Shown here: in pieces, positions 1 through 51,413 of the stretch
How the letters are laid out: each line of letters opens with the position of its first letter
Numbering within the stretch: the first letter of the stretch is position 1
Source: a virus
Lineage: Duplodnaviria; Heunggongvirae; Uroviricota; Caudoviricetes
Virus record (IMG/VR): IMGVR_UViG_2563366798_000003
Span: 1 to 51,413 of that record
DNA: 51,413 nucleotides
Direction: 5' to 3' (one strand)
Notes under the pieces: model-generated
Databases searched by the model: none
Told to the model about the DNA's origin: nothing
Seen by the model: the letters and a program-made list of their open reading frames with translations, nothing else
Translations under genes and position numbers: made by a program

Positions 1-1143
1 CTATGCTGTTTTGATATCTACGATAATCCAGTCTTTACCACGATCATCATTGTATCGGTCGGTCATTTTTCTGGATTTATGACCTAACAACTTTTGCGTA
101 TCCAGCCCCTGTTCCCGATATAACCGTTCTGACAGAGATCGCTGCTCATGAAATGTGGGCGCAGTTCCTGGCTCCCATTTTATGCCACATTTTTCCCTGG
201 CCTTTTTAAAAGCCGTTGTAAGAGTATTTGCAGAAACCTGGTCTCCTCTGTTTGCTTGAGAGGTAGTGTGACGGTAATGGACCAGATATTTACTAACAAC
301 AGCATCCCTGCACTGAGATATAACTTCACGAAGGGTAATATTCAGAGCATCGCATTTCAGGCTAAGCGGAATAGCAAGTTTTGAACCGGTTTTTTCCTGA
401 GTAATGTGCAACATGTCGTCCCATATATCAGAGAATTTCAAATTGCAGATATCGCCTAAACGTTGTCCAGTGACAAGAGCAAGTAGCATCCCGCATTTTA
501 AATAGGGCTGCCGTCTGCTTACGCTGTCAAATATTGCCTGCCATTCGGACAGTGATAATCTTTGGCGGTTTACTCGATTTCGCGGTTGTTTTGTTGCCTG
601 CGCTGGGTTAAATCCTGGCGGAACATGTCCTGCGTGTTGTGCTTCTTTGAAGACGTCGATCAACACCATTCTCACGACTTGCGCCATCCTGTTATGACCT
701 TCAGCCTTTACAGCATCAATTATTTCGGCAATATCAAGTGCGGTAATATCCTTGAGGTGTTGCATTCCACAATGCTCACGGAAGAGACGAATGGGTTTGC
801 CTTTTTGCCGATAGGAGTTGGGTCTTAGTTCATTATGTTGCAGCCTGTCCTCCTGGATAGAAATATATTTATCAAGCCATTCTGTCACCGTAATGTCTGA
901 GCGCCTGCCTTTCATTCTTTCCAGACGCTCATTGACGCTTAATATTTGTCGGGTACGTTGTTCAGCAATAATGGTATTTGCTTCAGTAGCAACCTGTTTT
1001 GCTTCATTCTCATCAGTTCCTAAACTATGAAAACGACCGGATAGTGGATGTTTGTATTGCCAATATACCTTTCCGGTTCGCTTATCTAATTTGCAATATA
1101 AATTGGGTATAGAGATTTTGTGAGATCGGGGTCTAGCAGCCAT
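1..1143 (-). CDS. int: tyrosine integrase, lambda Int family
   Basis: 380-aa ORF; C-terminal region (TFHEQRSLSERLY...LLGHKSRKMTDRY) resembles the lambda Int catalytic C-terminus; stop codon at positions 1-3; overlaps upstream xis-like ORF by 11 nt. Confidence 0.9.
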   Translation of the reverse strand: MAARPRSHKISIPNLYCKLDKRTGKVYWQYKHPLSGRFHSLGTDENEAKQVATEANTIIAEQRTRQILSVNERLERMKGRRSDITVTEWLDKYISIQEDRLQHNELRPNSYRQKGKPIRLFREHCGMQHLKDITALDIAEIIDAVKAEGHNRMAQVVRMVLIDVFKEAQHAGHVPPGFNPAQATKQPRNRVNRQRLSLSEWQAIFDSVSRRQPYLKCGMLLALVTGQRLGDICNLKFSDIWDDMLHITQEKTGSKLAIPLSLKCDALNITLREVISQCRDAVVSKYLVHYRHTTSQANRGDQVSANTLTTAFKKAREKCGIKWEPGTAPTFHEQRSLSERLYREQGLDTQKLLGHKSRKMTDRYNDDRGKDWIIVDIKTA

Positions 1144-1369
1144 CAGCGATTATCCGTTGGAGTTTTGGGTTTGCGTTGATTGGGAGTTGCGGTTCTGCAA
1201 GCGTTCCTACAAAACGGGAATTTCGGTCAATCATCCAGTAGCGACCAACTTTTATAGCGGGTGGGGCCATCATTTTCCCTTGCGCGTATTTTTTCAGAAC
1301 TCGCTCACTTGGTGCTAAGTCCCCAAATTCTTCTTTAGCCCAGTCCTGTAAAGTGATTAGTCGAGACAT
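1133..1369 (-). CDS. xis: putative excisionase
   Basis: 78-aa ORF immediately upstream of and overlapping int on the same strand, the canonical xis position; no sequence identity to lambda Xis recognised. Confidence 0.55.
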   Translation of the reverse strand: MSRLITLQDWAKEEFGDLAPSERVLKKYAQGKMMAPPAIKVGRYWMIDRNSRFVGTLAEPQLPINANPKLQRIIADGC

Positions 1370-1508
1370 TTGTCCTCCTCTTAGCTGCTGAGGGAGTTTG
1401 TGACCGATATATCTGACATGATATTAAGCTTATGGCAGGTACATCTCTTGACTGGTCATAGAGATAAATTTAATGCTGAGAAATGCAGTATTGAATTTAT
1501 CAATTTTT

Positions 1509-1748
1509 CTATTTCCTGCGTATGGCACGTAACTTCTTAATGTGTTCTGCCGTTTCGATCTCTTCTGCTATCCGATCTGCATCAGCTTTATTCACAGGTT
1601 CAAAGTCATGATTAAAGCGGAACATGCTGGCGATACATGTTCTGCCTTTTCGGATGTAGTGAACTTTGTTGTGGGTAGAACGCAGGATTTTGCAGGGAGT
1701 GCCGTGGTGATCGACGTACCAGGTGTTAGGAAAAATGATTCTGAACAT
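1509..1748 (-). CDS. hypothetical protein (79 aa)
   Basis: ORF in the int-proximal accessory region, same strand as the pL operon. Confidence 0.4.
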   Translation of the reverse strand: MFRIIFPNTWYVDHHGTPCKILRSTHNKVHYIRKGRTCIASMFRFNHDFEPVNKADADRIAEEIETAEHIKKLRAIRRK

Positions 1749-1795
1749 TTTTACACCTCAATTGGACGATGTTAAAATTTGCTGCTTTGAGGCCA

Positions 1796-2014
1796 TCACA
1801 GTCCCCATTGTTTGTTCTTAAGTTCGATCTCCTCCTGGCAACTTGCACAAGTCCGACAACCCTGAACGGCCAGGCGTCTTCGTTCATCTATCGGATCGCC
1901 ACACTCACAACAATGAGTGGCAGATATAGCCTGGTGGTTCAGGCGGCGCATTTTTATTGCTGTGTTGCGCTGTAATTCTTCAATTTCTGATGCTGAATCA
2001 ATGATGTCTGCCAT
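1796..2014 (-). CDS. TraR/DksA-type C4 zinc-finger protein
   Basis: 72 aa with CCECGDPI...CRTCASC four-cysteine motif typical of phage TraR/DksA-like zinc fingers. Confidence 0.6.
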   Translation of the reverse strand: MADIIDSASEIEELQRNTAIKMRRLNHQAISATHCCECGDPIDERRRLAVQGCRTCASCQEEIELKNKQWGL

Positions 2015-2112
2015 CTTTCATTAATCCCTGAATTGTTGGTTAATACGCTTGAGGGTGAATGCGAATAATAAAAAAGGAGCCTGTAGCTCCATGATGATTT
2101 TGTTTTTCATGT

Positions 2113-2328
2113 TCACCGTTCCTTAAAGACGCCGTTTAACATGCCGATCGCCAGGCTTAAATGAGTCGGTGTGAATCCCATCAGCGTTACCGTTTCGCGG
2201 TGCTTCTTTAGTACGCTACGGCAAATGTCATTGACGTTTTTATCCGGAAACTGCTGTCTGGCTTTTTTGATTTCATAATTAGCCTGACGGGCAATGCTGC
2301 GAAGGGCGTTATTATGTTCTATTGTCAT
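2113..2328 (-). CDS. hypothetical protein (71 aa from internal ATG; longer 117-aa form would overlap the upstream gene)
   Basis: ORF 2113..2466 in track; ATG at 2328 gives a non-overlapping 71-aa product directly after the stop of the 250-aa gene. Confidence 0.35.
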   Translation of the reverse strand: MTIEHNNALRSIARQANYEIKKARQQFPDKNVNDICRSVLKKHRETVTLMGFTPTHLSLAIGMLNGVFKER

Positions 2329-2335
2329 ATTGGCC

Positions 2336-3088
2336 TCACACTTCGAATGCCAGTTGAGGGGTAAAGACGTCCCGTTCAGCGTTGTAATTAAGTGAACTGG
2401 CACTGTTGAATGATTCAATGCGTTCCACAAGAACTTGCGTACGGGTTTCTTTACTTGCGGGAGCATATGGCGAACCTACCCAGGATTTGTCGATGCCTAT
2501 ATTTCTTGCGACGTTCGTGCTGTCTGCAGACGAAAGCGGTACATGAGTAAAAATGTCTTTATTTAACATCCGTAACCCATGAATCTTGGTGATTGGGTAG
2601 CCGTACTGATCTACAACATGACGTATAAGATCGCGTAGTTTAGCCCGACACGCTCTCGGTCGTTTTGCATCGTATTCCCCCATCGAGCCGATGCAGACGC
2701 GGGGAAACTCATGGCACAGACGAATAAATCGCTCATCCGGTTCGTTCATGTGCCACACCGGAGCACCAATAAATTTACCGTGAGGCCATGCCGCAATCAG
2801 GGCGTCATTCTCTTCACTGGTTCCGCCGATAACATCCGGGATAACCGCGAATGAGAAACGAGGGTGATTACCCCAGCGTTCAACAAATCTGTAATATTCA
2901 TTCCAGTCTATGGCCTTGTTTTTTGTCCAGAATGTGAATGCACCATTATCAAGAGCAAATGATTGGGTGACTTCGGAAGCCAGATCAATCTGAGCTGGAT
3001 TAGCAAAACTGATGAATGCGTGTCTGCCTTTCCAGGCTTTCAACGCACAGGTATCGGGAGTTATTGGACCACCGTGAAAATGAATCAT
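2336..3088 (-). CDS. hypothetical protein (250 aa); weak resemblance to the tRNA-guanine transglycosylase/DpdA D-x-G-G-F motif
   Basis: Long ORF with start overlapping the stop of the upstream micro-ORF (ATGA); contains LDNGAF motif reminiscent of TGT DSGGFQ; no confident family assignment. Confidence 0.7.
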   Translation of the reverse strand: MIHFHGGPITPDTCALKAWKGRHAFISFANPAQIDLASEVTQSFALDNGAFTFWTKNKAIDWNEYYRFVERWGNHPRFSFAVIPDVIGGTSEENDALIAAWPHGKFIGAPVWHMNEPDERFIRLCHEFPRVCIGSMGEYDAKRPRACRAKLRDLIRHVVDQYGYPITKIHGLRMLNKDIFTHVPLSSADSTNVARNIGIDKSWVGSPYAPASKETRTQVLVERIESFNSASSLNYNAERDVFTPQLAFEV

Positions 3089-3243
3089 ACACTCTCCCGT
3101 TTATTATTTATCTCCTCAGCCAGCCGCTGGGCTTTCAGCGGATTTCGGATAACAGAAAGGCCGGGAAATACCCAGCCTCGCTTTGTAACGGAGTAGACGA
3201 AAGTGATCGCGCCTACCCGGATATTATCGTGAGGATGCTTCAT
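3085..3243 (-). CDS. small protein (52 aa), translationally coupled between exo and the 250-aa gene
   Basis: ATG overlaps the exo stop (ATGA) and its stop overlaps the ATG of the next gene (ATGA); a divergent second copy lies at 51059-51154. Confidence 0.4.
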
Positions 3244-3920
3244 TGCCATTGCTCCCCATATACAAAACCAATTTCAGCCAGTGCCTCGTCCATTTTTTCG
3301 ATGAACTCCGGCACCATCTCGTCAAAACTCGCCATGTACTTTTCATTCCGCTCAACCACGACATAATGCAGGCCTTCACGCTTCATGCGCGGGTCATAGT
3401 TGGCAAAGTACCAGGCATCTTTTCGCGTCACCCACATGCTGTACTGCACCTGGGCCATGTAAGCCGATTTTATTGCCTCGAAACCACCGAGCCGGAATTT
3501 CATGAAATCCCGGGAGGTAAACGGGCATTTCAGTTCAAGGCCGTTGCCGTCACTGCATAAACCATCGGGAGAGCAGGCGGTGCGCATACTTTCGTCGCGA
3601 TAGATGATCGGGGATTCAGTAACATTCACGCCGGAAGTGAACTCAAAGAGGGCTCTGGCGTCGTTCTCGTACTGTTTTCCCCAGGCCAGCGCCTTAGCGT
3701 TAACTTCCGGAGCCACACCGGTGCAAACCTCGGCAAGCAGGGTGTGGAAGTAGGACATTTTCATGTCAGGCCATTTCTTTCCGGAGCGGGGTTTTGCTAT
3801 CACATTGTGAACTTCTGAAGCGGTGATGACGCCGAGCCGTAATTTGTGCCACGCATCATCCCCCTGTTCGACAGCTCTCACGTCGATCCCGGTACGCTGC
3901 AGGATAATGTCCGGTGTCAT
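3240..3920 (-). CDS. exo: lambda-type exonuclease (Red alpha)
   Basis: 226-aa ORF matching the lambda Exo sequence from memory almost residue for residue ([50 protein letters not shown]...). Confidence 0.95.
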
Positions 3921-4702
3921 GCAGCCACCTTCTGTTCAGAGGCTTTCTGTTTCAGGAATCCAAGAGCTTTCATTGCTTCTGCCTGTGTCAGTTCTGACGA
4001 TGCGCGAATGTCGCGGCGAAATATCTGGGAACAGAGTGGCAATAAGTCGTCATCCCATGTTTTATCCAGGGCGATCAGCAGAGTGTTAATCTCCTGCATG
4101 GTTTCATCGTTAACCGGAGTGATGTCGCGTTCCGGCTGGCGTTCTGCAGTGTATGCAGTATTTTCGACAATGCGCTCGGCTTCATCCTTGTCATAGATAC
4201 CAGCAAATCCGAAGGCCAGACGGGCACACTGAATCATGGCTTTATGCCGTAACATTCGTTTGGGATGCGACTGCCACGGCCCCGTGATTTCTCTGCCTTC
4301 GCGAGTTTTGAATGGTTCGCGGCGGCATTCATCCATCCATTCGGTAACGCAGATCGGATGATTACGGTCCTTGCGGTAAATCCGGCATGTACAGGATTCA
4401 TTGTCCTGTTCAAAGTCCATGCCGTCAAACTGCTGGTTTTCGTTGATGATGCGGGACCAGCCATCAACGCCCACCACCGGAACGATGCCGTTCTGCTTAT
4501 CAGGGAAGGCGTAAATTTCTTTCGTCCACGGATTAAGGCCGTATTGGTTGGCGACGATCAGCAATGCGATGAACTGCGCATCGCTGGCATCGCCTTTAAA
4601 TGCTGTCTGGCGAAGAGTGGTGATCAGTTCCTGTGGGTCGACAGAATCCATGCCGACACGTTCAGCCAGCTTCCCTGCCAGCGTTGCGAGTGCTGTACTC
4701 AT
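3917..4702 (-). CDS. bet: single-strand annealing protein Bet (Red beta)
   Basis: 261-aa ORF matching lambda Bet ([69 protein letters not shown]...); overlaps exo start by 4 nt. Confidence 0.95.
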
Positions 4703-4707
4703 CCGTT

Positions 4708-5004
4708 TTATACCTCTGAATCAATATCAACCTGATGGTGAGCAATGGTTTCAACCATGTACCGGATGTGTTCTGCCATGCGCTCCTGAAACTCAACATC
4801 GTCATCAAACGCACGGGTAATGGCTTTTTTGCTGGCCCCGTGGCGTTGCAAATGATCGATGCATAGCGATTCAAACAGGTGCTGGGGCAGGCCTTTTTCC
4901 ATGTCGTCTGCCAGTTCTGCCTCTTTCTCTTCACGGGCGATCTGCTGGTAGTGACGCGCCCAGCTTTGAGCCTCAAGACGATCCTGAATGTAATAAGCGT
5001 TCAT
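4708..5004 (-). CDS. gam: RecBCD inhibitor Gam (short GamS-length form)
   Basis: 98-aa ORF matching the C-terminal 98 residues of lambda Gam; AGGAG Shine-Dalgarno 7 nt upstream; in-frame stop at 5059-5061 excludes the long form. Confidence 0.9.
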
Positions 5005-5079
5005 GGCTGAACTCCTGAAAATGGCTGTGAAAATATCGCCCGCTAAATGCCAGGCTGATTAGGTAAACAGGAAAGGGGA

Positions 5080-5286
5080 TTAGTGATTCAGGCCGTTGCC
5101 GCGTCCGTCGAGAAAAACTTCCACGAGCAAATCACGGGTATAAGTGCGCTCGATGCCGCGATGCAGATAAAGCCGTCCGCGTAAATTAGCTGATGCAGTC
5201 CAGGTACCATCTTTGTGTTTGACCAGCATTCCTGGCATGACCGCACCGCGATTAACGGTCTGCGTTCCGTAATGTTGATGAACCAT
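5080..5286 (-). CDS. hypothetical protein (68 aa), first well-supported gene downstream of the pL-like region
   Basis: ATG preceded by AGGAG at optimal spacing; position corresponds to the lambda kil/cIII/N early-left block, but no similarity recognised. Confidence 0.45.
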   Translation of the reverse strand: MVHQHYGTQTVNRGAVMPGMLVKHKDGTWTASANLRGRLYLHRGIERTYTRDLLVEVFLDGRGNGLNH

Positions 5287-5559
5287 AAAAACTCCTGCCC
5301 GTAAGCTGGGCTGCTGAACAAATAAGGGGTTGCGCAGTATCTGGCGGTGGATGGCCGCCGGTTGTCATAACTAAGTCGCCTCGTTGAAGCAACTGAGGTA
5401 TGAAGTGTTGAGTTGATTTCAGCTGGTCACACCGACGTTCACGCGTCCGTTTCACCCCTCGCACTCCCCGGAGCCTGCTGAAATTCAAGCTGCGGATCTA
5501 AGCGGTCATCGCAACGGTGAATCAGGTGGTTGCCGTATCGTTGTGTTGTTGCGACATGG

Positions 5560-5645
5560 TGATAATAGCTATTGCTATTGGTGATATCAATGCTTATTGC
5601 TATTGTTAGATGTGTTTTGCTATTAAATGTTTGATAGCAAAAAGA
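5560..5645 (-). promoter_or_regulatory. putative OL/pL operator-promoter region
   Basis: Three direct copies of TTGCTATT (5572, 5597, 5617) plus inverted ATAGCAA (5634-5640); same half-site recurs in the cI-cro intergenic region. Confidence 0.45.
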
Positions 5646-5730
5646 ATTAATTTTGTAACTTGAATCGCATAGCGATAACTGAAGCGAGGTCGTGGTGGTT
5701 TTTTGAACGGTTTGTGTGATGAGGGGAGGC

Positions 5731-5757
5731 AAAAGAAAACCCGGCACGGTGGCCGGG
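5731..5757 (-). terminator. rho-independent terminator after the 317-aa gene
   Basis: CCCGGC / GCCGGG stem (5740-5745, 5752-5757) followed on the minus strand by a U-run (plus-strand AAAAGAAAA 5731-5739). Confidence 0.5.
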
Positions 5758-5762
5758 TATCT

Positions 5763-6716
5763 TTATTCGAATGGAAGATCTATTTGCCTTTGAGGATTCA
5801 ACTGTTTTTTTACATGCTCAATTTCGAATATGGTTTTTATGGCATCTCCGATCATATATTGAGTTACTTTTAAATCTACAAGTAACATATCACCTTTAGA
5901 AAAATTTAAGGTGTTGTTATCAATATCGCTGATGAATTTCTGGTCTTTTATTTCAGCCAAAAAGCTACTGGCACCATCAGAAAACCGCCACCGGCTTCCT
6001 TCATTGAAGGAAATATTTTTAATTTGAAGGGCTTTCTCTACTGTGTACTCTGAAATTATTGATTCTGCTGGTAGATTGACTTTGAAATAATGTGCTTCTT
6101 GCTTGTTGATCGTCATGAATGTCAAACCATCATCGACAGTAGAGGCAAAGCTGTCAATGCCTTCCTGCTCTAATGGCTTACTTATAACTTCTTGTAATGA
6201 AGAGCGAAGTTTAATATTTTTATAAAGTTCAATAACGTTACTGTCGTAGATCTCGCTTTCGTCATCAACAAAGACTTCGATGTTGCTATCAGGCAAATTG
6301 TGTAATTTTTTTATTTTCCTTGGACCTATCCATTTTATCAGTTGAATTAGGCCTTTGCATATTTTTTCTTTAGAACCAGGACAGAGTCCAATAAAAGCAA
6401 TCAAATTCGCAGCGGCTGTTGCTGAATCGCCGGATAAAAAATCAACAGCCTGTTTGAACCAAGATGTAGATGAGGCAACCAGATCTATTCCAAATGAGCC
6501 AGCTTTAAATGATGCATTGACTTTTACAGAAACAACAGTCTTGTTTCCGTAGAGAGTTTTACCGGCTTCCTCTAATGCATCTGATAGTGATAGAAGGGCA
6601 GGAGCAAGGTCTCGCACGTTCATTTCATGCGTTTCCAGTGCCGGACCGTCGTATACTATCCTGAACTTCATATCATTGGTTTCCGAATTGTTGCCCGCAT
6701 CCATTATGGCATTCAC
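5763..6716 (-). CDS. hypothetical protein (317 aa) in the lysogenic rex slot between cI and pL
   Basis: Long AT-rich ORF on the cI strand, directly downstream of cI and followed by a terminator; no recognisable domain; start ambiguous (ATG at 6716 or 6704). Confidence 0.75.
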   Translation of the reverse strand: MNAIMDAGNNSETNDMKFRIVYDGPALETHEMNVRDLAPALLSLSDALEEAGKTLYGNKTVVSVKVNASFKAGSFGIDLVASSTSWFKQAVDFLSGDSATAAANLIAFIGLCPGSKEKICKGLIQLIKWIGPRKIKKLHNLPDSNIEVFVDDESEIYDSNVIELYKNIKLRSSLQEVISKPLEQEGIDSFASTVDDGLTFMTINKQEAHYFKVNLPAESIISEYTVEKALQIKNISFNEGSRWRFSDGASSFLAEIKDQKFISDIDNNTLNFSKGDMLLVDLKVTQYMIGDAIKTIFEIEHVKKQLNPQRQIDLPFE

Positions 6717-6777
6717 CTGATCACATATACAGTTAATTTACGATATTGTCTTAAATCTTAAAACTTCTATTGTATGG

Positions 6778-7506
6778 CTACCCATGCTTCCTATACGTCT
6801 GCGGCATGCTCCCAATAACCTTACCGAAGATGAACACCCGGTTCATCTCGTCTTTCTCGATCGGGTCCCAAGGTGAGTAGCTCTTGTTATCAGAGATAAC
6901 CAGCAGCTTATCCTTCATCATTTGCAGACGCTTTACATGGGCTGTGTCGTCGTACAGAAACGCATAGATACCATCACCGTCGAAAGATTTAACCGTGATA
7001 TCAACGAACAGCAGATCACCTGGTTCGATCGTTCCTGACATGCTGTCACCACGCACGTTAATGATGCGGATATTTTCCGCCTTCCTGCCATCGAACATGT
7101 GACGAGCATCGTCAAACGAGTACTCAACCGAGCGTAGAACTTCTACAAACTCACGATTGATGACACCCGGCCCGGCACTGACTTCTATATCAAGAACGTC
7201 AATCTTGAAGTATTTGGAATGGTTGACAGCAGGCTTCCCTGATTGTTGACCGTCATTTCTCATCGGGCCTATGCCTGATGAGAGCCACTCAGTTCGAACA
7301 CCCAATGCATTAGCTATTTCAACAATTTTTGTTGAGCCGCGCGCGTTGCCGCTTGTCAGTCTCCAGATTGTGGGTTGAGCTACGCCAGACGCCTTTGCAA
7401 GAGCGCCTTGAGACATTCCAGATTGTTCCATCGCTAGGTTTAAGCGATCAGCAAGAGTTTCTTTTTTCATAAGTTTTAATTTATACGCTCGCGTATTGAT
7501 GGTCAA
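6778..7506 (-). CDS. cI: CI-type repressor (HTH + S24 LexA-like peptidase domain)
   Basis: 242 aa; N-terminal HTH (MSQGALAKASGVAQPTIWRL), C-terminal S24 signature GDSM and putative Ala-Gly cleavage site; divergent from the Cro-like gene. Confidence 0.9.
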   Translation of the reverse strand: MTINTRAYKLKLMKKETLADRLNLAMEQSGMSQGALAKASGVAQPTIWRLTSGNARGSTKIVEIANALGVRTEWLSSGIGPMRNDGQQSGKPAVNHSKYFKIDVLDIEVSAGPGVINREFVEVLRSVEYSFDDARHMFDGRKAENIRIINVRGDSMSGTIEPGDLLFVDITVKSFDGDGIYAFLYDDTAHVKRLQMMKDKLLVISDNKSYSPWDPIEKDEMNRVFIFGKVIGSMPQTYRKHG

Positions 7507-7580
7507 AACACGTTTTGCTATTGATTGGGTTAATACGCATTGCTATTATCTATTCATTGCAATACCAATAGGAATTGATA
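7507..7580. promoter_or_regulatory. putative OR/pR/pRM operator region
   Basis: Divergent cI/cro intergenic region with near-palindrome CAAAACACGTTTTG (7506-7519) and two TTGCTATT half-sites. Confidence 0.5.
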
Positions 7581-7808
7581 ATGACAAATCAAACCATTCA
7601 ACTCGCAATCAGTATTACAGGTAGTCAAAAACGACTGGCAGATCTATGCGGTGTAGCCCAACCCACTGTTTGGCGTTGGCTACACGGTGGCGGAATTGAT
7701 GCCCGCTATGTAATGAAAATTGTCTCAGCCACTGGTGGAAAGATTAAACCAGCAGATATTCGTCCCGACCTCGCACCATTGTTTAACGCGAGTAATTCTG
7801 CCGCCTAA
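7581..7808 (+). CDS. cro: Cro-like HTH regulator
   Basis: 75 aa from ATG at 7581 (AGGAA SD upstream); HTH QKRLADLCGVAQPTVWRW; divergently transcribed from cI. Confidence 0.75.
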   Translation: MTNQTIQLAISITGSQKRLADLCGVAQPTVWRWLHGGGIDARYVMKIVSATGGKIKPADIRPDLAPLFNASNSAA

Positions 7809-7832
7809 ACTGCGGCGTTAACTGATAAGGCA

Positions 7833-8378
7833 ATGACTATGCAATCACTTACATACCAACAGACTAGCGGATTTAGCCCGACTGCGGTGATAAATCGTTC
7901 TCAAACAAAACAGGCGCCAGGCCACGAAAAAATCCGTGATGCCGTTCGCGCCTGGTCGGCTGCAGATAATCAGGATGTTGTTGCCGCACTCATTGTGAAT
8001 GAGTATCGGGAGCAGGGCGGCGGCACCATCGATTTCCCTGATGATGTCAGCCGTGCACGCCAGAAGCTGTTCCGCTTCCTCGATAACAAATTCGATTCTG
8101 AAAAATACCGAAATAACGTGCGTGAACTGACCCCGGCAATTCTGGCGGTACTACCGCTGGAATATCGCGGCCACCTGGTTGGGCAGGATAGCTTCATGGC
8201 TCGGCTGGCTGAAATGGAAAAGGAACTCAGTGAGGCAAAACAGGCTGTCATTCTCAACGCACCACGCCACCAGAAACTGAAGGAGATGAGTGAAGGCATT
8301 GTGTCGATGTTTCGTGTGGACCCGGATCTGGCTGGTCCACTGATGGCGATGGTCACCACCATGCTGGGGGCAATATGA
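7833..8378 (+). CDS. early regulatory protein in the cII position (181 aa)
   Basis: ORF between cro and O; larger than lambda CII and not recognisably homologous. Confidence 0.55.
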   Translation: MTMQSLTYQQTSGFSPTAVINRSQTKQAPGHEKIRDAVRAWSAADNQDVVAALIVNEYREQGGGTIDFPDDVSRARQKLFRFLDNKFDSEKYRNNVRELTPAILAVLPLEYRGHLVGQDSFMARLAEMEKELSEAKQAVILNAPRHQKLKEMSEGIVSMFRVDPDLAGPLMAMVTTMLGAI

Positions 8379-8464
8379 CAGGTTCAGAAATGGCGAAAGC
8401 CGGTCTGCGCGAACAGAACCGACTTTCAGGTGCAAATCGTAACACACTCATTGCGGGAGGAATT

Positions 8465-9394
8465 ATGGCAAACACTGCTGAGATATTCAATTTTCCAGTG
8501 CCGGATGTGGCACAAAAGGAGCCGCGCGTGGCAGATCTCGATGATGGTTATACGCGCATTGCAAATGAGTTGCTGGAAGCTGTAATGCTGGCCGGATTAA
8601 AACAGCACCAGCTTCTGGTCTTCCTGGCTGTCATGCGCAAAACATATGGCTTTAATAAAAAACTGGATTGGGTGAGCAACGAGCAACTTTCCGAATTGAC
8701 CGGGATATTGCCGCACAAGTGTTCTGCTGCAAAAAGCGTTCTGGTAAAGCGTGGGATTCTTATTCAGAGCGGGCGGAATATCGGCATCAATAATGTGGTC
8801 AGTGAATGGTCAACATTACCCGAATCAGGTAAGAAAAATAAAGTTTACCTGAAAGAGGTAAATTTACCTGAGTCAGGTAAGAAAAGTTTACCCAAATCAG
8901 GTAAAGGCACTTACCCGAATCAGGTAAACACAAAAGACAAACTAACAAAAGACAATATAAAACCTTTTTCGTCCGAGAATTCTGACGAATCCTCTGACCA
9001 GCCAGAAAATGCCCTTCCTGTGGTGAAACCGGATGCTGCGATTCAGAGCGGCAGCAAGTGGGGGACAGCAGAAGACCTGACCGCCGCAGAGTGGATGTTT
9101 GACATGGTGAAGACCATCGCGCCATCAGCCAGAAAACCGAATTTTGCAGGGTGGGCTAACGATATTCGCCTGATGCGTGAACGTGACGGACGTAACCACC
9201 GCGACATGTGCGTGCTGTTCCGCTGGGCATGCCAGGACAACTTCTGGTCCGGTAACGTGCTAAGTCCGGCCAAACTCCGCGACAAGTGGACCCAACTCGA
9301 AATCAACCGTAACAAGCAACAGGCTGGCGTGACAGCCGGAAAACCAAAACTCGACCTGACGAACACTGACTGGATTTACGGGGTGGAGCTATGA
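8465..9394 (+). CDS. O: replication initiator O (divergent N-terminal DNA-binding domain, lambda-like C-terminus)
   Basis: C-terminal about 110 residues match lambda O (SDESSDQPEN...WIYGVEL); GGGAGG SD before ATG at 8465; iterons inside the gene. Confidence 0.85.
   Translation: MANTAEIFNFPVPDVAQKEPRVADLDDGYTRIANELLEAVMLAGLKQHQLLVFLAVMRKTYGFNKKLDWVSNEQLSELTGILPHKCSAAKSVLVKRGILIQSGRNIGINNVVSEWSTLPESGKKNKVYLKEVNLPESGKKSLPKSGKGTYPNQVNTKDKLTKDNIKPFSSENSDESSDQPENALPVVKPDAAIQSGSKWGTAEDLTAAEWMFDMVKTIAPSARKPNFAGWANDIRLMRERDGRNHRDMCVLFRWACQDNFWSGNVLSPAKLRDKWTQLEINRNKQQAGVTAGKPKLDLTNTDWIYGVEL
8817..8965 (+). repeat. ori iterons plus AT-rich tract within O
   Basis: Four about 18-bp direct repeats TTACC(C/T)(G/A)A(A/G)TCAGGTAA(G/A) at 8817, 8864, 8888, 8911 plus partial copy at 8843, followed by A-rich stretch 8930-8965. 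Confidence 0.75.
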
Positions 9395-10092
9395 AAAACA
9401 TCGCCGCACAGATGGTTAATTTTGACCGTGAGCAGATGCGCCGGATCGCCAATAACATGCCGGAACAGTACGACGAAAAGCCGCAGGTACAGCAGGTAGC
9501 GCAGATTATCAATGGTGTGTTCAGCCAGTTACTGGCAACTTTCCCGGCGAGCCTGGCTAACCGGGACCAGAATGAACTGAACGAAATCCGCCGCCAGTGG
9601 GTTCTGGCTTTCCGGGAAAATGGGATCACCACGATGGAACAGGTTAACGCAGGAATGCGCGTAGCCCGTCGGCAGAATCGACCATTCCTGCCATCACCCG
9701 GGCAGTTTGTTGCCTGGTGCCGGGAAGAAGCATCCGTTAACGCCGGGCTGCCAAACGTCAGCGAGCTGGTTGATATGGTCTATGAGTATTGTCGGAAGCG
9801 TGGCCTGTATCCGGATGCAGAGTCTTATCCGTGGAAATCAAACGCGCACTACTGGCTGGTTACCAACCTGTACCAGAACATGCGGGCCAATGCGCTTACT
9901 GATGCGGAATTACGGCGCAAGGCTGCCGATGAACTGACTTGTATGACCGCGCGAATTAACCGTGGTGAGGCGATACCTGAACCAGTAAAACAACTTCCTG
10001 TCATGGGCGGTAGACCTCTAAATCGTGCACAGGCTCTGGCGAAGATCGCAGAAATCAAAGCGAAGTTCGGACTGAAAGGAGCAACTGTATGA
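9391..10092 (+). CDS. P: replication protein P (DnaB helicase loader)
   Basis: 233 aa matching lambda P (MKNIAAQMVNFDREQMRRIANNMPEQYDEKPQVQQVAQIINGVFSQLLATFPASLANRDQNE...); ATGA overlap with O. Confidence 0.95.
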   Translation: MKNIAAQMVNFDREQMRRIANNMPEQYDEKPQVQQVAQIINGVFSQLLATFPASLANRDQNELNEIRRQWVLAFRENGITTMEQVNAGMRVARRQNRPFLPSPGQFVAWCREEASVNAGLPNVSELVDMVYEYCRKRGLYPDAESYPWKSNAHYWLVTNLYQNMRANALTDAELRRKAADELTCMTARINRGEAIPEPVKQLPVMGGRPLNRAQALAKIAEIKAKFGLKGATV

Positions 10093-10385
10093 CGGGCAAA
10101 GAGGCAATTATTCATTATCTGGAGACGCACAAGAGCTTCTGTACGCCGGACGTTGCTGCGACAACAGGTGTGACATTAACCAGCATAAATCAGGCTGCGG
10201 CAAAAATGGCGCGGGCAGGAATCCTGGTCATTGATGGTAAGGTCTGGCGAACGGTGTATTACCGGTTCGCTACTAGAGAAGAACGGGAAGGAAAGGTGAG
10301 CACGAACCTGATTTTTAAGGAGTGTCGCCAGAGTGCCGCGATGAAGCGGGTGTTGGCGGTATATGGGAGATTAGTTATTACTTGA
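10089..10385 (+). CDS. ren: Ren exclusion protein
   Basis: 98 aa matching lambda Ren (MTGKEAIIHYL...REEREGK...KECRQSAAMKRVLAVYG); overlaps P stop. Confidence 0.9.
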   Translation: MTGKEAIIHYLETHKSFCTPDVAATTGVTLTSINQAAAKMARAGILVIDGKVWRTVYYRFATREEREGKVSTNLIFKECRQSAAMKRVLAVYGRLVIT

Positions 10386-10741
10386 TTTGATGGTTATCTC
10401 GAAAACATCCAATCAAATTTAATGGTTTGCTTTGTGCGGGGAACTATAACAATGTTTCTAGCTTGGTGCTGTATGAATTAGTGAATTAGTAGGGAATATA
10501 TCCACACATTGATTAACACAAAAATATTTCAGATATTAAATGTAACTCAAAGGATGAGTAATAATGGTTGTGTAGCGTATAACAGGATGCTGAGGTAGTA
10601 TTAAACAATGAATAAATCTGATTGACAAGCACCAGATAATACTGCGGGTCAATCATTAGACATGAACGCCACTAGTTACTGAGAGTAACTAATGGCGTTG
10701 TGTTTATAGTTAAGATGTTTTTTTAAAACATCAGGGGGGCT

Positions 10742-12289
10742 CTACTTGTCTTTTTTAATATGTTCAATCTCATCATTAAGACATTTATCTATTTTTTTTA
10801 TTAACACATTAATTTCTTCGGTGTTTTGGAGTTGAGTTGTCTTAGAAACAAAAACTCGAATAAAGAATTTAACATAGTGATAGGGTTGAAGTACATCGTT
10901 ATACTTACATAAATCATTTATTGTATACTTGCCGCCTGTTTCTTTTTTTATTATTTTAGCTTGACTTGTATCGATATCTTTAAAGTTATCTTCAATCTGA
11001 AAATCAAGAACCCATTCATCTCCTTTTAAATTATCCTCAATGATTTTGTTGATTTTCTTAGATATATTTTGTTTATATTCTTTGTATCTGTTGTCGGAAA
11101 TGTTAACATTAGAAAACGTGTGTTTTTTTTCATATATTTTTTTCCAAACATTTCTATCAACAATATCTTGAATTATAGCTTGAGAATTTTTATCTAATGT
11201 GTTTTTAAGAGTGTTTTCTAAAAACGTTTTGTCTGGGTTTTCACGATAAAAGTGTTTGATGGACTCAATGAGAGTGTTTTTAGATTTTAAAGAGACAACA
11301 TCATCAGTTTTTTTTCTAGAACACGCTTTGTTAAGCATCGCAGATAGTGCACGATTGGTCTTATGAAAATAAACTTGACTATAAAGCCCACTTCTTGCAT
11401 TGGCAAATTCTAGTATTGAATCCATACCACTTTCTTTATATGCCAGGTAAACACTATTTTCAACTTTCACAGGAATAAATGACATTAATAATCGTCCATA
11501 ATCATAAATCCCATATTTAACGCCGGAGAAGTAGCTATCTCTAAGTAGGTAGTCCATTCTGTCCGCATCTATAGGTGAAGATGATATGATTGAACATAAT
11601 AAAGGATATACATTTACTCCCTCAATGTTATTTTTAAAATCATATCTTTTATCAACAATTTTTATAATGCTTTCTGGATTAATAGCCGCTATGTTTTCTT
11701 TATAGACATCGTCGTCATTTGATTTATCTTGGGCTTCATTTTTTAATTCTTCAATAATTTCTTTAATAAAAATACATGATACTTGTTCGTGGGTTAACTT
11801 GTCATTATCACTTAAAGATATAATCTTATCGTATTGTTTATTTCCTTCAGTTTTGCATTTTTCTTTGAAATCTTTTACGGATATTGCAAAACTATCGAAT
11901 TGGTGGGCAAGTGGGCCATGCCCAACATCGTGTAACAATGCTGCAATACGTAACTCCTGTATAAGACTTGAAGGCATTTTTTTTATATCTAAATATAGAT
12001 CAATGCCCATATTTTTTCGGTCATAAATTAATGCATTCAAATTTATATTTTTCAAAATCTCATACGATAAATGCATTACACCGACAGAGTGTTCAAAGCG
12101 AGAGTGCATTGCAGAAGGAAATACTTTATATAGAAACGTGTTCTGCCTGATATCTCGTAGTCGTTGGAATAAAGGATGGTCAATTATCTTTTTTTCTAGC
12201 TTAGTTATTCGAATCACTCCATGTATGGGATCTAAAAACTTCCCCAGAAGTAAGTCTTCAAAGTTCTCAAGTTTGTTTTTGTTTGTCAT
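10742..12289 (-). CDS. HD-domain phosphohydrolase, Dgt/SAMHD1-like putative dNTP triphosphohydrolase
   Basis: 515 aa; motifs H-x-x-H (HSRFEHSVGVMH), HD (LLHDVGHGPLAH) and D-x-D-R-x-D-Y-x-x-R-D (DADRMDYLLRDSYFSG); AAGGAAAG SD; strongly AT-rich, opposite strand to flanking phage genes. Confidence 0.85.
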   Translation of the reverse strand: MTNKNKLENFEDLLLGKFLDPIHGVIRITKLEKKIIDHPLFQRLRDIRQNTFLYKVFPSAMHSRFEHSVGVMHLSYEILKNINLNALIYDRKNMGIDLYLDIKKMPSSLIQELRIAALLHDVGHGPLAHQFDSFAISVKDFKEKCKTEGNKQYDKIISLSDNDKLTHEQVSCIFIKEIIEELKNEAQDKSNDDDVYKENIAAINPESIIKIVDKRYDFKNNIEGVNVYPLLCSIISSSPIDADRMDYLLRDSYFSGVKYGIYDYGRLLMSFIPVKVENSVYLAYKESGMDSILEFANARSGLYSQVYFHKTNRALSAMLNKACSRKKTDDVVSLKSKNTLIESIKHFYRENPDKTFLENTLKNTLDKNSQAIIQDIVDRNVWKKIYEKKHTFSNVNISDNRYKEYKQNISKKINKIIEDNLKGDEWVLDFQIEDNFKDIDTSQAKIIKKETGGKYTINDLCKYNDVLQPYHYVKFFIRVFVSKTTQLQNTEEINVLIKKIDKCLNDEIEHIKKDK

Positions 12290-12648
12290 GAGGCTTTCCT
12301 TTTGCTGTAGTTATAATACGAAATTTAAATAGTAATGATGTTTATAGTTTCAATGTGTTATCTAATGGTTAACACATTGTGATGTAGCATATCAATATGG
12401 ATTCATATGTTCAATTGGTCTGTGGAGTTTAGTTATGAATAAGATTGATTCTGGTAATACTTTGTAGTTTAAGCTAGAGGCGGGATTCGTGATGTTCAAA
12501 TCAGTATGTAATGGAGGTTGTGCATTAGTACTTGCTGCTGGAAATTAAAAATAAAGTTGCAAGTAATCGACGTTTTCCGGGAGGAGGATGTAAGCATCGC
12601 TGACCAAAAAGTATCAACGATGCCTGTTTTGTTTTAACTACAAATTAA

Positions 12649-14151
12649 TTAAATTGCATCTGCAAACTCTGTGATTTTTCGCTCAAGTATGATTGATGAG
12701 TTGCTGTTGTCGATTTTTTTATTTTCATGATTACGAATAGCCAATGACTCATTAAAGTCTTTTGCGACTGCTGTCTCAATAAATTCAATTTCTGAATCAG
12801 AGTGTTTTTTAACAGCTTCTTTGATCTCATCCAGAGTAACATAGAAAAACTCTTTTCTACGATTTACAAGATTGACTCTCTTTTTATCGAAGACATCATG
12901 TAGTTTTTTTTCTAATGATGGAGCGTCCTCCGAATAAATCATGGCATGCACATCAAAAATAAAAGGAACAGATGCATCACCAAGCTCATTTACACGGTCT
13001 TGTGGATCAAGACGTCGTGTCATGCCTATTTTATAAACATTCTCCCCAAAAGAACCTATGTTCGAAATAATATAAACATGACCTTGTTTGGTTTGTTGTG
13101 CCATGGATAATGCTCTTTGATGCTTTGATTCAGCCTGCGACAAACTCTGTTCTAGTTCGGCAATGCGATTTTCGAGGCGCTGCTTCATGTCACCAGTAAC
13201 TTTTTCCATTTCCTTTCTTGCAGCTTCAATTGCTTTTTTATAACGGCGCTCTTCTGCCTCTGCGTCTTGCATGGCCTTTTCTATTTCTCGTTGTGCACGC
13301 TCCTCCTCTCTCATTTGTGCCCTTATTTCTGCCTGTTCTTCTTTTTCTTTCTGTTTTTGCTCACGATATTCATGGGTAAGCCACAACTCCTCAAGTTTTT
13401 TATTAAGGTATTTAGTATTTATATATATGTGATTTTGCTCGTTTAGTTTATTTATGGCCTCAAATGCCTTTGTGATGCGTTCTTCCATTTTAGTGATATT
13501 TTTCCACGTGCAATTACTAATTGCAGCATCACATTCATTATTAAATGCTCTAGTAGTTAGCCTAATATTTCTGTCTGTCATTTTTTTACCCTCTGCTCGA
13601 GAGCCTTCAACAGTCCATTGGGTTGTGCAATATACTGCACCAGAGTGGGTTTTATCCCGCAGCATTAATTTCTGTTCATCCCTGATGGATTTTATTTTGT
13701 TTTTAAATTGCTCTGAATCTTCAAAATTAAAATGAGGTTCGTAAAATCCTAGTTCGGCTAGTTCAACATCTTCTGAATAAATAGAAATTTGCTTTACTAG
13801 CTTATCATATATTTCTTTCTTCTCTTTATAAGTTCTTCTTAGTTCTTGGATTTGTTTATTGATACCATCCATTTTTTCAATGGTGTTTGTTAGTTCATTA
13901 TTGGCATTTTCTTTTACTTTTTGGGACTCTTCTTTTATAATGGAGCATTCTTGCTCTGTTTTCTCAATAAGCTTCTTACATTCCTCTTCCACATTAAAAT
14001 AATCTGCAAAGCGAGATTTGTATTCTTCATTTTTTTGATTGCTATCACTTAATTCTAATTGTATTTTTTTGATGCGTTTGATTGCAGCTATATATAGAAC
14101 AAGAACAACCAATAAAAATATGATTGCAAGTAATAGTGGAGTTTGAGTCAT
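12649..14151 (-). CDS. membrane-anchored coiled-coil protein with C-terminal T5orf172/GIY-YIG-like domain
   Basis: 500 aa; N-terminal hydrophobic helix (LLLAIIFLLVVLVLYIAAI), long charged coiled-coil segments, C-terminal GHVYIISN...VYKIGMT...VPFIFDVHAMIY motif; AAGGA SD. Confidence 0.8.
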   Translation of the reverse strand: MTQTPLLLAIIFLLVVLVLYIAAIKRIKKIQLELSDSNQKNEEYKSRFADYFNVEEECKKLIEKTEQECSIIKEESQKVKENANNELTNTIEKMDGINKQIQELRRTYKEKKEIYDKLVKQISIYSEDVELAELGFYEPHFNFEDSEQFKNKIKSIRDEQKLMLRDKTHSGAVYCTTQWTVEGSRAEGKKMTDRNIRLTTRAFNNECDAAISNCTWKNITKMEERITKAFEAINKLNEQNHIYINTKYLNKKLEELWLTHEYREQKQKEKEEQAEIRAQMREEERAQREIEKAMQDAEAEERRYKKAIEAARKEMEKVTGDMKQRLENRIAELEQSLSQAESKHQRALSMAQQTKQGHVYIISNIGSFGENVYKIGMTRRLDPQDRVNELGDASVPFIFDVHAMIYSEDAPSLEKKLHDVFDKKRVNLVNRRKEFFYVTLDEIKEAVKKHSDSEIEFIETAVAKDFNESLAIRNHENKKIDNSNSSIILERKITEFADAI

Positions 14152-14577
14152 TCGTGCTATTCCTTACGGACAATTTAAGACGTTTTGTATTAAATCCTGT
14201 TCAATGTGTATGCGGGTGATTGCTACCGCTTACAATCTTCATAATTATCAGTTAGATAGACTCGCTAGTAAATAATTTCATTTTTTGCAATATTCTTATT
14301 GAATATTTCAATTTATGAAATGAACTCTTTATCCTTTCAAGGCGAAAGGTTTCTTCTTCGGAAATATTTGCTCTCGTGTGACGTATAAAGGCCTTTGATT
14401 TTTAAAAAACAGTAGGGAATAATATAGTTACTGTCGGCCTGAACACCCGGCGGTGGGGTTGCGCTAAACGGGGACGTTTATGCGCACATACAATCTAAAC
14501 TCTCTTCTCCCTTCACAGATGCAGAAATGCACCTGCGATTTTTTGCATCCAACGTTTGACCTCTGCGGAGGTGAAGC

Positions 14578-15033
14578 GTGAACCTACCACAAGATGGCAT
14601 CAAATTACATCGCGGCAACTTTACCGCTATCGGCCAGCAGATCCAGCCTTATCTGGAGGACGGAAAATGCTTTCGCATGGTGCTTAAACCGTGGCGTGAG
14701 AAACGCAGTCTTTCCCAGAATGCACTCAGCCACATGTGGTACAGCGAAATCAGTGAATACCTTATCAGCAGGGGGAAATCGTTCGCTACCGCAGCATGGG
14801 TAAAAGAAGCTCTCAAACACACATACCTCGGTTATGAAACCAAAGAACTGGTTGATGTCGTAACCGGTGAAATCACCACTATCCAGTCGTTACGCCATAC
14901 CTCCGATCTTGATACCGGAGAGATGTATGTCTTCCTGTGTAAGGTTGAAGCCTGGGCGATGAATATTGGCTGCCACCTGACTATTCCGCAGAGCTGCGAG
15001 TTCCAGCAGCTCCGCGACAAGCAGGAGGCGTAA
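14578..15033 (+). CDS. ybcN: YbcN-family protein (DLP12 nin-region homolog)
   Basis: 151 aa, GTG start with GGAGGTGAA SD; sequence matches my recollection of DLP12 YbcN. Confidence 0.75.
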
Positions 15034-15203
15034 TGGCTACACCGCTTATTCGTGTCATGAACGGACACATCTACAGAGTACCAAATCGTCGTAAGCGTAA
15101 ACCTGAGCTGAAGCCTTCCGAAATACCAACACTGCTCGGATATACCGCCAGCCTGGTTGATAAAAAATGGTTGCGACTGGCAGCAAGGAGGAATCATGGC
15201 TGA
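15033..15203 (+). CDS. ninE: NinE protein
   Basis: 56-aa ORF ([56 protein letters not shown]) overlapping the ybcN stop (TAATG). Confidence 0.7.
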   Translation: MATPLIRVMNGHIYRVPNRRKRKPELKPSEIPTLLGYTASLVDKKWLRLAARRNHG

Positions 15204-15486
15204 TTTGAGAAAAGCAGCGCGTGGTCGGGAATGCCAGGTAAGAATCCCTGGCGTATGTAATGGCAACCCTGAAACGTCTGTACTGGCACATATCCGGCTG
15301 GCTGGATTGTGCGGCACCGGTATTAAACCGCCAGACCTGATTGCCACCATTGCATGTTCTGCCTGTCACGATGAGATCGACCGTCGCACGAATTTTGTTA
15401 ACGCTGGATATGCAAAAGAATGCGCGCTGGAAGGTATGGCGAGAACGCAGGTTATCTGGCTGAAAGAGGGGGTAATTAAGGCGTGA
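15196..15486 (+). CDS. ybcO: YbcO-family protein (DUF1364, putative nuclease)
   Basis: 96 aa from [23 protein letters not shown]..., cysteine-rich, matches DLP12 YbcO from memory. Confidence 0.8.
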
Positions 15487-15845
15487 ATACTTACCACATC
15501 ACACTACCCTGGCCGCCGAGCAATAACCGCTACTACCGCCATAATCGCGGGCGCACACACATCAGCGCAGAAGGGCAGGCATACCGCGATAACGTCACCC
15601 GAATCATTAAAAACGCAATGCTGGATATCGGCCTGGCTATGCCAGTGAAAATCCGTATTGAGTGCCACATGCCGGATCGCCGTCGCCGTGACCTGGATAA
15701 TCTGCAAAAAGCCGCTTTTGACGCACTCACCAAAGCAGGTTTCTGGCTGGATGATGCTCAGGTCGTTGATTACCGCGTTGTGAAGATGCCTGTTACCAAA
15801 GGTGGGAGGCTGGAACTGACCATCACCGAAATGGGGAATGAATGA
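15483..15845 (+). CDS. rusA: Holliday junction resolvase RusA
   Basis: 120 aa matching RusA ([36 protein letters not shown]...); overlaps ybcO stop. Confidence 0.9.
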
Positions 15846-15982
15846 TGTTTGAGTTTTATATGGCAGAACTTCTTCGCCACCGCTGGGGGCGTCTGCGCTT
15901 ATATCGTTTCCCCGGTTCTGTTTTGACCGATTACCGAATACTGAAGAATTACGCCAAAACCCTGACAGGAGCAGGAGTATGA
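15842..15982 (+). CDS. ylcG: small protein YlcG
   Basis: 46-aa ORF ([46 protein letters not shown]) overlapping the rusA stop (ATGA). Confidence 0.6.
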
Positions 15983-16067
15983 AGTCAGAGATAACAATCA
16001 ACTAATACTGTTTTGTTGATTTTTGCTTGTAATTGGCGTTCTGGTCTGATTTTTGTGGAGTAAGTTG

Positions 16068-16445
16068 ATGCGTGATATTCAGATGGTTCTTGAGCGTTGG
16101 GGAGCGTGGGCGGCTAATAATCATGAAGATGTGACCTGGTCGTCCATTGCCGCCGGTTTTAAGGGATTAATTCCTTCAAAAGTAAAATCTCGCCCACAAT
16201 GTTGTGACGATGACGCGATGATCATTTGCGGGTGCATGGCCCGTCTGAAAAAGAACAACAGCGATTTGCATGATTTATTGGTGGACTATTATGTCGGCGG
16301 CATGACTTTTATGGCGCTTGCACGTAAGCATGGGCGATCTGATTGTTGGGTTGGCAGGATGCTCCAGAAAGCTGAGGGCGTAGTGGAGGGTATGCTGATG
16401 GTGTTGGATCTCCGATTGGAGATGGATGCTGATTGTTCGAAATAA
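16068..16445 (+). CDS. Q: late-gene antiterminator Q (DLP12 QuuD-like)
   Basis: 125 aa from [33 protein letters not shown]..., cysteine cluster [12 protein letters not shown]; position upstream of lysis genes. Confidence 0.8.
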
Positions 16446-16457
16446 TTAAAGGAAAAG

Positions 16458-16486
16458 TTGCTGTCTGATTGTCATTAGTCTAACAT
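16458..16486 (+). promoter_or_regulatory. candidate late promoter pR'
   Basis: TTGCTG (-35) 17-nt spacer TAACAT (-10) immediately downstream of Q and upstream of a terminator hairpin. Confidence 0.3.
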
Positions 16487-16544
16487 TTTAAATGTTGGAA
16501 TCGCAACGTAGTTATTATCATATAACAGCTTGTTTCCTGATTTA

Positions 16545-16573
16545 GCCAGCCTCCCCAAAGGCTGGTTTTTTTC
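16545..16573 (+). terminator. rho-independent terminator (tR'-like)
   Basis: CCAGCC / GGCTGG stem with 8-nt loop followed by TTTTTTT. Confidence 0.55.
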
Positions 16574-16600
16574 TAATAAGTATCATTTCGGGTAGGGATT

Positions 16601-17125
16601 TTATTGTTTAACCCATAATAATTCATTGACATTGAATCCCAACTTTTGAGCGGTTCGCACATAGTCTGCTTTTACTTTATCTGGAATAGTTGAGGTCCTT
16701 GCCAGAATCCATAGGTATTCTCTGTTCGGACCACTGACAAGAGCATACTTATACTCATCATCCAGTTTGATTACATTATAGCCACCATAGAAGGGGCCAA
16801 AAAACGAAACCTTCAACGCTGCAGTTTTAGTATCTCCAGTAAAGTATGCTTTACCTTCGCTCTCGCTCCATTTATTTTTCGTTGGATCGTATCCACGGTT
16901 AAGTACACGAATCCCTCCGTCGTTCCGTTTTCCATAAGTAGCGCTGACCTGTTCCAGACCACGTTCGAACCGGTTCTCGAGGCGAGCTATTTCATACCAT
17001 TTTCCGAGGTAGCGGTTGGCGTCAAAATTTGTAATCGGCTGCACACCTTTAGGTGGTGTCGGGGTCTTACATGCTATAAGAGTGAAAGAGAGCGCAATGC
17101 CAGTCAACACAGGCCATAACTTCAT
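16601..17125 (-). CDS. lipocalin-family outer-membrane lipoprotein (Blc-like)
   Basis: 174 aa with lipoprotein signal (LSFTLIAC) and lipocalin motif (GKWYEIARLENRFE); moron position between Q and lysis genes. Confidence 0.8.
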   Translation of the reverse strand: MKLWPVLTGIALSFTLIACKTPTPPKGVQPITNFDANRYLGKWYEIARLENRFERGLEQVSATYGKRNDGGIRVLNRGYDPTKNKWSESEGKAYFTGDTKTAALKVSFFGPFYGGYNVIKLDDEYKYALVSGPNREYLWILARTSTIPDKVKADYVRTAQKLGFNVNELLWVKQ

Positions 17126-17317
17126 AATAAATCCTGTACTTTTGATAGTTGAGAGTAAGTATGAAAGATAGATGATTACGACCGATCACTTAAAGAACTT
17201 TCATACTATATTAGGAATAGTCCATAACAGAAAAATTGTCAGTGATGACGCCAGAAAGGCAATTTATTCCGTGCACTACACAGTTTATGTGTTAATGAAT
17301 TAGTCAAGGGGGAGGAT

Positions 17318-18277
17318 ATGATAAAAAAACCTGTGATTGGAATCAGCGGTTGTTTGGCCGGTTCTGCTGTTCGTTTTGATGGTGGTCACAAAAGAGCTGA
17401 CTTTTTAATGGACAAATTAGTGGAATGGGTAACATTCAGACCAGTATGTCCGGAAATGGCTATAGGGCTGCCAGTTCCGCGTCCTGCTCTACGTCTTGTG
17501 CGCTCGACGCAAGGAAATATACGGATGTGTTTCAGCCACGACCAGAATGAGGATGTGACAGAGAGAATGACAGAGTTTAGTCGTTCTTATATGGACAAAT
17601 TAAAGGATGTATCGGGGTTTGTGGTTTGTGCTAAATCTCCCAGCTGTGGCATGGAGCGCGTGCGTGTCTATGATGAAAATGGTAATCGAGGTCGTAAAGA
17701 TGGAGTGGGACTATTTACGAGCACTTTGATGGAAAAGTTTTCCTGGCTACCGGTTGAAGAGGATGGGCGATTACATGATCCAGTGCTTCGTGAGAATTTT
17801 GTTGAAAGAGTTTTTGCTTTGCATGAGCTCAATCACCTTTACAAGGAGAAATTATCAAGAAGAGAGTTATTGGCTTTTCATAGTCGTTATAAGCTTCAGT
17901 TGTTGGCGCATAGTCAGACAGGCTATAAAGATATGGGACCATTTGTGGCTGCAATACACGAGTGGGCGGATCTTGAATCATACTTTGAGGTGTATCGTGA
18001 TAAGCTGATGGCGATTCTCAGAAAACCTGCATCACGTAAAAATCACACGAATGTGCTGATGCATATACAGGGGTATTTTAGTAACTACTTAAGTACACGC
18101 CAGCGTAAAGAGTTGAGCGAGGTTATACTTAACTATCGTTCTGGCACATTACCTCTTCTTGCGCCGTTGACTCTGCTGAAGCATTATCTGGGTGAGTATC
18201 CTAATGATTACTTGCTTACACAGAATTACTTCGATCCCTATCCGGACGAACTGGCTCTAAGACTGATGGTAAATTAA
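17318..18277 (+). CDS. YbgA-like protein (DUF523 + DUF1722 architecture)
   Basis: 319 aa; N-terminus GISGCLAGSAVRFDGGHKR typical of the DUF523 family; GGAGG SD. Confidence 0.65.
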   Translation: MIKKPVIGISGCLAGSAVRFDGGHKRADFLMDKLVEWVTFRPVCPEMAIGLPVPRPALRLVRSTQGNIRMCFSHDQNEDVTERMTEFSRSYMDKLKDVSGFVVCAKSPSCGMERVRVYDENGNRGRKDGVGLFTSTLMEKFSWLPVEEDGRLHDPVLRENFVERVFALHELNHLYKEKLSRRELLAFHSRYKLQLLAHSQTGYKDMGPFVAAIHEWADLESYFEVYRDKLMAILRKPASRKNHTNVLMHIQGYFSNYLSTRQRKELSEVILNYRSGTLPLLAPLTLLKHYLGEYPNDYLLTQNYFDPYPDELALRLMVN

Positions 18278-18619
18278 TTGTATGCGATATCATCCAAAAG
18301 GATGAGTTCCTGCATACAGGATATTTACAATCGTAAAAACTACACTATGATACCCAGAGTGTCAGTTTGTATAAAAACTCTGTTTACGCTGAAGAAACCA
18401 TTGAGATGCAACTTAAATTTGGTAAACATGCCAGTCAAAATATATGATATTATGATTCCACGCAGCTATATATAATATAACAGATTGGTTTAATAATTTG
18501 TCTTTGTGAGTTAAATACATAATTTTATACTTGTGATGCAATGAGATTTTCCTTATTGTTGAACTGGCGAATATTGATTTTCCACCTATACTTACCTGGT
18601 GTAACCCCAATGATATCAG

Positions 18620-19360
18620 GTGGATAATATGCCATACATATGTTCTATCATTTTGGTGTTGAACTCGTTTGATGTCCGAATTGGTAAAGAAGATATTTTG
18701 TTTAAAAAAGGAAGTGCTGTTCTCATTGATTACAATTTAAAAGATTTTTTTTCATCAAATATAGATCATGTAATGATCGTAGATGTTGAAGAGAAAACAG
18801 TTAATGATTTCTTTAAAAGCAACACACTCTCACCTTTTTCTGTAAGAAGGTTTTATCCGGCATACTTGATGGTGGAATGTGAAGATTTTTCATTGTTAAA
18901 GAACTTGATTGCATGCTTGAATTGTGATGGCAGAACTGTGGATTTTGTTAGAAATCAAATATCACTTGCATGTCTTGCTATCTTATCTTCAGAGAAAATA
19001 GTGCAAAGTTTTTTATTTGGATGTCTTAATAGTTTAGGAAGTAAAGTTAAGGCTATTATTCACACGGATATATCTGCAACATGGAGACTTTGTGATATAT
19101 CTTCAAGACTGTATCTGAGTGAAAGTCTGTTAAAAAGAAAATTAAAGCACGAAGGCTTATCATTTAGTAAATTAATTCTTGAAGAGCGAATGGTGATGGC
19201 GGAAAGGTTATTAAGCTACAATTTATATTCTGTTGGAAAAGTTGCTGAGATATGCGGTTATGAAAACACGTCATATTTTGTAAGTGTTTTCAGAAGATAT
19301 TTTGGTGTTCCTCCCCATCAATATTCATCAAGATTTTTTTTAGAAAAAGACATGATGTAA
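18620..19360 (+). CDS. AraC-family transcriptional regulator
   Basis: 246 aa, AT-rich; C-terminal AraC HTH (VGKVAEICGYENTSYFVSVFRRYFGVPPHQY). Confidence 0.8.
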   Translation: MDNMPYICSIILVLNSFDVRIGKEDILFKKGSAVLIDYNLKDFFSSNIDHVMIVDVEEKTVNDFFKSNTLSPFSVRRFYPAYLMVECEDFSLLKNLIACLNCDGRTVDFVRNQISLACLAILSSEKIVQSFLFGCLNSLGSKVKAIIHTDISATWRLCDISSRLYLSESLLKRKLKHEGLSFSKLILEERMVMAERLLSYNLYSVGKVAEICGYENTSYFVSVFRRYFGVPPHQYSSRFFLEKDMM

Positions 19361-19421
19361 CGTGATGCGTTTTAATGATTTTGTAATTTTCGTATTTGAT
19401 AATTGTATGATGCTTTCAGCT

Positions 19422-19453
19422 ACGCCAGAATAATCGCTGGCGTTTTTCTTTTT
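19422..19453 (+). terminator. rho-independent terminator downstream of the AraC-family gene
   Basis: ACGCCAG / CTGGCGT stem followed by TTTTTCTTTTT. Confidence 0.5.
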
Positions 19454-19548
19454 GAATAGATGTTCAAGCCTTACGCTAATGTAACTTCTATACCTTTCCT
19501 CTTCGTTCCGAACCGTGTACACCATCCGTTATTTGCGGAGGTGAGGCT

Positions 19549-19764
19549 ATGAAATCCATGGATAAGTTAACAACGGGCATTGCCTACGGCACCTCCGCAG
19601 GCAGTGCTGGCTACTGGTTTTTACAGCTGCTCGATAAAGTCACGCCCTCACAGTGGGCAGCAATAGGTGTGCTGGGTAGCCTGGTATTTGGCCTGCTGAC
19701 GTACCTGACAAACCTTTATTTCAAGATTAAAGAAGATAAGCGCAAGGCTGCGAGAGGTGAATAA
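19549..19764 (+). CDS. S: class II holin / pinholin (phage 21 S-like)
   Basis: 71 aa with dual-start motif MKSM, two TM segments, charged C-terminus ([13 protein letters not shown]). Confidence 0.85.
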
Positions 19765-20261
19765 TGCCTCCATCATTACGAAAAGCCGTTGCTGCTGCTA
19801 TTGGTGGCGGAGCAATTGCTATAGCATCAGTGTTAATCACTGGCCCAAGTGGTAACGATGGTCTGGAAGGTGTCAGCTACATACCATACAAAGATATTGT
19901 TGGTGTATGGACTGTATGTCACGGGCATACAGGAAAAGACATCATGCTCGGTAAAACGTATACCAAAGCAGAATGCAAAGCCCTCCTGAATAAAGACCTT
20001 GCCACGGTCGCCAGACAAATTAACCCGTACATAAAAGTTGATATACCGGAAACAACGCGCGGCGCTCTTTACTCGTTCGTTTACAACGTGGGCGCTGGCA
20101 ATTTCAGAACATCGACGCTTCTTCGCAAAATAAACCAGGGCGATATCAAAGGCGCATGTGATCAGCTACGTCGCTGGACATATGCTGGCGGTAAGCAATG
20201 GAAAGGTCTCATGACTCGTCGTGAGATTGAGCGTGAAATCTGTTTGTGGGGTCAGCAATGA
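19764..20261 (+). CDS. R: SAR endolysin (lysozyme, R21-like)
   Basis: 165 aa; N-terminal signal-anchor-release segment ([18 protein letters not shown]) followed by lysozyme domain. Confidence 0.9.
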
Positions 20262-20716
20262 ACAGAGTAACCGCGATTATCTCCGCTCTGGTTATCTGCA
20301 TCATCGTCTGCCTGTCATTGGCTGTTAATCATTACCGTGATAACGCAATCGCCTACAAAGAGCAGCGCGATAACAAGGCCAGTGAACTGGAGAAGGCGAA
20401 CGCCACCATCGCTGACATGCGGAAGCGTCAACGTGATGTAGCAGAACTCGACGCAAGATACACAAAGGAGCTTGCTGATGCTAACGCGACTATCGAAAGT
20501 CTCCGTGCTGATGTTTCTGCTGGGCGTAAGCGCCTGCAAGTCGCCGCCACCTGTGCAAAGTCAACGACCGGAGCCAGCGGCATGGGCGATGGAGAAAGCC
20601 CAGGACTTACAGCAGATGCTGAACTCAATTATTACCGTCTCCGAAGTGGAATCGACAAGATAACCGCGCAGGTTAACTACCTGCAGGAATACATCAGGAC
20701 GCAATGCCTGAAATAA
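20258..20716 (+). CDS. Rz: i-spanin Rz
   Basis: 152 aa from [19 protein letters not shown] (N-terminal TM) with coiled-coil periplasmic domain; overlaps R stop. Confidence 0.8.
20472..20663 (+). CDS. Rz1: o-spanin Rz1 (embedded in Rz, +1 frame)
   Basis: 63-aa ORF with lipobox LLGVSAC and proline-rich mature region, fully nested within Rz. Confidence 0.7.
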
Positions 20717-20747
20717 TTTTTTTGCAAATCACAAAGTCCATTTAATG

Positions 20748-20802
20748 AGCCTCGCGATGCGGGGCTTTTTGCAATAAATGCGTACCGCAACGCATGTTTT
20801 TT
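20748..20802 (+). terminator. tandem rho-independent terminators after the lysis cassette
   Basis: Hairpin AGCCTCGC-GAT-GCGGGGCT plus TTTTT (20748-20771) and ATGCGT-ACCGCA-ACGCAT plus GTTTTTT (20778-20802). Confidence 0.5.
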
Positions 20803-20917
20803 ACACCGAACCTGCCCCTTTGGAATGGGCCTTTGAGGATACCAGTTAGTGCTGGCGAGCCTCGGTGGGCTGGTTTCCTGTGCGGCAAAGGTTCATTTCA
20901 AAGAGTAGGTACACGCT

Positions 20918-21415
20918 ATGAAATCATTAACCCTCTTCAATCAACCAATTCGTATCGGTGAAGATGGCATGATCTGCCTCACTGATATGTGGAAAGCCAG
21001 TGGTAAAAGTGAATCTGAATCGCCTTACCACTACCTGCGAAACAAGCAGACCAAAGAGTTCTTAGCCGAGCTGGAGAAAAACCACGAATCTGTGGTTTTT
21101 ACTGAGCGCGGTGTACACGGTGGAACATATGGCGGGAAGTTTGTTGCTTACGATTATGCGGCTTGGTTAAACCCCGGGTTCAAGTACGCGGCCTATAAAG
21201 TCCTCGATGACTACTTCACCGGAGAACTTCAGCATCGCAACAGCTTAAGTGCGCAGCTCAACATGAAATGTCATGAGTTTGACCAGAAGAAAGACATGGC
21301 GAGCTTCTGCGGACAAGGGCTGGCAGCATGGCGCTATACGAAGCCAGTGTTGGTCGCTGAGATTAACTCCCTGGCTAACCAGCTGCAGATTACGATCCCC
21401 GGGCTTCCGGGATGA
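20918..21415 (+). CDS. KilA-N/Bro-N-like domain protein
   Basis: 165 aa; N-terminus (FNQPIRIGEDGMICLTDMWKASGK) resembles KilA-N-type DNA-binding domains. Confidence 0.5.
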   Translation: MKSLTLFNQPIRIGEDGMICLTDMWKASGKSESESPYHYLRNKQTKEFLAELEKNHESVVFTERGVHGGTYGGKFVAYDYAAWLNPGFKYAAYKVLDDYFTGELQHRNSLSAQLNMKCHEFDQKKDMASFCGQGLAAWRYTKPVLVAEINSLANQLQITIPGLPG

Positions 21416-21693
21416 GTGATCGGGTTATTGAATGCGCCTCCAGAGCGGGGCGCGACTTCTCAGAGTTCATGAAAGGCGAGAAGGGCATGATGGAAGCATT
21501 GGCCTCGGTGGATGAGTTTGGCGAGCAGCTGCGCCTCAACGGCTGTGTCAATCATCACTTTGTTAGCTACATGATGCGGAACTCGATCATGCAGGCATTC
21601 ATGGACATGGCAAAAGCCGAGAGGAAAGAAGAGCGCCGGCGTAAGCGAGCGGAAGCAAAAGCAAAAGCAAAAGCAAAAGCAAAAGTGAAGTAG
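21412..21693 (+). CDS. hypothetical protein (93 aa) with C-terminal (Ala-Lys)n tail
   Basis: ORF overlapping the preceding stop; C-terminus encoded by a (GCAAAA)5 hexanucleotide repeat. Confidence 0.5.
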   Translation: MSDRVIECASRAGRDFSEFMKGEKGMMEALASVDEFGEQLRLNGCVNHHFVSYMMRNSIMQAFMDMAKAERKEERRRKRAEAKAKAKAKAKVK

Positions 21694-22281
21694 CCATTAC
21701 AAAGCCCATTTACGGGTGGGCTTGATAATGAAACCGGAATTTATTCTGGGCCACCAGTTAACGGCAGTACCACGAAACAACCCAAGCCAGTAAGTGGGGA
21801 AATAACACCGGCAGCCACTGAAAGATGAACCTCCTGCCTTATGGCAAAAAAGATTCTTTGTGGTGGCGGACTGATGGAAAGACATCCTAATTTCAGCCAA
21901 ACATTGAAGGAGTTGTTATGTCAGCAGAAGGTTTCAATAACCCATCAAAATTCCGGGATGAGTGGGATAGCAGCGTAAAGAGTAAGTGATGCCATCACAA
22001 AAGCCATTCCCTACAGAGTGGCTTTGATAATGGCTTATACCCTACACGGGATAACTTAACTGATATCCCTTTTAAAGGATAAAGGTATTCAAGCCTGACA
22101 CATCATGCGCTGTATCGTCGCCGTATTCCCGTATTAACAGAGACCGTAGCCCGACGGGGAATTCCTTCTGCGTGAGTGTGCGGGAATAATCAAAAACGAT
22201 GCACACCGGGGTTACCGGGTACACATATTTCATCATGCCAGCGAGTCCGGTTCTGGCGCGGAAGAAACCGGACGTTATGAT

Positions 22282-22707
22282 TTAGTGCGGAAATATTTGT
22301 GTAGTGTTCTGAATGTTCTCAGTAAATAGTAATGAATTATCAAAGGTATAGTAATACCTTTTGTTTTCGTGGATATTTGTAATCCATCTGAAAACCCCTG
22401 CTGTAGCAAGATTTTTCCTGTATTCGTAAAATGATAACTCTCCTGATTTGAATCCTTTTAAGGTGGCTTCTATAAGGCATTTATTTTTTGAAAATCTTAC
22501 ATTTACAACCTTACCCTGTCCTTTTATTAAAACCGTATTATCGTTTTCAAGAACAAGATGAATATTCTCTGTGGCTAAATAGTAAATGTAATGTGAGACA
22601 TTGTGACGTTTTAGTTCAGAATAAAACCAGTGATAGTTTAAATTATTTCGCACTTTATCGAATATTTGTTTAAAAATGGCAACCTGAGCCATTGTAGTAC
22701 CTTCCAT
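22282..22707 (-). CDS. YbcV-like protein (DUF1398-type), tentative
   Basis: 141 aa, AT-rich; position between lysis genes and cos matches DLP12 ybcV. Confidence 0.5.
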
Positions 22708-22749
22708 GTGATATGATGGGGCGTAGTCTGCACGATTATCTAAATTGCT

Positions 22750-22983
22750 TCAATCTGGTCTGACCTGTTTTCTGAGCAATTCAGTAATGTCACTCTTTTC
22801 TTTGTTTGCTTCAGGCGAAACTCTTTTTTCTGAGCACAGTCTCCGGCGGCAGGCTTCAATGACCCAGGCTGAGAAATTCCCGGACCCTTTTTGAACAAGA
22901 GCGATGTTAATTTGTTCAATCATTTGGTTAGGAAAGCGGATGTTGCGGGTTGTTGTTCTGCGGGTTCTGTTCTTCGTTGACAT
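22750..22983 (-). CDS. small ribbon-helix-helix-like protein (YlcI/DUF3950-like), tentative
   Basis: 77 aa, N-terminal basic region and RNIRFPNQMIEQINIA...SAWVIEACRRRL resembling RHH folds; directly upstream of the YbcV-like gene. Confidence 0.5.
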   Translation of the reverse strand: MSTKNRTRRTTTRNIRFPNQMIEQINIALVQKGSGNFSAWVIEACRRRLCSEKRVSPEANKEKSDITELLRKQVRPD

Positions 22984-23139
22984 GAGGTTGCCCTGTATTC
23001 AGTGTCGCTGATTTGTATTGTCTGAAGTTGTTTTTACGTTAAGTTGATGCAGATCAATTAATACGATACCTGCGTCATAATTGATTATTTGACGTGGTTT
23101 GATGGCGTAGATGCACGTTGTGACATGTAGATGATAATT

Positions 23140-23371
23140 ATTATCATTTTGCGGGTCCTTTCCGGCGATCCGACAGGTTACGGGGCGGCGACCTCGCGGG
23201 TTTTCGCTATTTATGAAAATTTTCCGGTTTAAGGCGTTTCCGTTCTTCTTCGTCGTAACTTAATGTTTTTATTTAAAATACCCCCTGAAAAGAAAGGAAA
23301 CGACAGGTGCTGAAAACGAACTTTTGGGCCTCTGTCGTTTCCTTTCTCTGTTTTTGTCCGTGGAATGAACA
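23140..23371 (+). other. cos site (cosQ-cosN-cosB) with 12-nt cohesive-end sequence GGGCGGCGACCT at 23183-23194
   Basis: Sequence matches lambda genome termini from memory: ...GCGGGTCCTTTCCGGCGATCCGACAGGTTACG / GGGCGGCGACCTCGCGGGTTTTCGCTATTTATGAAAATTTTCCGGTTTAAGGCG... Confidence 0.85.
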
Positions 23372-23892
23372 ATGGAAGTCAACAAAAAGCAGCTGGCTGA
23401 CATTTTCGGCGCGAGTATCCGTACCATTCAGAACTGGCAGGAGCAGGGAATGCCCGTTCTGCGGGGGGGGGGGCAAGGGTAATGAGGTGCTTTATGACTC
23501 TGCCGCCGCCATAAAATGGTATGCCGAAAGGGATGCTGAAATTGAGAACGAAAAGCTGCGCCGGGAAGTTGAAGAACTGCGGCAGGCCAGCGAGACAGAT
23601 CTCCAGCCAGGGACTATTGAGTACGAACGTCATCGACTTACGCGTGCGCAGGCCGACGCACAGGAGCTGAAAAATGCCAGAGACTCCGCTGAGGTGGTGG
23701 AAACCGCATTCTGTACTTTCGTGCTGTCGCGGATCGCAGGTGAAATTGCCAGTATTCTCGACGGGATCCCCCTGTCGGTGCAGCGGCGTTTTCCTGAACT
23801 GGAAAACCGACATGTTGATTTCCTGAAACGGGATATCATCAAAGCCATGAACAAAGCAGCCGCGCTGGATGAACTGATACCGGGGTTGCTGA

Positions 23893-23918
<26 letters not shown>
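23372..23918 (+). pseudogene. nu1: terminase small subunit Nu1, frame broken by an 11-G homopolymer (apparent +1 insertion)
   Basis: ATG 23372 reads MEVNKKQLADIFGASIRTIQNWQEQGMPVLRGGG then stops at 23480-23482; the lambda-like remainder (KGNEVLYDSAA...EYIEQSG) continues in the +1 frame; G-run at 23463-23473. Confidence 0.75.
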
Positions 23919-27599
<3,681 letters not shown>

Positions 27600-27619
<20 letters not shown>

Positions 27620-28931
27620 TCTCCCGCATATTGCCAGTATGGCCTTTAATGAGCCGCTGATGCTTGAACCCGCTTATGCGCGGGTTTTCTTTTGTGCGCT
27701 TGCAGGCCAGCTTGGGATCAGCCGCCTGACGGATGCGGTGTCCGGCGACAGCCTGACTGCCCAGGAGGCACTCGCGACGCTGGCATTATCCGGTGATGAT
27801 GACGGACCACGACAGGCCCGCAGTTATCAGGTCATGAACGGCATCGCCGTGCTGCCGGTGTCCGGCACGCTGGTCAGCCGGACGCGGGCGCTGCAGCCGT
27901 ATTCGGGGATGACCGGTTACAACGGCATTATCGCCCGTCTGCAACAGGCTGCCAGCGACCCGATGGTGGACGGCATTCTGCTCGATATGGACACGCCAGG
28001 CGGAATGGTGGCGGGAGCATTTGACTGCGCTGACATCATTGCCCGTGTGCGTGACATAAAACCGGTATGGGCGCTGGCCAACGATATGAACTGCAGTGCA
28101 GGTCAGCTGCTTGCCAGTGCCGCCTCCCGGCGTCTGGTCACGCAGACCGCCCGGACAGGCTCCATCGGCGTCATGATGGCTCACAGTAATTACGGTGCTG
28201 CGCTGGAGAAACAGGGTGTGGAAATCACGCTGATTTACAGCGGCAGCCATAAGGTGGATGGCAACCCCTACAGCCATCTTCCGGATGACGTCCGGGAGAC
28301 ACTGCAGTCCCGGATGGATGCAACCCGCCGGATGTTTGCGCAGAAGGTGTCGGCATATACCGGCCTGTCTGTGCAGGCTGTGCTGGATACAGAGGCTGCA
28401 GTGTACAGCGGTCAGGAGGCCATTGATGCCGGACTGGCTGATGAACTTGTCAACAGCACCGATGCGATCACCGTTATGCGTGATGCACTGGATGCACGTA
28501 AATCCCGTCTCTCAGGAGGGCGAATGACCAAAGAGACTCAATCAACAACTGTTTCAGCCACCGCTTCGCAGGCTGACGTTACTGACGTGGTGCCAGCTAC
28601 GGAGGGCGAAAACGCCAGCGCGGCGCAGCCGGACGTGAACGCGCAGATCACCGCAGCGGTTGCGGCAGAAAACAGCCGCATTATGGGGATCCTCAACTGT
28701 GAGGAGGCTCACGGACGCGAAGAACAGGCGCGCGTTCTGGCAGAAACCCCCGGAATGACCGTGGAAACGGCCCGCCGCATTCTGGCCGCAGCACCACAGA
28801 GTGCACAGGCGCGCAGTGACACTGCGCTGGATCGTCTGATGCAGGGTGCACCGGCACCGCTGGCTGCAGGTAACCTGGCATCTGATACCAATAAAGAATT
28901 ACTTAATACACCTGAAGCTTTACCGGTATAA
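27600..28931 (+). CDS. C: head maturation protease C (ClpP-like), GTG start
   Basis: Matches lambda gpC from TAELRNLPHIASMAFNEPLMLEPAYARVFF...; AGGAG SD before GTG 27600; overlaps B end. Confidence 0.9.
28314..28931 (+). CDS. nu3: scaffolding protein Nu3 (in-frame internal start within C)
   Basis: Internal ATG (MDATRRMFAQ...) in the C reading frame, as in lambda; exact start inferred. Confidence 0.55.
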   Translation: MDATRRMFAQKVSAYTGLSVQAVLDTEAAVYSGQEAIDAGLADELVNSTDAITVMRDALDARKSRLSGGRMTKETQSTTVSATASQADVTDVVPATEGENASAAQPDVNAQITAAVAAENSRIMGILNCEEAHGREEQARVLAETPGMTVETARRILAAAPQSAQARSDTALDRLMQGAPAPLAAGNLASDTNKELLNTPEALPV

Positions 28932-28940
28932 GAGGCAGTT

Positions 28941-29273
28941 ATGGCGTCAAAAGAAGAGTTTAACCATTACCAGCCGCTGGGTAACAGTGATCCGGCTCAT
29001 ACAGCAATTGCGCCTGGCGGATTGAGTGCGAAAACGCCTGCAATGACCCCGCTGATGCTGGATGGCACTACCCGTAAGCTGGTTGTGTGGGATGGCACCA
29101 CCGACGGTGCAGCCGTTGGCATTCTGGCGGTTGCTGCTGACCAGACCAGCACCACACTGACGTTCTACAAGTCCGGCTCGTTCCGTTATGAGGATGTGCT
29201 CTGGCCGGAGGCTGCCAGCGACGAGACTAAAAAACGGACCGCGTTTGCCGGAACGGCAATCAGCATCGTTTAA
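28941..29273 (+). CDS. D: head decoration protein D
   Basis: 110 aa matching lambda gpD. Confidence 0.95.
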
Positions 29274-29328
29274 TCTTCCCCTTCATCAACAAAGGCCGCC
29301 TGTGCGGCTTTTTTTATGGAAATAATTT

Positions 29329-30354
29329 ATGTCTGTATATACAACTGCAGAATTACTGGCATCGACCCAGCATCACTTTAAGTTCGATCCGCTGTTTCTG
29401 CGTCTCTTTTTCCGTGAAACCTATCCTTTCACCACGGAAAAAGTCTATCTCTCACAAATTCCGGGACTGGTAAACATGGCGCTGTACGTTTCGCCGATTG
29501 TTTCCGGTGAGGTTATCCGATCCCGTGGCGGCTCCACCTCTGAATTTACGCCGGGTTATGTCAAGCCGAAGCATGAGGTGAATCCGCAGATGACCCTGCG
29601 TCGCCTGCCGGATGAAGATCCGCAGAACCTGGCTGACCCGGCTTACCGTCGTCGCCGTATTATTCGGCAGAATATGCTGGATGAAAATCTGGCGATTGCC
29701 CAGGTCGAAGAGATGCAGGCAGTTTCTGCCGTGCTTAAGGGCAAATACACCATGACCGGTGAAGCCTTCGATCCGGTTGAGGTGGATATGGGCCGCAGTG
29801 CGGCGAATAACATCACGCAGTCCGGCGGCACGGAGTGGAGCAAGCGTGACAAGTCCACGTATGACCCGACCGACGATATCGAAGCCTACGCGCTGAACGC
29901 CAGCGGTGTGGTGAATATCATCGTGTTTGATCCGAAAGGCTGGGCGCTGTTCCGTTCCTTCAAGGCCGTCAGGGAGAAGCTGGATACCCGTCGCGGCTCT
30001 CATTCCGAGCTGGAGACAGCGGTAAAAGACCTGGGCAAAGCGGTGTCTTATAAGGGAATGTATGGCGATGTGGCCATCGTCGTGTATTCCGGACAGTACG
30101 TGGAAAACGGCGTCAAAAAGAACTTCCTGCCGGACAACACGATGGTGCTGGGGAACACTCAGGCACGCGGTCTGCGCACCTATGGTTGCATTCAGGATGC
30201 GGACGCACAGCGCGAAGGCATTAACGCCTCTGCCCGTTACCCGAAAAACTGGGTGACCACCGGCGACCCGGCGCGTGAGTTCACCATGATTCAGTCAGCA
30301 CCGCTGATGCTGCTGGCTGACCCTGATGAGTTCGTGTCCGTACAACTGGCGTAA
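29329..30354 (+). CDS. E: major capsid protein E
   Basis: 341 aa matching lambda gpE. Confidence 0.95.
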   Translation: MSVYTTAELLASTQHHFKFDPLFLRLFFRETYPFTTEKVYLSQIPGLVNMALYVSPIVSGEVIRSRGGSTSEFTPGYVKPKHEVNPQMTLRRLPDEDPQNLADPAYRRRRIIRQNMLDENLAIAQVEEMQAVSAVLKGKYTMTGEAFDPVEVDMGRSAANNITQSGGTEWSKRDKSTYDPTDDIEAYALNASGVVNIIVFDPKGWALFRSFKAVREKLDTRRGSHSELETAVKDLGKAVSYKGMYGDVAIVVYSGQYVENGVKKNFLPDNTMVLGNTQARGLRTYGCIQDADAQREGINASARYPKNWVTTGDPAREFTMIQSAPLMLLADPDEFVSVQLA

Positions 30355-30395
30355 TCATGGCCCTTCGGGGCCATTTTCTCTCTGTGGAGGAGTCC

Positions 30396-30791
30396 ATGAC
30401 GAAAGATGAACTGATTGCCCGTCTCCGGTCGCTGGGTGAACAACTGAACCGTGATGTCAGCCTGACGGGGACGAAAGAAGAACTGGCGCTCCGTGTGGCA
30501 GAGCTGGAAGAAGAGCTTGATGACACGGGCGACACTGCCGGTCAGGATACCCCTCTCAGCCCGGAAAATGTGCTGACCGGACATGAAAATGAGGTTGTAT
30601 CAGCGCAGCCGGATACCGTGACTGATACGGCTGATCTGGTCACGGTTGTGGCACTGGTGACGCTGCATACTGATGCACTTCACGCCACGCGGGATGAGGC
30701 TGTGGCATTTGTGCTGCCGGGAACGGCGTTTCGTGTCTCTGCCGGTGTGGCAGCCGAAATGACAGAGCGCGGCCTGGCCAGAATGCAATAA
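30396..30791 (+). CDS. FI: DNA packaging protein FI
   Basis: Matches lambda gpFI from MTKDELIARLRSLGEQLNRDVSLTGTKEELALRVAEL... Confidence 0.85.
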   Translation: MTKDELIARLRSLGEQLNRDVSLTGTKEELALRVAELEEELDDTGDTAGQDTPLSPENVLTGHENEVVSAQPDTVTDTADLVTVVALVTLHTDALHATRDEAVAFVLPGTAFRVSAGVAAEMTERGLARMQ

Positions 30792-30802
30792 CGGGAGGCG
30801 CT

Positions 30803-31156
30803 GTGGCTGATTTCGATAACCTGTTCGATGCTGCCATTGCCCGCGCCGATGAAACGATACGCGGGTACATGGGAACGTCAGCCACCATGACATCCGGTGA
30901 GCAGTCCGGCGCAGTAATACGTGGTGTTTTTGATGACCCTGAAAATATCAGCTATGCCGGACAGGGCGTGCGCGTTGAAGGCTCCAGCCCGTCCCTGTTT
31001 GTCCGGACTGATGAGGTGCGGCAGCTGCGGCGTGGAGACACGCTGACCATCGGTGAGGAAAATTTCTGGGTAGATCGGGTTTCGCCGGATGATGGCGGAA
31101 GTTGTCATCTCTGGCTTGGACGGGGCGTACCGCCTGCCGTTAACCGTCGCCGCTGA
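30803..31156 (+). CDS. FII: head-tail joining protein FII
   Basis: 117 aa matching lambda gpFII. Confidence 0.9.
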   Translation: MADFDNLFDAAIARADETIRGYMGTSATMTSGEQSGAVIRGVFDDPENISYAGQGVRVEGSSPSLFVRTDEVRQLRRGDTLTIGEENFWVDRVSPDDGGSCHLWLGRGVPPAVNRRR

Positions 31157-31167
31157 AAGGGGGATGT

Positions 31168-31746
31168 ATGGCCATAAAAGGTCTTGAGCAGGCCGTTGAA
31201 AACCTCAGCCGTATCAGCAAAACGGCGGTGCCTGGTGCCGCCGCAATGGCCATTAACCGCGTTGCTTCATCCGCGATATCGCAGTCTGCGTCACAGGTTG
31301 CCCGTGAGACAAAGGTACGCCGGAAACTGGTAAAGGAAAGGGCCAGGCTGAAAAGGGCCACGGTCAAAAATCCGCAGGCCAGAATCAAAGTTAACCGGGG
31401 GGATTTGCCCGTAATCAGGCTGGGTAATGCGCGGGTTGTCCTGTCCCGCCGCAGGCGTCGTAAAAAGGGGCAGCGTTCATCCCTGAAAGGTGGCGGCAGC
31501 GTGCTTGTGGTGGGTAACCGTCGTATTCCCGGCGCGTTTATTCAGCAACTGAAAAATGGCCGGTGGCATGTTATGCAGCGTGTGGCCGGGAAAAACCGTT
31601 ACCCCATTGATGTGGTGAAAATCCCGATGGCGGTGCCGCTGACCACGGCGTTTAAACAGAATATTGAACGGATACGGCGTGAACGTCTTCCGAAAGAGCT
31701 GGGCTATGCGCTGCAGCATCAACTGAGAATGGTAATAAAGCGATGA
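31168..31746 (+). CDS. Z: tail completion protein Z
   Basis: 192 aa matching lambda gpZ. Confidence 0.9.
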   Translation: MAIKGLEQAVENLSRISKTAVPGAAAMAINRVASSAISQSASQVARETKVRRKLVKERARLKRATVKNPQARIKVNRGDLPVIRLGNARVVLSRRRRRKKGQRSSLKGGGSVLVVGNRRIPGAFIQQLKNGRWHVMQRVAGKNRYPIDVVKIPMAVPLTTAFKQNIERIRRERLPKELGYALQHQLRMVIKR

Positions 31747-32138
31747 AACATACTGAACTCCGTGCAGCCGTACTGGATGCACTGGAGAAGCATGACACCG
31801 GGGCGACGCTTTTTGATGGTCGCCCCGCTGTTTTTGATGAGGAAGATTTTCCGGCAATTGCCGTTTATCTCACCGGCGCTGAATACACGGGCGAAGAGCT
31901 GGACAGCGATACCTGGCAGGCGGAGCTGCATATTGAAGTTTTCCTGCCTGCTCAGGTGCCGGATTCAGAGCTGGATTCGTGGATGGAGTCCCGGATTTAT
32001 CCGGTGATGAGCGATATCCCGGCACTGTCAGATTTGATCACCAGTATGGTGGCCAGTGGCTATGACTACCGGCGCGACGATGATGCGGGCCTGTGGAGTT
32101 CAGCCGATCTGACTTATGTCATTACCTATGAAATGTGA
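31743..32138 (+). CDS. U: tail terminator protein U
   Basis: 131 aa matching lambda gpU. Confidence 0.9.
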
Positions 32139-32145
32139 GGACGAT

Positions 32146-32886
32146 ATGCCTGTACCAAATCCAGCAATACCGGTGAAAGGTGCCGGAACCACCCTGTGGG
32201 TTTATAACGGGAGCGGCGACCCTTATGCAAACCCGCTTTCAGACGTTGACTGGTCGCGTCTGGCAAAAGTTAAAGACCTGACGCCCGGCGAACTGACCGC
32301 TGAGTCCTATGACGACAGTTATCTCGATGATGAAGATGCGGACTGGACCGCGACCGGACAGGGGCAGAAGTCAGCCGGAGATACCAGCTTCACGCTGGCG
32401 TGGATGCCCGGAGAGCAGGGGCAGCAGGCGCTGCTGGCGTGGTTTAATGAAGGTGATACCCGTGCCTATAAAATCCGCTTCCCGAACGGCACGGTCGATG
32501 TGTTCCGTGGCTGGGTCAGCAGTATCGGTAAGGCGGTGACGGCGAAGGAAGTGATCACCCGCACGGTGAAAGTCACCAATGTGGGACGTCCGTCGATGGC
32601 AGAAGATCGCAGCACGGTAACAGCGGCAACCGGCATGACCGTGACGCCTGCCAGCACCTCGGTGGTGAAAGGGCAGAGCACCACGCTGACCGTGGCATTC
32701 CAGCCGGAAGGCGCAACCGACAAGAGCTTCCGTGCGGTGTCTGCGGATAAAACAAAAGCCACCGTGTCGGTCAGTGGTATGACCATCACCGTGAACGGTG
32801 TTGCTGCAGGCAAGGTCAACATTCTGGTCGTATCCGGTAATGGTGAACTTGCTGCGGTTGCAGAAATCAACGTCACCGCCAGTTAA
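32146..32886 (+). CDS. V: major tail tube protein V (with C-terminal Ig-like domain)
   Basis: 246 aa from MPVPNP..., matching lambda gpV. Confidence 0.9.
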
Positions 32887-32901
32887 TCCGGAGAGTCAGC
32901 G

Positions 32902-33324
32902 ATGTTCCTGAAAACCGAATCATTTGAACATAACGGTGTGACCGTCACGCTTTCTGAACTGTCAGCCCTGCAGCGTATTGAGCATCTCGCCCTGATGAAA
33001 CGACAGGCAGAACAGGCGGAGTCAGACAGCAACCGGAAGTTTACTGTGGAAGACGCCATCAGAACCGGCGCTTTTGTGGTGGCGATGTCCCTGTGGCATA
33101 ACCATCCGCAGAAGACAAAGCTGCCTTCCATGAATGAAGCCGTTAAACAGATTGAGCAGGAAGTGCTTACCACCTGGCCCACGGAGGCAATTTCTCATGC
33201 TGAAAACGTGGTGTACCGGCTGTCCGGTATGTATGAGTTTGTGGTGAATGATGCTCCTGAACAGGCAGATGACGCCGGGCCTGCAGAGCCTGTTTCTGCG
33301 GGAAAGTGTTCGACGGTGAGCTGA
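32902..33324 (+). CDS. G: tail assembly chaperone G
   Basis: 140 aa matching lambda gpG. Confidence 0.9.
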   Translation: MFLKTESFEHNGVTVTLSELSALQRIEHLALMKRQAEQAESDSNRKFTVEDAIRTGAFVVAMSLWHNHPQKTKLPSMNEAVKQIEQEVLTTWPTEAISHAENVVYRLSGMYEFVVNDAPEQADDAGPAEPVSAGKCSTVS

Positions 33325-33740
33325 GTTTTGCCCTGAAACTGGCGCGTGAGATGGGGCGACCCGACTGGCGTGCCATGCTTGCCGGGATGTCATCCACGGA
33401 GTATGCCGACTGGCACCGCTTTTACAGTACCCATTATTTTCATGATGTTCTGCTGGATATGCACTTTTCCGGGCTGACATATACCGTGCTCAGCCTGTTT
33501 TTCAGCGATCCGGATATGCATCCGCTGGATTTCAGTCTGCTTAACCGGCGTGAGGCTGACGAAGAGCCTGAAGATGATGTGCTGATGCAGAAAGCGGCAG
33601 GGCTTGCCGGAGGCGTTCGTTTTGGCCCGGACGGGAAAGAAGTTATCCCCGCTTCCCCGGATGTAGCGGACATGACGGAGGATGACGTAATGCTGATGAC
33701 AGTATCAGAAGGGATCGCAGGAGGAGTCCGGTATGGCTGA
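33306..33740 (+). CDS. T: T portion of G-T tail assembly chaperone (expressed by -1 frameshift from G)
   Basis: -1 frame ORF matching lambda gpT; slippery heptamer GGGAAAG at 33300-33306. Confidence 0.85.
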   Translation: MFDGELSFALKLAREMGRPDWRAMLAGMSSTEYADWHRFYSTHYFHDVLLDMHFSGLTYTVLSLFFSDPDMHPLDFSLLNRREADEEPEDDVLMQKAAGLAGGVRFGPDGKEVIPASPDVADMTEDDVMLMTVSEGIAGGVRYG

Positions 33741-36294
33741 ACCGGTAGGCGATCTGGTCGTTGATTTAAGTCTGGATGCGGCCAGATTTGACGAGCAGAT
33801 GGCCAGAGTCAGGCGTCATTTTTCCGGTACGGAAAGTGATGCGAAAAAAACAGCGGCAGTCGTTGAACAGTCGATGAACCGGCAGGCGCTGGCTGCACAG
33901 AAAGCGGGGATTTCCGTCGGGCAGTATAAAGCCGCCATGCGTATGCTGCCTGCACAGTTCACCGACGTGGCCACGCAGCTTGCAGGCGGGCAAAGTCCGT
34001 GGCTGATCCTGCTGCAACAGGGGGGTCAGGTGAAGGACTCCTTCGGCGGGATGATCCCCATGTTCCGGGGGCTTGCCGGTGCGATCACCCTGCCGATGGT
34101 CGGGGCCACCTCGCTGGCGGTGGCGACCGGTGCGCTGGCGTATGCCTGGTATCAGGGCAACTCAACCCTGTCCGATTTCAACAAAACGCTGGTCCTTTCC
34201 GGCAATCAGTCGGGGCTGACGGCAGATCGTATGCTGGTCCTGTCCAGAGCCGGGCAGGCGGCAGGGCTGACGTTTAACCAGACCAGCGAGTCACTCAGCG
34301 CACTGGTTAAGGCGGGGGTAAGCGGTGAGGCTCAGATTGCGTCCATCAGCCAGAGTGTGGCGCGTTTCTCTTCTGCATCCGGCGTGGAGGTGGACAAGGT
34401 CGCTGAAGCCTTCGGGAAGCTGACCACTGACCCGACGTCGGGGCTGACGGCGATGGCGCGCCAGTTCCATAACGTGACGGCGGAGCAGATTGCGTATGTT
34501 GCTCAGTTGCAGCGTTCCGGCGATGAAGCCGGGGCATTGCAGGCGGCGAACGAGGCCGCAACGAAAGGGTTTGATGACCAGACCCGACGCCTGAAAGAGA
34601 ACATGGGCACGCTGGAAACCTGGGCAGACAGGACAGCACGGGCATTCAAATCCATGTGGGATGCGGTGCTGGATATTGGTCGTCCTGATACCGCTCAGGA
34701 GATGCTGATTAAGGCAGAGGCTGCGTTTAAGAAAGCGGACGACATCTGGAATCTGCGCAAGGATGATTATTTTGTTAACGATGAAGCGCGGGCGCGTTAC
34801 TGGGATGACCGTGAAAAGGCCCGTCTTGCGCTTAAAGCCGCCCGAAAGAAGGCTGAACAGCAGAGTCAACAGGACAAAAATGCGCAGCAGCAGAGCGATA
34901 CCGAAGCGTCACGGCTGAAATATACCGAAGAGGCGCAGAAGGCTTACGAACGGCTGCAGACACCGCTGGAGAAATATACCGCCCGTCAGGAAGAACTGAA
35001 CAAGGCACTGAAAGACGGGAAAATCCTGCAGGCAGATTACAACACGCTGATGGCGGCGGCGAAAAAGGATTATGAAGCGACGCTGAAAAAGCCGAAACAG
35101 TCCGGCGTGAAGGTGTCTGCGGGCGATCGTCAGGAAGACAGTGCTCATGCTGCCCTGCTGACGCTTCAGGCAGAACTCCGGACGCTGGAGAAGCATGCCG
35201 GAGCGAATGAGAAAATCAGCCAGCAGCGCCGGGATTTGTGGAAGGCGGAAAATCAGTTCGCGGTACTGGAGGAGGCGGCACAACGTCGCCAGCTATCCGC
35301 ACAGGAGAAATCCCTGCTGGCGCATAAAGATGAGACGCTGGAGTACAAACGCCAGCTGGCTGTACTTGGCGATAAGGTCACGTATCAGGAGCACCTGAAT
35401 GCGCTGGCGCAGCAGGCGGATAAGTTCGCACAGCAACAACGGGCAAAACGGGCAGCCATTGAGGCGAAAAACCGGGGGCTTACTGACCGGCAGGCAGCGC
35501 GGGAAGCCACAGAACAGCGCCTGAAGGAACAGTATGGCGATAATTCGCTGGCGCTGAATAACGTCATGTCAGAGCAGAAAAAGACCTGGGCGGCTGAAGA
35601 CCAGCTTCGCGGGAGCTGGATGGCAGGCCTCAAGTCCGGCTGGAGTGAGTGGGAAGAGAGCGCCACGGACAGTATGTCGCAGGTTAAAAGTGCAGCCACG
35701 CAGACCTTTGATGGTATTGCGCAGAATATGGCGGCGATGCTGACCGGCAGTGAACAGAACTGGCGCAGCTTCACCCGCTCCGTGCTGTCCATGATGACAG
35801 AAATTCTGCTTAAGCAGGCAATGGTGGGGATTGTCGGGAGTATCGGCAGCGCCATTGGCGGGGCTGTTGGTGGCGGCGCATCAGCGTCAGGCGGTACAGC
35901 CATTCAGGCAGCTGCGGCGAAATTCCATTTTGCGACCGGAGGATTTACGGGAACCGGCGGCAAATATGAGCCAGCGGGGATTGTTCACCGTGGTGAATTT
36001 GTCTTCACTAAGGAGGCAACCAGCCGGATTGGCGTGGGGAATCTCTACCGGCTGATGCGCGGCTATGCCACCGGCGGTTATGTCGGTACACCGGGCAGCA
36101 TGGCGGACAGCCGCTCGCAGGCATCCGGGAAGTTTGAGCAGAATAACCATGTGGTGATTAACAACGACGGCACGAACGGTCAGATAGGGCCACAGGCGCT
36201 GAAGGCGGTTTATGACGTAGCCCGTAAGGCGGCAATGGATGTTGTGACCGGGCAGATGCGCGATGGTGGTCTGTTCTCCGGAGGTGGACGATGA
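33733..36294 (+). CDS. H: tail tape measure protein H
   Basis: 853 aa matching lambda gpH. Confidence 0.95.
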   Translation: MAEPVGDLVVDLSLDAARFDEQMARVRRHFSGTESDAKKTAAVVEQSMNRQALAAQKAGISVGQYKAAMRMLPAQFTDVATQLAGGQSPWLILLQQGGQVKDSFGGMIPMFRGLAGAITLPMVGATSLAVATGALAYAWYQGNSTLSDFNKTLVLSGNQSGLTADRMLVLSRAGQAAGLTFNQTSESLSALVKAGVSGEAQIASISQSVARFSSASGVEVDKVAEAFGKLTTDPTSGLTAMARQFHNVTAEQIAYVAQLQRSGDEAGALQAANEAATKGFDDQTRRLKENMGTLETWADRTARAFKSMWDAVLDIGRPDTAQEMLIKAEAAFKKADDIWNLRKDDYFVNDEARARYWDDREKARLALKAARKKAEQQSQQDKNAQQQSDTEASRLKYTEEAQKAYERLQTPLEKYTARQEELNKALKDGKILQADYNTLMAAAKKDYEATLKKPKQSGVKVSAGDRQEDSAHAALLTLQAELRTLEKHAGANEKISQQRRDLWKAENQFAVLEEAAQRRQLSAQEKSLLAHKDETLEYKRQLAVLGDKVTYQEHLNALAQQADKFAQQQRAKRAAIEAKNRGLTDRQAAREATEQRLKEQYGDNSLALNNVMSEQKKTWAAEDQLRGSWMAGLKSGWSEWEESATDSMSQVKSAATQTFDGIAQNMAAMLTGSEQNWRSFTRSVLSMMTEILLKQAMVGIVGSIGSAIGGAVGGGASASGGTAIQAAAAKFHFATGGFTGTGGKYEPAGIVHRGEFVFTKEATSRIGVGNLYRLMRGYATGGYVGTPGSMADSRSQASGKFEQNNHVVINNDGTNGQIGPQALKAVYDVARKAAMDVVTGQMRDGGLFSGGGR

Positions 36295-36620
36295 AAACCT
36301 TCCGCTGGAAAGTGAAACCCGGTATGGATGTGGCTTCGGCCCCTTCCGTAAGAAAGGTGCGCTTTGGTGATGGCTATTCTCAGCGAGCGCCTGCCGGGCT
36401 GAATGCCGACCTGAAAACGTACAGCGTGACGCTTTCTGTTCCCCGTTGGGAGGCCACAGCGCTTGAGTCGTTTCTGGCTGAGCACGGGGGCTGGAAATCC
36501 TTTCTGTGGACGCCGCCTTATGAGTGGCGGCAGATAAAGGTGACCTGCGCAAAATGGTCGTCGCGGGTCAGTATGCTGCGTGTTGAGTTCAGCGCAGAGT
36601 TTGAACAGGTGGTGAACTGA
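36291..36620 (+). CDS. M: tail tip protein M
   Basis: 109 aa matching lambda gpM. Confidence 0.9.
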   Translation: MKTFRWKVKPGMDVASAPSVRKVRFGDGYSQRAPAGLNADLKTYSVTLSVPRWEATALESFLAEHGGWKSFLWTPPYEWRQIKVTCAKWSSRVSMLRVEFSAEFEQVVN

Positions 36621-37318
36621 TGCAGGATATCCGGCAGGAAACACTGAATGAATGCACCCGTGCGGAGCAGTCGGCCAGCGTGGTGCTCTGGGAAATCGAT
36701 CTGACAGAGGTCGGTGGAGAACGTTATTTTTTCTGTAATGAGCAGAACGAAAAAGGTGAGCCGGTCACCTGGCAGGGGCGACAGTATCAGCCGTATCCCA
36801 TTCAGGGGAGCGGTTTTGAACTGAATGGCAAAGGCACCAGTACGCGCCCCACGCTGACGGTCTCTAACCTGCACGGCATGGTCACCGGTATGGCGGAAGA
36901 CCTGCAGAGTCTGGTCGGCGGAACGGTGGTCCGGCGTAAGGTTTACGCCCGTTTTCTGGATGCGGTGAACTTCGTTAACGGAAACAGCGACGCCGATCCG
37001 GAGCAGGAGGTGATCAGCCGCTGGCGCATCGAACAGTGCAGCGAACTGAGCGCGGTGAGTGCCTCTTTTGTACTGTCCACGCCGACTGAAACGGATGGTG
37101 CTGTTTTTCCGGGGCGCATCATGCTGGCTAATACCTGCACCTGGATCTATCGCGGTGATGAGTGCGGTTATCACGGTCCGGCTGTCGCGGATGAATATGA
37201 CCAGCCGACGTCCGATATCACGAAGGATAAATGCAGCAAATGCCTGAGTGGCTGTAAGTTTCGCAATAACGTCGGCAACTTTGGCGGCTTCCTTTCCATT
37301 AACAAACTTTCGCAGTAA
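36620..37318 (+). CDS. L: tail tip protein L
   Basis: 232 aa matching lambda gpL. Confidence 0.9.
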   Translation: MQDIRQETLNECTRAEQSASVVLWEIDLTEVGGERYFFCNEQNEKGEPVTWQGRQYQPYPIQGSGFELNGKGTSTRPTLTVSNLHGMVTGMAEDLQSLVGGTVVRRKVYARFLDAVNFVNGNSDADPEQEVISRWRIEQCSELSAVSASFVLSTPTETDGAVFPGRIMLANTCTWIYRGDECGYHGPAVADEYDQPTSDITKDKCSKCLSGCKFRNNVGNFGGFLSINKLSQ

Positions 37319-37323
37319 ATCCC

Positions 37324-38067
37324 ATGACAGAGACAGAATCAGCGATTCTGGCGCACGCCCGACGATGTGCGCCAGCGGAGTCGTGCGGCTTCGTGGTGAG
37401 AACGCCGGAGGGGGAAAGATATTTTCCCTGCGTGAATATCTCCGGTGAGCCGGAGGAGTATTTCCGGATGTCGCCGGAGGACTGGCTGCAGGCAGAGATG
37501 CAGGGTGAGATTGTGGCGCTGGTCCACAGCCATCCCGGTGGTCTGCCCTGGCTGAGTGAAGCCGACCGGCGGCTGCAGGTGCAGAGTGATTTACCGTGGT
37601 GGCTGGTCTGCCGCGGGGAGATTCATAAATTCCGCTGTGTGCCGTATCTCATCGGGCGGCGCTTTGAGCACGGGGTGACGGACTGTTACACGCTGTTCCG
37701 GGACGCTTACCATCTGGCGGGGATTGAGATGCCGGATTTTCACCGCGAGGATGACTGGTGGCGTAACGGTCAGAATCTCTATCTGGATAATCTGGAGGCC
37801 ACAGGGCTGTATCAGGTGCCGTTGTCAGCGGCGCAGCCGGGCGATGTGCTGCTGTGCTGTTTTGGTTCATCGGTGCCGAATCATGCCGCCATTTACTGCG
37901 GCGACGGCGAGCTGTTGCACCATATTCCTGAACAACTGAGCAAACGAGAGAGGTATACCGACAAATGGCAGCGACGCACACACTCCCTCTGGCGTCACCG
38001 GGCATGGCACGCATCTGCCTTTACGGGGATTTACAACGATTTGGCCGCCGCATCGACCTTCGTGTGA
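37324..38067 (+). CDS. K: tail tip assembly protein K (JAB/MPN + NlpC/P60-like)
   Basis: 247-aa ORF matching lambda gpK; start taken as the longest form; overlaps I as in lambda. Confidence 0.85.
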   Translation: MTETESAILAHARRCAPAESCGFVVRTPEGERYFPCVNISGEPEEYFRMSPEDWLQAEMQGEIVALVHSHPGGLPWLSEADRRLQVQSDLPWWLVCRGEIHKFRCVPYLIGRRFEHGVTDCYTLFRDAYHLAGIEMPDFHREDDWWRNGQNLYLDNLEATGLYQVPLSAAQPGDVLLCCFGSSVPNHAAIYCGDGELLHHIPEQLSKRERYTDKWQRRTHSLWRHRAWHASAFTGIYNDLAAASTFV

Positions 38068-38636
38068 AAACGGGGGCTGAAGCCATCCGCGCACTGGCCA
38101 CACAGCTCCCGGTGTTTCGTCAGAAACTGAGCGACGGCTGGTATCAGGTACGGATTGCCGGGCGGGACGTCAGCACGTCCGGGTTAACGGCGCAGTTACA
38201 TGAGACTCTGCCTGATGGCGCTGTGATTCATATTGTTCCCAGAGTCGCAGGGGCCAAGTCAGGTGGCGTATTCCAGATTGTCCTGGGGGCTGCCGCCATT
38301 GCCGGATCATTCTTTACCGCCGGAGCCACCCTTGCAGCATGGGGGGCAGCCATTGGGGCCGGTGGTATGACCGGCATCTTGTTTTCTCTCGGTGCCAGTA
38401 TGGTGCTCGGTGGTGTGGCGCAGATGCTGGCACCGAAAGCCAGAACTCCCCGTACACAGACAACGGATAACGGCAAACAGAACACCTATTTCTCCTCACT
38501 GGATAACATGGTTGCCCTGGGCAATGTTCTGCCGGTTCTGTACGGTGAAATGCGCGTGGGGTCACGCGTGGTTTCTCAGGAGATCAGCACGGCAGACGAA
38601 GGGGATGGTGGTCAGATTGTGGTGATTGGTCGCTGA
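37965..38636 (+). CDS. I: tail tip assembly protein I
   Basis: 223 aa matching lambda gpI. Confidence 0.9.
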   Translation: MAATHTLPLASPGMARICLYGDLQRFGRRIDLRVKTGAEAIRALATQLPVFRQKLSDGWYQVRIAGRDVSTSGLTAQLHETLPDGAVIHIVPRVAGAKSGGVFQIVLGAAAIAGSFFTAGATLAAWGAAIGAGGMTGILFSLGASMVLGGVAQMLAPKARTPRTQTTDNGKQNTYFSSLDNMVALGNVLPVLYGEMRVGSRVVSQEISTADEGDGGQIVVIGR

Positions 38637-38696
38637 TGCAAAATGTTTTATGTGAAACCGCCTCCGGGCGGTTTTATCGTTTATGGAGCATGACGA

Positions 38697-41600
38697 ATGG
38701 GTAAAGGCAGCAGTAAGGGGCATATCCCGCGCGAAGCGAAGGACAACCTGAAGTCCACGCAGCTGCTGAGTGTGATCGATGCCATCAGCGAAGGGCCGGT
38801 TGAAGGTCCGGTGGATGGATTAAAAAGCGTGCTGCTGAACAGTACGCCGGTGCTGGACAGTGAGGGGAATACCAATATATCCGGCGTCACGGTGGTGTTC
38901 CGGGCCGGTGAGCAGGAGCAGACACCGCCGGAGGGATTTGAATCCTCCGGCTCCGAGACGGTGCTCGGTACAGAAGTGAAATATGACACGCCGATCACCC
39001 GGACCATCACGTCGGCAAACATTGACCGTCTGCGTTTTACTTTCGGCGTGCAGGCACTGGTGGAAACCACCTCAAAGGGTGACCGGAATCCGTCGGAAGT
39101 CCGCCTGCTGGTTCAGATACAACGTAACGGTGGCTGGGTGACGGAAAAAGACATCACCATTAAGGGTAAAACCACTTCACAGTATCTGGCCTCGGTGGTG
39201 GTGGATAACCTGCCGCCGCGCCCGTTCAGTATCCGGATGCGCAGGATGACGCCGGACAGCACCACAGACCAGCTGCAGAACAAAACGCTCTGGTCGTCAT
39301 ACACCGAAATTATCGATGTGAAACAGTGCTACCCGAACACGGCACTGGTCGGCGTGCAGGTGGACTCGGAGCAGTTCGGCAGTCAGCAGGTGAGCCGTAA
39401 TTATCATCTGCGCGGGCGTATTCTGCAGGTGCCGTCGAATTATAACCCGCAGACGCGGCAATACAGCGGTATCTGGGACGGAACGTTTAAACCGGCATAC
39501 AGCAACAACATGGCCTGGTGTCTGTGGGATATGCTGACCCATCCGCGCTACGGCATGGGGAAACGTCTTGGTGCGGCGGATGTGGATAAATGGGCGCTGT
39601 ATGTCATCGGCCAGTACTGCGACCAGTCAGTGCCGGACGGCTTTGGCGGCACGGAGCCGCGCATCACCTGTAATGCGTACCTGACCACACAGCGCAAGGC
39701 GTGGGATGTGCTCAGTGATTTCTGCTCGGCGATGCGCTGTATGCCGGTATGGAACGGGCAGACGCTGACGTTCGTGCAGGACCGACCATCAGATAAGGTG
39801 TGGACCTATAACCGCAGTAATGTGGTGATGCCGGATGATGGCGCGCCGTTCCGCTACAGCTTCAGCGCCCTGAAGGACCGCCATAATGCCGTTGAGGTGA
39901 ACTGGATTGACCCGAACAACGGCTGGGAGACGGCGACAGAGCTCGTGGAGGATACGCAGGCCATTGCCCGTTACGGCCGTAACGTCACGAAGATGGATGC
40001 CTTTGGCTGTACCAGTCGGGGGCAGGCACACCGCGCCGGGCTGTGGCTGATTAAAACGGAGCTGCTGGAAACGCAGACCGTGGACTTCAGCGTGGGTGCT
40101 GAAGGGCTTCGCCATGTACCGGGGGATGTCATTGAAATCTGCGATGATGACTATGCCGGTATCAGCATCGGTGGGCGTGTGCTGGCGGTGAACAGCCAGA
40201 CCCGGACGCTGACGCTCGACCGTGAAATCACGCTGCCATCCTCCGGCACCACGCTGATAAGCCTGGTTGACGGGCAGGGGAATCCGGTCAGCGTGGAGGT
40301 CCAGTCCGTCACCGACGGTGTGAAGGTGAAAGTGAGCCGTGTTCCTGACGGCGTTGCCGGATACAGCGTGTGGGGGCTGAAGCTGCCGATGCTGCGCCAG
40401 CGCCTGTTCCGCTGTGTGAGTATCCGTGAGAACGATGACGGCACGTATGCCATCACTGCCGTGCAGCATGTACCGGAGAAAGAAGCCATCGTGGATAACG
40501 GGGCGTACTTTGACGGCGACCAGAGCGGAACGGTGAACGGTGTCACGCCGCCCGCGGTGCAGCACCTGACTGCAGAAGTCACCGCAGACAGCGGGGAATA
40601 CCAGGTGCTGGCGCGCTGGGACACGCCGAAGGTGGTGAAGGGGGGGAGCTTTATGCTTCGCCTGACCGTGGCAGCGGATGACGGCAGTGAGCGGCTGGTC
40701 AGCACGGCCAGGACGACGGAAACCACATACCGCTTCAGGCAACTGGCGCTGGGGAACTACAGGCTGACAGTCCGGGCGGTAAATGCGTGGGGGCAGCAGG
40801 GCGATCCGGCGTCGGTATCGTTCCGGATTGCCGCACCGGCAGCACCGTCGCAGATTGAGCTGACGCCGGGCTATTTTCAGATAACCGCCACGCCGCATCT
40901 TGCCGTTTATGATCCGACGGTACAGTTTGAGTTCTGGTTCTCGGAAAAGCGGATTGCGGATATCAGGCAGGTTGAAACCACAGCCAGCTATCTTGGCACG
41001 GCGCTGTACTGGATAGCTGCCAGTATCAATATTAAGCCGGGTCATGATTATTATTTTTACGTTCGCAGTGTGAACACCGTTGGCAAATCGGCATTCGTGG
41101 AGGCTGTCGGTCGGGCGAGCGATGATGCGGAAGGTTACCTGGATTTTTTCAAAGGCCAGATAACCGAATCCCATCTCGGCAAGGAGCTGCTGGAAAAAGT
41201 CGAGCTGACGGAGGATAACGCCAGCAAACTGGAGGAGTTTTCGAAAGAGTGGAAAGACGCCAACGATAAATGGAATGCCATGTGGGGCGTCAAAATTGAG
41301 CAGACCGAAGACGGCAGGCATTATGTCGCGGGGCTTGGCCTCAGCATGGAGGATACGGAGGAAGGCAAACTGAGCCAGTTTCTGGTTGCCGCTAACCGTA
41401 TCGCGTTTATTGACCCGGCAAACGGGAATGAAACGCCGATGTTTGTGGCGCAGGGCAACCAGATATTCATGAACGACGTGTTCCTGAAGTATCTGACGGC
41501 TCCCACCATTACCAGCGGCGGCAATCCTCCGGTATTTTCCCTGACACCGGACGGGCGGCTGACGGCGAAAAATGCCGATATCAGCGGTAACGTGAATGCG

Positions 41601-42110
41601 AACTCCGGGACGCTCAACAACGTCACGGTAAATGAAAACTGTACGATTAAGGGCATGCTGGAGGCGAACCAGGTCAGAGGTGACTTCGTTAAAACTGTAT
41701 CCAAACCATTTCCGAAAAAGGCTGGTACGTGGGGTAACACGGAAACACCAAACGGGACGGTTACAGTCACCATCAGTGATGATCATAACTTTGACCGTCA
41801 AATCATTATTCCGCCCATTATCTTTAACGGAATAGCGTATAGCGATCCGGGAAGTGGTAATAACCCGGGAGGTACAAGATACACGGGTTATGGTTTTGAA
41901 GTTCGCAAAAACGGTGTATTAATCGCATCCAGAGAAACTAAAGGGGCCATTCCCGGTAGCTACAGTGCGGTTATTGATATGCCGAGTGGCAGGGGAAGCG
42001 TCACTCTGGAGTTTAAGATTTTCCAGAAAGGCAATCAGTGGGCAGGTAATATCACCGATTGTACGGTGATTGTGACCAAAAAAGCCGCTTCCGGCATCAG
42101 TATTCGTTGA
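38697..42110 (+). CDS. J: central tail fibre / host specificity protein J
   Basis: 1137 aa; N-terminal about 85% matches lambda gpJ, C-terminal about 150 residues divergent. Confidence 0.95.
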
Positions 42111-42179
42111 AATTGTTATAACCCATATAAGGGCACCAGAAATGGTGCCTTTTTTATTGCAGAAAAGCGAGAGGTAATT

Positions 42180-42779
42180 ATGCGTAAACTTTATGCCGCC
42201 ATTTTTTCCGCAGCCATCTGTCTGGCCGTATCCGGTGCGCCTGCATGGGCATCTGAACATCAGTCCACGCTGAGCGCGGGGTATCTTCATGCCTCGACGA
42301 ACGTTCCCGGCAGCGATGATCTTAACGGGATTAACGTGAAATACCGTTATGAGTTTACGGACACACTGGGGCTGGTGACGTCATTCAGCTATGCAGGAGA
42401 CAAGAATCGCCAGCTTACCCGTTACAGCGATACCCGCTGGCATGAAGATTCCGTGCGTAACCGCTGGTTCAGCGTGATGGCGGGGCCGTCTGTGCGCGTG
42501 AATGAATGGTTCAGTGCTTATGCGATGGCGGGTGTGGCTTACAGCCGTGTTTCGACGTTCTCCGGGGATTATCTCCGCGTAACTGACAACAAGGGGAAAA
42601 CGCACGATGTGCTGACCGGAAGTGATGACGGTCGCCACAGCGACACGTCTCTGGCGTGGGGAGCTGGCGTGCAGTTTAACCCGACCGAATCCGTGGCCAT
42701 TGATATTGCTTATGAAGGCTCCGGCAGTGGCGACTGGCGTACTGACGGTTTCATCGTGGGTGTCGGTTATAAATTCTGA
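42180..42779 (+). CDS. lom: Ail/Lom-family outer membrane protein
   Basis: 199 aa with signal peptide and C-terminal [24 protein letters not shown] identical to lambda Lom C-terminus. Confidence 0.9.
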
Positions 42780-42843
42780 TTAGCCAGGTAACACAGTGTT
42801 ATTACAGCCCGCCGGTTCAGGCGGGCTTTTTTGTGGAGTGGAT

Positions 42844-45201
42844 ATGGCAGCAGTAAAAATCTCAGGTGTGCTGAAAGATGGTGCGGGAAAACCAATACAG
42901 AACTGCACTATTCAACTGAAGGCAAAGCGTAACAGCACCACGGTACTGGTGAACACGGTGGCCTCTGAAAATCCGGATGAAGCCGGGCGTTACAGCATGG
43001 ATGTTGAGTATGGCCAGTACAGCGTCACCCTGCTGGTTGAAGGTTTTCCGCCTTCACATGCCGGGATCATTACCGTCTATGAAGGTTCCAGACCCGGTAC
43101 GCTGAATGATTTTCTCGGTGCCATGACGGAAGATGACGTCATGCCGGAGGCATTGCGTCGTTTTGAGGCAATGGTGGAAGAAGCGGCACGCAACGCCGAA
43201 GCCGCCTCTCAGAGCGCAGCGGCGGCAAAGAAATCCGAAACGGCTGCGGCATCATCGAAGAACGCGGCGAAAACCTCAGAAACGAATGCAGCTAACAGCG
43301 CACAGGCGGCAGCGGCCTCGCAGACTGCATCGGCAAACTCCGCGACAGCAGCCAAAAAATCAGAAACCAACGCGAAAAATAGCGAGACAGCCGCAAAGAC
43401 GAGCGAAACCAACGCAAAGTCCAGCCAGACGGCAGCGAAAACCAGCGAAACGAATGCCAAAGCCAGTGAAACTGCGGCGAAAAATAGCCAGAATGCAGCA
43501 GCCGAAAGCGAGAGTGCGGCAGCTGGTTCTGCGACTTCAGCAGCTGGATCAGCAACTGCTGCGGCTAACAGCCAGAAAGCAGCGAAGACGAGCGAAACTA
43601 ACGCAAAGTCCAGCCAGACGGCAGCGAAGACCAGCGAAACGAATGCCAAAGCCAGCGAAACTGCGGCGAAAAGCAGTCAGGATGCAGCAGCTGAAAGCGA
43701 GAGTGCCGCAGCTGGTTCTGCAACAGCGGCAGCTAATAGCCAAAAAGCTGCAAAAACCAGTGAAACTAACGCAAAGACGAGTGAAACAAAAGCAGCAGCT
43801 AGCGAGACAGAAGCAACGTCAGCCGCAACAAGAGCAGAGAATGCAGCCCGGATTGCAGAAGATGCCGCTGATCCTGCTTCTGTCCCTCCGCTTCCTGATA
43901 TCTGGCTACCCTTGAATGATTCTCTGGAAGCGATAACAGGGTATGCCCCGGGCTATAAAACAATAACCATCGGCAGTGATGAAATAACAATGCCTGTTAA
44001 TGGCATATGCCAATTTAGCCGGGCTTCATCTGCAACGTATATTGATAAGTCCGGGCATATTACCGTGGCAGGGAATAACGTTCCTCGTTTTGAAAAATAT
44101 GGTTTGCTGATAGAGAATCAGCGAACAAACATGTTCGTAAATAGTTTTAATCCTGATGCCTGGAATAAAAGCGGTGGTATATCTGTAACATCATCAACAG
44201 ATGAATTTGAGTTTAAATATGGACGTTTCACGGTAGGAAGCGATATAGCAGGAACGACAACAGGGAGAAATATATGCACAGTTGCTGGTAACAAAGGCAT
44301 AGATGTGACTGGCGATGATCAGTACAGTAAAGGTCCGTATGTTACCGCGTCGTTCAGGGTAAGAAGTGATCTCAATGTTCGCGCACGTATCCGTTTTGAA
44401 CGGTATAACTCGGAAGGATACACCTTCCTTTGCGACGCCTATTTGTCATTACAGACCCATGAACTACAAATTACTGGTGGCAATGCCCAGCTATTAACAG
44501 CAAACTTTGAAATCGATCCTGGTAGTGGATGGATATACTTTCAGGCAACACTGAAATGTCTGCCAGAATGGGGAATGGTTGGTACGCAGCTGCAAATTGC
44601 AGCCGACAGAGCTGTGGGGTCTTTTGCAACAGGTGACTGGATAGAAGTAACCACCCCGCAATTCGAGTATGGTGCTTGTGCAACTTCCTTCATCATAACG
44701 ACAACAGAGCCAGCGACTCGTGCATCAGATTTATGTAAATTTCCGCTGATGAAAAATATGTATACCATGCCTTTTACGTTCATGGTGGAAGTCCATAAAA
44801 ACTGGTTTATTTCTCATAATGCTGCACCGCGTGTCATTGATTCAGAAAATCACCAGTCCGGAGGCCCATTTATTATGGGGTTTGGTTCTTCTGGAACTAT
44901 TAGTCAGGACGGTTATTCGTATTGCGATATAGGCGGGGCTAACCGACGTGTATATGAATCATGCGGAGTAAGGGATCTCGTTATGGGATTCAGGGTTAAG
45001 GCTGACGGCATGACATGCTCATTTGCAAATAAGCATATAAGCACTGAAACAAAAACAGTATGGAAATATATTCGTGAAGCAGCCGTGATTCGTATCGGGG
45101 GGCAAACGACGACAGGATTACGACACCTTAATGGTCATATAAAAAACCTCCGTTTCTGGAACAGAGCATTGTCAGATACGCAGCTTAAGGAATACGTATA
45201 A
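42844..45201 (+). CDS. stf: side tail fibre protein Stf (lambda-like N-terminus, repeat-rich middle, divergent C-terminus)
   Basis: N-terminus MAAVKISGVLKDGAGKPIQNCTIQLKAKRNSTTVLVNTVASENPDEAGRYSMDVEYGQYSV matches lambda Stf; GGAGTGG SD before ATG 42844. Confidence 0.85.
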   Translation: MAAVKISGVLKDGAGKPIQNCTIQLKAKRNSTTVLVNTVASENPDEAGRYSMDVEYGQYSVTLLVEGFPPSHAGIITVYEGSRPGTLNDFLGAMTEDDVMPEALRRFEAMVEEAARNAEAASQSAAAAKKSETAAASSKNAAKTSETNAANSAQAAAASQTASANSATAAKKSETNAKNSETAAKTSETNAKSSQTAAKTSETNAKASETAAKNSQNAAAESESAAAGSATSAAGSATAAANSQKAAKTSETNAKSSQTAAKTSETNAKASETAAKSSQDAAAESESAAAGSATAAANSQKAAKTSETNAKTSETKAAASETEATSAATRAENAARIAEDAADPASVPPLPDIWLPLNDSLEAITGYAPGYKTITIGSDEITMPVNGICQFSRASSATYIDKSGHITVAGNNVPRFEKYGLLIENQRTNMFVNSFNPDAWNKSGGISVTSSTDEFEFKYGRFTVGSDIAGTTTGRNICTVAGNKGIDVTGDDQYSKGPYVTASFRVRSDLNVRARIRFERYNSEGYTFLCDAYLSLQTHELQITGGNAQLLTANFEIDPGSGWIYFQATLKCLPEWGMVGTQLQIAADRAVGSFATGDWIEVTTPQFEYGACATSFIITTTEPATRASDLCKFPLMKNMYTMPFTFMVEVHKNWFISHNAAPRVIDSENHQSGGPFIMGFGSSGTISQDGYSYCDIGGANRRVYESCGVRDLVMGFRVKADGMTCSFANKHISTETKTVWKYIREAAVIRIGGQTTTGLRHLNGHIKNLRFWNRALSDTQLKEYV

Positions 45202-45470
45202 TGCGGGATATAACATTACGATTCGATAACAGAGAACAGTTTAACGCAATTGTATATGACAGTGGCCTGTTCAGTCTTGAAGAAGAAAACGGGGTTCTTG
45301 TTGATGTTATTGGCTGCATTATCGATTACGAGGAGCCAGAAAACGAAAGATGTACAGGCATTGATCGCGGTGGTTTTTTCGTAAACATGAGGATTGTTGA
45401 TAGCAGTAAAAACATATCTTCTTTAATGCCTTTCATTACGACAGATCAGCATGTAAGGACATGGGCTTAA
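45201..45470 (+). CDS. hypothetical protein (89 aa) in tail-fibre module
   Basis: ORF overlapping stf stop (TAATG); AT-rich; no family recognised. Confidence 0.45.
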   Translation: MRDITLRFDNREQFNAIVYDSGLFSLEEENGVLVDVIGCIIDYEEPENERCTGIDRGGFFVNMRIVDSSKNISSLMPFITTDQHVRTWA

Positions 45471-45482
45471 TGGAGTAAGACA

Positions 45483-46523
45483 ATGGTTACAAAAACAGTA
45501 ATTCCTGATGACATCAAAACGCTAAAATCCGATGTTAGTAAACTAAAAACTGATCAAGGAAGCTATGCAACAAAATCATATGTAGACAATAAAACAACAT
45601 GGAATAGTTATTGCAATGTAATCTATGATCAAAAGGCATTGCCGACCACTGGAACTATATTTAGCGGTAAGATTCACTTGTCAAATAAGGCAGGAGAAAC
45701 CGAAAACGCTTATAGCGAGATGTACACCAGAAAAAATATTGACGGCACTAAAGATACAATGACAAGGATTGTCACACACAACGGAACAAAAGGTATCTTC
45801 TGGGATTTTAGCGATCTTTACGGTGGGACATTGATTTTCCCAGGAAATGAAGGTTACTTAAAAATGGGTAAGTGCCTCATGTCTTATGGGAATCGTGTTG
45901 ATAACGCCATTATTAAATTTGATTACACAGACACATTACAAATCAAATACGCTAATCATGGGTCAACCATGACATTAAACACACAGGGAACCGCTCACGC
46001 TGGCGTAACAACTAGACTATGGGGTAGTTCTAGCCGTCCGGTTGTTTATGAAGTTGGCGTAGATGAGGCTCTGTATATGTTCTACGCACAGAAAACTACC
46101 AGCAATACCTACGAATTAACGGTTAACGGCGCGTGCAATGCAAGTGCATTTAATCAAGGCTCTGACCGGGATCTGAAAGACAATATTCAGGTGATCGATA
46201 ATGCAACCGACCGCATTCGTAAAATGAACGGCTATACATACACGCTTAAAGAAAACGGTATGCCTTACGCTGGTGTTATTGCACAAGAAACCCTGGAAGC
46301 CATCCCCGAAGCCGTAGGGGCTATGATGAAATATCCAGACGGCGGGAGTGGATTAGATGGAGAAGAAGGTGAACGGTATTACACTGTAGATTATTCTGGT
46401 GTTACTGGCTTGCTTGTTCAGGTAGCCAGAGAGTCAGACGACAGGATAACAGCACTGGAAGAAGAAAACGCAGAATTAAGACAAAGATTATCTGCAATTG
46501 AGGCGGTGCTTGCGTCTAAATAA
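45483..46523 (+). CDS. tail fibre/tailspike-like protein with C-terminal intramolecular chaperone (peptidase S74-type) domain
   Basis: 346 aa; C-terminal region (SDRDLKDNIQVID...GYTYTLKENGMPYAGVIAQE...YYTVDYSGVTGLLVQ...coiled coil) resembles autoproteolytic chaperone domains of phage fibres. Confidence 0.65.
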   Translation: MVTKTVIPDDIKTLKSDVSKLKTDQGSYATKSYVDNKTTWNSYCNVIYDQKALPTTGTIFSGKIHLSNKAGETENAYSEMYTRKNIDGTKDTMTRIVTHNGTKGIFWDFSDLYGGTLIFPGNEGYLKMGKCLMSYGNRVDNAIIKFDYTDTLQIKYANHGSTMTLNTQGTAHAGVTTRLWGSSSRPVVYEVGVDEALYMFYAQKTTSNTYELTVNGACNASAFNQGSDRDLKDNIQVIDNATDRIRKMNGYTYTLKENGMPYAGVIAQETLEAIPEAVGAMMKYPDGGSGLDGEEGERYYTVDYSGVTGLLVQVARESDDRITALEEENAELRQRLSAIEAVLASK

Positions 46524-46550
46524 TATTAAGGGGCCGAGCGCCCCATTTTA

Positions 46551-46859
46551 TTGGGTAGGATGAAAATGGATATAACACCTTTCCTTCATGCACTTTGTGC
46601 TGTGGCTGCGCAGCTACTGATTGGTCTTTTTACCGGGAACTGGGCTTACGGAGCGATAGCCGGTTGTACGTTCTTCATTGCGCGTGAACACACCCAGGCA
46701 GAATATCGCTGGATCGAAATGTTCGGGCATGGCAAGCGAATGAATATGCCGTGGTGGGGCGGTTTTGATACACGTGCATGGGATGTGGCAAGCCTGATGG
46801 ATTTTGCTGTGCCGGTGGTGGCGTGTCTGCTGGTCTGGCTGTTGGTTAATCGTGGGTGA
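46551..46859 (+). CDS. small membrane protein (about 100 aa, two predicted TM helices)
   Basis: Hydrophobic segments LHALCAVAAQLLIGLF and FAVPVVACLLVWLLV; last gene before the AT-rich spacer. Confidence 0.45.
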   Translation: MGRMKMDITPFLHALCAVAAQLLIGLFTGNWAYGAIAGCTFFIAREHTQAEYRWIEMFGHGKRMNMPWWGGFDTRAWDVASLMDFAVPVVACLLVWLLVNRG

Positions 46860-47535
46860 AAAAAGGTGAGCTGTATATGCAACGGAGGAAGAAACCCCGT
46901 TGCTGGAAGCCTGGAAAAAGTATCGGATGCTGCTAAACCGTGTGGACACTTCCGTAGCACCAGATATCGAGTGGCTTATTCAACCATAATAAACAGTATG
47001 TATATCATAGGTTATTAATTGTGAGTTTTTTCGGTGTGTTATTTGTTTGTTTGATGTTATGCTTTTGCGCCCCAAAAGGTTGTTTAGATGTATTTTATCA
47101 ATTGATTTTCAATATCGTTTAATAAAGAAAAATTAAGCAAGCTGGATGTTGGTTTTTTGTTAATTGAATGGTTCTAATAATGTTTTTTTACTGTTGTTGA
47201 ATGTGACTTGATAAGAAATGCAAGTAAAAATGATACTCTTTTTATTTTAAATTCAAACGGTTGACATATATATAGCAAGAGGTTTCAGGTGCGTTGTAGT
47301 GAGTTTATGTTAATAAAAAGCATATTAATCGTTGAAAAAATGTAACTTTGAAATACGTTAGAATAAAAAACAATATACATATAATAATTTAATCTTAAAT
47401 GAAATTTATTAAAATTTGCAAACTATAATTTTGTGTATAAAAATATAAATGCACATCATCCTGATTATGATTGTGTATTTAATTGGTTGTTATTTGACTA
47501 CTATCAACTTGTTTTAATTTTATGATAGGTGCAAG

Positions 47536-48285
47536 ATGGATTATGTTTGCTCCGTAGTTTTCATCTGTCAATCATTTGATTTAATTATAAACAGGAGAGT
47601 TATCTCGTTCAAAAAAAATTCATTGTTTATTGTAAGCGACAAAATTAGAAGAGAGTTACCAGTATGCCCCTCTAAACTAAGAATTGTTGATATAGATAAG
47701 AAAACATGTTTATCCTTTTTTATCGACGTGAATAATGAGTTGCCTGGCAAATTTACTCTTGATAAGAATGGCTATATTGCTGAAGAGGAACCTCCATTAT
47801 CGCTTGTTTTTTCTCTGTTTGAAGGGATTAAAATAGCAGACTCACACTCCCTTTGGTTAAAAGAAAGACTATGTATATCCTTACTTGCCATGTTCAAAAA
47901 ACGCGAAAGTGTAAATTCATTTATACTAACAAATATAAATACATTTACCTGTAAAATTACTGGAATAATCAGTTTTAATATTGAGCGGCAATGGCATTTA
48001 AAAGATATTGCGGAATTGATTTATACGAGTGAAAGTTTAATAAAAAAAAGATTAAGGGATGAAGAAACGTCATTTACTGAAATATTGAGAGATACTAGGA
48101 TGAGGTATGCAAAAAAACTCATAACTTCAAACTCTTATTCTATCAATGTCGTAGCCCAGAAATGTGGCTATAACAGTACTTCATATTTCATATGTGCATT
48201 TAAAGATTATTATGGTGTCACGCCATCTCATTATTTTGAGAAAATAATCGGCGTCACAGATGGAATAAACAAAACAATTGACTGA
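47536..48285 (+). CDS. appY: AraC-family regulator, AppY-like
   Basis: 249 aa, strongly AT-rich, C-terminal AraC HTH; sequence and position next to ompT match my recollection of E. coli AppY. Confidence 0.75.
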
Positions 48286-48534
48286 TAATATTTATTACAA
48301 GTTGTCTACATGTTAATTATAATATTATACAGCGTGTTTTTTGATGTGATATTCTGGAACCATTAATTTGTAATTGGGTTGCTGTCGCCTATTTTATACA
48401 CACTATAATTGATGGTTTTCTATGTGATTTAGTTAATAACCTTCTGGGTTTATTTTAAGGGTTAATTGTTACATTGAAATGGCTAGTTATTCCCCGGGGC
48501 GATTTTCACCTCGGGGAAATTTTAGTTGGCGTTC

Positions 48535-49488
48535 TTAAAATGTGTACTTAAGACCAGCAGTAGTGATGAAGTTATAGTTTTCTATGCCTGCTCCATTTTT
48601 GCTGTAGTCTGAAGTGTTATTATTGTGATCATAAAGTGAAGTATTACCTTTTTTATTCGTAACCCGATTCCATGCGCCTTCAACATAAACTTTTGCGTTA
48701 GGTGTGACGTAATAACCTGCATTGACTGCAACAGAATAGTAATTTTGGTCTTTGACCTTACTGCGATAAGTGATTCTTTTTCCCGGGTCATAGTGTTCAT
48801 CGTTATCAGATGATTCCACCCAGCCGCTGTATTTAAATGTGCCACCTAGCTCAAAATCTTCATAACGATAACTTCCAGTCAAGCCAATGTAGGGCATTTT
48901 AAAACGTTGTTTGTAGCCGATTGCTCTTTCTCCATTCGGGAAGGAGCCGATATCATCTCTGAATCCCTCCTCAGAACTGTAGATATAGGAACCACCTCTG
49001 GCTGTAAAGCTATAACGGCTTTCCTGATATCCGGCCATGAGTCCCAGGCGGTAATTGGGTTCGTTGAGGAGCCAGCCTTTGATATTCAGATCAAATTCGT
49101 TGGCATAATTGAGTTGTGTATCAGGATGTCTACTTTCATCCGTCCAGGTTCCGGGGTTACTGGAATCCATCCAGTCCTGATCGACCATATTGCCACCTCG
49201 GCTGCCGAGTGTTGTCCAGCCAGCAGCCCCGATAGATATCTGAGGCATCAAATCCCAATTAATTGCACCTTTAATAATTGCAGCGTTATTGAATTTCCAG
49301 TCAAGTTGACTGACTTTTCGGCTTCCTTCTTCGGCTAGATAAACACGCTCTTTTGTTTTTCCGCTCAGAGTTCCAAGACTAATGTCCGCATTTATGTTGT
49401 CAGGAGTAAACGATAAAGTCTCGGTAGAAGCAAAAGAGTTGATCGCAATAGGGGTTGTCAGGACTATTCCCAGAAGTTTCGCCCGCAT
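48535..49488 (-). CDS. ompT: outer membrane protease OmpT (omptin)
   Basis: 317 aa matching E. coli OmpT (MRAKLLGIVLTTPIAI...TAGLKYTF). Confidence 0.95.
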   Translation of the reverse strand: MRAKLLGIVLTTPIAINSFASTETLSFTPDNINADISLGTLSGKTKERVYLAEEGSRKVSQLDWKFNNAAIIKGAINWDLMPQISIGAAGWTTLGSRGGNMVDQDWMDSSNPGTWTDESRHPDTQLNYANEFDLNIKGWLLNEPNYRLGLMAGYQESRYSFTARGGSYIYSSEEGFRDDIGSFPNGERAIGYKQRFKMPYIGLTGSYRYEDFELGGTFKYSGWVESSDNDEHYDPGKRITYRSKVKDQNYYSVAVNAGYYVTPNAKVYVEGAWNRVTNKKGNTSLYDHNNNTSDYSKNGAGIENYNFITTAGLKYTF

Positions 49489-50038
49489 AAAAGTTCTCCA
49501 TTCAATCGTTTTAATGATTGAATATGTATTTTTTATATCTAACTTAATGAGTCAATTACATATTGCTCCACTGTTTATATTTTGTTTAGTATTGAATGAT
49601 TATCACAATGCGCTATCTGTTTTTGGTTTAATTATCTGTTATTGTTTCATATTGCGGTTTTACTGTGTGGTTTTTTTATGATTTTGTGGTGCTTTTATCT
49701 ATTTAAGTGCCATGCCTTTAGAGGCATATAAGCGAAAATAGCATGAGGTTTATCCTCAATTACTATGTTTTTTAGTACAAAAAAGAGGGACAAAACTGAG
49801 ACACATAAGGCCTCACAAAGGTCTGCAAGGCTTCACATGTATTGAGATGTTAATAAAATGTAGGCTTGTAATTTTGATATAAATGGTAGATAAAACCTTT
49901 CCCCAAAATAAAAACGAACGTCAATAAAATCAAACGGTTGAATAAAGTTGATTTTGGCTAATAAAAAGACAATAAAATAATTTTTATCATTAAATATCAA
50001 TGAATTGAACTTAATGTTTTTATATACTGCTGCGCCAT

Positions 50039-50190
50039 ATGGGCTGGACTGAAGCCGCAGACCTGATTGTTAAAGGTATGGAAGGCGCAATCAACGCCAA
50101 GACCGTAACCTATGACTTCGAACGTCTGATGGAAGGCGCTAAGCTGCTGAAATGTTCAGAGTTTGGTGACGCGATCATCAAAAACATGTA
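50039..50190 (+). pseudogene. icd: 3' fragment of isocitrate dehydrogenase gene (icd C-terminal duplicate, icdC-like)
   Basis: Encodes ...[49 protein letters not shown]-stop, the Icd C-terminus, with no upstream coding continuation. Confidence 0.8.
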
Positions 50191-50214
50191 ATCACTACAT
50201 GTGTTAAATATTGT

Positions 50215-50244
50215 AACGGGCGTATAACACGCCCGTTGTTTTAT
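50215..50244 (+). terminator. rho-independent terminator downstream of icd fragment
   Basis: AACGGGCGT / ACGCCCGTT stem with ATAAC loop followed by GTTTTAT. Confidence 0.6.
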
Positions 50245-50260
50245 GTAAGTTTGCTAACGG

Positions 50261-50293
50261 TTATCAAAATTTTATCAAAATAAGTTATCAAAA
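50261..50293 (+). repeat. three direct TTATCAAAA repeats
   Basis: TTATCAAAA at 50261, 50272 and 50285; the second matches IHF-like consensus WATCAANNNNTTR. Confidence 0.5.
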
Positions 50294-50465
50294 CCTCTTA
50301 GTTGTTTGGGGTCGGTTGGTCAGTCAGATGACAGTTCTACTGCCAGGTTCCTATTAGACATTCCTCTATTTGGTGGACGCTCGTTAATATTTAGATCCGC
50401 TATGTGTCAGGTGCGGGCATTGTTATAAATGCCAATTGATATAACGTCAGCTCGTTTATCTCATC

Positions 50466-50876
50466 TTACAGAACCTCAACAACTTCAAACTCTTCCATAA
50501 TCAACTCCATATCTTCAGAAAAATGACCTTCCTGGGTGAAAAATCGTTGATGCTCTCTCTGCCAATATTCAAGGCTCAAATCGCCTTCACCTTCCTTGCG
50601 AGCTAACTCGGCAGTAACATCACAAAAACACACCAGTTGCATCGACACCAGCCTGGTCACGCATACCGGTACATCCTGGCCGTCAAGGATGATGTTATAG
50701 CTCCCAATCCTTGGGGCAAATTCTTCCTTCTGATAAGAGGCATAAGAGCCACAGGAGGCCGTTTTAATCCCTTTTTCTATAAGTGCTGCAAGCTCGTTAG
50801 CCAGTTCAGGGCTGTCGCCCATTTGCCAGGCATTCGCGTCCGGATATTTCATCTTTAGTTCATCAACCTTACCCAT
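50466..50876 (-). CDS. hypothetical protein (136 aa from internal ATG; longest ORF reaches 51026), possibly ASCH/PUA-like
   Basis: ORF 50466..51026 in track; family assignment is a guess from size and a G-x-K-T motif. Confidence 0.4.
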   Translation of the reverse strand: MGKVDELKMKYPDANAWQMGDSPELANELAALIEKGIKTASCGSYASYQKEEFAPRIGSYNIILDGQDVPVCVTRLVSMQLVCFCDVTAELARKEGEGDLSLEYWQREHQRFFTQEGHFSEDMELIMEEFEVVEVL

Positions 50877-51150
50877 TACACGTCCTTTCTGATTGTAAAT
50901 AATAGAGAAATAGCTGAGCATTAATTGTTCGAATATTAACAGTGATGCTTTCTTGCTAATATCATAGTTCGTTTTTCGCTCAAAGCGGGCTGTTTGGTTC
51001 TTTTTCATGTGGGGTGAGAAATTCAAGGAGGCGTTGAGACGTTTAAATTTTCACAACGCTACTTTGCGCCATTCTTTACCTCAATCATCATGATAACAAT
51101 CGGTTTGACGAAAGTGATCGCGCCTACGCGGATATTATCGTGAGTATGCT

Positions 51151-51413
51151 TCATCGCCATTGTTCCCCAAATACAAAACCAATTTCAGCCAATGTCTCGT
51201 CCATTTTTTCGATGAACTCCGGCAGCATCTCGTCAAAACTCGGCATGTACTTCTCATGTCAGGCTACTTATTTCCTGAACGGGGTTTTGCTATCACGTTG
51301 TGAATTTCAGAAGCGGTAATGACGCCGAGCCGTAATTTGTGGCACGCATCATCTCCCTGTTTGACAGCCCTCACGTCGATCCCGGTACGCAGCAGGATAA
51401 TGTCCGGTGCCAT
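51151..51413 (-). pseudogene. exo: second, internally deleted copy of exo (prophage remnant; continues beyond window)
   Basis: 51107-51255 aligns with 3196-3346 and 51256-51413 with 3765-3920 of the intact exo locus; about 420 bp missing at a TTCAT microhomology. Confidence 0.75.

Follow-up and report, generated by a model that had tools for sequence, protein, structure and literature searches.

Phage-encoded DpdA proteins, enzymes by which guanines of DNA are exchanged for 7-deazaguanine bases as a means of escaping restriction, were surveyed by Hutinet et al. (2019), whose third group comprises phages that possess a DpdA but lack genes for preQ0/G+ synthesis, and for which a host-supplied 7-deazaguanine was proposed. 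The DpdAs of phages SPN3UB (YP_007011024), HK106, SfI, BTP1, SEN1, PEAT2 and 7-11, listed in Supplementary Data 1 of that study, belong to this group. According to the same authors, the 'singleton' DpdAs make up a separate gamma-proteobacterial cluster, for which functional divergence was raised and more work considered necessary. In DNA of phage 7-11, the only singleton-bearing enterobacterial phage that they analysed, dADG was present at 50 per 10^6 nucleotides, or 0.02% of G, and DNA of mycobacteriophage Orion, which has a singleton DpdA and a host devoid of preQ0, carried no modification, the gene being retained. The DpdA1 proteins of the Queuovirinae CAjan and 9g are validated DNA preQ0 insertases. 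Deletion of dpdA in CAjan abolishes dPreQ0 (PMC6884629); the DpdA1 gene lies beside folE, queD, queE and queC, and about 30% of G is modified.

Further systems have been described outside phages. The bacterial DpdA of S. Montevideo (7UI4) has 413 residues, including the insertions Ins1, Ins2, Ins3 and a 128-residue Ins8, harbours a CxCx2Cx22H zinc site and needs the DpdB ATPase. Structural work on this enzyme (PMC10164549) assigned D95 as general acid/base and D256, at the boundary between β8 and Ins8, as nucleophile; stacking on the base was ascribed to F99 and L236, and its recognition to D130 and H181, and the G206/G207 loop following β6 makes room for the 7-substituent, while the zinc site pins the large Ins8 insertion to the barrel. 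Cap10, from type IV CBASS (9NTN), acts together with Cap9 and a CD-NTase on protein-linked deazaguanine and employs the catalytic pair H226/D248. Finally, tRNA-guanine transglycosylases (TGT, PF01702) possess a zinc site, tRNA-binding insertions and an N-terminal β-lid.

The DNA analysed here, hereafter the window, is a stretch of 51,413 nucleotides containing a lambda-like prophage. An initial annotation had drawn attention to a well-formed ORF of 250 codons without naming its strand; it is encoded on the minus strand (2336..3088), begins with ATG (3088..3086) and is preceded, 3 nt 5' of this codon, by a good Shine-Dalgarno-like sequence, GGGAGAG (3092..3098, minus). Its start overlaps the stop codon of the upstream gene by 4 nt (ATGA), so that the translational coupling suggested earlier is plausible. 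The upstream 'micro-ORF' is, however, a known small phage gene of the lambda orf60a type, DUF1317 (3085..3249, minus; PF07026, E=2e-33), identified as such in RefSeq and phage annotations as well. It simply occupies the lambda orf60a position and represents context, not a functional partner of the dpdA-like gene. On the other side, the ATG (2328..2326) of an orf61-like gene of 71 codons (2113..2328, minus) is found 7 nt past the stop of the 250-codon ORF.

These genes are part of a leftward string without breaks, in the order gam-bet-exo-DUF1317-ORF-orf61-like-TraR-DUF4222-xis-int, all on the minus strand: gam (4708..5004), bet (3917..4702), exo (3240..3920), the genes just described, a TraR/DksA zinc-finger protein (1796..2014), DUF4222 (1509..1748), xis (1133..1369) and int (1..1143), the last lying 1.2 kb from the 250-codon ORF in what corresponds to the left arm of a lambda-like prophage. 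The kil gene lies beyond gam, and a cI-like repressor gene (6778..7506) is located farther right than kil. The dpdA gene of HK106 occupies the same int-proximal early-left position, but no conserved partner gene emerged when the neighbourhoods of the homologues in PhiR5_1, SPN3UB, HK106 and 7-11 were inspected, as the neighbours differ. Promoter and terminator consensus matches around the early-left string are weak only. A terminator-like hairpin (2076..2090, minus; GGAGCTACAGGCTCC followed by a T-run) separates the orf61-like and TraR-like genes and may be a tL-type terminator within the string.

The initial annotation had likened the protein to TGT/DpdA enzymes on the basis of the sequence LDNGAF, calling the resemblance speculative and mentioning that DpdA-type enzymes of some phages put 7-deazaguanine into DNA as anti-restriction. 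Independent translation confirms this sequence at residues 46 to 51 (L46-D47-N48-G49-A50-F51; codons 2936..2953, minus), where it forms a D-x-G-x-F motif at the end of β3 of the predicted structure. Such a short motif is in itself weak evidence: when the whole window is translated in six frames, D.G[GA]F turns up twice. The likeness nevertheless extends well beyond six residues, as whole-protein comparisons reveal homology to DpdA. In PHROGs the protein falls into phrog_887, 'queuine tRNA-ribosyltransferase', with E=2e-99. A family profile (A1), built from an alignment of 53 diverse homologues, was compared by hhalign with CAjan DpdA, giving a probability of 98.85% and E=4e-17 over 175 aligned columns. 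Five stretches are paired in this alignment: LDNGAF of the window protein or family with LDSGAF of CAjan, PVWH with PCFH, IGS with IGG, KIHGLRM or KLHGLRM with KLHAFGI, and SADST with SCDSS. Within the singleton group, the protein shares 68% identity over its full length with SPN3UB YP_007011024, and 35% identity with 7-11 DpdA (YP_004782407; BLASTP, E=1e-36). We therefore consider the 250-residue protein to be, with high confidence, a member of the 'singleton' group of the phage DpdA family, and the family guess made from six residues was correct.

This kinship escapes most reference collections. A Pfam scan of the window protein returned no family at E≤10, PF01702 included, no match was obtained in NCBIfam, and RefSeq naming likewise misses the family. 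The PF01702 result says nothing against membership, because the validated CAjan DpdA has no Pfam match either. The refuting outcome named at the outset, a lack of TGT support in profile comparison, did formally occur with PF01702, a test that is thus uninformative, and also when the family profile was set by hhalign against the sequence of E. coli TGT alone (0.85%, no relationship). The comparison with DpdA was positive as described above. In sequence searches of the PDB, by phmmer with the single sequence and by hmmsearch with profiles A1 and A2, all matches were spurious, to coiled-coil or HipA proteins (E>0.1), and CAjan DpdA found no match there either. The PADLOC model of bacterial DpdA does not match the window protein and is only marginally matched by CAjan DpdA (E=1.3e-3). 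A homologue search started from the latter returned only proteins at least 68% identical to it, and thus no bridge to bacterial DpdA.

The lack of Pfam, NCBIfam and PDB sequence matches, together with the second occurrence of the motif in the six-frame translation, could be taken to mean that a chance motif had been picked up in an unrelated or non-functional ORF. Such an origin is extremely improbable. The ORF is intact, and its 250 residues correspond to the length of its relatives (234-266 aa for the direct homologues in 7-11, SPN3UB, HK106, SfI and BTP1, phages that, too, have no preQ0 genes); its homologues number in the thousands and keep invariant residues of catalytic type, and the profile and fold matches to DpdA are significant. 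The phrog_887 assignment, the CAjan hhalign result, the BLASTP match to 7-11 and the ranking of folds given below refute it.

With regard to distribution, homologues of the 250-codon ORF fall into 6182 clusters at 90% identity, and 906 representatives of 50%-identity clusters were obtained. With this number of homologues, and the invariance among them of D47, H170, S187, D189 and S190, chance falls far short of accounting for the complete ORF. In E. coli 23AR0806, a prophage that is almost the same (99.8% across the first 12 kb) is inserted beside icd, and the protein (WP_109545435.1) is annotated there as 'hypothetical protein'. Of 5426 complete E. coli genomes, 100 contain the allele at ≥99% identity, every copy being unnamed, and Escherichia phage PhiR5_1 carries the same allele (100% identity). 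In phage genomes, 108 records with a homologue were detected by tblastn, with identities of 86% in Klebsiella phages, 68% in P22-like and lambda-like Salmonella phages, 59-66% in many Vibrio phages, 37% in Escherichia phage HK106 and 35% in Salmonella phage 7-11. Thousands of relatives are found in other Enterobacterales, Vibrio and Aeromonas.

Three records deserve a comment in their own right. A 1719-bp entry named 'Staphylococcus phage SA 1298 Kay' (OR850331.1) contains a copy whose identity (68%) and bit score equal those of P22-like Salmonella phages, and is therefore probably mislabelled or contaminated. In Salmonella phage PKM.Hi.22.6 (OR053651.1), the homologue is labelled 'Co/Zn/Cd efflux system membrane fusion protein', which is probably a mis-annotation. 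In the near-identical prophage of E. coli 23AR0806, the annotation treats the antiterminator Q gene (NZ_CP195434.1; prophage locus L002, 34978..35667) as a pseudogene interrupted by an internal stop, and this prophage copy may for that reason be unable to finish lytic growth.

The fold was predicted with AlphaFold2 on the A1 alignment (mean pLDDT 93.2, pTM 0.89). A confident barrel was obtained, with eight β-strands (residues 2-6, 23-27, 43-47, 78-82, 111-113, 130-134, 168-172 and 187-190) alternating with helices, which corresponds in the model to a (β/α)8 TGT-like barrel. A Foldseek search of the PDB yielded generic TIM barrels only, none of them significant. In a ranked fold comparison, the TGT and DpdA structures are among the top entries: Cap10 comes first (9ntn_B, score 16.1, 9% identity), followed by the DNA preQ0 insertase DpdA (7ui4_A, 15.0, 204 residues aligned, 15% identity), archaeosine TGT (1iq8, 14.2) and bacterial TGT (3unt, 13.7). 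The first unrelated barrel is fifth (6rg0_A, 13.2), and QTRT2 ninth (6fv5_A, 12.3). As the margin above unrelated barrels is small, the modelled fold is supportive but not decisive alone. Among predicted viral structures (BFVD), 30 matches were found at E≤1e-3, and all the named ones are phage 'queuine tRNA-ribosyltransferase'. The kinship with TGT is thus visible at the level of the fold and absent at the level of sequence.

Compared with the described enzymes, the window protein is compact. It shares only about 17-20% identity with CAjan/9g DpdA1, and lacks both the N-terminal extension of about 35 residues and the additional 55 or so residues that follow β8 in these proteins. It is also devoid of the insertions and of the zinc site of bacterial DpdA, and neither a ParB-like nor a DpdB gene accompanies it. 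The zinc site, the tRNA-binding insertions and the N-terminal β-lid of TGT are all absent. Its four Cys (residues 14, 125, 132 and 147) are not conserved and form no CxC motif. CAjan DpdA similarly lacks a CxCxxC motif.

Across the 53 diverse homologues, D47, H170, S187, D189 and S190 are invariant, and A50, D85, H113, G171, L172 and R173 are at least 90% conserved. When singleton and CAjan-type DpdAs are aligned jointly, D47, A50, F51, H113, G134, H170, P184, S187, D189 and S190 are invariant. In the model, D47 and F51 lie at the end of β3, D85 after β4, H113 in β5, G134 in β6, H170, G171 and L172 in β7 (H170-G171-L172-R173, codons 2570..2581, minus) and D189 in β8 (S187-A-D189-S190-T, codons 2516..2530, minus). 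When mapped onto 7UI4 by strand order and spacing, as opposed to coordinate superposition, these residues appear to follow the order of D95/F99, D130, H181, G206-207, L236 and D256 of the bacterial enzyme. Furthermore, D47 and F51 have the same i, i+4 spacing as D95 and F99. The residues under the strongest conservation occupy the ends of those strands on which TGT/DpdA enzymes bear their catalytic residues, with D47 and D189 at the ends of the third and eighth strands. On these grounds, D47 is predicted to be the general acid/base, F51 to stack on the base and D189 to be the nucleophile. D85 corresponds less closely: in both the hhalign and the joint alignment, it is shifted by three columns relative to the Asp of CAjan DpdA. 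H170 is a candidate hydrogen-bond partner of D189, and we infer that the two residues pair.

The pair H170/D189 resembles H226/D248 of Cap10, with a similar spacing, and raises the question of the substrate. A diverged transglycosylase might act on something other than DNA, be it host or phage tRNA or, as Cap10 does, protein-linked 7-deazaguanine; the missing zinc site and the invariant His...Asp pair are both reminiscent of Cap10, singleton-bearing phages display little or no DNA modification, and functional divergence of the subgroup was raised by Hutinet et al. (2019). Yet CAjan DpdA, a validated DNA modifier, also lacks CxCxxC and has a His/Asp pair of the same kind (its His being that of KLHAFGIT), so that these features fail to separate a Cap10-like from a DpdA-like role. 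Neither a Cap9 (QueC-like) nor a CD-NTase gene is present in the window, where the neighbours of the gene are lambda-type early genes, and in sequence the protein resembles DpdA and not the TGT of E. coli. In addition, 9g DpdA fails to complement a Δtgt strain (Hutinet et al. 2019), and a fusion to a DNA methyltransferase, described below, points to DNA. A substrate other than DNA is consequently judged unlikely.

The supply of the modified base is a further point of comparison. A search across the window for homologues of folE, queD, queE, queC, yhhQ, DpdB and Cap9 detected none; where the DpdA1 gene adjoins a pathway cluster, the window gene stands without one. As preQ0-synthesis genes are lacking, the protein is a singleton, which would rely on host supply. 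This absence is not disqualifying, because the group 3 phages are defined by it. E. coli QueF consumes preQ0, and the free pool may thus be small.

Two gene fusions detected among the 50%-identity representatives (contigs L008, 2840..3847, and L009, 8001..9266) are informative with respect to function. One, from a metagenomic contig of phage-like character, joins QueD (PTPS, PF01242) to a DpdA-like domain. The other, situated between the TraR-like and gpA genes of a P2-like prophage, joins a Dam-type N6-adenine DNA methyltransferase (PF02086) to such a domain. Through these fusions, the DpdA-like family is connected both with DNA modification and with the preQ0 pathway; faulty gene calling could have joined adjacent genes, but mere adjacency would point the same way. 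The QueD fusion also bears on the idea that the protein is a hydrolytic TIM-barrel enzyme acting on DNA or nucleotides, which would remove bases or process nucleosides without inserting a deazaguanine, for instance as a glycosylase-type anti-defence function or in DNA processing together with exo and bet. An Asp nucleophile with acid/base chemistry could indeed be resolved by water, the recombination genes exo and bet adjoin the gene, and Orion keeps its singleton DpdA in spite of a host lacking preQ0. However, conservation is not limited to the two catalytic Asp but extends to the putative base-recognition positions D85 and H113, the family includes a member fused to QueD, and no precedent for such an enzyme was found in the literature, all of which makes this activity improbable.

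The reading that we favour is that the gene codes for a compact, zinc-site-free enzyme of the phage DpdA type, which would exchange guanine for host-derived preQ0 in phage DNA and thereby blunt restriction; we estimate its probability at roughly 0.6. Because the gene shares the leftward early string with gam, bet and exo, it would, as for lambda pL, remain silent in a lysogen and be switched on early after induction or infection. The enzyme would then flip a guanine out of double-stranded phage DNA, and D189 would attack C1' and expel the guanine, with D47 acting as general acid/base. N9 of a 7-deazaguanine base would next resolve the covalent intermediate. Since synthesis genes are missing from the prophage, this base would most likely be preQ0 supplied by the FolE-QueD-QueE-QueC pathway of the host. 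DNA carrying sparse dPreQ0, or a derivative such as dADG, would be packaged and would blunt restriction in the next host.

Several observations keep this estimate from being higher. Phage 7-11 has only 0.02% of its G modified, and by dADG, and Orion DNA contained no modification at all. Moreover, the DNA-binding insertions of bacterial DpdA are absent from the window protein, which is also near neutral (pI 7.2). It is conceivable, if on balance doubtful, that the minimal stand-alone DpdA of temperate lambda-, P22- and P2-like phages has diverged functionally and does not serve anti-restriction by bulk modification. It might place rare, site-specific 7-deazaguanine marks, drawn from the host queuosine pool, which could evade or trigger a particular defence or label phage DNA; another possibility, by analogy with Cap10, is that its substrate is different, protein-linked or RNA.

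In other respects, the prophage carries further genes of potential interest. A 500-residue protein with DUF4041 and T5orf172/MUG113 domains (12649..14151, minus) matches the PADLOC PD-Lambda-1 model (E=5e-198) and is a prophage-borne anti-phage gene product, whose gene separates the replication region from the nin region. An ORF of 317 codons (5763..6716, minus), which follows the cI-like repressor gene directly on its downstream side, where lambda has rexAB, has no Pfam match but matches the PADLOC candidate defence family PDC-S42 (E=3e-86); a bidirectional terminator-like hairpin (5739..5758) follows it, and in phage PhiR5_1 a HipA-type toxin pair takes its place in that slot. A 515-residue HD-domain protein (10742..12289, minus; PF01966) weakly matches a PADLOC dGTPase model (E=9e-4) and is possibly another defence or nucleotide-depletion protein. 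Non-phage cargo is found within or beside the prophage in two regions, 16601..19360 and 47536..51026. The first includes a lipocalin (16601..17125), a 2-thiouracil desulfurase plus DUF1722 protein (17318..18277) and an AraC-type regulator (18620..19360), and the second another AraC-type regulator (47536..48285), an omptin protease (48535..49488) and an ASCH-domain protein (50466..51026).

The DpdA family and its singleton subgroup are not new biology, both being already present in Hutinet et al. (2019) and PHROGs. What is new is a previously unnamed member in an E. coli lambdoid prophage: unlike the singletons listed by these authors, the E. coli allele is a 'hypothetical protein' in RefSeq, and no paper naming it was found. 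Our literature searches retrieved neither functional work on any DpdA of lambdoid phages or prophages nor a test of singletons after 2019. Being invisible to Pfam, NCBIfam and RefSeq naming, the family is systematically recorded as 'hypothetical', and a lambda-like E. coli prophage would be an easy system in which to settle the question of singleton divergence. If the enzyme is active, some ordinary E. coli prophages would draw on the queuosine precursor pool of their host to place 7-deazaguanine in their own DNA, which, if true, would have consequences for restriction barriers, for modification-dependent defences and for how the modified DNA behaves in sequencing.

Follow-up and report, generated by a model that had tools for sequence, protein, structure and literature searches.

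Phage lambda has tripartite operators at two promoters that are separated by about 2 kb. The -10 region is covered by operator 1 and the -35 region by operator 2, and OR2 abuts the -35 region of pRM. The centres of the lambda OL sites are spaced by 24 and 20 bp. The accessory genes rexAB and a terminator are located between cI and OL, the cI mRNA is leaderless, and the repressor carries an S24 self-cleavage domain. The 14-bp core of the phage 434 operator is conserved in its outer 4 bp and variable in its central 6 bp, and CI and Cro of 434 have recognition-helix residues in common. The nearest described immunity region to the one studied here is that of BTP1/ST104, a P22-like Salmonella phage of the same immunity type. 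BTP1 shows very high spontaneous induction (PMC5322425), and in BTP1 lysogens cI and the downstream gene bstA form one operon with one start site (PMC7067206).

The stretch of DNA that we analysed (51,413 nt, called the window) is a complete lambda-like prophage. The features that surround its immunity region are listed below; the early-left genes exo, bet, gam and kil were named from the annotation of near-identical phages.

1-1143, minus strand: int, followed by xis
3240-3920, minus strand: exo
3917-4702, minus strand: bet
4708-5004, minus strand: gam
5080-5286, minus strand: kil, 68 aa
5739-5758, minus strand: intrinsic terminator, bidirectional, at the end of the cI-moron transcript before OL, conserved in relatives
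5763-6716, minus strand: accessory gene between cI and OL, 317 aa, PADLOC candidate defence PDC-S42 (E 3.4e-86)
6778-7470, minus strand: cI repressor gene, 230 aa, HTH_3 and Peptidase_S24 domains, recognition helix AQPTIWRLTSG
7581-7808, plus strand: cro, 75 aa, YdaS / all-alpha Cro type, recognition helix AQPTVWRW, near that of CI
7833-8378, plus strand: YdaT-type cII analogue, followed by O, P and lambda-like late genes

The window resembled lambda in the arrangement of the putative operators and promoters, in the accessory gene and terminator between cI and OL, in the predicted leaderless cI mRNA and in the S24 domain. The centre spacings were 25 and 20 bp at OL and 25 and 25 bp at OR. It resembled 434 in its homologous CI N-terminal domain, in the operator geometry and in the similar helices of CI and Cro. 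Unlike lambda, it had the operator AATAGCAATTGCTATT instead of TATCACCGCCAGAGGTA, a fourth conserved half-site at OL, no N gene or nutL downstream of pL, a Cro protein of the all-alpha YdaS type and a cII analogue of the YdaT type. From 434 it differed in the recognition helix (AQPTIWR versus TQQSIEQ) and in the outer operator bases (ATA(G/C) versus ACAA). No lambda-like 17-bp site (up to 3 mismatches) was found inside 5556-5650 or 7478-7550, and the imm434 operator ACAA-N6-TTGT had no match anywhere in the window. The earlier note on this DNA had assigned it to a non-lambda immunity type, and this assignment was borne out by the lack of lambda- or 434-type operators at OL and OR. The comparison gives good support to the view that the switch would work like those of lambda and 434, with an ordinary lambdoid OL and an immunity that is neither imm-lambda nor imm434.

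The relation to BTP1 was closer. The first 102 residues of CI were 77% identical and the recognition helix was the same, OR2 was identical, and OR1 differed by 2 bases and OR3 by 1. The layout of OL was also the same, the fourth element included, and the defence gene bstA occupies the slot after cI. The BTP1 cI-bstA operon (PMC7067206) matches the order cI, accessory gene, terminator and OL of the window, and we counted this in support. Unlike the window, BTP1 has an N gene, a boxA-like CGCTCTTTAAC that we read in its pL leader, and a podovirus backbone. A description of the operators was not found in the BTP1 papers. The motif and operator sequences were also not found in the searchable literature, which covered few subscription journals, so that an earlier description is possible.

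The left operator-promoter region contained the following elements, of which the operators and the promoter are predictions:

5556-5643: immunity-specific OL/pL patch, 88 bp, delimited by alignment to phage PhiR5_1; the flanks are common to this heteroimmune relative
5562-5590, minus strand: predicted pL, -35 TTGATA (5590-5585), 17-nt spacer, -10 TATTAT (5567-5562)
5564-5579: putative OL1, AATAGCTATTGCTATT, matching the consensus at 15/16 positions; 21.6 bits, rank 2 in the window
5589-5604: putative OL2, AATGCTTATTGCTATT; 14.2 bits, rank 6 in the window
5609-5624: putative OL3, GATGTGTTTTGCTATT, only its right half good; centre 20 bp from OL2
5624-5636, minus strand: IHF core match TATCAAACATTTA, perfect to the consensus WATCAANNNNTTR, overlapping OL3 at its end and the fourth element at its start
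5633-5648: fourth element, GATAGCAAAAAGAATT; an operator-like half-site in the left half (5633-5640), the start of an A/T tract in the right half

Three direct copies of TTGCTATT on the plus strand (5572-5579, 5597-5604 and 5617-5624) and the inverted heptamer ATAGCAA (5634-5640) lay within about 80 bp, exactly as counted in the earlier note, and the two copies that it had reported from the cI-cro gap were located at 7515-7522 and 7540-7547. We carried out the motif search across the prophage that had been suggested there. Outside OL and OR, the octamer occurred as a single copy in 51.4 kb (370-377, minus strand, within int). In the whole window it was present 6 times versus 2.36 expected, and 2 of 100 shuffles reached this number; the heptamer was present 14 times versus 7.83 expected, a count reached by none of 100 shuffles. 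Of the 14 heptamers, six belonged to OL and OR and eight, as many as predicted by chance, to the rest of the window, so the motif was not equally frequent elsewhere. When the patch with its 27% GC was tested alone against sequences of matched composition, 203 of 20,000 dinucleotide shuffles contained some 7-mer at least four times (p ~0.01). The local repeat by itself is thus suggestive and not decisive as evidence for an operator.

The repeat could be extended to a symmetrical site. The inferred operator is a 16-bp palindrome with the consensus AATAGCAATTGCTATT, one half of which is exactly TTGCTATT, and has a 14-bp core of the form ATA(G/C)-N6-(C/G)TAT. The perfect palindrome is present in OR of phage Fraca. 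When a weight matrix was derived solely from the sites of other genera, 8 of the 10 top matches in the window fell within OL or OR, and 6 matches reached at least 14.15 bits versus 0.33 expected. By this scoring OL1 and OL2 were full sites and OL3 and the fourth element half-sites; OL3 was absent from the 25 best weight-matrix matches in the window. Among E. coli OL haplotypes the copy of TTGCTATT at 5617 is a minority allele, with TTGATATT at this position in 33 of 37, and the left half AATGC of the window's OL2 is rare. It is very likely that TTGCTATT represents one half of the binding site for the prophage's own repressor. In this respect the half-site reading of the earlier note stood; it had to be refined in that neither OL3 nor the inverted copy is more than a half-site, and the role of the inverted copy is less certain because of its overlap with an IHF core.

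OL1 overlapped the predicted pL -10 by 4 nt, and OL2, centred 25 bp from OL1, overlapped the -35 by 2 nt. Predicted pL matched the consensus at 10/12 positions, its hexamers were conserved across genera, and its start is predicted near 5555-5557. It points away from cI, into kil-gam-bet-exo, and the cluster lies between the terminator of the cI-moron operon (5739-5758) and these genes. Gene order, terminator and the overlap with a predicted leftward promoter all agree with the earlier description of an OL-like cluster upstream of the early-left genes. With high confidence, although short of certainty, we assign 5556-5643 as OL/pL of a lambda-like prophage of non-lambda immunity, where CI dimers would occupy 16-bp sites. 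Another palindrome, ATCGCATAGCGAT, was observed at 5666-5678 between OL and the terminator. It is not a CI site, because it was identical in homo-immune and heteroimmune E. coli relatives.

The cI-cro gap contained a corresponding set of predicted elements:

7478-7506, minus strand: predicted pRM, -35 TTGACC (7506-7501), -10 TAAATT (7483-7478)
7482-7497: putative OR3, TATACGCTCGCGTATT, between the -35 and -10 of predicted pRM
7507-7522: putative OR2, AACACGTTTTGCTATT, abutting the predicted pRM -35 and overlapping the predicted pR -35 by 2 nt
7521-7549, plus strand: predicted pR, -35 TTGATT (7521-7526), -10 TATTAT (7544-7549), with TG upstream
7532-7547: putative OR1, AATACGCATTGCTATT, overlapping the predicted pR -10 by 4 nt; 22.6 bits, rank 1 in the window

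The offsets were the same at predicted pL and pR: a gap of 5 nt separates the -35 from operator 1, and 4 nt of operator 1 extend into the -10. The -35 of pRM was invariant across 9 genomes. The ATG of cI is located 7 nt past the predicted pRM -10, and therefore a leaderless cI mRNA is implied. Two overlapping operator-like 16-mers were seen at 7561-7582, in the interval from the pR -10 to the start codon of cro (AATACCAATAGGAATT, 16.3 bits, and AATAGGAATTGATAAT, 11.6 bits), and were partly conserved in other genera as AATAC..GGAAT. Since they overlap the ribosome-binding site of cro, their conservation may be translational.

We compared the sites with the proteins expected to bind them. Residues 6-66 of CI aligned to chains of the 434 repressor DNA-binding domain (E 2e-5 to 1e-4), the nearest solved relative of this domain, and the alignment placed AQPTIWRLTSG at the recognition helix. 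Cro aligned to all-alpha Cro proteins. Relatives were drawn from a phage database, with one genome per species, and from IMG/VR. The CI helix AQPTIWR was common to 11 phages and prophages of six genera, namely the window, E. coli PhiR30_1, Perceval, Fraca, Klebsiella ST11-VIM1phi8.2 and Salmonella BTP1, and the prophages of Kluyvera intermedia, K. cryocrescens, K. georgiana, Citrobacter pasteurii and Raoultella lignicola. All 11 had sites at both OR and OL, with the OL clusters 1.1-3 kb past the end of cI, in either orientation and often between unrelated flanks. The heteroimmune controls PhiR5_1 and a Klebsiella grimontii prophage, with the helix SQAAIQKIETG, had sites in 0/2 cases and a single stray heptamer each. 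The shared CI operator proposed earlier is consistent with this result, as the motif tracks the CI/Cro helix in 11/11 genomes versus 0/2 controls.

PhiR5_1 was of particular use. On either side of the patch, as far as 5555 and beyond about 5644, it is almost identical to the window, and in place of the 88 bp between them it has DNA with its own AACAAC/GTTGTT repeats, which recur in the PhiR5_1 OR. The left edge of the swap coincides with the predicted start of pL. The YdaT-type cII analogue was 96% identical between the two immunity types, and it is therefore not the specificity determinant, as PhiR5_1 lacks the motif. The IMG/VR locus L018 (2430-2620, reverse complement) and about 15 similar loci combined a 100% identical CI with another backbone and a second, unrelated OL region, which contained the two near-perfect operators AATAGCAATGGCTATT and AATAGCAATTAGTATT.

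In the cross-genus alignment the operators and promoter hexamers were kept, and spacers and flanks diverged. OL1 was conserved in 10 genomes of 6 genera, and the outer TATT of OL3 was also kept across genera. We furthermore determined substitutions among IMG/VR E. coli copies with about 100% identical CI. The OL values, in substitutions per column over 37 haplotypes from 65 loci, are descriptive contrasts without p-values, since haplotypes are not independent events:

OL1: 0.25 (4 substitutions in total)
OL1-OL2 spacer: 2.0
OL2: 0.62
OL2-OL3 spacer: 13.5
OL3: 1.06
OL3-fourth element spacer: 1.4
Fourth element: 0.31

At OR, 29 haplotypes had 12 substitutions in the 48 operator columns, 8 of these at the adjacent OR1 positions 5-7. 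The 9-bp OR2-OR1 spacer had 47 substitutions, and the OR3-OR2 spacer, which holds the pRM -35, had none.

These data bear on several other explanations. The idea that the repeats have arisen by chance in AT-rich DNA, or are TTGC direct repeats of the lambda CII type for an activator, can draw on the 27% GC of the patch, the local shuffle result (p ~0.01) and the TTGC contained in the motif. Chance is disfavoured because of the conservation in six genera, the co-variation with the helix and the population footprints, and also by the chance-level frequency of the heptamer outside OL and OR. The arrangement TTGC-N6-TTGC had two matches in the window and none in OL or OR, and the cII analogue was almost unchanged in the phage without the motif, so that we give this explanation next to no credence. 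It is also very improbable that CI does not bind the sites and that they serve Cro alone, or some further factor encoded in the swapped module. Co-variation cannot tell CI from Cro, nor exclude another factor of the module, because Cro and the CI N-terminal domain were always exchanged together. However, the two helices are almost alike (AQPTIWRL in CI, AQPTVWRW in Cro), and the position of OR2 beside the pRM -35 and of OR3 over pRM makes sense only for the repressor. Operators shared by CI and Cro are moreover the rule in lambda, 434 and P22, which counts against a site for Cro alone.

For the fourth element, binding by the repressor and binding by IHF are not exclusive. TGATAGCRAARNGAATTWATTTT of this element was kept in 10/10 aligned genomes. 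At the corresponding position PhiR5_1 has a half-site of its own, GGTTGT, the IHF core is gone, and only the A/T tract GAATTWATTTT is common. For this reason we favour an immunity-specific repressor half-site. According to the other reading, the inverted ATAGCAA and the fourth element would bind IHF and, together with an A/T tract upstream, stimulate pL, which is compatible with operators OL1-OL3. An arrangement of IHF and UP element upstream of lambda pL has been reported, and the region of the fourth element resembles it; Giladi, Oppenheim and colleagues are said to have described an IHF site with an upstream A/T tract that stimulates lambda pL. On the minus strand of the window, the predicted start is preceded at about 75 bp by a perfect WATCAANNNNTTR core, which has the A/T-rich AAAATTAATTCTTTTT 5' of it, and by eye the cross-genus alignment showed a perfect core in 8/10 relatives while its NNNN positions varied. 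However, the consensus has little specificity, as it matched the window 5 times versus 3.0 expected, and the conserved end of OL3 (TATTAA) together with the half-site TGATAGC accounts for most of the matching bases. An IHF site should also be independent of the immunity type, and in PhiR5_1 the core was swapped for the GGTTGT half-site. We consider a function as IHF site unlikely, but a possibility to be kept in mind. A still less probable proposal is that OL of this immunity family is a four-site operator with a dedicated distal role, as looping anchor or in coupling CI to IHF/UP, and that, separately, the N-less leader acts as a cis-acting antitermination RNA.

With CI as the preferred ligand, the following mechanism can be proposed, for which we infer binding, site order and affinity, cooperativity, looping and transcription starts from the sequence. 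CI dimers would recognise the 16-bp two-fold symmetric site AATAGCAATTGCTATT. With OL1 covering the -10 and OL2 the -35, CI bound to these two sites in a lysogen would stop RNA polymerase from using pL and so keep kil-gam-bet-exo silent, and OL3 and the fourth half-site, further upstream, probably give cooperative or long-range contacts. CI on OR1 and OR2 would shut pR, CI on OR2 could activate its own leaderless transcript from the adjacent pRM, and OR3 would serve negative autoregulation by CI. Cro, with its near-identical recognition helix, is expected on the same sites after induction, when repression would be lifted by RecA-stimulated self-cleavage of CI via the S24 domain.

The switch itself follows the lambda textbook pattern, and the outcome is an operator consensus and site map for a very common immunity type. 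We call it very common because, of 5,426 complete E. coli genomes, 2,195 contained the backbone region, 354 of them at 95% identity or more; IMG/VR contained 508 CI relatives. Known operators allow the prediction of co-immune prophages and the design of reporter and induction experiments. They also allow asking whether weak sites (OL3, minority alleles) relate to spontaneous induction.

The pL leader (5287-5555, minus strand) is a 270-nt non-coding stretch whose conservation extends to heteroimmune relatives. Neither an N-like gene nor a nut site was found between pL and kil, and an Rfam scan of 4900-8500 with E up to 1 gave only a spurious miRNA match. We considered a put RNA of the HK022 type in the leader and rejected it, as the fold z-score was -1.0 and blastn-short gave no similarity to the HK022 pL-nun region. 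An arginine-rich frame (5252-5488, minus strand, ...KRTRERR...) resembled an N-type motif and was rejected as a gene: it has no ATG, is interrupted by a stop in PhiR5_1 and, in the window, is separated from kil by a frameshift. Just upstream of kil, a 62-nt stretch (5343-5404) was 93.5% identical to an unannotated spot upstream of HK225 kil and 88% identical in three Enterobacter phages. It may represent a kil leader that has been conserved, or an element of translational control. The kil frame (5080-5488, minus strand) is open further upstream in Perceval, where it forms a single ORF of 139 aa. In the window a frameshift interrupts it and places the start of kil at 5286, and in PhiR5_1 its upstream part contains a stop. 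Annotated Kil lengths vary among close relatives.

The 317-aa accessory gene had no Pfam match. Its identity as BstA was rejected, since it did not match the BstA model in PADLOC and matched PDC-S42 instead. In relatives, the slot between cI and OL holds bstA (BTP1), an annotated HipA/HipD pair (PhiR5_1) or a ParA-like gene (Klebsiella phage). Because the cargo differs among relatives, the slot looks like a defence-gene hotspot, comparable to rexAB of lambda. An AT-rich island after gene P (10742-14151, minus strand) encodes a 500-aa PD-Lambda-1 defence protein (E 5e-198) with DUF4041 and T5orf172 domains and, beside it, a 515-aa HD-domain protein with no more than a marginal dGTPase match.

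Follow-up and report, generated by a model that had tools for sequence, protein, structure and literature searches.

A cassette-borne gene behind the CI repressor of a lambdoid prophage: a candidate anti-phage factor with a conserved LexA-like operator

The immunity region and the gene behind the repressor

The window, by which we mean the whole stretch of 51,413 nucleotides that was analysed (IMG/VR virus record IMGVR_UViG_2563366798_000003), contains a lambdoid immunity region in which a gene for a CI-type repressor is followed on the same strand, after a gap of 61-73 nt, by a single open reading frame that is called the slot gene here (Table 1). The repressor combines the domains HTH_3 and Peptidase_S24. 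A terminator-like hairpin begins 5 nt past the TAA stop codon of the slot gene and ahead of the OL/pL repeats, and it belongs to the conserved phage backbone that is common to all cargo variants of this slot. The TTGCTATT-type repeats that occur on either side of the two genes are consistent with OL and OR. As the -10 element of the pRM-like promoter ends about 8 nt before the cI ATG, the cI mRNA is probably nearly leaderless, as in lambda. The annotated lambda map displays the identical order cI, rexA, rexB, OL, N, and the initial annotation, which had placed the gene directly 3' of cI on the same strand, in front of a terminator and in the slot of the rex genes, is confirmed. The slot gene also adjoins the gam-bet-exo-kil operon.

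An ORF check of the window returned the slot gene as an intact ORF of 317 aa with a GTG start (5763..6716, minus strand), as originally described, though this is only the maximal ORF. The true start is likely the ATG at 6704, resulting in 313 aa, since the Shine-Dalgarno sequence AGGTGA precedes it and both the RefSeq entry WP_000338655.1 (942 nt) and the cluster P0001 (313 aa) agree with it. The AT-richness that had been noticed relative to the neighbours also holds, with a GC content of 0.377 (GC3 0.343) in comparison to 0.475 for cI and 0.50-0.54 for kil, gam, bet, exo, cII and P. The slot gene is no chance ORF, because its family comprises 5,305 clusters at 50% identity and conservation within the family follows the codon positions (0.82/0.90/0.42 for positions 1/2/3).

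Table 1. Features of the immunity region, with positions in the window
Feature	Position	Strand	Basis
OL-type operator repeats, TTGCTATT motif	5556..5650	-	repeat recurs at 7494-7580
pL-like promoter, TTGATA-17-TATTAT	5590..5562	-	promoter pattern
Intrinsic terminator-like hairpin ACCCGGCCACCGTGCCGGGT with 7-bp G+C-rich stem, then TTTCTTTT	5731..5758	-	sequence reading; sibling comparison
Slot gene CDS, 313 aa plus stop, member of PDC-S42 / LAPAL NF053583 / phrog_3243	5763..6704	-	ORF call, HMM matches, RefSeq length
Exchangeable cassette, about 1 kb, slot gene as sole cargo	~5764..6777	.	homology break against five sibling phages
Shine-Dalgarno AGGTGA, 8 nt 5' of ATG 6704	6713..6718	-	direct reading; invariant in all leader-variant-1 copies
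LexA-box-like palindrome AACTGTATATGTGATCAGGT (CTGT-N8-TCAG)	6715..6734	-	PWM and positional conservation
Invariant TAAATT directly 5' of the box, possible -10 of a cassette promoter	6735..6740	-	sequence reading, leader alignment
cI-type repressor, HTH_3 and Peptidase_S24, 230 aa from ATG 7470 (maximal ORF 6778..7506 from TTG 7506)	6778..7470 (probable)	-	ORF and domain search
pRM-like promoter, TTGACC-17-TAAATT	7478..7506	-	promoter pattern
OR-type operator repeats	7494..7580	+	same TTGCTATT-type repeat as 5556-5650
pR-like promoter, TTGATT-17-TATTAT	7521..7549	+	promoter pattern

An exchangeable cassette

The homology to five sibling phages ends at the cI stop codon (6778/6779) on one side and at 5757-5770 on the other, which delimits the cassette. 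At the same place the siblings carry GevTA, HipAD, PDC-M63 or other cargo and no slot gene, and in lambda the corresponding cargo is rexAB. Presence or absence among such phages bears out the earlier supposition that the gene is accessory; the cassette is present in 0.6% of E. coli genomes. Together with the deviant GC content, the terminator and the regulatory signals, the presence/absence pattern between near-identical phages characterizes the cassette as a moron, which would have entered the lambdoid prophage with one edge precisely at the cI stop codon and the other at the terminator of the immunity region. An omptin, a lipocalin and an AraC regulator are further host-fitness morons of the same prophage.

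The slot gene and lambda rexAB share their position 3' of cI, on the same strand and before the terminator and OL/pL, and both are accessory and dispensable for the phage. However, hhalign detects no homology between the slot protein and RexA (probability 0.15%), and the cassette, being a single gene, lacks an equivalent of the membrane partner RexB. A closer parallel in layout is BstA of the Salmonella prophage BTP1, an experimentally validated abortive-infection protein of about 300 aa that is encoded 3' of the prophage repressor, keeps this synteny beside diverse repressors throughout Gram-negative bacteria, and has its own Rho-independent terminator (PMC8585504). The slot gene is likewise a single gene for about 300 aa, co-oriented 3' of the repressor, in synteny with diverse repressors and with a terminator of its own, but the sequences are unrelated (hhalign probability 0.09% with an Acinetobacter BstA). 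The KilA-N domain of BstA is absent from the slot protein, which instead possesses a C-terminal OB fold, and PADLOC assigns it to PDC-S42 only. Remote homology was also looked for with GevT, PDC-M63B and a 340-aa Perceval protein, and as with RexA and the Acinetobacter BstA the hhalign probability was about 1% or less in each case.

Protein family and architecture

Whereas no domain had been recognized in the initial annotation, the slot protein is in fact a full-length member of a family that is represented in three databases. It matches PDC-S42 of PADLOC with E=3.4e-86 (residues 15-316 on positions 3-300 of the 302 of the profile), the NCBIfam model NF053583 "LAPAL" with 270 bits at a cut-off of 60 (E = 2e-80), and PHROG 3243 (phrog_3243) over its full length with E=1.3e-116. 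The eponymous motif reads D36-L-A-P-A-L41 in the slot protein; in 90 sequences, L37 and P39 are invariant and A38, A40 and L41 are conserved to at least 97%. Family members are stand-alone proteins of about 300 aa from prophages of Proteobacteria, Firmicutes and Actinobacteria, and no domain fusion was found among the best 150 of the 5,305 clusters. Pfam returned for the slot protein only a sub-threshold DUF2004 and no KilA-N, and a PDB profile search by sequence gave nothing at E <= 10. No Rfam family was detected in the window. In the literature search, neither a publication dealing with PDC-S42, the LAPAL motif, WP_000338655 or phrog_3243 nor an experiment on any family member was found. 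PDCs are the defence candidates of PADLOC and are largely unvalidated. A 2025 study by Brenes and Laub (Cell Host Microbe 33:1004) is cited elsewhere for defence systems in E. coli prophages and may be the source of the PhiR phage records.

The slot protein is predicted to be soluble and acidic, with a mass of about 35 kDa. A membrane protein was considered and rejected, as the maximal 19-residue hydropathy is 1.31 and there is no transmembrane segment. The C-terminal third is modelled as an OB fold, in which five strands form a beta-barrel and a helix connects beta3 to beta4, and its conserved residues include the aromatic and basic F237, K242, W243, F252, F261, F272 and K274. The N-terminal two-thirds (about 215 residues) form a modelled alpha/beta region that has no recognizable counterpart and carries the invariant YDGPAL...DLAPAL. 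Neither a catalytic, NTPase or membrane signature nor a recognizable killing or effector domain was found in the protein. There is no sequence similarity to the OB-fold ssDNA binders SSB, RPA, PriB and Rim1, and unlike SSB-type proteins the slot protein has an acidic OB domain that is joined to the large N-terminal region. In the 90 sequences the net charge of this domain never becomes positive, with a median of -4; this acidity across the family weakens the case for classical ssDNA binding.

A census of family neighbourhoods revealed that the commonest position is behind a Cro/CI-type repressor and that there is no conserved partner gene. What is essentially one protein (at least 90% identical) stands behind eight or more repressor alleles, which belong to two unrelated classes and include self-cleaving S24 repressors, and several carrier prophages encode short HTH-only repressors without the S24 cleavage domain. 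Some homologs have no neighbouring repressor at all. In Mu-like phages, homologs adjoin Mu Gam, precede mor or, in a few cases, neighbour the morphogenesis genes Phage_tail_S or Mu F. On an Acinetobacter island, a homolog is located 1.2 kb from a true BstA, and two of the four loci there lie outside any recognizable prophage.

NCBIfam calls the family "LAPAL motif-containing putative phage structural protein", a name that would make it a virion component, and the few Mu-like homologs near Phage_tail_S or Mu F genes could be taken in the same sense. The position of the slot gene argues against this role and conflicts with the name: it is located in the immunity region, on the strand opposite to the late genes, upstream of pL and with its own terminator, so that neither late nor pL transcription arrives there. 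Sibling phages that share the backbone furthermore lack the gene, the homolog of phage A2 is set apart from the lysis genes by a terminator and a promoter-like sequence, and the modelled structure gave no match to the fold of a structural protein. We therefore regard a structural role as the least probable of all readings considered here, with hardly any chance of being correct.

A conserved LexA-like operator

The segment directly upstream of the slot gene contains a LexA-box-like palindrome that ends 11 nt before ATG 6704 and overlaps the ribosome-binding site with its right arm. In genes of the SOS regulon, a CTGT-N8-(A/T)CAG palindrome is likewise found at the promoter or in the 5' UTR, as in the uvrA/ssb box TACTGTATATTCATTCAGGT; the putative copy of the slot gene has TCAG as right arm, with one mismatch. 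With a position weight matrix (PWM) built from known boxes, it reaches 13.7 bits and is the top site in the window, at the lower end of the 13.2-27.2 bits of known boxes, but shuffled windows also attain this value and the site is not significant by score. It is conservation that gives the box its standing. Of the 58 distinct upstream regions, 22 score at least 12 bits, and the site is then almost always placed at -80/-81 nt from the YDGP codon. The identity within the box is 0.87 (arms 0.97, spacer 0.78), in comparison to 0.32 for the flank upstream of it and 0.42 for synonymous sites. In homologs at about 60% identity, the box is framed by a TTTACT -35 element and a TATAAT -10 element. Promoter prediction in the leader variant of the window found no promoter for the box to control. 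What is new here is that this LexA-like palindrome is fixed in position across divergent enterobacterial homologs; neither the operator nor the repressor linkage of the family is mentioned in the PDC preprint or the other papers found.

The box is carried by the cassette itself, between cI and the start codon. LexA control as a property of the slot was rejected, as the box is absent from the other cargo, namely the lambda rexAB region (best site 4.7 bits), GevTA, HipAD and the Perceval cargo. SOS control as a family-wide trait was rejected as well, as no Cheo box was found upstream of the Lactobacillus, Listeria and Bifidobacterium homologs. Because the box is conserved, expression of the slot gene is probably SOS-responsive and not simply read-through from pRM. 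The initial proposal, in which the repressor promoter drives the gene in the lysogen, is thus not established and probably incomplete.

A LexA-like box ahead of a repressor-adjacent gene could indicate an antirepressor that inactivates the adjacent repressor upon SOS, after the model of Gifsy GfoA/GftA and of Tum of phage 186, and the HTH-only repressors of several carriers would agree with this. However, a nearly unchanged protein behind so many repressor alleles of unrelated classes is not what such a specific interaction would produce, and S24 repressors need no antirepressor. The Gifsy layout also differs, as GfoA and GftA are small proteins encoded beside dinI, 1.3 kb downstream of the replication genes (PMC3121763), whereas the slot protein has 313 aa and is encoded in the immunity region; moreover, homologs exist without an adjacent repressor. 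On the grounds of repressor promiscuity and of the Gifsy layout we rejected this idea, which we consider very improbable.

A proposed prophage-borne exclusion factor and its alternatives

The explanation that we prefer, with a probability of about 0.45 for the explanation as a whole, is that the slot gene is a cassette-borne factor directed against other phages, or more generally against competitors, under control of a LexA operator. The slot protein would act stoichiometrically. Its OB domain may bind a ligand that stems from the phage or is associated with SOS, rather a protein than bulk ssDNA, and would disturb the replication or recombination stage of the rival phage. The operator of the cassette would set the expression level, which would rise upon SOS by relief from putative LexA binding, on top of any read-through from pRM. 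As there is no recognizable effector domain, how such binding would stop a phage is speculation. An anti-phage role as such is plausible, with a chance that we would put slightly short of even. The initial label as a superinfection-exclusion or abortive-infection candidate is a fair one in view of the full-length PDC-S42 match and of the GevTA, HipAD and PDC-M63 in sibling slots, but the argument is one of guilt by association. The homologs of Mu-like phages beside gam, mor and morphogenesis genes, where expression would be lytic, speak against the preferred explanation, and a role in the induction of the prophage itself would be just as compatible with SOS control.

Such a role is the main alternative, and we consider it possible, though clearly less probable than the exclusion factor. 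Here, the slot protein would be a helper of its own prophage in the SOS phase that aids induction or early lytic growth, for example through an effect on RecA filaments, SSB or recombination intermediates, or through the protection of DNA ends. The conserved LexA-type operator would be in line with this. The same holds for the OB domain, a fold typical of proteins that work on ssDNA or with the machinery of replication and repair, for the early-region location of Mu-like homologs beside Mu Gam or directly ahead of mor, and for the gam-bet-exo-kil operon next to the slot gene. Yet a core induction function would not reside on so rare a cassette that sibling phages swap for toxin-antitoxin-like cargo. 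The family was also found embedded in bacterial defence operons, with the original instance of PDC-S42 in an operon of the BREX, DISARM, RM-I or Hma kind, its Acinetobacter members beside BstA occur partly without a recognizable prophage, and the Gram-positive homologs lack a Cheo box.

It is also conceivable, albeit unlikely, that the slot gene is a lysogenic-conversion factor from which the host profits when its DNA is damaged or when it is stressed, and which plays no direct part in conflicts between phages. The moron-like layout with foreign GC, the SOS control implied by the box, and the omptin, lipocalin and AraC morons in the same prophage would agree with this. A phage-centred function fits better to a family that is spread over the different niches of Proteobacteria, Firmicutes and Actinobacteria, and the tight repressor linkage and the PDC membership point in the same direction.

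Implications

The slot gene is well suited to experiments, though not without precedent. That anti-phage systems are kept in the interval behind prophage repressors is established by rexAB and bstA, and the slot gene is a recurrent occupant of this interval. With more than 5,000 clusters across temperate phages of Gram-negative and Gram-positive hosts, one plating experiment could annotate thousands of genes, and the same experiment could settle the conflict between the labels "defence candidate" and "structural protein". The LexA operator is a concrete prediction that can be tested cheaply. If it holds, some cargo of the slot is wired to SOS rather than to the repressor promoter, which alters when and why such genes act.

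A more far-reaching reading, which we think is rather doubtful, is that the family represents an uncharacterized class of prophage immunity, in which a non-enzymatic acidic OB-fold protein is held back by LexA, produced upon SOS, and binds a conserved component of the replication or recombination of rivals. The trigger of SOS could be the DNA damage or the replication intermediates of the infecting phage, or the induction of the resident prophages. If this were true, such SOS-armed exclusion by a single protein would tie the bacterial DNA-damage response directly to the warfare between phages, and the cassette would hop between immunity regions of differing specificity.

The gene behind cI and its setting in the prophage

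The accessory gene behind cI, hereafter the slot gene, was initially annotated as a frame at 5763..6716 (-), and this frame is real. Its GTG at 6716 lacks a ribosome-binding site, and ATG 6704 is preceded by AGGTGA at 8-nt spacing and is also the start in RefSeq WP_000338655.1 (942 nt) and in the cluster representative protein P0001 (313 aa), so that a gene of 313 aa starting at 6704 is the best description. The gene is AT-rich, with a GC content of 0.377 (GC3 0.343) compared with 0.475-0.536 in its neighbours. It lies directly downstream of, and on the same strand as, a CI-type repressor with HTH_3 and Peptidase_S24 domains, and 5 nt past its TAA the terminator follows, a G+C-rich hairpin and then TTTCTTTT. 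Operator-like repeats with a TTGCTATT core are found near the pL-like promoter beyond this terminator and recur around the pR-like promoter. The annotated record of lambda has the same gene order, with rexA and rexB in the place of the slot gene. Every descriptive element of the initial annotation, including its assignment of the gene to the rex slot, is confirmed.

The repressor gene itself most likely starts at ATG 7470 (230 aa), directly after a pRM-like promoter, TTGACC-17-TAAATT. This ATG is found about 8 nt past the -10 element, which suggests that the cI mRNA is leaderless or nearly so, like that of lambda; the 242-aa frame from TTG 7506 probably has 12 codons in excess. Between the pL-like promoter and kil, about 280 nt are apparently untranslated, and no N-like ORF was found there, only a doubtful 78-aa TTG ORF that overlaps kil (Bievrevirus-like phage group). 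An Rfam search of the window gave no match.

A very AT-rich block just after ren (GC 0.26-0.35) is a second accessory or defence island of the same prophage. Its 500-aa protein is a full-length match to PD-Lambda-1 (PADLOC E=5e-198) with Pfam DUF4041 and T5orf172, and its 515-aa protein has an HD domain and a weak match to a dGTPase model. Four further genes, coding for an omptin, an AraC-family regulator, a lipocalin and a DUF1398 protein, are likely lysogenic-conversion genes.

Features of the window
Feature	Position	Strand	Remark
Apparently untranslated interval	5286-5562		pL-like promoter to kil
pL-like promoter	5590..5562	-	beyond the terminator
Terminator	5758..5731		
Slot gene	5763..6704	-	313 aa
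LexA-box-like palindrome	6715-6734	-	upstream of slot gene
pRM-like promoter	7478..7506		
Operator-like repeats	7494-7580		around pR-like promoter
AT-rich block	10400-14200		
First ORF of block	10742..12289	-	
Second ORF of block	12649..14151	-	
Blc-like lipocalin	16601..17125	-	
DUF1398 protein	22282..22707	-	
Runner-up LexA-like site	45481-45500		
Peptidase_S74-domain ORF	45483..46523		
AraC-family regulator	47536..48285	+	
OmpT-like omptin	48535..49488	-	317 aa, by coincidence the length of the initially annotated ORF

An exchangeable cassette

The 2.5 kb around the slot gene are 96-98% identical to many lambdoid phages (PhiR30_1, 4A7, Perceval and others), in the flanks only (59% coverage). 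In BLAST comparisons with five of these phages, homology breaks off at the cI stop codon (6778/6779) on one side and at 5757-5770 on the other, the site of the slot gene stop and the terminator hairpin. The terminator is therefore part of the backbone, and the cargo is all that lies between it and the cI stop. In the siblings, this cargo is GevT/GevA (PhiR47_2), HipA/HipD (PhiR5_1), an ASCH-domain protein with a 353-aa protein (4A7), a pair of 310 and 141 aa (PhiR30_1) or a 340-aa protein with a transmembrane protein (Perceval), and three of the five match the PADLOC candidate families PDC-M11, PDC-M66 and PDC-M63. The interval between cI and N is a recognised hotspot of mosaicism in lambdoid phages; it carries rexAB in lambda and, in BTP1, bstA, a gene highly expressed in lysogens (PMC8585504). 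The slot gene is like rexAB in position and logic, and its closest likeness is bstA, likewise a lone gene for some 300 aa that follows the repressor and has a terminator of its own. However, the slot protein is homologous to neither RexA nor BstA and is without RexB-like or KilA-N parts.

Of 5,426 complete E. coli genomes, 34 (0.6%) carry the window's allele, always as a single copy and at least 99.6% identical, while the flanks diverge to about 96%. An IS1A element interrupts the gene in one carrier, E. coli STEC388 (NZ_CP041425.1; hits H43/H76). Copies with 90% identity or more to the window protein stand behind at least eight different repressor alleles, which fall into two unrelated classes (four are S24-type, four are short and HTH-only), and the cassette therefore moves between immunity specificities. 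An antirepressor role fails on this promiscuity across eight alleles and on the Gifsy precedent, in which the antirepressors are small and encoded next to dinI (PMC3121763); we consider it very improbable, well behind both a role in phage-phage conflict and a helper function in the SOS phase.

A large family with an acidic OB domain

The initial annotation recognised no domain in the slot protein. This holds for Pfam, which has no model, but not elsewhere, as there are full-length matches to PADLOC PDC-S42 (E=3e-86), to PHROG 3243 of unknown function (E=1e-116) and to NCBIfam NF053583 (270 bits, cut-off 60). PDC families are computational candidates whose source genes are embedded in BREX, DISARM, type I RM or Hma loci (Payne et al. 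2024 preprint), and most are still unvalidated (PMC12988326). No mention of PDC-S42, the LAPAL motif, PHROG 3243 or WP_000338655.1 was found in the literature. The family is very large and uniform: it counts 370 matches in a 90%-clustered database and, at 50% identity, 5,305 clusters, of which 1,758 have E <= 1e-30. The best 150 of these 5,305 are mostly stand-alone proteins of about 300 aa, with a few shorter fragments and no fused domains.

NF053583 is named 'LAPAL motif-containing putative phage structural protein'. A structural role conflicts with the position and strand of the slot gene and with its absence from sibling phages, and we regard it as the least probable reading, behind the conflict role and the SOS-phase helper. 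In Mu-like phages (locus L016 and IMG/VR loci), the family member is found beside Mu Gam, before mor, or by Phage_tail_S/Mu F, and not beside a repressor. These neighbourhoods may be the origin of the name, and they hint at lytic-phase expression in those phages.

Conserved in the family are YDGPAL (22-27), DLAPAL (36-41), SF.G.FG (69-76) and a C-terminal set (F237, K242, W243, D247, G248, F252, D258, F261, F272, K274, D276, Q286). Our reading of the family alignment gave no catalysis-like conservation pattern of His, Cys or Glu, and the slot protein has no transmembrane-grade segment. Its pI is 5.0, and the OB domain is acidic family-wide (median net charge -4, never positive), which speaks against a generic role like that of SSB and would rather point to a protein or a specific small molecule as ligand. 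Because enzymatic or pore-forming signatures are lacking, the slot protein probably acts by binding, and recognition would likely be through the OB domain, on the face with the conserved aromatic and charged residues.

Genomic neighbourhood

Homologs inspected individually are co-oriented with and directly downstream of repressors of differing types: a 155-aa CI_repr protein in an E. coli Rac-like prophage, a 130-aa HTH_19 protein in a Salmonella prophage, S24 repressors in Pseudomonas-like contigs, and a repressor in a Burkholderia prophage. The homolog adjoins the integrase in Lactobacillus phage A2, Listeria phage vB_LmoS_188 and Bifidobacterium phage PMBT6, and in A2 a terminator and promoter-like sequence lie between it and the endolysin gene. 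A Methylobacter Mu-like phage has it in the early region, just before mor. In a census of 80 IMG/VR loci (189 viral contigs matched), the 60 dereplicated upstream neighbours include HTH_3 (26), Peptidase_S24 (20) and Phage_CI_repr (7), with a minority of Mu Gam (3), Phage_tail_S (3), Mor (1) and Mu F (1); one BLAST-linked same-strand repressor superfamily accounts for 28. The 64 dereplicated downstream neighbours belong to 56 different families of at most three members, so the family has no partner gene.

In Acinetobacter pittii, a homolog shares a small island with a full-length BstA (E=4e-115), at a distance of 1.2 kb. This island by cysS (comparison loci L006-L009, 6001-9067) consists of the family member, a 210-aa protein with a weak HIRAN match, a 78-aa ORF and BstA, and lies outside any recognisable prophage in two of the four loci.

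A putative LexA-type operator

Alignment of the 5' flanks of near-identical copies in different repressor contexts indicates that the cassette's own sequence starts about 45 nt before the ATG. This leader holds AACTGTATATGTGATCAGGT, a CTGT-N8-TCAG palindrome. Scored with a matrix of 20 E. coli LexA boxes, it is the top site of the 51-kb window, but its 13.7 bits are near the bottom of the range of real boxes (13.2-27.2), and comparable scores occur in shuffled windows, so that the box by itself proves nothing. The runner-up of the window, TACTGTTTTTGTAACCATTG with a chance-level 12.8 bits, overlaps the start of the Peptidase_S74-domain ORF.

The weight of the putative operator comes from its conservation. 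Sites of at least 12 bits occur in 22 of 58 distinct upstream regions of homologs, nearly all at a constant -80/-81 nt relative to the YDGP codon and all in the enterobacterial clade, down to 52% protein identity; control windows of the same loci average about -1 bit. Variants nearer the consensus are TACTGTATAAACGAACAGGT (19.0 bits) and TACTGTATATGCAAACAGGC (18.6 bits), and a 38%-identity homolog has AACTGTATATACAGACAGGA (22.0 bits). In a 17-sequence alignment, mean pairwise identity is 0.87 for the 20-nt box (arms 0.97, spacer 0.78), compared with 0.32 in the 60 nt upstream, 0.53 in the leader after it and 0.82, 0.90 and 0.42 at codon positions 1, 2 and 3. Standing out against the flank and codon position 3, the box therefore forms a non-coding island on which purifying selection acts.

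In homologs at about 60% identity, the box lies, as read from the alignment, between a TTTACT -35 and a TATAAT-like -10, the standard layout of SOS promoters. The window's leader variant has an invariant TAAATT before the box, whose right arm overlaps the ribosome-binding site, but no clear promoter. As no LexA-type box was found at lambda rexAB, GevTA, HipAD or the Perceval cargo, it belongs to the cassette and not to the slot. The unrelated PDC-M63A/B cargo of PhiR30_1, in the same slot, has a 22-bit match, TACTGTAATTTTATACAGCT (locus L012, 4135-4154), which lies within M63A as annotated (about codons 23-30) and may be a chance match, an operator inside the gene or the sign of a mis-called start. 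Gram-positive homologs showed no Cheo box. From these sequence patterns, LexA binding and SOS induction of the slot gene are predicted.

Expression and possible role

Since pL fires away from the slot gene, the gene can be reached only from the cI side (by transcripts of pRM or pRE) or from a promoter within the cassette. No terminator-like site lies between cI and the slot gene on their strand. The initial annotation proposed lysogenic expression from the repressor promoter, which is probably incomplete in view of the conserved LexA-type operator at the 5' end of the gene. The gene would have basal expression together with cI, and LexA cleavage would provide a boost to its expression, or the main part of it.

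We think that the slot gene may act in phage-phage conflict, with a probability of roughly 45%, because the slot otherwise carries rexAB, bstA and TA-like genes, PDC-S42 was independently derived from genes embedded in defence loci, BstA adjoins the Acinetobacter homolog, and the family is linked to repressors and spread across phyla. The main rival is a helper of the prophage's own induction or early development in the SOS phase. It would account equally well for the LexA box, for the OB fold and for the neighbourhoods with Mu Gam, but poorly for a cassette present in only 0.6% of genomes, and we hold it to be rather unlikely. A stress-related benefit to the host is less likely than either and appears improbable.

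The slot protein is thus a genuine member of a candidate family that was already catalogued, and its gene lies in a hotspot that was already recognised. New are the exact limits of the cassette and its transfer between immunity types, an acidic OB fold assigned to the C-terminal part, and the conserved putative SOS operator. Together, boundaries, fold and operator correct the expression model of the initial annotation and supply clear experimental handles, and the gene would be of high interest if it could be shown to exclude phages by a non-enzymatic mechanism armed by the SOS response.

Follow-up and report, generated by a model that had tools for sequence, protein, structure and literature searches.

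A lambdoid O gene that joins a non-lambda DNA-binding half and five iterons to a lambda-type C-terminal half

Introduction

Is an O gene whose C-terminal half is nearly that of phage lambda and whose N-terminal half is not a newly made hybrid, or an established natural allele? The gene described here raises this question. Lambdoid O proteins have been known to be modular since the late 1970s: the N-terminus and its iterons are type-specific, and the C-terminus, through which O contacts the helicase loader, can be exchanged. In lambda, O dimers bind each iteron via the N-terminal half, the O complex bends the DNA and, on a supercoiled template, opens the A+T-rich region beside the iterons, and the C-terminal half brings in P–DnaB (PMC5043065, PMC6022878, PMC7466680). 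A preliminary description of the 51,413-nt viral sequence analysed here (the window) had proposed a module swap that gave O a non-lambda N-terminus and its own iterons. We followed up this proposal by comparing the window with the O genes and origins of lambda, 434, 933W, phi80, P22, Salmonella SEN34, Klebsiella GZ7 and mEpX1, and by surveying related loci in E. coli genomes, phage records and IMG/VR.

Results

The O gene and its surroundings

Positions 8465–9394 coincide exactly with the O reading frame, a single frame of 309 codons encoding 309 aa. Its ATG at 8465 has GGGAGGA 5' of it, and its stop overlaps the start of P in the sequence ATGA.

8465–9394, + strand: O gene, encoding the origin-binding replication initiator, with an internal origin (open reading frame, translation, Pfam)
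8375–8464, + strand: upstream in-frame extension to the O start used in databases (339-aa version, 1,020 bp; RefSeq and phage annotations)
8525–8809, + strand: coding region of the non-lambda-type N-terminal Phage_rep_O DNA-binding domain (Pfam, aa 21–115)
8975–9391, + strand: coding region of the lambda-type C-terminal domain (aa 171–309)
9391–10092, + strand: P gene, encoding the helicase loader, translationally coupled to O via ATGA (PF06992, E = 8.8e-62)

Pfam matched Phage_rep_O (PF04492) to aa 21–115 of O with full profile coverage (E = 4.3e-34; 117 bits, against a cut-off of 28.7 bits). A PDB sequence search with the O protein returned no solved relative.

The two versions of the protein differ in their start codon. 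An MxNTA motif forms the start of O in lambda, GZ7, SEN34, mEpX1 and phi80, and it aligns with position 8465. By this alignment, the O start in public annotations appears to be placed 90 nt too early and the extension is probably untranslated. The extension also passes through an oop-like hairpin seen in the predicted fold, which lies within a further candidate feature.

8385–8490, − strand: candidate oop/M3-like antisense RNA unit (predicted from a promoter scan and the fold)

The promoter scan placed a candidate promoter, TTGAAT-17-CATAAT, across the O start on the minus strand, and the fold contains a strong hairpin within about 8390–8435 followed by a weak U-containing tail. The unit occupies the position of lambda oop and of the annotated phi80 M3 RNA. 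An Rfam scan of 7400–10500 matched no family, so the oop-like RNA has no support from any model.

Upstream of O, Pfam identified a minus-strand S24/LexA-type repressor, a YdaS/Cro-like protein and a 181-aa YdaT-domain protein, the cII analogue, which is 67% identical to phi80 cII. A ren-sized open reading frame follows P. The region is the early-right operon of a lambdoid prophage.

Two observations concern neighbouring cargo. A gene beside cI matches a PADLOC defence candidate. The ren–ybcN slot is a variable cargo site; in the window, it is occupied by an AT-rich island that carries a gene for PD-Lambda-1 defence and another for an HD-domain protein.

Identity to lambda changes abruptly within O

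Alignment with lambda bore out the split reported at the outset, a nearly lambda C-terminus beneath a differing DNA-binding half. Residues 171–309, homologous to lambda O residues of about 160–299 and corresponding to the half that binds P in lambda (PMC6022878), are 96% identical to lambda O (134/139), as compared with 41% over residues 1–170 (70/170). Over the N-domain proper (aa 1–116), the alignment that the preliminary description had suggested was carried out for lambda and phi80 and gave identities of 47% and 38%, respectively. The adjacent P protein shares 229 of its 233 residues with lambda P (~98%).

At the DNA level the change is sharp. Identity to lambda jumps from about 50% to about 95% at 8928; blastn aligned window positions 8928–10366 to lambda at 93.5% identity over 1,440 bp and found no lambda similarity left of 8928. 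Megablast matches to phage and E. coli records with a lambda-type O likewise begin at query positions 449–464, equivalent to window positions 8915–8928.

The abruptness of this change could suggest that a new hybrid O arose when lambda recently recombined with a second phage, either in this strain or in its close ancestry. We regard such an event as highly improbable. The shared segment is 93.5% identical to lambda rather than nearly 100%, so that no recent swap involving lambda is indicated. Moreover, the same junction is found in 2,368 genomes, 16 phage records and 80 IMG/VR loci, and the flanking immunity region is likewise non-lambda. The preliminary description had confined the non-lambda part to the N-terminal half of O, which proved too narrow, because cI, cro and the cII analogue to its left are also non-lambda.

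The words 'hybrid' and 'module swap' apply in part. The N-terminal half and iterons are non-lambda, the C-terminal half and P are lambda-type, and GZ7 demonstrates that the halves can be exchanged (see below), but the terms hold only relative to lambda as the reference. A recent swap is disfavoured, and the allele is the commonest in E. coli (2,368 of 5,426 genomes, versus 1,325 for the lambda N-type). In part, too, this is a known O/ori type: the iterons and N-terminus are about 97–98% identical to those of 16 sequenced phage records. The gene is a mosaic relative to lambda, yet it is an abundant natural allele and not a new or recent hybrid.

Five dyad-symmetric iterons within O

Four to five iterons of about 18 bp had been noticed initially; the array resolves into five copies with a 17-bp core.

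8816–8832: iteron 1, TTACCCGAATCAGGTAA; extra copy without a positional counterpart in lambda, starting 29 bp before iteron 2
8845–8861: iteron 2, TTACCTGAAAGAGGTAA; corresponds in position to lambda iteron 1
8864–8880: iteron 3, TTACCTGAGTCAGGTAA; self-complementary at 16 of 17 positions
8888–8904: iteron 4, TTACCCAAATCAGGTAA
8911–8927: iteron 5, TTACCCGAATCAGGTAA

All five lie within O and share the dyad-symmetric form TTACC-N7-GGTAA (consensus TTACCYRARWSAGGTAA), with 12–16 of the 17 positions self-complementary in each copy. Start-to-start spacings are 29, 19, 24 and 23 bp. The TTACCYRARWSAGGTAA pattern occurs nowhere else in the 51-kb window, and 100 shuffles produced 0 matches, giving no chance expectation. 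At iteron 3 the window reads GAGTC, versus GAATC in 77 of 80 related loci. As the preliminary description had supposed, these are not lambda iterons, and the comparison it called for shows that they also differ from the phi80, P22, SEN34 and mEpX1 types.

The spacing of iterons 2–5 (19, 24 and 23 bp) reproduces that of lambda iterons 1–4 (20, 24 and 23 bp) and of the P22 array (20, 24 and 23 bp), which identifies iteron 1 as an extra upstream copy. This extra iteron makes the window O 10 residues longer than lambda O. Iteron number varies naturally: O of the Stx phage 933W/P27 has six iterons, and the extra copies lengthen the O linker (PMC7466680).

The array also encodes a Lys/Ser/Gly/Pro-rich stretch that joins the two domains, and one could therefore imagine that the repeats are simply a low-complexity, LPESGKK-like peptide linker with no origin function. 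This is most improbable on several grounds. Because the iterons start in codon phases 0, 2, 0, 0 and 2, the peptides that they encode are not alike (LPESGK, VYLKEV, TYPNQV); what repeats is the DNA and not the peptide. Each copy is dyad-symmetric in DNA. Their spacing is that of the lambda and P22 origins, and a conserved A-rich tract directly follows the array.

Sequence diversity argues in the same direction. Across 66 distinct haplotypes, representing 75 full-length copies (IMG/VR and phage records), the iteron cores have a nucleotide diversity of 0.0056 and the spacers one of 0.050, a roughly 9-fold difference that rests on closely related haplotypes and few sites (85 core and 30 spacer positions). 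Third-codon-position diversity in the same haplotypes is lower in the iteron cores (0.0088) than in the flanking coding sequence, where it reaches 0.035 for the N-domain and 0.077 for the C-domain. The lower diversity of the iteron cores fits selection acting on the DNA sequence itself.

An A-rich tract marks the module boundary

The array is followed by the A-rich tract that had been pointed out beforehand, and by a second conserved element.

8928–8964, + strand: A-rich tract ACACAAAAGACAAACTAACAAAAGACAATATAAAACC, mosaic module boundary and presumed unwinding element (24 A in 37 nt)
8965–8999, + strand: conserved box TTCGTCCGAGAATTCTGACGAATCCTCTGACC, right of the A-rich tract in origins with a P-type loader (lambda, phi80, SEN34)

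The tract aligns with the AT-rich region of lambda. Its core, ACACAAAAGACA..ACAAAAGA, is common to lambda, P22, GZ7, SEN34 and mEpX1 and is looser in phi80; in all seven origin types compared, it follows the last iteron. Sequences to its right vary with the loader. TTCGTC.GAGAATTCTG.CGAATCCTCTGAC is common to lambda, the window, SEN34 and phi80, the phages with a P or P-like loader, and the box TTCGTCCGAGAATTCTGACGAATCCTCTGACC is absent from the GZ7, mEpX1 and P22 origins. Right of the A-rich core, a C-rich box is common to GZ7 and mEpX1, both of which have DnaC-type loaders, and P22 has a sequence of its own at this position.

As judged from these alignments, the origin is laid out with a type-specific left, a universal A-rich centre and a partner-specific right, and the mosaic junction falls in the universal centre. 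Since the A-rich tract is common to all the lambdoid origins, homologous recombination has a patch on which to act. The boundary at this universally conserved tract explains how initiator specificity and helicase-loader type are reassorted.

The allele is abundant in E. coli prophages

We next surveyed how widely this O gene is distributed. The whole gene is present, at ≥80% query coverage, in 2,368 of 5,426 complete E. coli genomes (about 44%), mostly at 95–99% identity (2,342 E. coli records fall in this band). Searched alone, the N-terminal half of the window O was found in 2,297 E. coli genomes and lambda's own N-terminal half in 1,325. The window-type O is the commonest O allele in E. coli, and the lambda origin type is a minority there, with the window type nearly twice as frequent.

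The exact protein is public under the name 'replication protein', in its 339-aa form on 292 contigs and in its 309-aa form on 129, and its 90%-identity cluster has 7,825 members. Sixteen phage records carry O at about 97% identity, 15 of them full-length at 96.6–97.7% and one, D2, covering 77%; the phages with this allele include Lambda_4C10, 4A7, Perceval, 1W, 3W and the PhiR series (PhiR68_2). In the two records inspected for taxonomy, 1W and Lambda_4C10, the classification is Bievrevirus. Every one of the 80 IMG/VR loci returned carries the allele at ≥94% identity, and 79 of the 80 have five iterons with identical spacing. One E. coli chromosome, that of strain 2013C-3264, is 100% identical over the O gene and 98.4% identical over window positions 1830–10366. 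This O allele, as a sequence, is thus already known: it has been sequenced thousands of times and annotated. It illustrates a textbook principle and carries little weight as a discovery.

In every context inspected, the O module sits with ybcN-ninE-ybcO-rusA-ylcG-Q, which is the nin/Q region found in DLP12, a cryptic prophage of K-12. Between the window nin region (14460–15972) and that of phage 82 (record X92588), identity is 96.2%. K-12 Rac was also considered as a source of the widespread matches and was rejected, its ydaU encoding a DUF1376 protein and not O.

Discussion

We interpret the locus, with a probability of roughly 90%, as a replication module from a lambdoid prophage of the DLP12/phage-82-like (Bievrevirus) lineage, in which a lambda-style O gene with an embedded origin precedes P. 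On the lambda model, the N-terminal Phage_rep_O domain would bind the five TTACC-N7-GGTAA iterons as dimers, and the resulting O–iteron nucleoprotein complex, formed on supercoiled DNA that rightward transcription has activated, would open the A-rich tract. The lambda-type C-terminal domain would then recruit the P–DnaB complex, a step that can safely be inferred given that the C-domain and P are 96% and 98% identical to those of lambda. The N-domain and iterons would constitute one co-evolving specificity module and the C-domain and P a second, with the A-rich tract joining them. We would expect the N-domain to bind its own iterons and not those of lambda, giving a changed origin specificity. 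Origin firing, O–iteron binding and O–P contact are accordingly ascribed to the window allele by analogy, and by homology the module is probably functional.

The DLP12 lineage includes many defective prophages, and K-12 Rac, the only K-12 prophage checked, has no match to the window O type. It might be argued from this that the module is no longer active and persists as a relic in a cryptic prophage. We consider this unlikely, because the genes O, P and ren are intact, with translational coupling between them, and because the genome records of phages such as 1W, 3W, Perceval and the PhiR series contain O at about 97% identity, with five iterons in the copies inspected. The window may, even so, be a defective prophage that carries an intact module without using it.

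A sharper version of the replication-module interpretation is that this is the classical phage 82 type (O82/ori82), studied in 1978–81 through lambda–82 hybrids and origin sequencing. The ori82 sequence of Moore et al. reportedly has five repeats. Type-specific replication was defined from the origins of three phages, and 82 is among them (early papers cited in PMC6022878, PMC3349717, PMC5043065). The only phage 82 record in the collection is X92588, to which the window nin region is closely similar as noted above; ybcN of DLP12 shares 97% identity with the corresponding gene of phage 82 (PMC4118853), and the O allele accompanies an 82-like nin/Q region in every context inspected. Furth & Yates 1978 (cited in PMC6022878) dealt, by its title, with viable hybrids whose O protein had its N-terminus from 82 and its C-terminus from lambda. 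Viability of such hybrids implies that 82 and lambda share the region right of the origin, as the window allele does with lambda. The lambda record itself has two misc_recomb marks inside O, at 39157/8 and 39165/6, without notes. Against this assignment, no phage 82 record was among the phage records matching the N-terminal half, and the literature and phage records searched for a published ori82 or O82 sequence yielded citations only. Lambdoid phages are mosaic, and a shared nin region is no proof of a shared replication module; for this reason we put the odds of the 82 type at about even.

Should the module not be of the 82 type, the commonest O/origin specificity of E. coli prophages might never have been studied biochemically, a possibility that we hold to be doubtful. 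If it were so, the window and P22 would offer a natural pair, having the same half-sites with a 7-bp or a 5–6-bp spacer and N-domains that are 58% identical. With such a pair, one could ask how half-site spacing is read by the dimer of an O-type initiator, and whether prophages that share a host keep their origins from cross-talk by this means.

Comparison with known origin systems

The origin types compared are given below, each with its iteron and the identity of its N-domain (aa 1–116) to that of the window.

GZ7: TTACC-N7-GGTAA, measured spacings of 29, 19 and 24 bp matching those of the window; 85%
SEN34: TTAGC-N7-GCTAA; 62%
P22: TTACC-N5/6-GGTAA; 58%
mEpX1: TGTCTC..GAGACA; 52%
Lambda: TCCCTC..GAGGGA (N5/6 spacer); 47%
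phi80: TTCCCG-AAAA-CGGGAA; 38%

The presumed recognition helix, assigned from its alignment position, reads LPHKCSAAKS in the window and in GZ7 and differs in every other type compared. This stretch and the iteron half-site co-vary, with lambda, phi80, SEN34 and mEpX1 each differing in both. Because a profile search of IMG/VR returned only the window allele (≥94% identity), the comparison of helix and iteron draws on the seven named phages.

With lambda, the window shares gene order, O–P coupling, an origin within O and dyad-symmetric iterons followed by an A-rich tract, after which comes the same GAGAATTC..CTCTGAC box. It differs in having five TTACC-N7-GGTAA iterons in place of four TCCCTC-N5/6-GAGGGA iterons, and in its upstream cII analogue, a phi80-like YdaT-domain protein. 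The window is not a member of the ori-lambda type (lambda, 434 and 933W; iterons ATCCCTCAAAACGAGGGA), given its unrelated iterons and 47% N-domain identity. Stx phage 933W has lambda-type iterons and a lambda-type N-domain and differs from the window in the same respects. Nor does the window belong to the phi80 gp15 type (iterons TTCCCGAAAACGGGAA), from which it differs in its iterons and, at 38% identity, in its N-domain.

P22 gene 18 and ori-P22 resemble the window in their TTACC/GGTAA half-sites, iteron spacing and A-rich core. However, the P22 half-sites are separated by 5–6 bp rather than 7 bp, its iterons number four, its C-terminus is unrelated (14% identity), and gene 12, not P, comes next; gp12 of P22 is a DnaB-type helicase (PMC8022706). 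With like half-sites, a different spacer, an N-domain at 58% and this C-terminus, the window falls outside the ori-P22/gp18 type.

The closest relatives are the Bievrevirus/DLP12-like phages. PhiR68_2 and 1W are 96–97% identical to the window from cI to ren, and the five iterons are kept in the copies inspected. These phages differ from the window by a few substitutions, such as GAATC in place of GAGTC in iteron 3, and in their ren–ybcN cargo. With ≥95% nucleotide identity over the whole gene and iteron spacings of 29, 19, 24 and 23 bp, the window O falls within the Bievrevirus/DLP12-like allele.

Klebsiella phage GZ7 bears directly on the modularity of O. It has an N-domain 85% identical to that of the window, a five-iteron array of the same type and the same A-rich core. 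In contrast, its C-terminal domain is unrelated (17% identity) and the gene that follows encodes a DnaC/DnaI-type loader. By joining a window-type N-domain and iterons to an unrelated C-terminus, GZ7 indicates that the two halves of O are exchangeable modules.

Candidate defence genes between ren and ybcN

Between ren, downstream of O and P, and ybcN, where the nin region begins, lies an AT-rich island (GC ~30%, window 10600-14200) containing two adjoining genes.

10742-12289, minus strand: HD-domain protein, 515 aa (PF01966; sub-threshold HD_assoc_2 match)
12649-14151, minus strand: PD-Lambda-1-like ORF, 500 aa (full-length match to the PADLOC model PD-Lambda-1, E 5e-198)

The 500-aa ORF also carries DUF4041 and T5orf172/MUG113 domains. 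Given its PADLOC match, these domains and its place in the low-GC island, it looks like an anti-phage defence gene carried by the prophage. Its HD-domain neighbour, for which the PADLOC dGTPase match is weak only (E 9e-4), could either act as PD-Lambda-1's partner or be another defence gene in its own right. The ren-ybcN interval is a hypervariable cargo slot.

Cargo between ren and ybcN
Window: HD + PD-Lambda-1
PhiR68_2: emrE-ybcK-ybcL-ybcM
NC101: DUF4145 + theta pseudogene
ET670: TagO

Genes beside the repressor and at the cro and cII positions

5763-6716, minus strand: ORF beside the cI-like repressor, 317 aa (PADLOC candidate PDC-S42, E 3e-86)
7833-8378, plus strand: cII-position gene, 181-aa YdaT-domain protein

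The 317-aa ORF occupies the rexAB position at a GC content of ~35-37%, and Pfam yielded no domain in it. At the cII position, the YdaT-domain protein is labelled 'toxin YdaT' in RefSeq and is 67% identical to phi80 cII; a YdaS-like gene sits at the cro position. The Pfam 'toxin' names probably mislead for these YdaT/YdaS-type genes, which would here be lysis-lysogeny regulators.

The start of O and a variant iteron

RefSeq and phage records start the replication initiator gene O 90 nt upstream (window 8375-8464, plus strand), yielding a 339-aa version that runs over the cII analogue's stop codon. When aligned, the O proteins of lambda, phi80, GZ7, SEN34 and mEpX1 favour ATG 8465 rather than 8375 as the true start, as does a GGGAGGA ribosome-binding site. 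Overlapping this start codon is a predicted minus-strand promoter, TTGAAT-17-CATAAT, and downstream of it a strong hairpin, GAAAGUCGGUUCUG...CAGACCGGCUUUC, occupies the intergenic space that separates O from the cII analogue.

8385-8490, minus strand: candidate antisense RNA resembling lambda oop and phi80 M3 (promoter + hairpin)

No Rfam family matched this candidate. Within O, iteron 3 (window 8864-8880) reads TTACCTGAGTCAGGTAA, as against TTACCTGAATCAGGTAA in 77 of 80 related IMG/VR loci, and its G variant brings the copy closer to a palindrome (16/17 positions).

Relation to phage 82 and GZ7

From orf151/ybcN to rus, the nin region (window 14460-15972) is 96.2% identical to that of phage 82 (X92588).

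L009 1501-2355: O of Klebsiella phage GZ7

The O gene of GZ7 has the same array of five iterons as the window O, and the two N-domains are 85% identical, but the C-terminus of GZ7 O belongs to the kind that works with a DnaC-family loader. GZ7 O is a case in which the specificity module has been reassorted naturally between genera.

Follow-up and report, generated by a model that had tools for sequence, protein, structure and literature searches.

The AT-rich insert between ren and ybcN in the window (the whole 51,413-nt stretch of DNA that was analysed) resolves, as judged from comparison of loci, into two apparently independent modules with different recombination histories and does not constitute a new two-gene system. 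Its 500-aa product is PD-lambda-1, renamed SNIPE, an already characterised single-gene anti-phage defence. The 515-aa protein (hereafter the HD protein) is a SAMHD1-clade dNTPase homologue that would deplete dNTPs. We favour, with some confidence, the reading that these are two autonomous single-gene cargo modules (“morons”), neither needing the other, stacked at the variable ren/ybcN junction of a lambdoid prophage, and that the HD protein probably starves phages of dNTPs.

The insert and its boundaries

The insert has a GC content of 0.329, compared to 0.495 in the remaining window, and is the lowest in GC among all 4,088-bp segments scanned (mean 0.486, s.d. 0.073). Its left edge was set by comparison with loci that carry SNIPE only, and is a break at 10371/10372; the last codons of ren are here supplanted by the junction of the HD module, and the match to the 100-aa ren of the comparison loci L002 and L003 stops at position 10371. 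The right edge lies at about 14459, with phage 82/lambda-like homology returning from about 14460. The preliminary description had placed an AT-rich insert of about 4 kb between ren and ybcN at 10386-14577, near these edges, and its two opposite-strand genes of 515 and 500 aa, 359 bp apart, are found as open reading frames exactly where it put them. Each gene also has a Shine-Dalgarno-like sequence of its own, as had been noted, the one of SNIPE being AAGGA 9 nt before the ATG, and the view that the nin region holds defence cargo is upheld. Both genes lie on the minus strand, and transcription of the two modules would oppose the phage early-right operon. The features are collected in Table 1.

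Table 1. Coordinates of the insert, its flanking genes and its component features.
Feature	Position	Strand	Basis
ren, left flank, 98 aa	10089..10385	+	ORF list
AT-rich accessory insert	10372..14459	.	between ren and orf33/ybcN backbone
HD module, 2,215 bp	10372..12586	-	blastn vs L002 and L003
13-bp hairpin ~45 nt past HD stop; presumed terminator or RNA-stability element	10665..10698	-	conservation
HD protein CDS, 515 aa, SAMHD1/EF1143-clade dNTP triphosphohydrolase homologue	10742..12289	-	phmmer, profile, AF2/Foldseek, Pfam
Codons of metal-binding dyad H120-D121 (= SAMHD1 H206-D207)	11927..11932	-	HDxGHGPxSH motif alignment
Conserved 5' non-coding region of HD gene, presumed own promoter/operator	12290..12524	-	cross-genus nucleotide identity
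Shine-Dalgarno of HD gene, AGGAAAG, ends 6 nt before ATG	12294-12300	-	sequence read
10-bp inverted repeat in HD 5' region	12351-12379	-	sequence read
Invariant 32-nt block in HD 5' region	12386-12417	-	sequence comparison
SNIPE module, gene plus 308-bp upstream region	12587..14459	-	identity to SNIPE-only loci
SNIPE (PD-lambda-1) CDS, 500 aa	12649..14151	-	PADLOC, phrog_1847, named residues
T5orf172/MUG113 (GIY-YIG-type) nuclease domain, SNIPE residues 357-449	12805..13083	-	Pfam
DUF4041 domain, SNIPE residues 198-252	13396..13560	-	Pfam PF13250 E 1.2e-19
SNIPE N-terminal transmembrane segment, residues ~6-24	14080..14136	-	Kyte-Doolittle
ybcN, right flank, ninB-position backbone gene	14578..15033	+	ORF; RefSeq annotation of identical loci

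The 500-aa protein is SNIPE

According to PADLOC the 500-aa protein matches the PD-Lambda-1 model over residues 1-484 with an E-value of 5e-198, and it is also matched by phrog_1847. All five residues named in the SNIPE paper (E223, N250, W257, I308 and the catalytic E414, whose codon lies at 12910-12912) are present, and the nuclease domain is matched by PF10544 (6.9e-17) and PF13455 (7e-19). The module is 97.5% identical to the SNIPE-only loci of E. coli NWU_4 and phage PhiR26_1, whose annotation names the gene PD-lambda-1.

SNIPE is a constitutively membrane-anchored GIY-YIG nuclease, a single gene of which suffices for defence; it has one N-terminal transmembrane segment, as shown by experiment, and its DUF4041 domain is reported to bind DNA and tape-measure protein. 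At the ManYZ/tape-measure injection site it encounters the DNA of an incoming siphovirus and cleaves it during injection, and the E414A exchange abolishes defence (bioRxiv 10.1101/2025.11.03.685801). Because the copy in the window is near-identical to published SNIPE, it would be expected to act in the same manner.

The HD protein belongs to the SAMHD1/EF1143 clade

Judged by its sequence relationships, the HD protein is a member of the SAMHD1/EF1143 clade of dNTP triphosphohydrolases. A phmmer search aligns its residues 19-430 with human SAMHD1 (E ~4e-26), and the profile of its family finds SAMHD1 with an E-value of 1.7e-31. The closest solved relatives by sequence are EF1143 (2O6I) and Aquifex 2HEK, with profile E-values of 2e-44 and 1e-35, and the Pfam HD match has an E-value of 9.8e-7. 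In a Foldseek search with the AF2 model (pLDDT 87.8), the best 50 matches were all SAMHD1 (TM 0.64/0.72); the model shows a full predicted SAMHD1 fold with every catalytic residue intact.

The HD motifs are H62/H67, H120-D121 and D241-A-D243-R-M-D246-Y-L-L-R250-D251. The H120-D121 dyad is invariant in 43 family members, and in SAMHD1 numbering R164, H167, H206, D207, H210, H215, H233, D309, D311, Y315, D319, Y374, H376 and K377 are invariant in the 43 homologues, as are the counterparts of the allosteric residues Q142 and R145; D218 is nearly so, and D137 is the majority residue. Across the catalytic blocks of the gene omega is 0.01-0.08, and the comparison shows a catalytic core under very strong purifying selection.

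None of the PADLOC and other defence models was matched by the HD protein, the PADLOC dGTPase model covering just the HD core, with 16.7 bits, and the family profile found no Dgt-like structures, even at E = 10. These searches place the protein outside the Dgt-like family that holds those validated bacterial defensive dGTPases that were comparable.

The Pfam and PADLOC searches, which the preliminary description had proposed as checks, support its HD, DUF4041 and T5orf172 assignments. The HD motifs that it quoted were all located, and the membrane anchor and T5orf172/GIY-YIG domain that it read in the 500-aa protein are borne out by a 19-residue Kyte-Doolittle maximum of 3.37 at residue 6 and by Pfam DUF4041 and T5orf172 matches. 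Its label “Dgt/SAMHD1-type” is correct for the SAMHD1 half, which extends to EF1143, and fails for Dgt. It also recognised no named defence system in the pairing; the pair is indeed not a system, but the 500-aa protein was already a named one.

We propose that the HD enzyme would hydrolyse dNTPs to deoxynucleoside and triphosphate and so lower the dNTP pool, and that a superinfecting phage would therefore be unable to replicate. Regulation would probably be intrinsic, through the conserved SAMHD1-type nucleotide-binding allosteric sites and not through a partner protein. Together with SNIPE, the HD protein would give the lysogen two barriers, one at the injection stage and one at the replication stage. 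No experiment on the HD protein and no test of its defence function turned up in the literature searched; what it does, which substrates it takes, what triggers it and whether it protects are therefore inferred.

The HD gene travels with its own flanks

In SNIPE-only prophages whose flanks are alike, a 207-bp spacer stands in the place of the 2,215-bp HD module, and the junctions of the module are unchanged in SCU-111, a genome with a divergent allele. About 125-235 bp of non-coding sequence on the 5' side and ~110 bp on the 3' side travel with the gene across genera. The 5' region is 72-76% identical in nucleotides to that of the Serratia, Proteus and Enterobacter copies, despite unrelated upstream genes. 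The 3' hairpin recurs in four genera, where one base pair has changed in compensatory fashion and there are several G-U changes, and the 91-nt 3' region has a folding energy of -29.1 kcal/mol (z -7.4). A second gene, small ORF or RNA element was not detected in the module. These comparisons show what appears to be a promoter-gene-hairpin unit that moves independently of SNIPE.

Homologues of 67-76% identity are found in Serratia, Proteus, Enterobacter and a Yersinia P2-like prophage, and copies of 44-46% identity in a V. cholerae integron array (44%), Aeromonas and Proteus, none of them with SNIPE nearby. At most four genes from close homologues lie a complete Zorya II, DarG/DarT, LmuA, a Tal-type dGTPase, PDC-S08 and PDC-M45; in Vibrio caribbeanicus the Tal-type dGTPase directly adjoins the homologue, and two more loci have CBASS and HigBA in their vicinity. 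This neighbour comparison is not statistically rigorous, and control neighbourhoods of distant homologues have a few defence matches too.

One system or two, and the role of the HD protein

Could the two genes form one cooperative defence system, in which the dNTPase blocks repair or replication of SNIPE-nicked DNA, or SNIPE activity triggers the dNTPase? The HD gene directly adjoins SNIPE on the same strand in all 21 HD-bearing complete E. coli genomes (0.4% of E. coli genomes), and terminator prediction gave no intrinsic terminator for the 359 bp between the two, so read-through co-transcription would be possible. We attribute the adjacency to a single insertion followed by inheritance, although by itself it leaves dependence possible. 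SNIPE, however, is sufficient alone, and a synteny comparison of the ren-ybcN junction in related prophages, also proposed in the preliminary description, found it there without HD in 110 of the 131 complete E. coli genomes that bear SNIPE, while in nine other genera that were inspected the HD homologues lie without SNIPE beside them. The HD gene has its own conserved 5' region, and the two genes differ in their divergence histories: in one E. coli lineage HD is 89.9% identical and the adjoining promoter region and SNIPE are at 99-100%. In several genomes SNIPE is split or disrupted by IS elements, and HD is intact. A cooperative system is thus very improbable and dependence of HD on SNIPE unlikely; the question whether the locus holds one system or two, initially left open, is answered by two independent modules, SNIPE being solitary in most genomes and HD in other genera.

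Given two autonomous modules, the HD protein might still be a housekeeping or fitness enzyme of the dNTP pool (mutation rate, cell cycle, stationary-phase salvage) that is carried on mobile DNA by chance and plays no part against phages. Members of the wider COG1078/SAMHD1 clade are widespread among bacteria and archaea, in settings that are conserved and syntenic and are not islands; a Klebsiella homologue, between SDR and DJ-1 genes, looks core-like because its cluster has 3,530 member sequences, and a Serratia homologue lies beside proBA. Tal et al. saw no enrichment of distant dGTPase homologues near defence genes, and a Caulobacter dNTPase is reported to work in cell-cycle control (PMC12186491). 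Against this, the subfamily of at least 40% identity is patchy, sporadic across genera and strongly AT-rich relative to its hosts. Its settings are a prophage moron twice, an integron cassette and defence islands, where Zorya II, DarG and a Tal-type dGTPase are immediate neighbours, and HD has stayed intact within a prophage remnant that is decaying. We therefore regard a housekeeping role as doubtful, albeit worth keeping in view. Action on a target other than dNTPs, as a nuclease/RNase or second-messenger phosphohydrolase serving prophage counter-defence or regulation, appears hardly likely: HD domains are catalytically versatile, Cas3-HD models and the dGTPase model fit family members about equally well, and SAMHD1 is reported to bind nucleic acids at its allosteric sites (PMC7854603), but the similarity to SAMHD1 spans the full length beyond the HD core, the substrate-pocket equivalents of R164, Y315, D319 and Y374 are present, and the relatives of solved structure that have been characterised, SAMHD1 and EF1143, are both dNTP triphosphohydrolases.

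Comparison with known dNTPases and defence systems

Published SNIPE/PD-lambda-1 (Vassallo et al. 2022; Saxton et al. 2025, bioRxiv 10.1101/2025.11.03.685801) and the 500-aa protein have equal length, the same TM-DUF4041-GIY-YIG layout and identical residues at 223, 250, 257, 308 and 414, and both are lambdoid-prophage cargo. There is no substantive difference; the local oddity is the HD module between SNIPE and ren, which is absent from most SNIPE loci.

The defensive dGTPase of Tal et al. 2022 (Sp-dGTPase; “dGTPase” in PADLOC and DefenseFinder) follows the strategy proposed here, a single HD-domain enzyme removing dNTP in infection, and occurs in the same kind of genomic setting. It belongs to a different family, however, since a true member scores 450 bits where the HD protein scores 16.7; a direct alignment to SAMHD1 is impossible for these dGTPases according to Tal et al., and possible for the HD protein. 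Clover (CloA dGTPase and CloB nucleotidyltransferase) likewise relies for defence on an HD dNTPase that nucleotides control allosterically, and a rise in dNTPs can serve as its infection cue. In contrast to the one-gene HD module it has two genes, CloA being toxic without CloB, Dgt-like with an H/E dyad, and octameric (PMC12265719). Ogmios (Darracq et al. 2025), a defence consisting of one HD-domain gene (“putative dGTPase”), is a cassette in the superintegron of Vibrio cholerae; the 44%-identical homologue of the HD protein likewise belongs to an integron array of V. cholerae. Ogmios is probably of a different clade, with BLAST homologues that overlap the DefenseFinder dGTPase family and a predicted hexamer.

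EF1143 (an Enterococcus faecalis dNTPase) and Aquifex 2HEK are bacterial, COG1078-type enzymes that have the HD core and the DxDRxDYxxRD block downstream of it in common with the HD protein. They are chromosomal and have no reported defence role, which for EF1143-type enzymes is speculation only in Tal et al.; the HD protein is longer at the C-terminus and found on mobile elements. Human SAMHD1, an antiviral restriction factor, and its eukaryotic orthologues have metal-binding and catalytic residues identical to those of the HD protein, in whose family the guanine-specific allosteric triad D137/Q142/R145 has conserved counterparts, as do H376/K377. The HD protein, only 22-24% identical to them, differs in having no SAM domain, in being bacterial and on mobile DNA, and in the counterpart of K116, which is shifted by one position. 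Of the two cargo genes SNIPE was already known, and the HD protein is an intact bacterial relative of human antiviral SAMHD1 with a putative role in defence.

Organization of the locus

The insert between ren and ybcN carries two open reading frames (ORFs), the HD gene and the SNIPE gene, each preceded by a Shine-Dalgarno-like sequence and separated by a gap of 359 bp. Across this region the GC content is 0.26-0.38, compared to approximately 0.50-0.55 on both flanks, and the insert as a whole (0.329, vs. 0.495 in the remainder of the window) is the minimum among all 4,088-bp windows scanned. The preliminary description had proposed an AT-rich two-gene insert on the minus strand at this junction, and both ORFs and the GC drop were seen essentially where it had placed them. 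The ren product has 98 residues instead of 100 (compare the public locus L100:504-802), because the junction of the HD module replaces its last codons; in strain SCU-111 the gene is annotated as frameshifted.

Other AT-rich accessory genes lie elsewhere in the window. A 313-residue ORF sits beside the prophage repressor, at the position of rexAB in lambda; it has no Pfam domain, its entire length is matched by the PADLOC candidate PDC-S42 (E 3e-86), and it may be a third defence-type cargo gene of the prophage. A lipocalin gene closely follows the Q antiterminator region. Near the window end, a set of genes encoding an AraC-type regulator, an omptin protease and an ASCH-domain protein resembles the appY/ompT/envY neighbourhood of the K-12 DLP12 site.

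Coordinates of the features discussed in the text (positions in the window)
Feature	Position	Strand	Remark
313-residue ORF	5763-6704	-	beside the prophage repressor
ren	10089-10385	+	left neighbour of the two-ORF insert
Insert	10372-14459		carries both ORFs
HD module	10372-12586		2,215 bp
HD ORF (515 aa)	10742-12289	-	ORF call
Divergent patch of the second HD allele	10984-11983
Perfect 10-bp inverted repeat	12351-12379		CAATGTGTTA-N9-TAACACATTG, upstream of HD
Invariant 32-nt block	12386-12417		upstream of HD
22-nt direct repeat, one copy	12546-12567		right edge of the HD module
SNIPE ORF (500 aa)	12649-14151	-	ORF call
22-nt direct repeat, other copy	14113-14134		SNIPE codons 6-13
ybcN	14578-15033	+	right neighbour of the two-ORF insert
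Lipocalin gene	16601-17125	-	after the Q antiterminator region
AraC-type regulator, omptin, ASCH-domain gene	47536-51026		near the window end

The 500-residue protein is PD-lambda-1/SNIPE

According to PADLOC, the 500-residue protein matches both PD-Lambda-1 models end to end: PDLC03976 with an E-value of 5e-198 (residues 1-484 on profile positions 1-484 of 491) and PDLC03977 with 1.8e-194. The N-terminal transmembrane anchor has its hydropathy maximum of 3.37 at residues 6-24 (LLLAIIFLLVVLVLYIAAI), DUF4041 occupies residues 198-252 (Pfam PF13250, E 1.2e-19), and the C-terminal GIY-YIG/T5orf172 nuclease spans residues 357-449 (PF10544, 6.9e-17; PF13455 or MUG113, 7e-19) with the catalytic Glu-414 present within the motif PSLEKKL. 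The membrane anchor and the T5orf172 domain anticipated in the preliminary description are thus borne out, and the profile check that it had called for returned the DUF4041, T5orf172 and PD-Lambda-1 models alike. It had not recognized the pairing as a named defence system; the full-length match identifies the 500-residue protein as a published single-gene system. In newer RefSeq annotation the identical genes are named “SNIPE associated domain-containing protein”, and the copy in phage PhiR26_1 is annotated as PD-lambda-1.

SNIPE is the new name of PD-lambda-1, a protein of 500 residues with one N-terminal transmembrane helix, a topology shown experimentally, a DNA-binding DUF4041 and a GIY-YIG nuclease (bioRxiv 10.1101/2025.11.03.685801). 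Its localization to the inner membrane is constitutive; it is found in association with ManYZ and with the tape-measure protein of the phage, and it cleaves injecting phage DNA in a nuclease-dependent manner. Protection is direct and non-abortive, requires one gene only, and is lost in the E414A mutant (bioRxiv 10.1101/2025.11.03.685801). The window copy matches published SNIPE in each feature checked, namely the full-length profile, the domain layout and the five residues named in that paper (Glu-223, Asn-250, Trp-257, Ile-308 and Glu-414), which occupy the same positions. By homology, therefore, the protein is PD-lambda-1/SNIPE and half of the finding is already known; the “unnamed pairing” is no new system, since SNIPE is a published defence. 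From its near-identity to the tested protein we infer that the window copy would cleave injecting phage DNA and protect against lambda and other siphoviruses.

At least four public E. coli genomes have a SNIPE gene disrupted by IS1 or IS5 (TB354, Evo1, CP137705 and OZ392478; see also the locus L001:11564-13065). In strain 23AR0806 the gene is split into two coding sequences. Where an HD gene is present beside a broken or split SNIPE, as in several E. coli genomes, it remains intact. The recurrent loss of SNIPE may reflect a cost of carriage.

The HD protein belongs to the SAMHD1 clade

For the 515-residue protein, Pfam reports the HD core only (E 9.8e-7) and a sub-threshold HD_assoc_2 match, and PHROGs places it in phrog_35128, a group of unknown function. 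A phmmer search of solved structures aligned residues 19-430 directly to the catalytic domain of human SAMHD1 (E ~4e-26), and the protein also aligns to Aquifex 2HEK and Enterococcus EF1143. A family profile of 43 members reached these three at 2e-44 (2HEK), 1e-35 (EF1143) and 1.7e-31 (SAMHD1), and returned no chain of E. coli Dgt, Sp-dGTPase or CloA from the PDB up to E = 10. The AF2 model is confident (pLDDT 87.8, pTM 0.89) and leads to the same group: in Foldseek, each of its top 50 PDB matches is a SAMHD1 structure (human, fungal or C. elegans); 7A5Y superimposes with TM-scores of 0.64/0.72 over ~510 columns, including the C-terminal lobe.

The metal site H...HD...D is complete (His-67, His-120, Asp-121 and Asp-243), and further SAMHD1 residues have their equivalents in the HD protein, as listed in the following table. 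The mapping of allosteric sites covered Asp-137, Gln-142, Arg-145 and Lys-116 of A1 and His-376 and Lys-377 of A2; Lys-116 aligns one position off Lys-17 of the HD protein, which is invariant.

Equivalent residues in SAMHD1 and the HD protein, and their conservation among the 43 homologues
SAMHD1	HD protein	Conservation
R164, H167	R64, H67	invariant
H206-D207	H120-D121	invariant
H210, H215, D218	H124, H129, D132	D132 nearly invariant, others invariant
H233	H167	invariant
D309, D311	D241, D243	invariant
K312	R244 (K to R)	invariant
Y315, D319	Y247, D251	invariant
Y374	Y307	invariant
H376-K377 (A2)	H309-K310	aligned, conserved
D137/Q142/R145 (guanine-specific A1 allosteric triad)	D37/Q42/R45	aligned, conserved; D37 is the majority residue only

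Judged from these alignments, the HD protein is a homologue of the SAMHD1/EF1143 clade over the whole catalytic domain with its catalytic residues intact, and its activity is most likely dNTP triphosphohydrolysis. Profile searches thus uphold the HD dNTPase assignment of the preliminary description, by Pfam, by the alignment to SAMHD1 and by Foldseek. As for its wording “Dgt/SAMHD1-type”, the SAMHD1 part stands on the direct alignment, while the Dgt part does not, because TIGR01353 (Dgt-like) gives 27.3 bits against a cut-off of 152. Membership in the PADLOC/Tal dGTPase family was considered and rejected: the PADLOC dGTPase model touches only the HD core (16.7 bits, E 8.8e-4, profile positions 70-138 of 395), and ten other members of the HD family score 14-24 bits on it, about the same as on Cas3-HD. 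A true member, by way of calibration, is the Tal-type dGTPase of Vibrio caribbeanicus ATCC BAA-2122, which scores 450 bits over profile positions 28-381. This gene lies directly upstream of an HD homologue with 47% identity (public locus L011:8394-11428), and the two different dNTPase classes are found side by side in one island. The defence-finder models in use miss the HD family.

HD and SNIPE are two independent modules

The 359-bp gap had left it open whether the two genes are one system or two. For a single system speaks their adjacency in E. coli: among 5,426 complete genomes, SNIPE is present in 131 and HD in 21, a count that was identical in a more sensitive blastn mode, and HD adjoins SNIPE in all 21. 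Against it, 110 of the 131 SNIPE genomes are without HD, and in other genera HD is found without SNIPE (see the table below). The two genes occur together in one E. coli insertion lineage only (these 21 genomes), and elsewhere each is found alone. A comparison of the ren-ybcN junction, as suggested in the preliminary description, was carried out. E. coli NWU_4 and phage PhiR26_1 carry SNIPE without HD, flanked likewise by ren and ybcN, and alignment shows that these loci have a 207-bp spacer where the window has the 2,215-bp HD module. Therefore, HD is an extra module that was inserted into a SNIPE-carrying prophage. As to transcription of both genes as one operon, HD has a conserved 5′ region of its own, but no terminator was predicted after SNIPE in the gap, and read-through may occur. 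Promoter-like matches were no commoner than in shuffled sequence, so the promoter and terminator scans are uninformative. We conclude that HD and SNIPE are two independent modules and not one two-gene system; the most likely origin of the 21/21 adjacency is one insertion event with subsequent inheritance. Several defence genes can be stacked at the ren/ybcN junction, a cargo site of lambdoid prophages.

Homologues of the HD protein at loci with no SNIPE gene nearby
Genome	Identity	Setting
Serratia	76%	beside proBA
Proteus mirabilis	76%	island with CBASS CD-NTase and Cap15
Enterobacter	74%	beside HigBA
Yersinia ruckeri (L089:4007-5569)	67%	lone opposite-strand insert, tail gene S / baseplate gene V of a P2-like prophage
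Aeromonas	46%	small chromosomal island
Proteus (second type)	45%	beside an AbiC-like gene
Vibrio cholerae	44%	integron cassette array among toxin-antitoxin cassettes

The P2-like prophage of Yersinia ruckeri is a second, unrelated phage backbone with the same HD cargo. In E. coli 2 HS-C (locus L099), and also in EcPNK006 and M23917, the HD and SNIPE cassette is intact inside a decayed DLP12-like remnant at tRNA-Arg/fimZ. In the remnant of L099, O, P and ren have been deleted, bet is truncated, essD is partial, and rusA is interrupted by a stop codon; decay of the phage has spared the cargo.

Non-coding parts of the HD module

The nucleotide similarity among the HD copies of E. coli, Serratia, Proteus and Enterobacter reaches beyond the gene, over ~125-235 bp before the ATG and ~110 bp after the stop codon. 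The upstream part contains the 32-nt block, invariant in these four genera, and adjoining it the perfect inverted repeat, which is only partly conserved elsewhere; together they may be a promoter and operator. Downstream of HD is a 13-bp hairpin with one compensatory change, and the 3′ region folds strongly (z -7.4). The similarity is conserved on both sides of the gene, and thus the moving unit consists of the promoter region, the gene and the hairpin.

A hidden partner or antitoxin, comparable to CloB for CloA or the sRNA AvcI for AvcD, was also considered and rejected, as no support for it came from RNA families, ORFs or shared neighbours. There is no Rfam match at E ≤ 1 in window positions 9800-15000, no tandem or otherwise meaningful repeat was found as a sign of such an element, and the two gaps around HD hold only short ORFs of 20-47 residues without support, leaving no second gene in the 2.2-kb module. 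Likewise, no neighbour is common to the homologous HD loci (Serratia, Proteus, Enterobacter, Yersinia, Vibrio, Aeromonas and others). The conserved 5′ region may still hold an unannotated small RNA. The two copies of the 22-nt direct repeat are identical at 19 of 22 positions and score above all 300 shuffles but without extension; a recombination scar was rejected here, as there are also no flanking repeats at the junctions of the HD module, and the repeat is not interpretable.

Alleles and selection

Five E. coli genomes carry an HD allele with 89.9% identity, whose divergence is confined to a patch of 82-87% nucleotide identity; the flanks are 97-100% identical, and the HD 5′ region and all of SNIPE 99-100%. 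Between the two alleles the catalytic blocks have omega values of 0.01-0.08, and residues 241-320 differ by 1 non-synonymous and 20 synonymous changes. Across genera omega is 0.09-0.19. From these ratios, the enzyme is clearly kept functional. Amino-acid changes cluster in two surface segments, residues 121-240 (omega 0.34) and 321-420 (omega 0.54), which are either under relaxed constraint or contested surfaces. Positive selection was dismissed: omega is below 1 everywhere, the variable segments included, and therefore only relaxed constraint can be claimed.

Genomic neighbourhood of HD homologues

We scanned with PADLOC 128 neighbours (up to four genes on each side) of 17 loci of close homologues and, as a control, 144 neighbours of 18 loci of distant homologues (~30% identity). 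In Psychromonas a complete Zorya type II system (ZorA2, ZorB2 and ZorE2) lies directly downstream of the HD gene, and in Vibrio splendidus DarG does; the close set also contains matches to DarT, LmuA, the Tal-type dGTPase, PDC-S08 and PDC-M45, and these matches are strong and essentially full-length. The control set gave mostly weak generic matches repeated over syntenic archaeal loci, one type I methyltransferase and a few others. As the control also has some defence matches and the design is crude, the comparison is supportive and not statistical.

The preliminary description had named consistently non-defence contexts as evidence against its proposal. This is not what is seen: family members are carried by prophages, lambdoid (beside SNIPE) and P2-like, by an integron array and by a CBASS island, and others have Zorya II, DarG or a dGTPase as neighbours. 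A counter-example is Klebsiella, whose homologue is flanked by an SDR gene and a DJ-1 gene, falls into a cluster of 3,530 member sequences and looks core-like. Phage carriage in Klebsiella was rejected. The record of phage ST11-VIM1phi8.3 (L098, MK416019) and related records contain chromosomal LysR, SDR, HD and DJ-1 protease genes outside the integrase; because these deposited “phage genomes” include chromosomal flank, the apparent phage-borne HD is a prophage-boundary artefact. Plasmid carriage is essentially absent, with three Klebsiella records, one of which is really a chromosome.

Possible mechanism and comparison with known systems

Our analysis shows that the HD gene encodes a SAMHD1-type enzyme, is independent of SNIPE, is maintained by selection and is found on mobile DNA in defence-type surroundings. 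We hypothesize that the enzyme would lower dNTP pools once a superinfecting phage starts replicating. Activation could occur via putative SAMHD1-type allosteric sites, whose mapped residues are conserved; site 1 would bind GTP or dGTP and site 2 a dNTP, and by analogy to the effect of dTTP on CloA an infection-driven rise in dNTPs might switch the enzyme on. Both HD and SNIPE would be antisense to the N-antiterminated pR transcript, which must cross them to reach ybcN and Q, and this may lower their expression when the prophage itself is induced. Tentatively, as a reading that we find plausible rather than probable, we propose that the HD protein stands for a family of its own, whose members each act as an autonomous, single-gene anti-phage dNTPase, belong to the SAMHD1 and not the Dgt-like clade, travel as morons of prophages, cassettes of integrons or genes of islands, and are controlled through SAMHD1-type GTP/dNTP allosteric sites without a partner. 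If true, SAMHD1 immunity would have its direct counterpart in prokaryotes, and the eukaryotic restriction factor a candidate ancestor-type.

The direct full-length alignment to SAMHD1, together with typical defence-cargo positions in several unrelated mobile elements, is a useful result. If HD defends, immunity by nucleotide depletion would be found in two enzyme clades instead of one, a small partner-free model would be at hand for the restraint of a SAMHD1-type enzyme before infection, and the descent of SAMHD1 from bacterial anti-phage dNTPases, left open by Tal et al. 2022, would become directly testable. For the specialist nothing here is greatly surprising; HD is a cheap, clean experimental lead with some evolutionary appeal.

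The defensive dGTPases of Tal et al. 2022 could not be aligned directly to SAMHD1, and it was only speculated there that enzymes of the EF1143 type, acting on all four dNTPs, might also defend. The HD protein differs from this Dgt-like branch in that it aligns directly with SAMHD1. In Clover, CloA is Dgt-like and toxic without its partner CloB (PMC12265719), a nucleotidyltransferase that adjoins it, whereas no second gene, small ORF or RNA family was detected in the HD module. Ogmios is a single-gene HD “putative dGTPase” cassette of the V. cholerae superintegron, predicted to be hexameric, with homologues that overlap the DefenseFinder dGTPase family (Darracq et al. 2025). This overlap and the predicted hexamer are indirect evidence that Ogmios is probably of the Dgt-like branch and different from the HD protein. 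Of the known systems compared, it is the one that may yet prove to include the HD protein, the PADLOC models scanned being those of 2023, from before Ogmios. In the literature searched, the validated bacterial defensive dNTPases (Tal-type, CloA and probably Ogmios) are Dgt-like and linked to SAMHD1 by profile or structure only, and no study was found there in which a SAMHD1-clade enzyme from a prokaryote was tested for phage defence. The HD protein is thus a putative new member of the nucleotide-depletion class, from a clade without bacterial validation in that literature, and its family shares with the Tal-type dGTPases the placement in mobile elements and defence islands.

What the first reader, a model, noticed from the sequence alone, without database searches (positions are those of the whole stretch)
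16458..19453. Three-gene moron cluster between Q and the lysis cassette
The slot that holds Shiga toxin genes in Stx phages here carries a Blc-like lipocalin lipoprotein (minus strand), a YbgA-like DUF523/DUF1722 protein and an AT-rich AraC-family regulator, bracketed by a promoter-like element plus terminator after Q and another terminator before S. Expression may depend on Q antitermination. The AraC regulator is a candidate prophage-encoded modulator of host acid-resistance or virulence regulons.
Basis: partly seen in the sequence, partly recalled or inferred. Interest (0 to 1): 0.5.

Follow-up and report, generated by a model that had tools for sequence, protein, structure and literature searches.

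The report
Prophage cargo genes around late promoter
A common E. coli lambda-like prophage carries three intact passenger genes between its late-gene activator Q and its lysis genes (a membrane lipocalin, a tRNA 4-thiouridine eraser and a PatE-like AraC regulator), all of known kinds, but the regulator sits right behind the phage's probable always-on late promoter and so is probably made in the dormant state too.

Summary
Window 16601-19360 carries three intact genes under purifying selection. These are a Blc-type lipocalin lipoprotein on the minus strand, a TudS+DUF1722 protein 93% identical to the tested tRNA 4-thiouridine desulfidase RudS_vir of phage 1H12, and an AT-rich AraC regulator. 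The regulator is 54% identical to the Sakai Sp1 AraC gene taken here to be PatE, and 40% to the presumed PsrB. The module occurs in about 20% of complete E. coli genomes and in plaque-forming phages. blc is already published as a lambda moron.

The "promoter plus terminator after Q" is homologous to the 3' part of the Stx-phage StxS RNA and its terminator tR', and it lacks the rpoS-pairing seed. The homologue of the experimentally mapped Stx-phage late promoter PR' lies at 18324-18351, after blc and rudS and 270 nt before the AraC gene. So blc-rudS sit between Q and PR'. They are a chromosomal gene pair captured from another enterobacterium.

Only the AraC gene is downstream of PR', and it lies ahead of the first strong terminator (19422-19453). 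It is therefore predicted to be transcribed without Q in lysogens. All parts are ordinary members of known kinds. The placement of the regulator is a modestly novel, untested arrangement.

The parts
16068..16445 (+). Q antiterminator gene, 125 aa from the PGAP start (the ORF opens at 16053)
   Evidence: Matches Pfam Phage_antitermQ at 173 bits. It is 81% identical (97/120) to the 144-aa Q of Stx2 phage Min27 and distantly related to Q21 of PDB 6p18. Similarity to other Q alleles stops near 16427.
16468..16575 (+). StxS_S-like segment ending in a tR'-type intrinsic terminator (hairpin 16544-16567, then T7). A weak candidate promoter TTGCTG(16458)-17-TAACAT(16486) precedes it.
   Evidence: A local alignment to Min27 covers StxS_S and the tR' hairpin GCCAGCCTCCCC..GGCTGG+T-run. 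The fold has z = -4.5. The segment is near-invariant between window, 1H12, IdasGreatGrand and strain T2 and in 79 of 80 viral loci. The rpoS seed is not kept: -9.8 kcal/mol against -25.4 for Min27.
16601..17125 (-). blc-like outer-membrane lipocalin lipoprotein gene, 174 aa, with lipobox LIAC and Cys19
   Evidence: Scores 314 bits on NCBIfam Blc, above the 267 cut-off. The closest solved structures are E. coli Blc. It is 59% identical to K-12 Blc, 96% to 1H12 gp65, and 76-82% to a Blc paralogue next to chromosomal rudS in Enterobacter, Leclercia and Citrobacter sedlakii. dN/dS is 0.086.
17126..17317 (.). Divergent blc/rudS intergenic region of 192 bp, expected to hold the genes' own promoters
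   Evidence: It is 97% conserved among window, 1H12 and IdasGreatGrand and does not align with the chromosomal counterparts. Only weak consensus promoter matches were found.
17318..18277 (+). rudS: TudS(DUF523)+DUF1722 fusion, a tRNA 4-thiouridine desulfidase, 319 aa
   Evidence: Matches Pfam PF04463 and PF08349. It is 93% identical to RudS_vir, phage 1H12 gp66, which was tested in PMC11417400. C12, C44, E46, R55, S107, S109 and C110 are all present. dN/dS is 0.106.
18278..18319 (+). Stable hairpin directly after the rudS stop codon, without a T-run
   Evidence: It folds at -21.6 kcal/mol with z = -5.5. The sequence differs in 1H12.
18324..18351 (+). Homologue of the Stx-phage late promoter PR' (TTTACA-16-TATGAT); predicted start near 18358
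   Evidence: It is the best consensus match in the region, 10 of 12. The 16-base core pattern TTTACRATCGTAAAAA occurs once on the + strand of the window, against 0.09 matches expected by chance. It aligns with PR' of Min27 and Sakai Sp5 and with the element upstream of the DLP12 and 4A7 lysis genes. The Sp5 promoter is anchored to the published TSS, tR' and RNase E coordinates. It is an island of identity in a diverged spacer and is present in 80 of 80 viral loci.
18352..18628 (+). AT-rich leader of about 270 nt between PR' and the AraC start; no terminator-like site
   Evidence: G+C is 0.32. It contains ATATAACAGATTGGTTT, which resembles a motif in the StxS_S-like segment; this is read directly from the sequence.
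18629..19360 (+). AraC/XylS regulator of the PatE / Psr / AppY / YdeO-like group, 243 aa
   Evidence: Matches HTH_18. The best NCBIfam model is YdeO at 127 bits, far below the 348 cut-off. It is 54% identical to the presumed PatE, with 72% in the DNA-binding domain, 40% to the CP-933O AraC protein and 31% to AppY. The model (pLDDT 83) matches Rns, CsvR and ToxT over the full length. dN/dS is 0.28.
19422..19453 (+). Intrinsic-terminator-like hairpin plus T-run. It is the first such site after PR' and sits about 100 nt before the holin gene, so it is proposed as the working tR'.
   Evidence: Found by the scan. It is invariant in window, 1H12 and IdasGreatGrand. In 59 of 80 viral loci a match within 3 substitutions was found; most variants lie in the loop. 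It occupies the same position relative to the holin as the DLP12 hairpin. Its folding energy alone is not exceptional, z = -1.3.
19549..20716 (+). Lysis cassette: S21-type holin 19549-19764, endolysin 19764-20261, Rz 20246-20716
   Evidence: The gene order matches 1H12 and DLP12.

Best explanation
The interval between Q and the lysis genes is a composite of two separate cargo insertions placed around the phage's late promoter.

(1) Directly after Q lies a relic of the Stx-phage PR' transcript. It comprises an StxS_S-like segment and a tR'-type terminator.

(2) Next comes a divergent gene pair, blc (-) and rudS (+). The pair was captured whole from the chromosome of a non-E. coli enterobacterium, where the same two genes are neighbours. 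It lies between Q and the late promoter. Its expression must therefore come from its own promoters in the 192-bp spacer. For rudS, read-through of early rightward transcription during lytic growth is a further possible source. RudS removes the sulphur of 4-thiouridine in tRNA, and most E. coli lack this activity. Blc is a second outer-membrane lipocalin.

(3) The late promoter PR' is at 18324-18351. The AT-rich AraC gene with its 270-nt leader has been inserted between PR' and the terminator that precedes the holin gene.

In a lysogen, the constitutive PR' would therefore transcribe the AraC gene and stop at 19422-19453. After induction, Q-modified RNA polymerase would read through that terminator into S, R, Rz and the structural genes.

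By homology with PatE, PsrB and AppY, the regulator most likely activates gadE/hdeA-type acid-resistance promoters. In pathogenic hosts it would then indirectly repress LEE.

Shown here: gene identities, intactness, purifying selection, prevalence, chromosomal origin of blc-rudS, and homology of the two non-coding elements to StxS/tR' and to PR'. Inferred: promoter activity, termination, Q independence of AraC expression, and the regulon.
For: Functional constraint is shown by dN/dS of 0.086, 0.106 and 0.28 against 1H12.

Prevalence: rudS is in 1136 and the AraC region in 1042 of 5426 complete E. coli genomes, and 990 carry at least 80% of 16300-19600. The same gene order occurs in the isolated phages IdasGreatGrand, 1H12 and 2G7a.

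Linkage: in 80 IMG/VR loci, Blc and RudS were found in all 80 and Q in 79. AraC was found in 76, full length in 61. One loss is an IS1-mediated deletion.

Origin: the closest chromosomal RudS proteins are 66-76% identical and lie in Citrobacter, Enterobacter, Leclercia and Kluyvera. In about 40 of 64 such loci a Blc 76-82% identical to the phage Blc lies divergently upstream. In C. sedlakii the gap is 188 bp, against 192 bp here. None of these loci has the AraC gene, Q or a holin.

PR': the window Q is 81% identical to the Min27 Q. The published PR' start, tR' 3' end and RNase E site of Sakai Sp5 fall exactly on TTTACG-16-TATCAT, the GCCAGCC hairpin T-run and GUAUU. The window homologue of the promoter is at 18324-18351 and that of StxS_S/tR' is at 16468-16575. 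DLP12 and 4A7 have the promoter homologue between their porin cargo and the holin gene. The promoter motif is present in 80 of 80 loci.

No terminator-like site lies between 18352 and 19421.

Regulator function by homology rests on the reviews and the AppY paper. The AppY DNA-binding Lys170 position is conserved in the SESLLK motif.
Against: No transcript data exist for this phage, so promoter use, termination efficiency and Q loading are all inferred from homology.

Downstream of about +10 the window PR' region has diverged from the Stx/DLP12 version, and it has lost the +25 to +55 hairpin those phages keep. It could therefore now be an ordinary promoter that Q no longer recognises.

The 19422 hairpin is not unusually stable (z = -1.3), and no match to it was found in 21 of 80 loci.

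The AT-rich leader and gene (31-32% G+C) are the kind of DNA that H-NS silences, which could keep AraC off despite PR'.

Identity to the presumed PatE is only 40% in the N-terminal domain, so signals and even targets may differ.

In the paper RudS_vir had lower tRNA desulfidase activity than other RudS proteins.

psrA itself was not located. The labels PatE and PsrB rest on position in Sp1 and CP-933O, not on locus tags.
Confidence: 0.6

Rival explanations
1. This is the reading of the first stage. PR' lies directly after Q (TTGCTG-17-TAACAT, 16458-16486) with its tR' at 16544-16575. The whole three-gene block lies downstream of it in the stx slot. rudS and the AraC gene are then expressed mainly by Q antitermination after induction.
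For: A promoter-like pair of hexamers with 17-nt spacing stands in front of a strong, conserved terminator right after Q. In lambda, and in the Stx phage Min27 fetched here, PR' is next to Q. [quoted passage not shown]
Against: The hexamers match the consensus at only 7 of 12 positions, and the scan did not list them. The segment aligns with an internal 3' part of StxS_L, not with the Q-loading promoter. The true PR' homologue is at 18324. DLP12 and 4A7, which have the closest Q alleles, have PR' after their cargo and next to the lysis genes.
Confidence: 0.15
2. The genes serve the phage's lytic cycle rather than the lysogen. RudS made during induction strips s4U8 from host tRNA, so that the UV light that induces the prophage does not also cross-link tRNA and stall translation. 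The AraC protein tunes phage or module genes rather than host regulons.
For: RudS overexpression lowers tRNA s4U, and for RudS_KT it shortens the UVA growth delay. rudS is co-oriented with early rightward transcription and the AraC gene is the first gene after PR'. The chromosomal relatives sit next to an MlrA-like MerR regulator, and the paper links such neighbourhoods to light responses.
Against: No MerR regulator or photolyase gene accompanies the phage copy. blc is antisense to all rightward phage transcription. Related viable phages carry other cargo in this interval: a porin gene in 4A7 and stx in Min27. The presumed relatives PatE, PsrB and AppY act on host promoters.
Confidence: 0.15
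3. The block is selectively neutral hitch-hiking DNA. It is kept only because it is linked to one successful Q allele and lysis module, and H-NS silences it.
For: The block is always linked to one Q allele at 97-100% identity. The AraC region is very AT-rich. IS1 and IS3 insertions in the block are frequent. About 15 of 76 AraC copies in viral contigs are partial.
Against: dN/dS is 0.09-0.28 over dS of 0.2-0.34 for all three genes, similar to Q, S and R. Two AraC allele classes both keep full-length reading frames. The catalytic residues of RudS are intact.
Confidence: 0.1

Closest known systems
RudS_vir (gp66 of Escherichia phage 1H12) and the RudS family of tRNA 4-thiouridine desulfidases (Jamontas et al. 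2024, PMC11417400)
   Same: It is 93% identical over all 319 residues. It has the same TudS+DUF1722 fusion, the same three cluster cysteines (12, 44, 110) and the same catalytic Glu, Arg and Ser residues. It sits in the same place in the phage genome, Q - blc - rudS - AraC - holin.
   Different: The window allele itself was not assayed. The paper did not discuss the genomic context. It states that E. coli lacks RudS, whereas about 21% of complete E. coli genomes carry this prophage copy.
blc as a lambda moron (Mathieu et al. 2020, PMC6969025) and chromosomal E. coli Blc
   Same: It is an outer-membrane lipocalin lipoprotein scoring above the NCBIfam Blc cut-off. blc was already listed as a moron in more than half of 19 infant-gut lambda phages, a set that includes 1H12 and 2G7a.
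   Different: It is only 59% identical to the host's own Blc. It is closer, at 76-82%, to a second Blc that neighbours rudS in Enterobacter, Leclercia and C. sedlakii. It was therefore acquired together with rudS. That paper does not mention YbgA or AraC.
Prophage AraC-like regulators PatE, PsrA/PsrB (EHEC) and AppY (DLP12)
   Same: It shows full-length homology, including the N-terminal domain, and has the same size of about 240-250 aa. It is AT-rich and prophage-borne. YdeO and GadX are the best curated models for all of these proteins. The presumed PsrB gene in CP-933O also lies between a Q-like gene and the lysis genes.
   Different: It forms a separate lineage, 54%, 40% and 31% identical respectively. 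Its targets are untested. It lies directly behind the PR' homologue, whereas the presumed patE and appY lie at the far right end after the tail fibre genes. The same prophage also carries appY.
PR' - StxS - tR' unit of Stx phages with the 144-aa Q (Sy et al. 2020, PMC7547250)
   Same: The Q protein is 81% identical. The PR' core TTTAC(R)ATCGTAAAAA...TAT..T is conserved, and so are the StxS_S segment and the tR' hairpin.
   Different: Here the two halves are separated and their order is inverted relative to the transcript. StxS_S/tR' is next to Q, and PR' is 1.8 kb further on. The rpoS-pairing seed is lost. A protein-coding gene, rather than a 258-nt RNA, lies between PR' and the first strong terminator.
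DLP12 and phage 4A7: Q - porin gene (nmpC / ompC-like, minus strand) - PR' - lysis genes
   Same: These phages have the same nin-region genes and Q family (87% nucleotide identity for 4A7). A minus-strand outer-membrane cargo gene lies directly after Q. The PR' homologue lies after the cargo and about 200 bp before an S21-type holin gene.
   Different: The cargo is a porin gene instead of blc-rudS. No gene lies between PR' and the holin gene. The +25 to +55 hairpin after PR' is retained.

Membership tests
RudS (TudS-DUF1722 tRNA 4-thiouridine desulfidase) | N-terminal DUF523/TudS domain fused to a C-terminal DUF1722 domain | tested here: met
   PF04463 covers residues 7-149 (137.9 bits) and PF08349 covers residues 192-309 (138 bits).
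RudS (TudS-DUF1722 tRNA 4-thiouridine desulfidase) | Three cysteines holding the [4Fe-4S] cluster, plus catalytic Glu, Arg and two Ser (RudS_KT C17, C49, C114, E51, R60, S111, S113) | tested here: met
   C12, C44, C110, E46, R55, S107 and S109 are present. The residue list comes from the paper.
RudS (TudS-DUF1722 tRNA 4-thiouridine desulfidase) | Lowers s4U in tRNA | not testable with these tools
   This was shown for the 93%-identical RudS_vir on overexpression, more weakly than for other RudS proteins. It is not shown for this allele or at native expression.
Bacterial lipocalin Blc | Lipocalin_2 fold scoring above the curated Blc subfamily cut-off | tested here: met
   NF007786 scores 314.1 bits against a cut-off of 267, and PF08212 scores 146.5 bits. 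The best solved relatives are E. coli Blc, 3mbt and 1qwd.
Bacterial lipocalin Blc | Lipoprotein signal peptide with a lipobox cysteine | tested here: met
   The sequence reads MKLWPVLTGIALSFTLIAC|KTP, with lipobox LIAC, Cys19 and Lys at +2 (read from the translation).
Bacterial lipocalin Blc | Outer-membrane location and lipid (lysophospholipid or fatty acid) binding | not testable with these tools
AraC/XylS regulators, PatE/Psr/AppY/YdeO-like group | C-terminal double helix-turn-helix domain | tested here: met
   HTH_18 covers residues 161-237 and HTH_AraC is also matched. The C-terminal domain of the model matches AraC-family DNA-binding domains at rmsd 1-2.6 A.
AraC/XylS regulators, PatE/Psr/AppY/YdeO-like group | Full-length homology to the characterised prophage members, N-terminal domain included | tested here: met
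   Identity is 54% over 235 aa to the presumed PatE (Sakai Sp1 ECs_0287), 40% over 236 aa to the CP-933O protein and 31% over 233 aa to AppY. The N-terminal domain is 40%, 28% and 24% identical.
AraC/XylS regulators, PatE/Psr/AppY/YdeO-like group | Orthology to YdeO or GadX (curated equivalog score) | tested here: not met
   YdeO scores 127 bits against a cut-off of 348, and GadX scores 86 against 500. It is a relative, not an orthologue.
AraC/XylS regulators, PatE/Psr/AppY/YdeO-like group | Activates gadE/hdeA-type acid-resistance promoters | not testable with these tools
   This is known for PatE, PsrB and AppY. There are no data for this protein.
Moron (autonomous accessory gene in a phage genome) | Extra DNA lying between genes that are adjacent or differently filled in related phages, with deviating base composition | tested here: met
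   The same Q-to-holin interval holds a porin gene in DLP12 and 4A7 and tRNAs plus stx2 in Min27. G+C is 0.31-0.44 against 0.48.
Moron (autonomous accessory gene in a phage genome) | Own promoter and terminator, with expression in the lysogen | tested here: inconclusive
   Consensus promoter and terminator counts do not exceed shuffles. blc and rudS have only weak candidate promoters. The AraC gene appears to use the phage's PR' rather than a promoter of its own. No expression data were examined.
Late-operon cargo of the stx type (Q-dependent) | Located downstream of both PR' and its terminator tR', co-oriented with late transcription | tested here: not met
   blc and rudS lie upstream of the PR' homologue. 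The AraC gene lies downstream of PR' but upstream of the first terminator-like site.
StxS small RNA | Sequence homology to StxS_S with the tR' hairpin, directly downstream of a Q of the short (144-aa) clade | tested here: met
   The segment 16468-16572 aligns with Min27 5107-5216 and shares the hairpin GCCAGCCTCCCC..GGCTGG. Q is 81% identical. No Rfam family matched.
StxS small RNA | Seed that pairs with the activating region of the rpoS leader | tested here: not met
   The duplex with the rpoS seed at -118 gives -25.4 kcal/mol for Min27 (0.4% of shuffles as good). It gives -9.8 for the window (71% of shuffles) and -8.3 for 1H12.

The most novel reading that the evidence does not exclude
A host-regulon regulator has been inserted into the short, constitutively made read-out of a lambdoid late promoter. 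PR' would drive the AraC gene in every lysogen, and the terminator behind the gene would do the job of tR', so Q is needed only to go beyond it. This would extend to a protein-coding gene the idea that the 'idle' PR' transcript acquires host-directed functions, as shown for the StxS RNA. In about a fifth of E. coli strains, the same block would also supply an orphan StxS-like small RNA with a new seed and a tRNA s4U eraser that the species otherwise lacks.
Probability: 0.3. Interest if true: 0.6.

Novelty: new member of a known kind. Interest (0 to 1): 0.35.

Why it matters
About one in five sequenced E. coli strains carries this block, including the commensal HS and the laboratory strain ATCC 8739.

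- If the AraC protein acts like PatE, PsrB and AppY, it is one more horizontally spread switch on the acid-resistance island. That island shapes survival in the stomach and, in pathogens, type III secretion.
- The rudS copy qualifies a published statement that E. coli has no RudS. It gives a natural system in which to ask what erasing tRNA 4-thiouridine does for a lysogen or for a UV-induced phage.
- The relocated PR' matters for annotating late operons in DLP12-type prophages. There the late promoter is not next to Q, so cargo between Q and PR' is not under Q control.

None of this changes a general principle. It refines known ones.

Tried and rejected
- Rfam at a permissive E-value found nothing meaningful in 15800-20000.
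- No tRNA genes are present in the window.
- PADLOC gave no hit for any of the three proteins, so a defence role has no support.
- PHROGs places all three in families of unknown function.
- I looked for psrA (z1789) in Sakai Sp6 and EDL933 CP-933N and found no AraC gene there. It remains unlocated, and the primary PatE and PsrB papers are not held.
- The blc-rudS spacer does not align with the chromosomal spacers, so no conserved operator could be derived.
- A regulatory link to an MlrA-like MerR regulator was considered, because one lies between blc and rudS in Enterobacter. The phage copy lacks the regulator, so the idea stays open.
- A fatty-acid link between Blc and the Rns/ToxT-like N-terminal domain of the AraC protein was considered. 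The pocket residues were not compared, so this is speculation only.
- Two literature searches for the cluster as such found nothing.

Full report
**What is there.** The window is a complete lambdoid prophage of the DLP12 type, with the integrase gene at the left end and tail fibre genes near 43-46 kb.
- The lipocalin gene is at 16601-17125 on the minus strand. Its product scores above the curated NCBIfam cut-off for Blc (314 against 267 bits). It has a lipoprotein signal ending in LIAC.
- The second gene is at 17318-18277 on the plus strand. It encodes a fusion of the TudS/DUF523 and DUF1722 domains.
- The third gene is at 18629-19360 on the plus strand and encodes an AraC-family protein.
- G+C is 0.44, 0.43 and 0.31 for the three genes, against 0.48 for the window.

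**Are the genes real and alive?** They are.
- The block is 100% identical in E. coli strain T2, where it lies in a prophage next to ybhC.
- At least 80% of 16300-19600 is present in 990 of 5426 complete E. coli genomes. rudS is in 1136 genomes and the AraC region in 1042.
- The same order, Q - blc - rudS - AraC - holin, occurs in the isolated phages IdasGreatGrand, 1H12 and 2G7a.
- In 80 IMG/VR contigs with RudS at 97% identity or more, Blc and RudS were found in all 80 and Q in 79. AraC was found in 76, full length in 61. One loss is an IS1-mediated deletion.
- Against the 1H12 alleles, dN/dS is 0.086 for blc, 0.106 for rudS and 0.28 for the AraC gene, at dS of 0.20-0.34. The phage's own Q, S and R give 0.04-0.11.

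**What the genes are.**

The middle gene is a known enzyme family.
- Jamontas et al. 2024 named TudS-DUF1722 fusions RudS and showed that they remove the sulphur of 4-thiouridine in tRNA.
- One of the proteins they tested, RudS_vir, is gp66 of phage 1H12.
- The window protein is 93% identical to it. It keeps the three cluster cysteines and the catalytic Glu46, Arg55, Ser107 and Ser109.
- In that study RudS_vir lowered tRNA s4U less than other RudS proteins. It gave the shortest lag on 4-thiouracil.
- The paper says E. coli lacks RudS. That is true of K-12, whose YbgA is only the DUF1722 half (49% identical), but not of the roughly 21% of strains with this prophage gene.

blc was already listed as a moron present in more than half of 19 infant-gut lambda phages.

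The AraC protein belongs to a narrow, unnamed family.
- It is 54% identical to Sakai Sp1 ECs_0287. That gene lies in the Sp1 prophage and is followed by an IS remnant, and I take it to be PatE.
- It is 40% identical to the AraC gene of EDL933 CP-933O, presumably PsrB, and 31% to AppY.
- The DNA-binding domain is 72% identical to that of the presumed PatE, while the N-terminal domain is 40% identical.
- A model with pLDDT 83 matches Rns, CsvR and ToxT over the full length.
- PatE, PsrB and AppY all activate gadE/hdeA-type acid-resistance genes. That is the best guess for this protein, but it is untested.

**Where the cargo came from.** A scan of one genome per species found the nearest chromosomal RudS proteins, at 66-76% identity, in Citrobacter, Kluyvera, Enterobacter, Leclercia, Klebsiella and Pectobacterium.
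- In about 40 of the 64 loci, a Blc 76-82% identical to the phage Blc lies divergently upstream of rudS. The host's own Blc is far more distant, at 59%.
- In Citrobacter sedlakii the two genes are 188 bp apart, against 192 bp in the phage.
- In Enterobacter an MlrA-like MerR regulator gene and a transthyretin-like gene lie between them.
- None of these loci has the AraC gene, Q or a holin gene.

So blc-rudS is a chromosomal pair captured as a unit. The much more AT-rich AraC gene arrived separately.

The Q protein is 81% identical to the 144-aa Q of Stx2 phage Min27. For that Q clade, Sy et al. 2020 mapped three features. The PR' start lies 258 nt upstream of the tR' 3' end. RNase E cuts at GU|AUU, position +173. 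The resulting 74-nt StxS RNA activates rpoS.

On the Sakai Sp5 sequence, allowing for a 142-bp shift between record versions, those coordinates fall as follows:
- the start falls 7 nt after TTTACG-16-TATCAT, which overlaps the Q stop codon;
- the 3' end falls on the T-run of the hairpin GCCAGCCTCCCCC..GGCTGG;
- the cleavage site falls on GTATT.

In the window, the segment homologous to StxS_S plus that hairpin is the element right after Q, at 16468-16575. The homologue of the promoter is at 18324-18351, TTTACAATCGTAAAAACTACACTATGAT. That is after rudS and 270 nt before the AraC start codon. Four further observations support this assignment.
- It is the best sigma-70 match in the region.
- It is an island of identity in an otherwise diverged spacer.
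- It is present in 80 of 80 viral loci.
- DLP12 and phage 4A7, which carry a porin gene after Q, have the same promoter between that cargo and the holin gene.

The architecture is therefore: Q - StxS_S/tR' relic - blc - rudS - PR' - leader - AraC - terminator - S R Rz. No terminator-like site lies between 18352 and 19421. The hairpin at 19422-19443 is invariant among the three phages aligned. It occupies the position, relative to the holin gene, of the hairpin that follows PR' in DLP12.

**How it most likely works.** All of this paragraph is inference.
- blc and rudS are outside the late operon and rely on promoters in their 192-bp spacer. rudS may also be reached by early rightward transcription during lytic growth.
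- The AraC gene is the first gene after PR' and lies before the first strong terminator. It should be transcribed in lysogens without Q, as far as H-NS permits on such AT-rich DNA.
- Q would be required only to pass 19422-19453 into the lysis and structural genes.
- The StxS_S-like segment may be made as a short RNA. It has lost the rpoS seed: -9.8 against -25.4 kcal/mol, no better than shuffled sequence.

**Caveats.**
- There are no transcript data.
- The window PR' region diverges from the Stx and DLP12 version after about +10 and lacks their +25 to +55 hairpin.
- The second hairpin is not unusually stable.
- The PatE and PsrB labels rest on position, and psrA was not found.

**Verdict.** Every component belongs to a known kind. 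blc and RudS_vir are already in the literature, and the regulator is an uncharacterised member of the PatE/Psr/AppY group. The placement of the regulator between PR' and its terminator, and of blc-rudS between Q and PR', is a modestly novel and testable arrangement.

Noticed in passing
window 47536-48285 (+) and 48535-49488 (-): The same prophage carries a second AraC regulator at its right end. It is AppY, identical to K-12 AppY at 248 of 249 residues, and an omptin (OmpT) gene follows it as in DLP12. One prophage therefore brings two YdeO/GadX-like regulators that are 31% identical to each other.
   Followed up: yes
window 12649-14151 (-), 10742-12289 (-), 5763-6716 (-): There is AT-rich cargo on the minus strand in the early and nin regions. 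One gene is a PD-Lambda-1 defence gene (PADLOC 657 bits; DUF4041 + T5orf172). A second encodes a 515-aa HD-domain protein. The third matches the candidate defence family PDC-S42 at 287 bits.
   Followed up: partly
window 16468-16575 (+): This is an StxS_S-like segment with the tR' hairpin in a non-Stx prophage. It has a possible promoter of its own at the position where the StxS paper also called a start site. The rpoS seed is not conserved, so if it is a small RNA its targets differ.
   Followed up: partly
L077:5696-5790 (DLP12) and L159:5540-5634 (phage 4A7): The PR' homologue of DLP12-type phages lies between the porin cargo gene (nmpC or ompC-like) and the holin gene, about 3 kb from quuD in K-12, not next to Q. 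A GC-rich hairpin with a T-run follows it, as in Stx phages.
   Followed up: partly
L076:10274-10987 (EDL933 CP-933O): The presumed PsrB gene also sits between a Q-like gene (DUF1133) and the lysis genes, directly before tRNA-Ile and tRNA-Arg, with a PerC/Pch gene after the lysis cassette. No AraC gene was seen in CP-933N or Sakai Sp6, where reviews place psrA (z1789).
   Followed up: partly
L061 and L066 (contigs of a 'Candidatus Nanosynbacter' MAG): Two short contigs binned as Nanosynbacter carry this E. coli prophage block at 93-100% protein identity (Q, blc, rudS, AraC, holin). They are almost certainly mis-binned E. coli DNA.
   Followed up: no
window 18278-19450 and its homologues in other genomes: The rudS-to-AraC stretch is a frequent target of IS1 and IS3-family insertions in other strains. 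In L144 an IS1 has deleted the AraC gene while leaving the PR' motif. E. coli BL21 keeps only a 147-bp remnant of rudS.
   Followed up: partly
window 18278-18319 (+): A very stable hairpin (-21.6 kcal/mol, z = -5.5) lies directly after the rudS stop codon and just before the -35 element of PR'. It has no T-run, and the sequence differs in 1H12. It may end or stabilise the rudS message.
   Followed up: no
L018:4660-5898 (Enterobacter hormaechei chromosome): In Enterobacter-type chromosomes an MlrA-like MerR regulator gene and a transthyretin/HIUase-like gene lie between blc and rudS. The RudS paper links MerR neighbours to light-induced expression. The phage copy lacks both genes.
   Followed up: no
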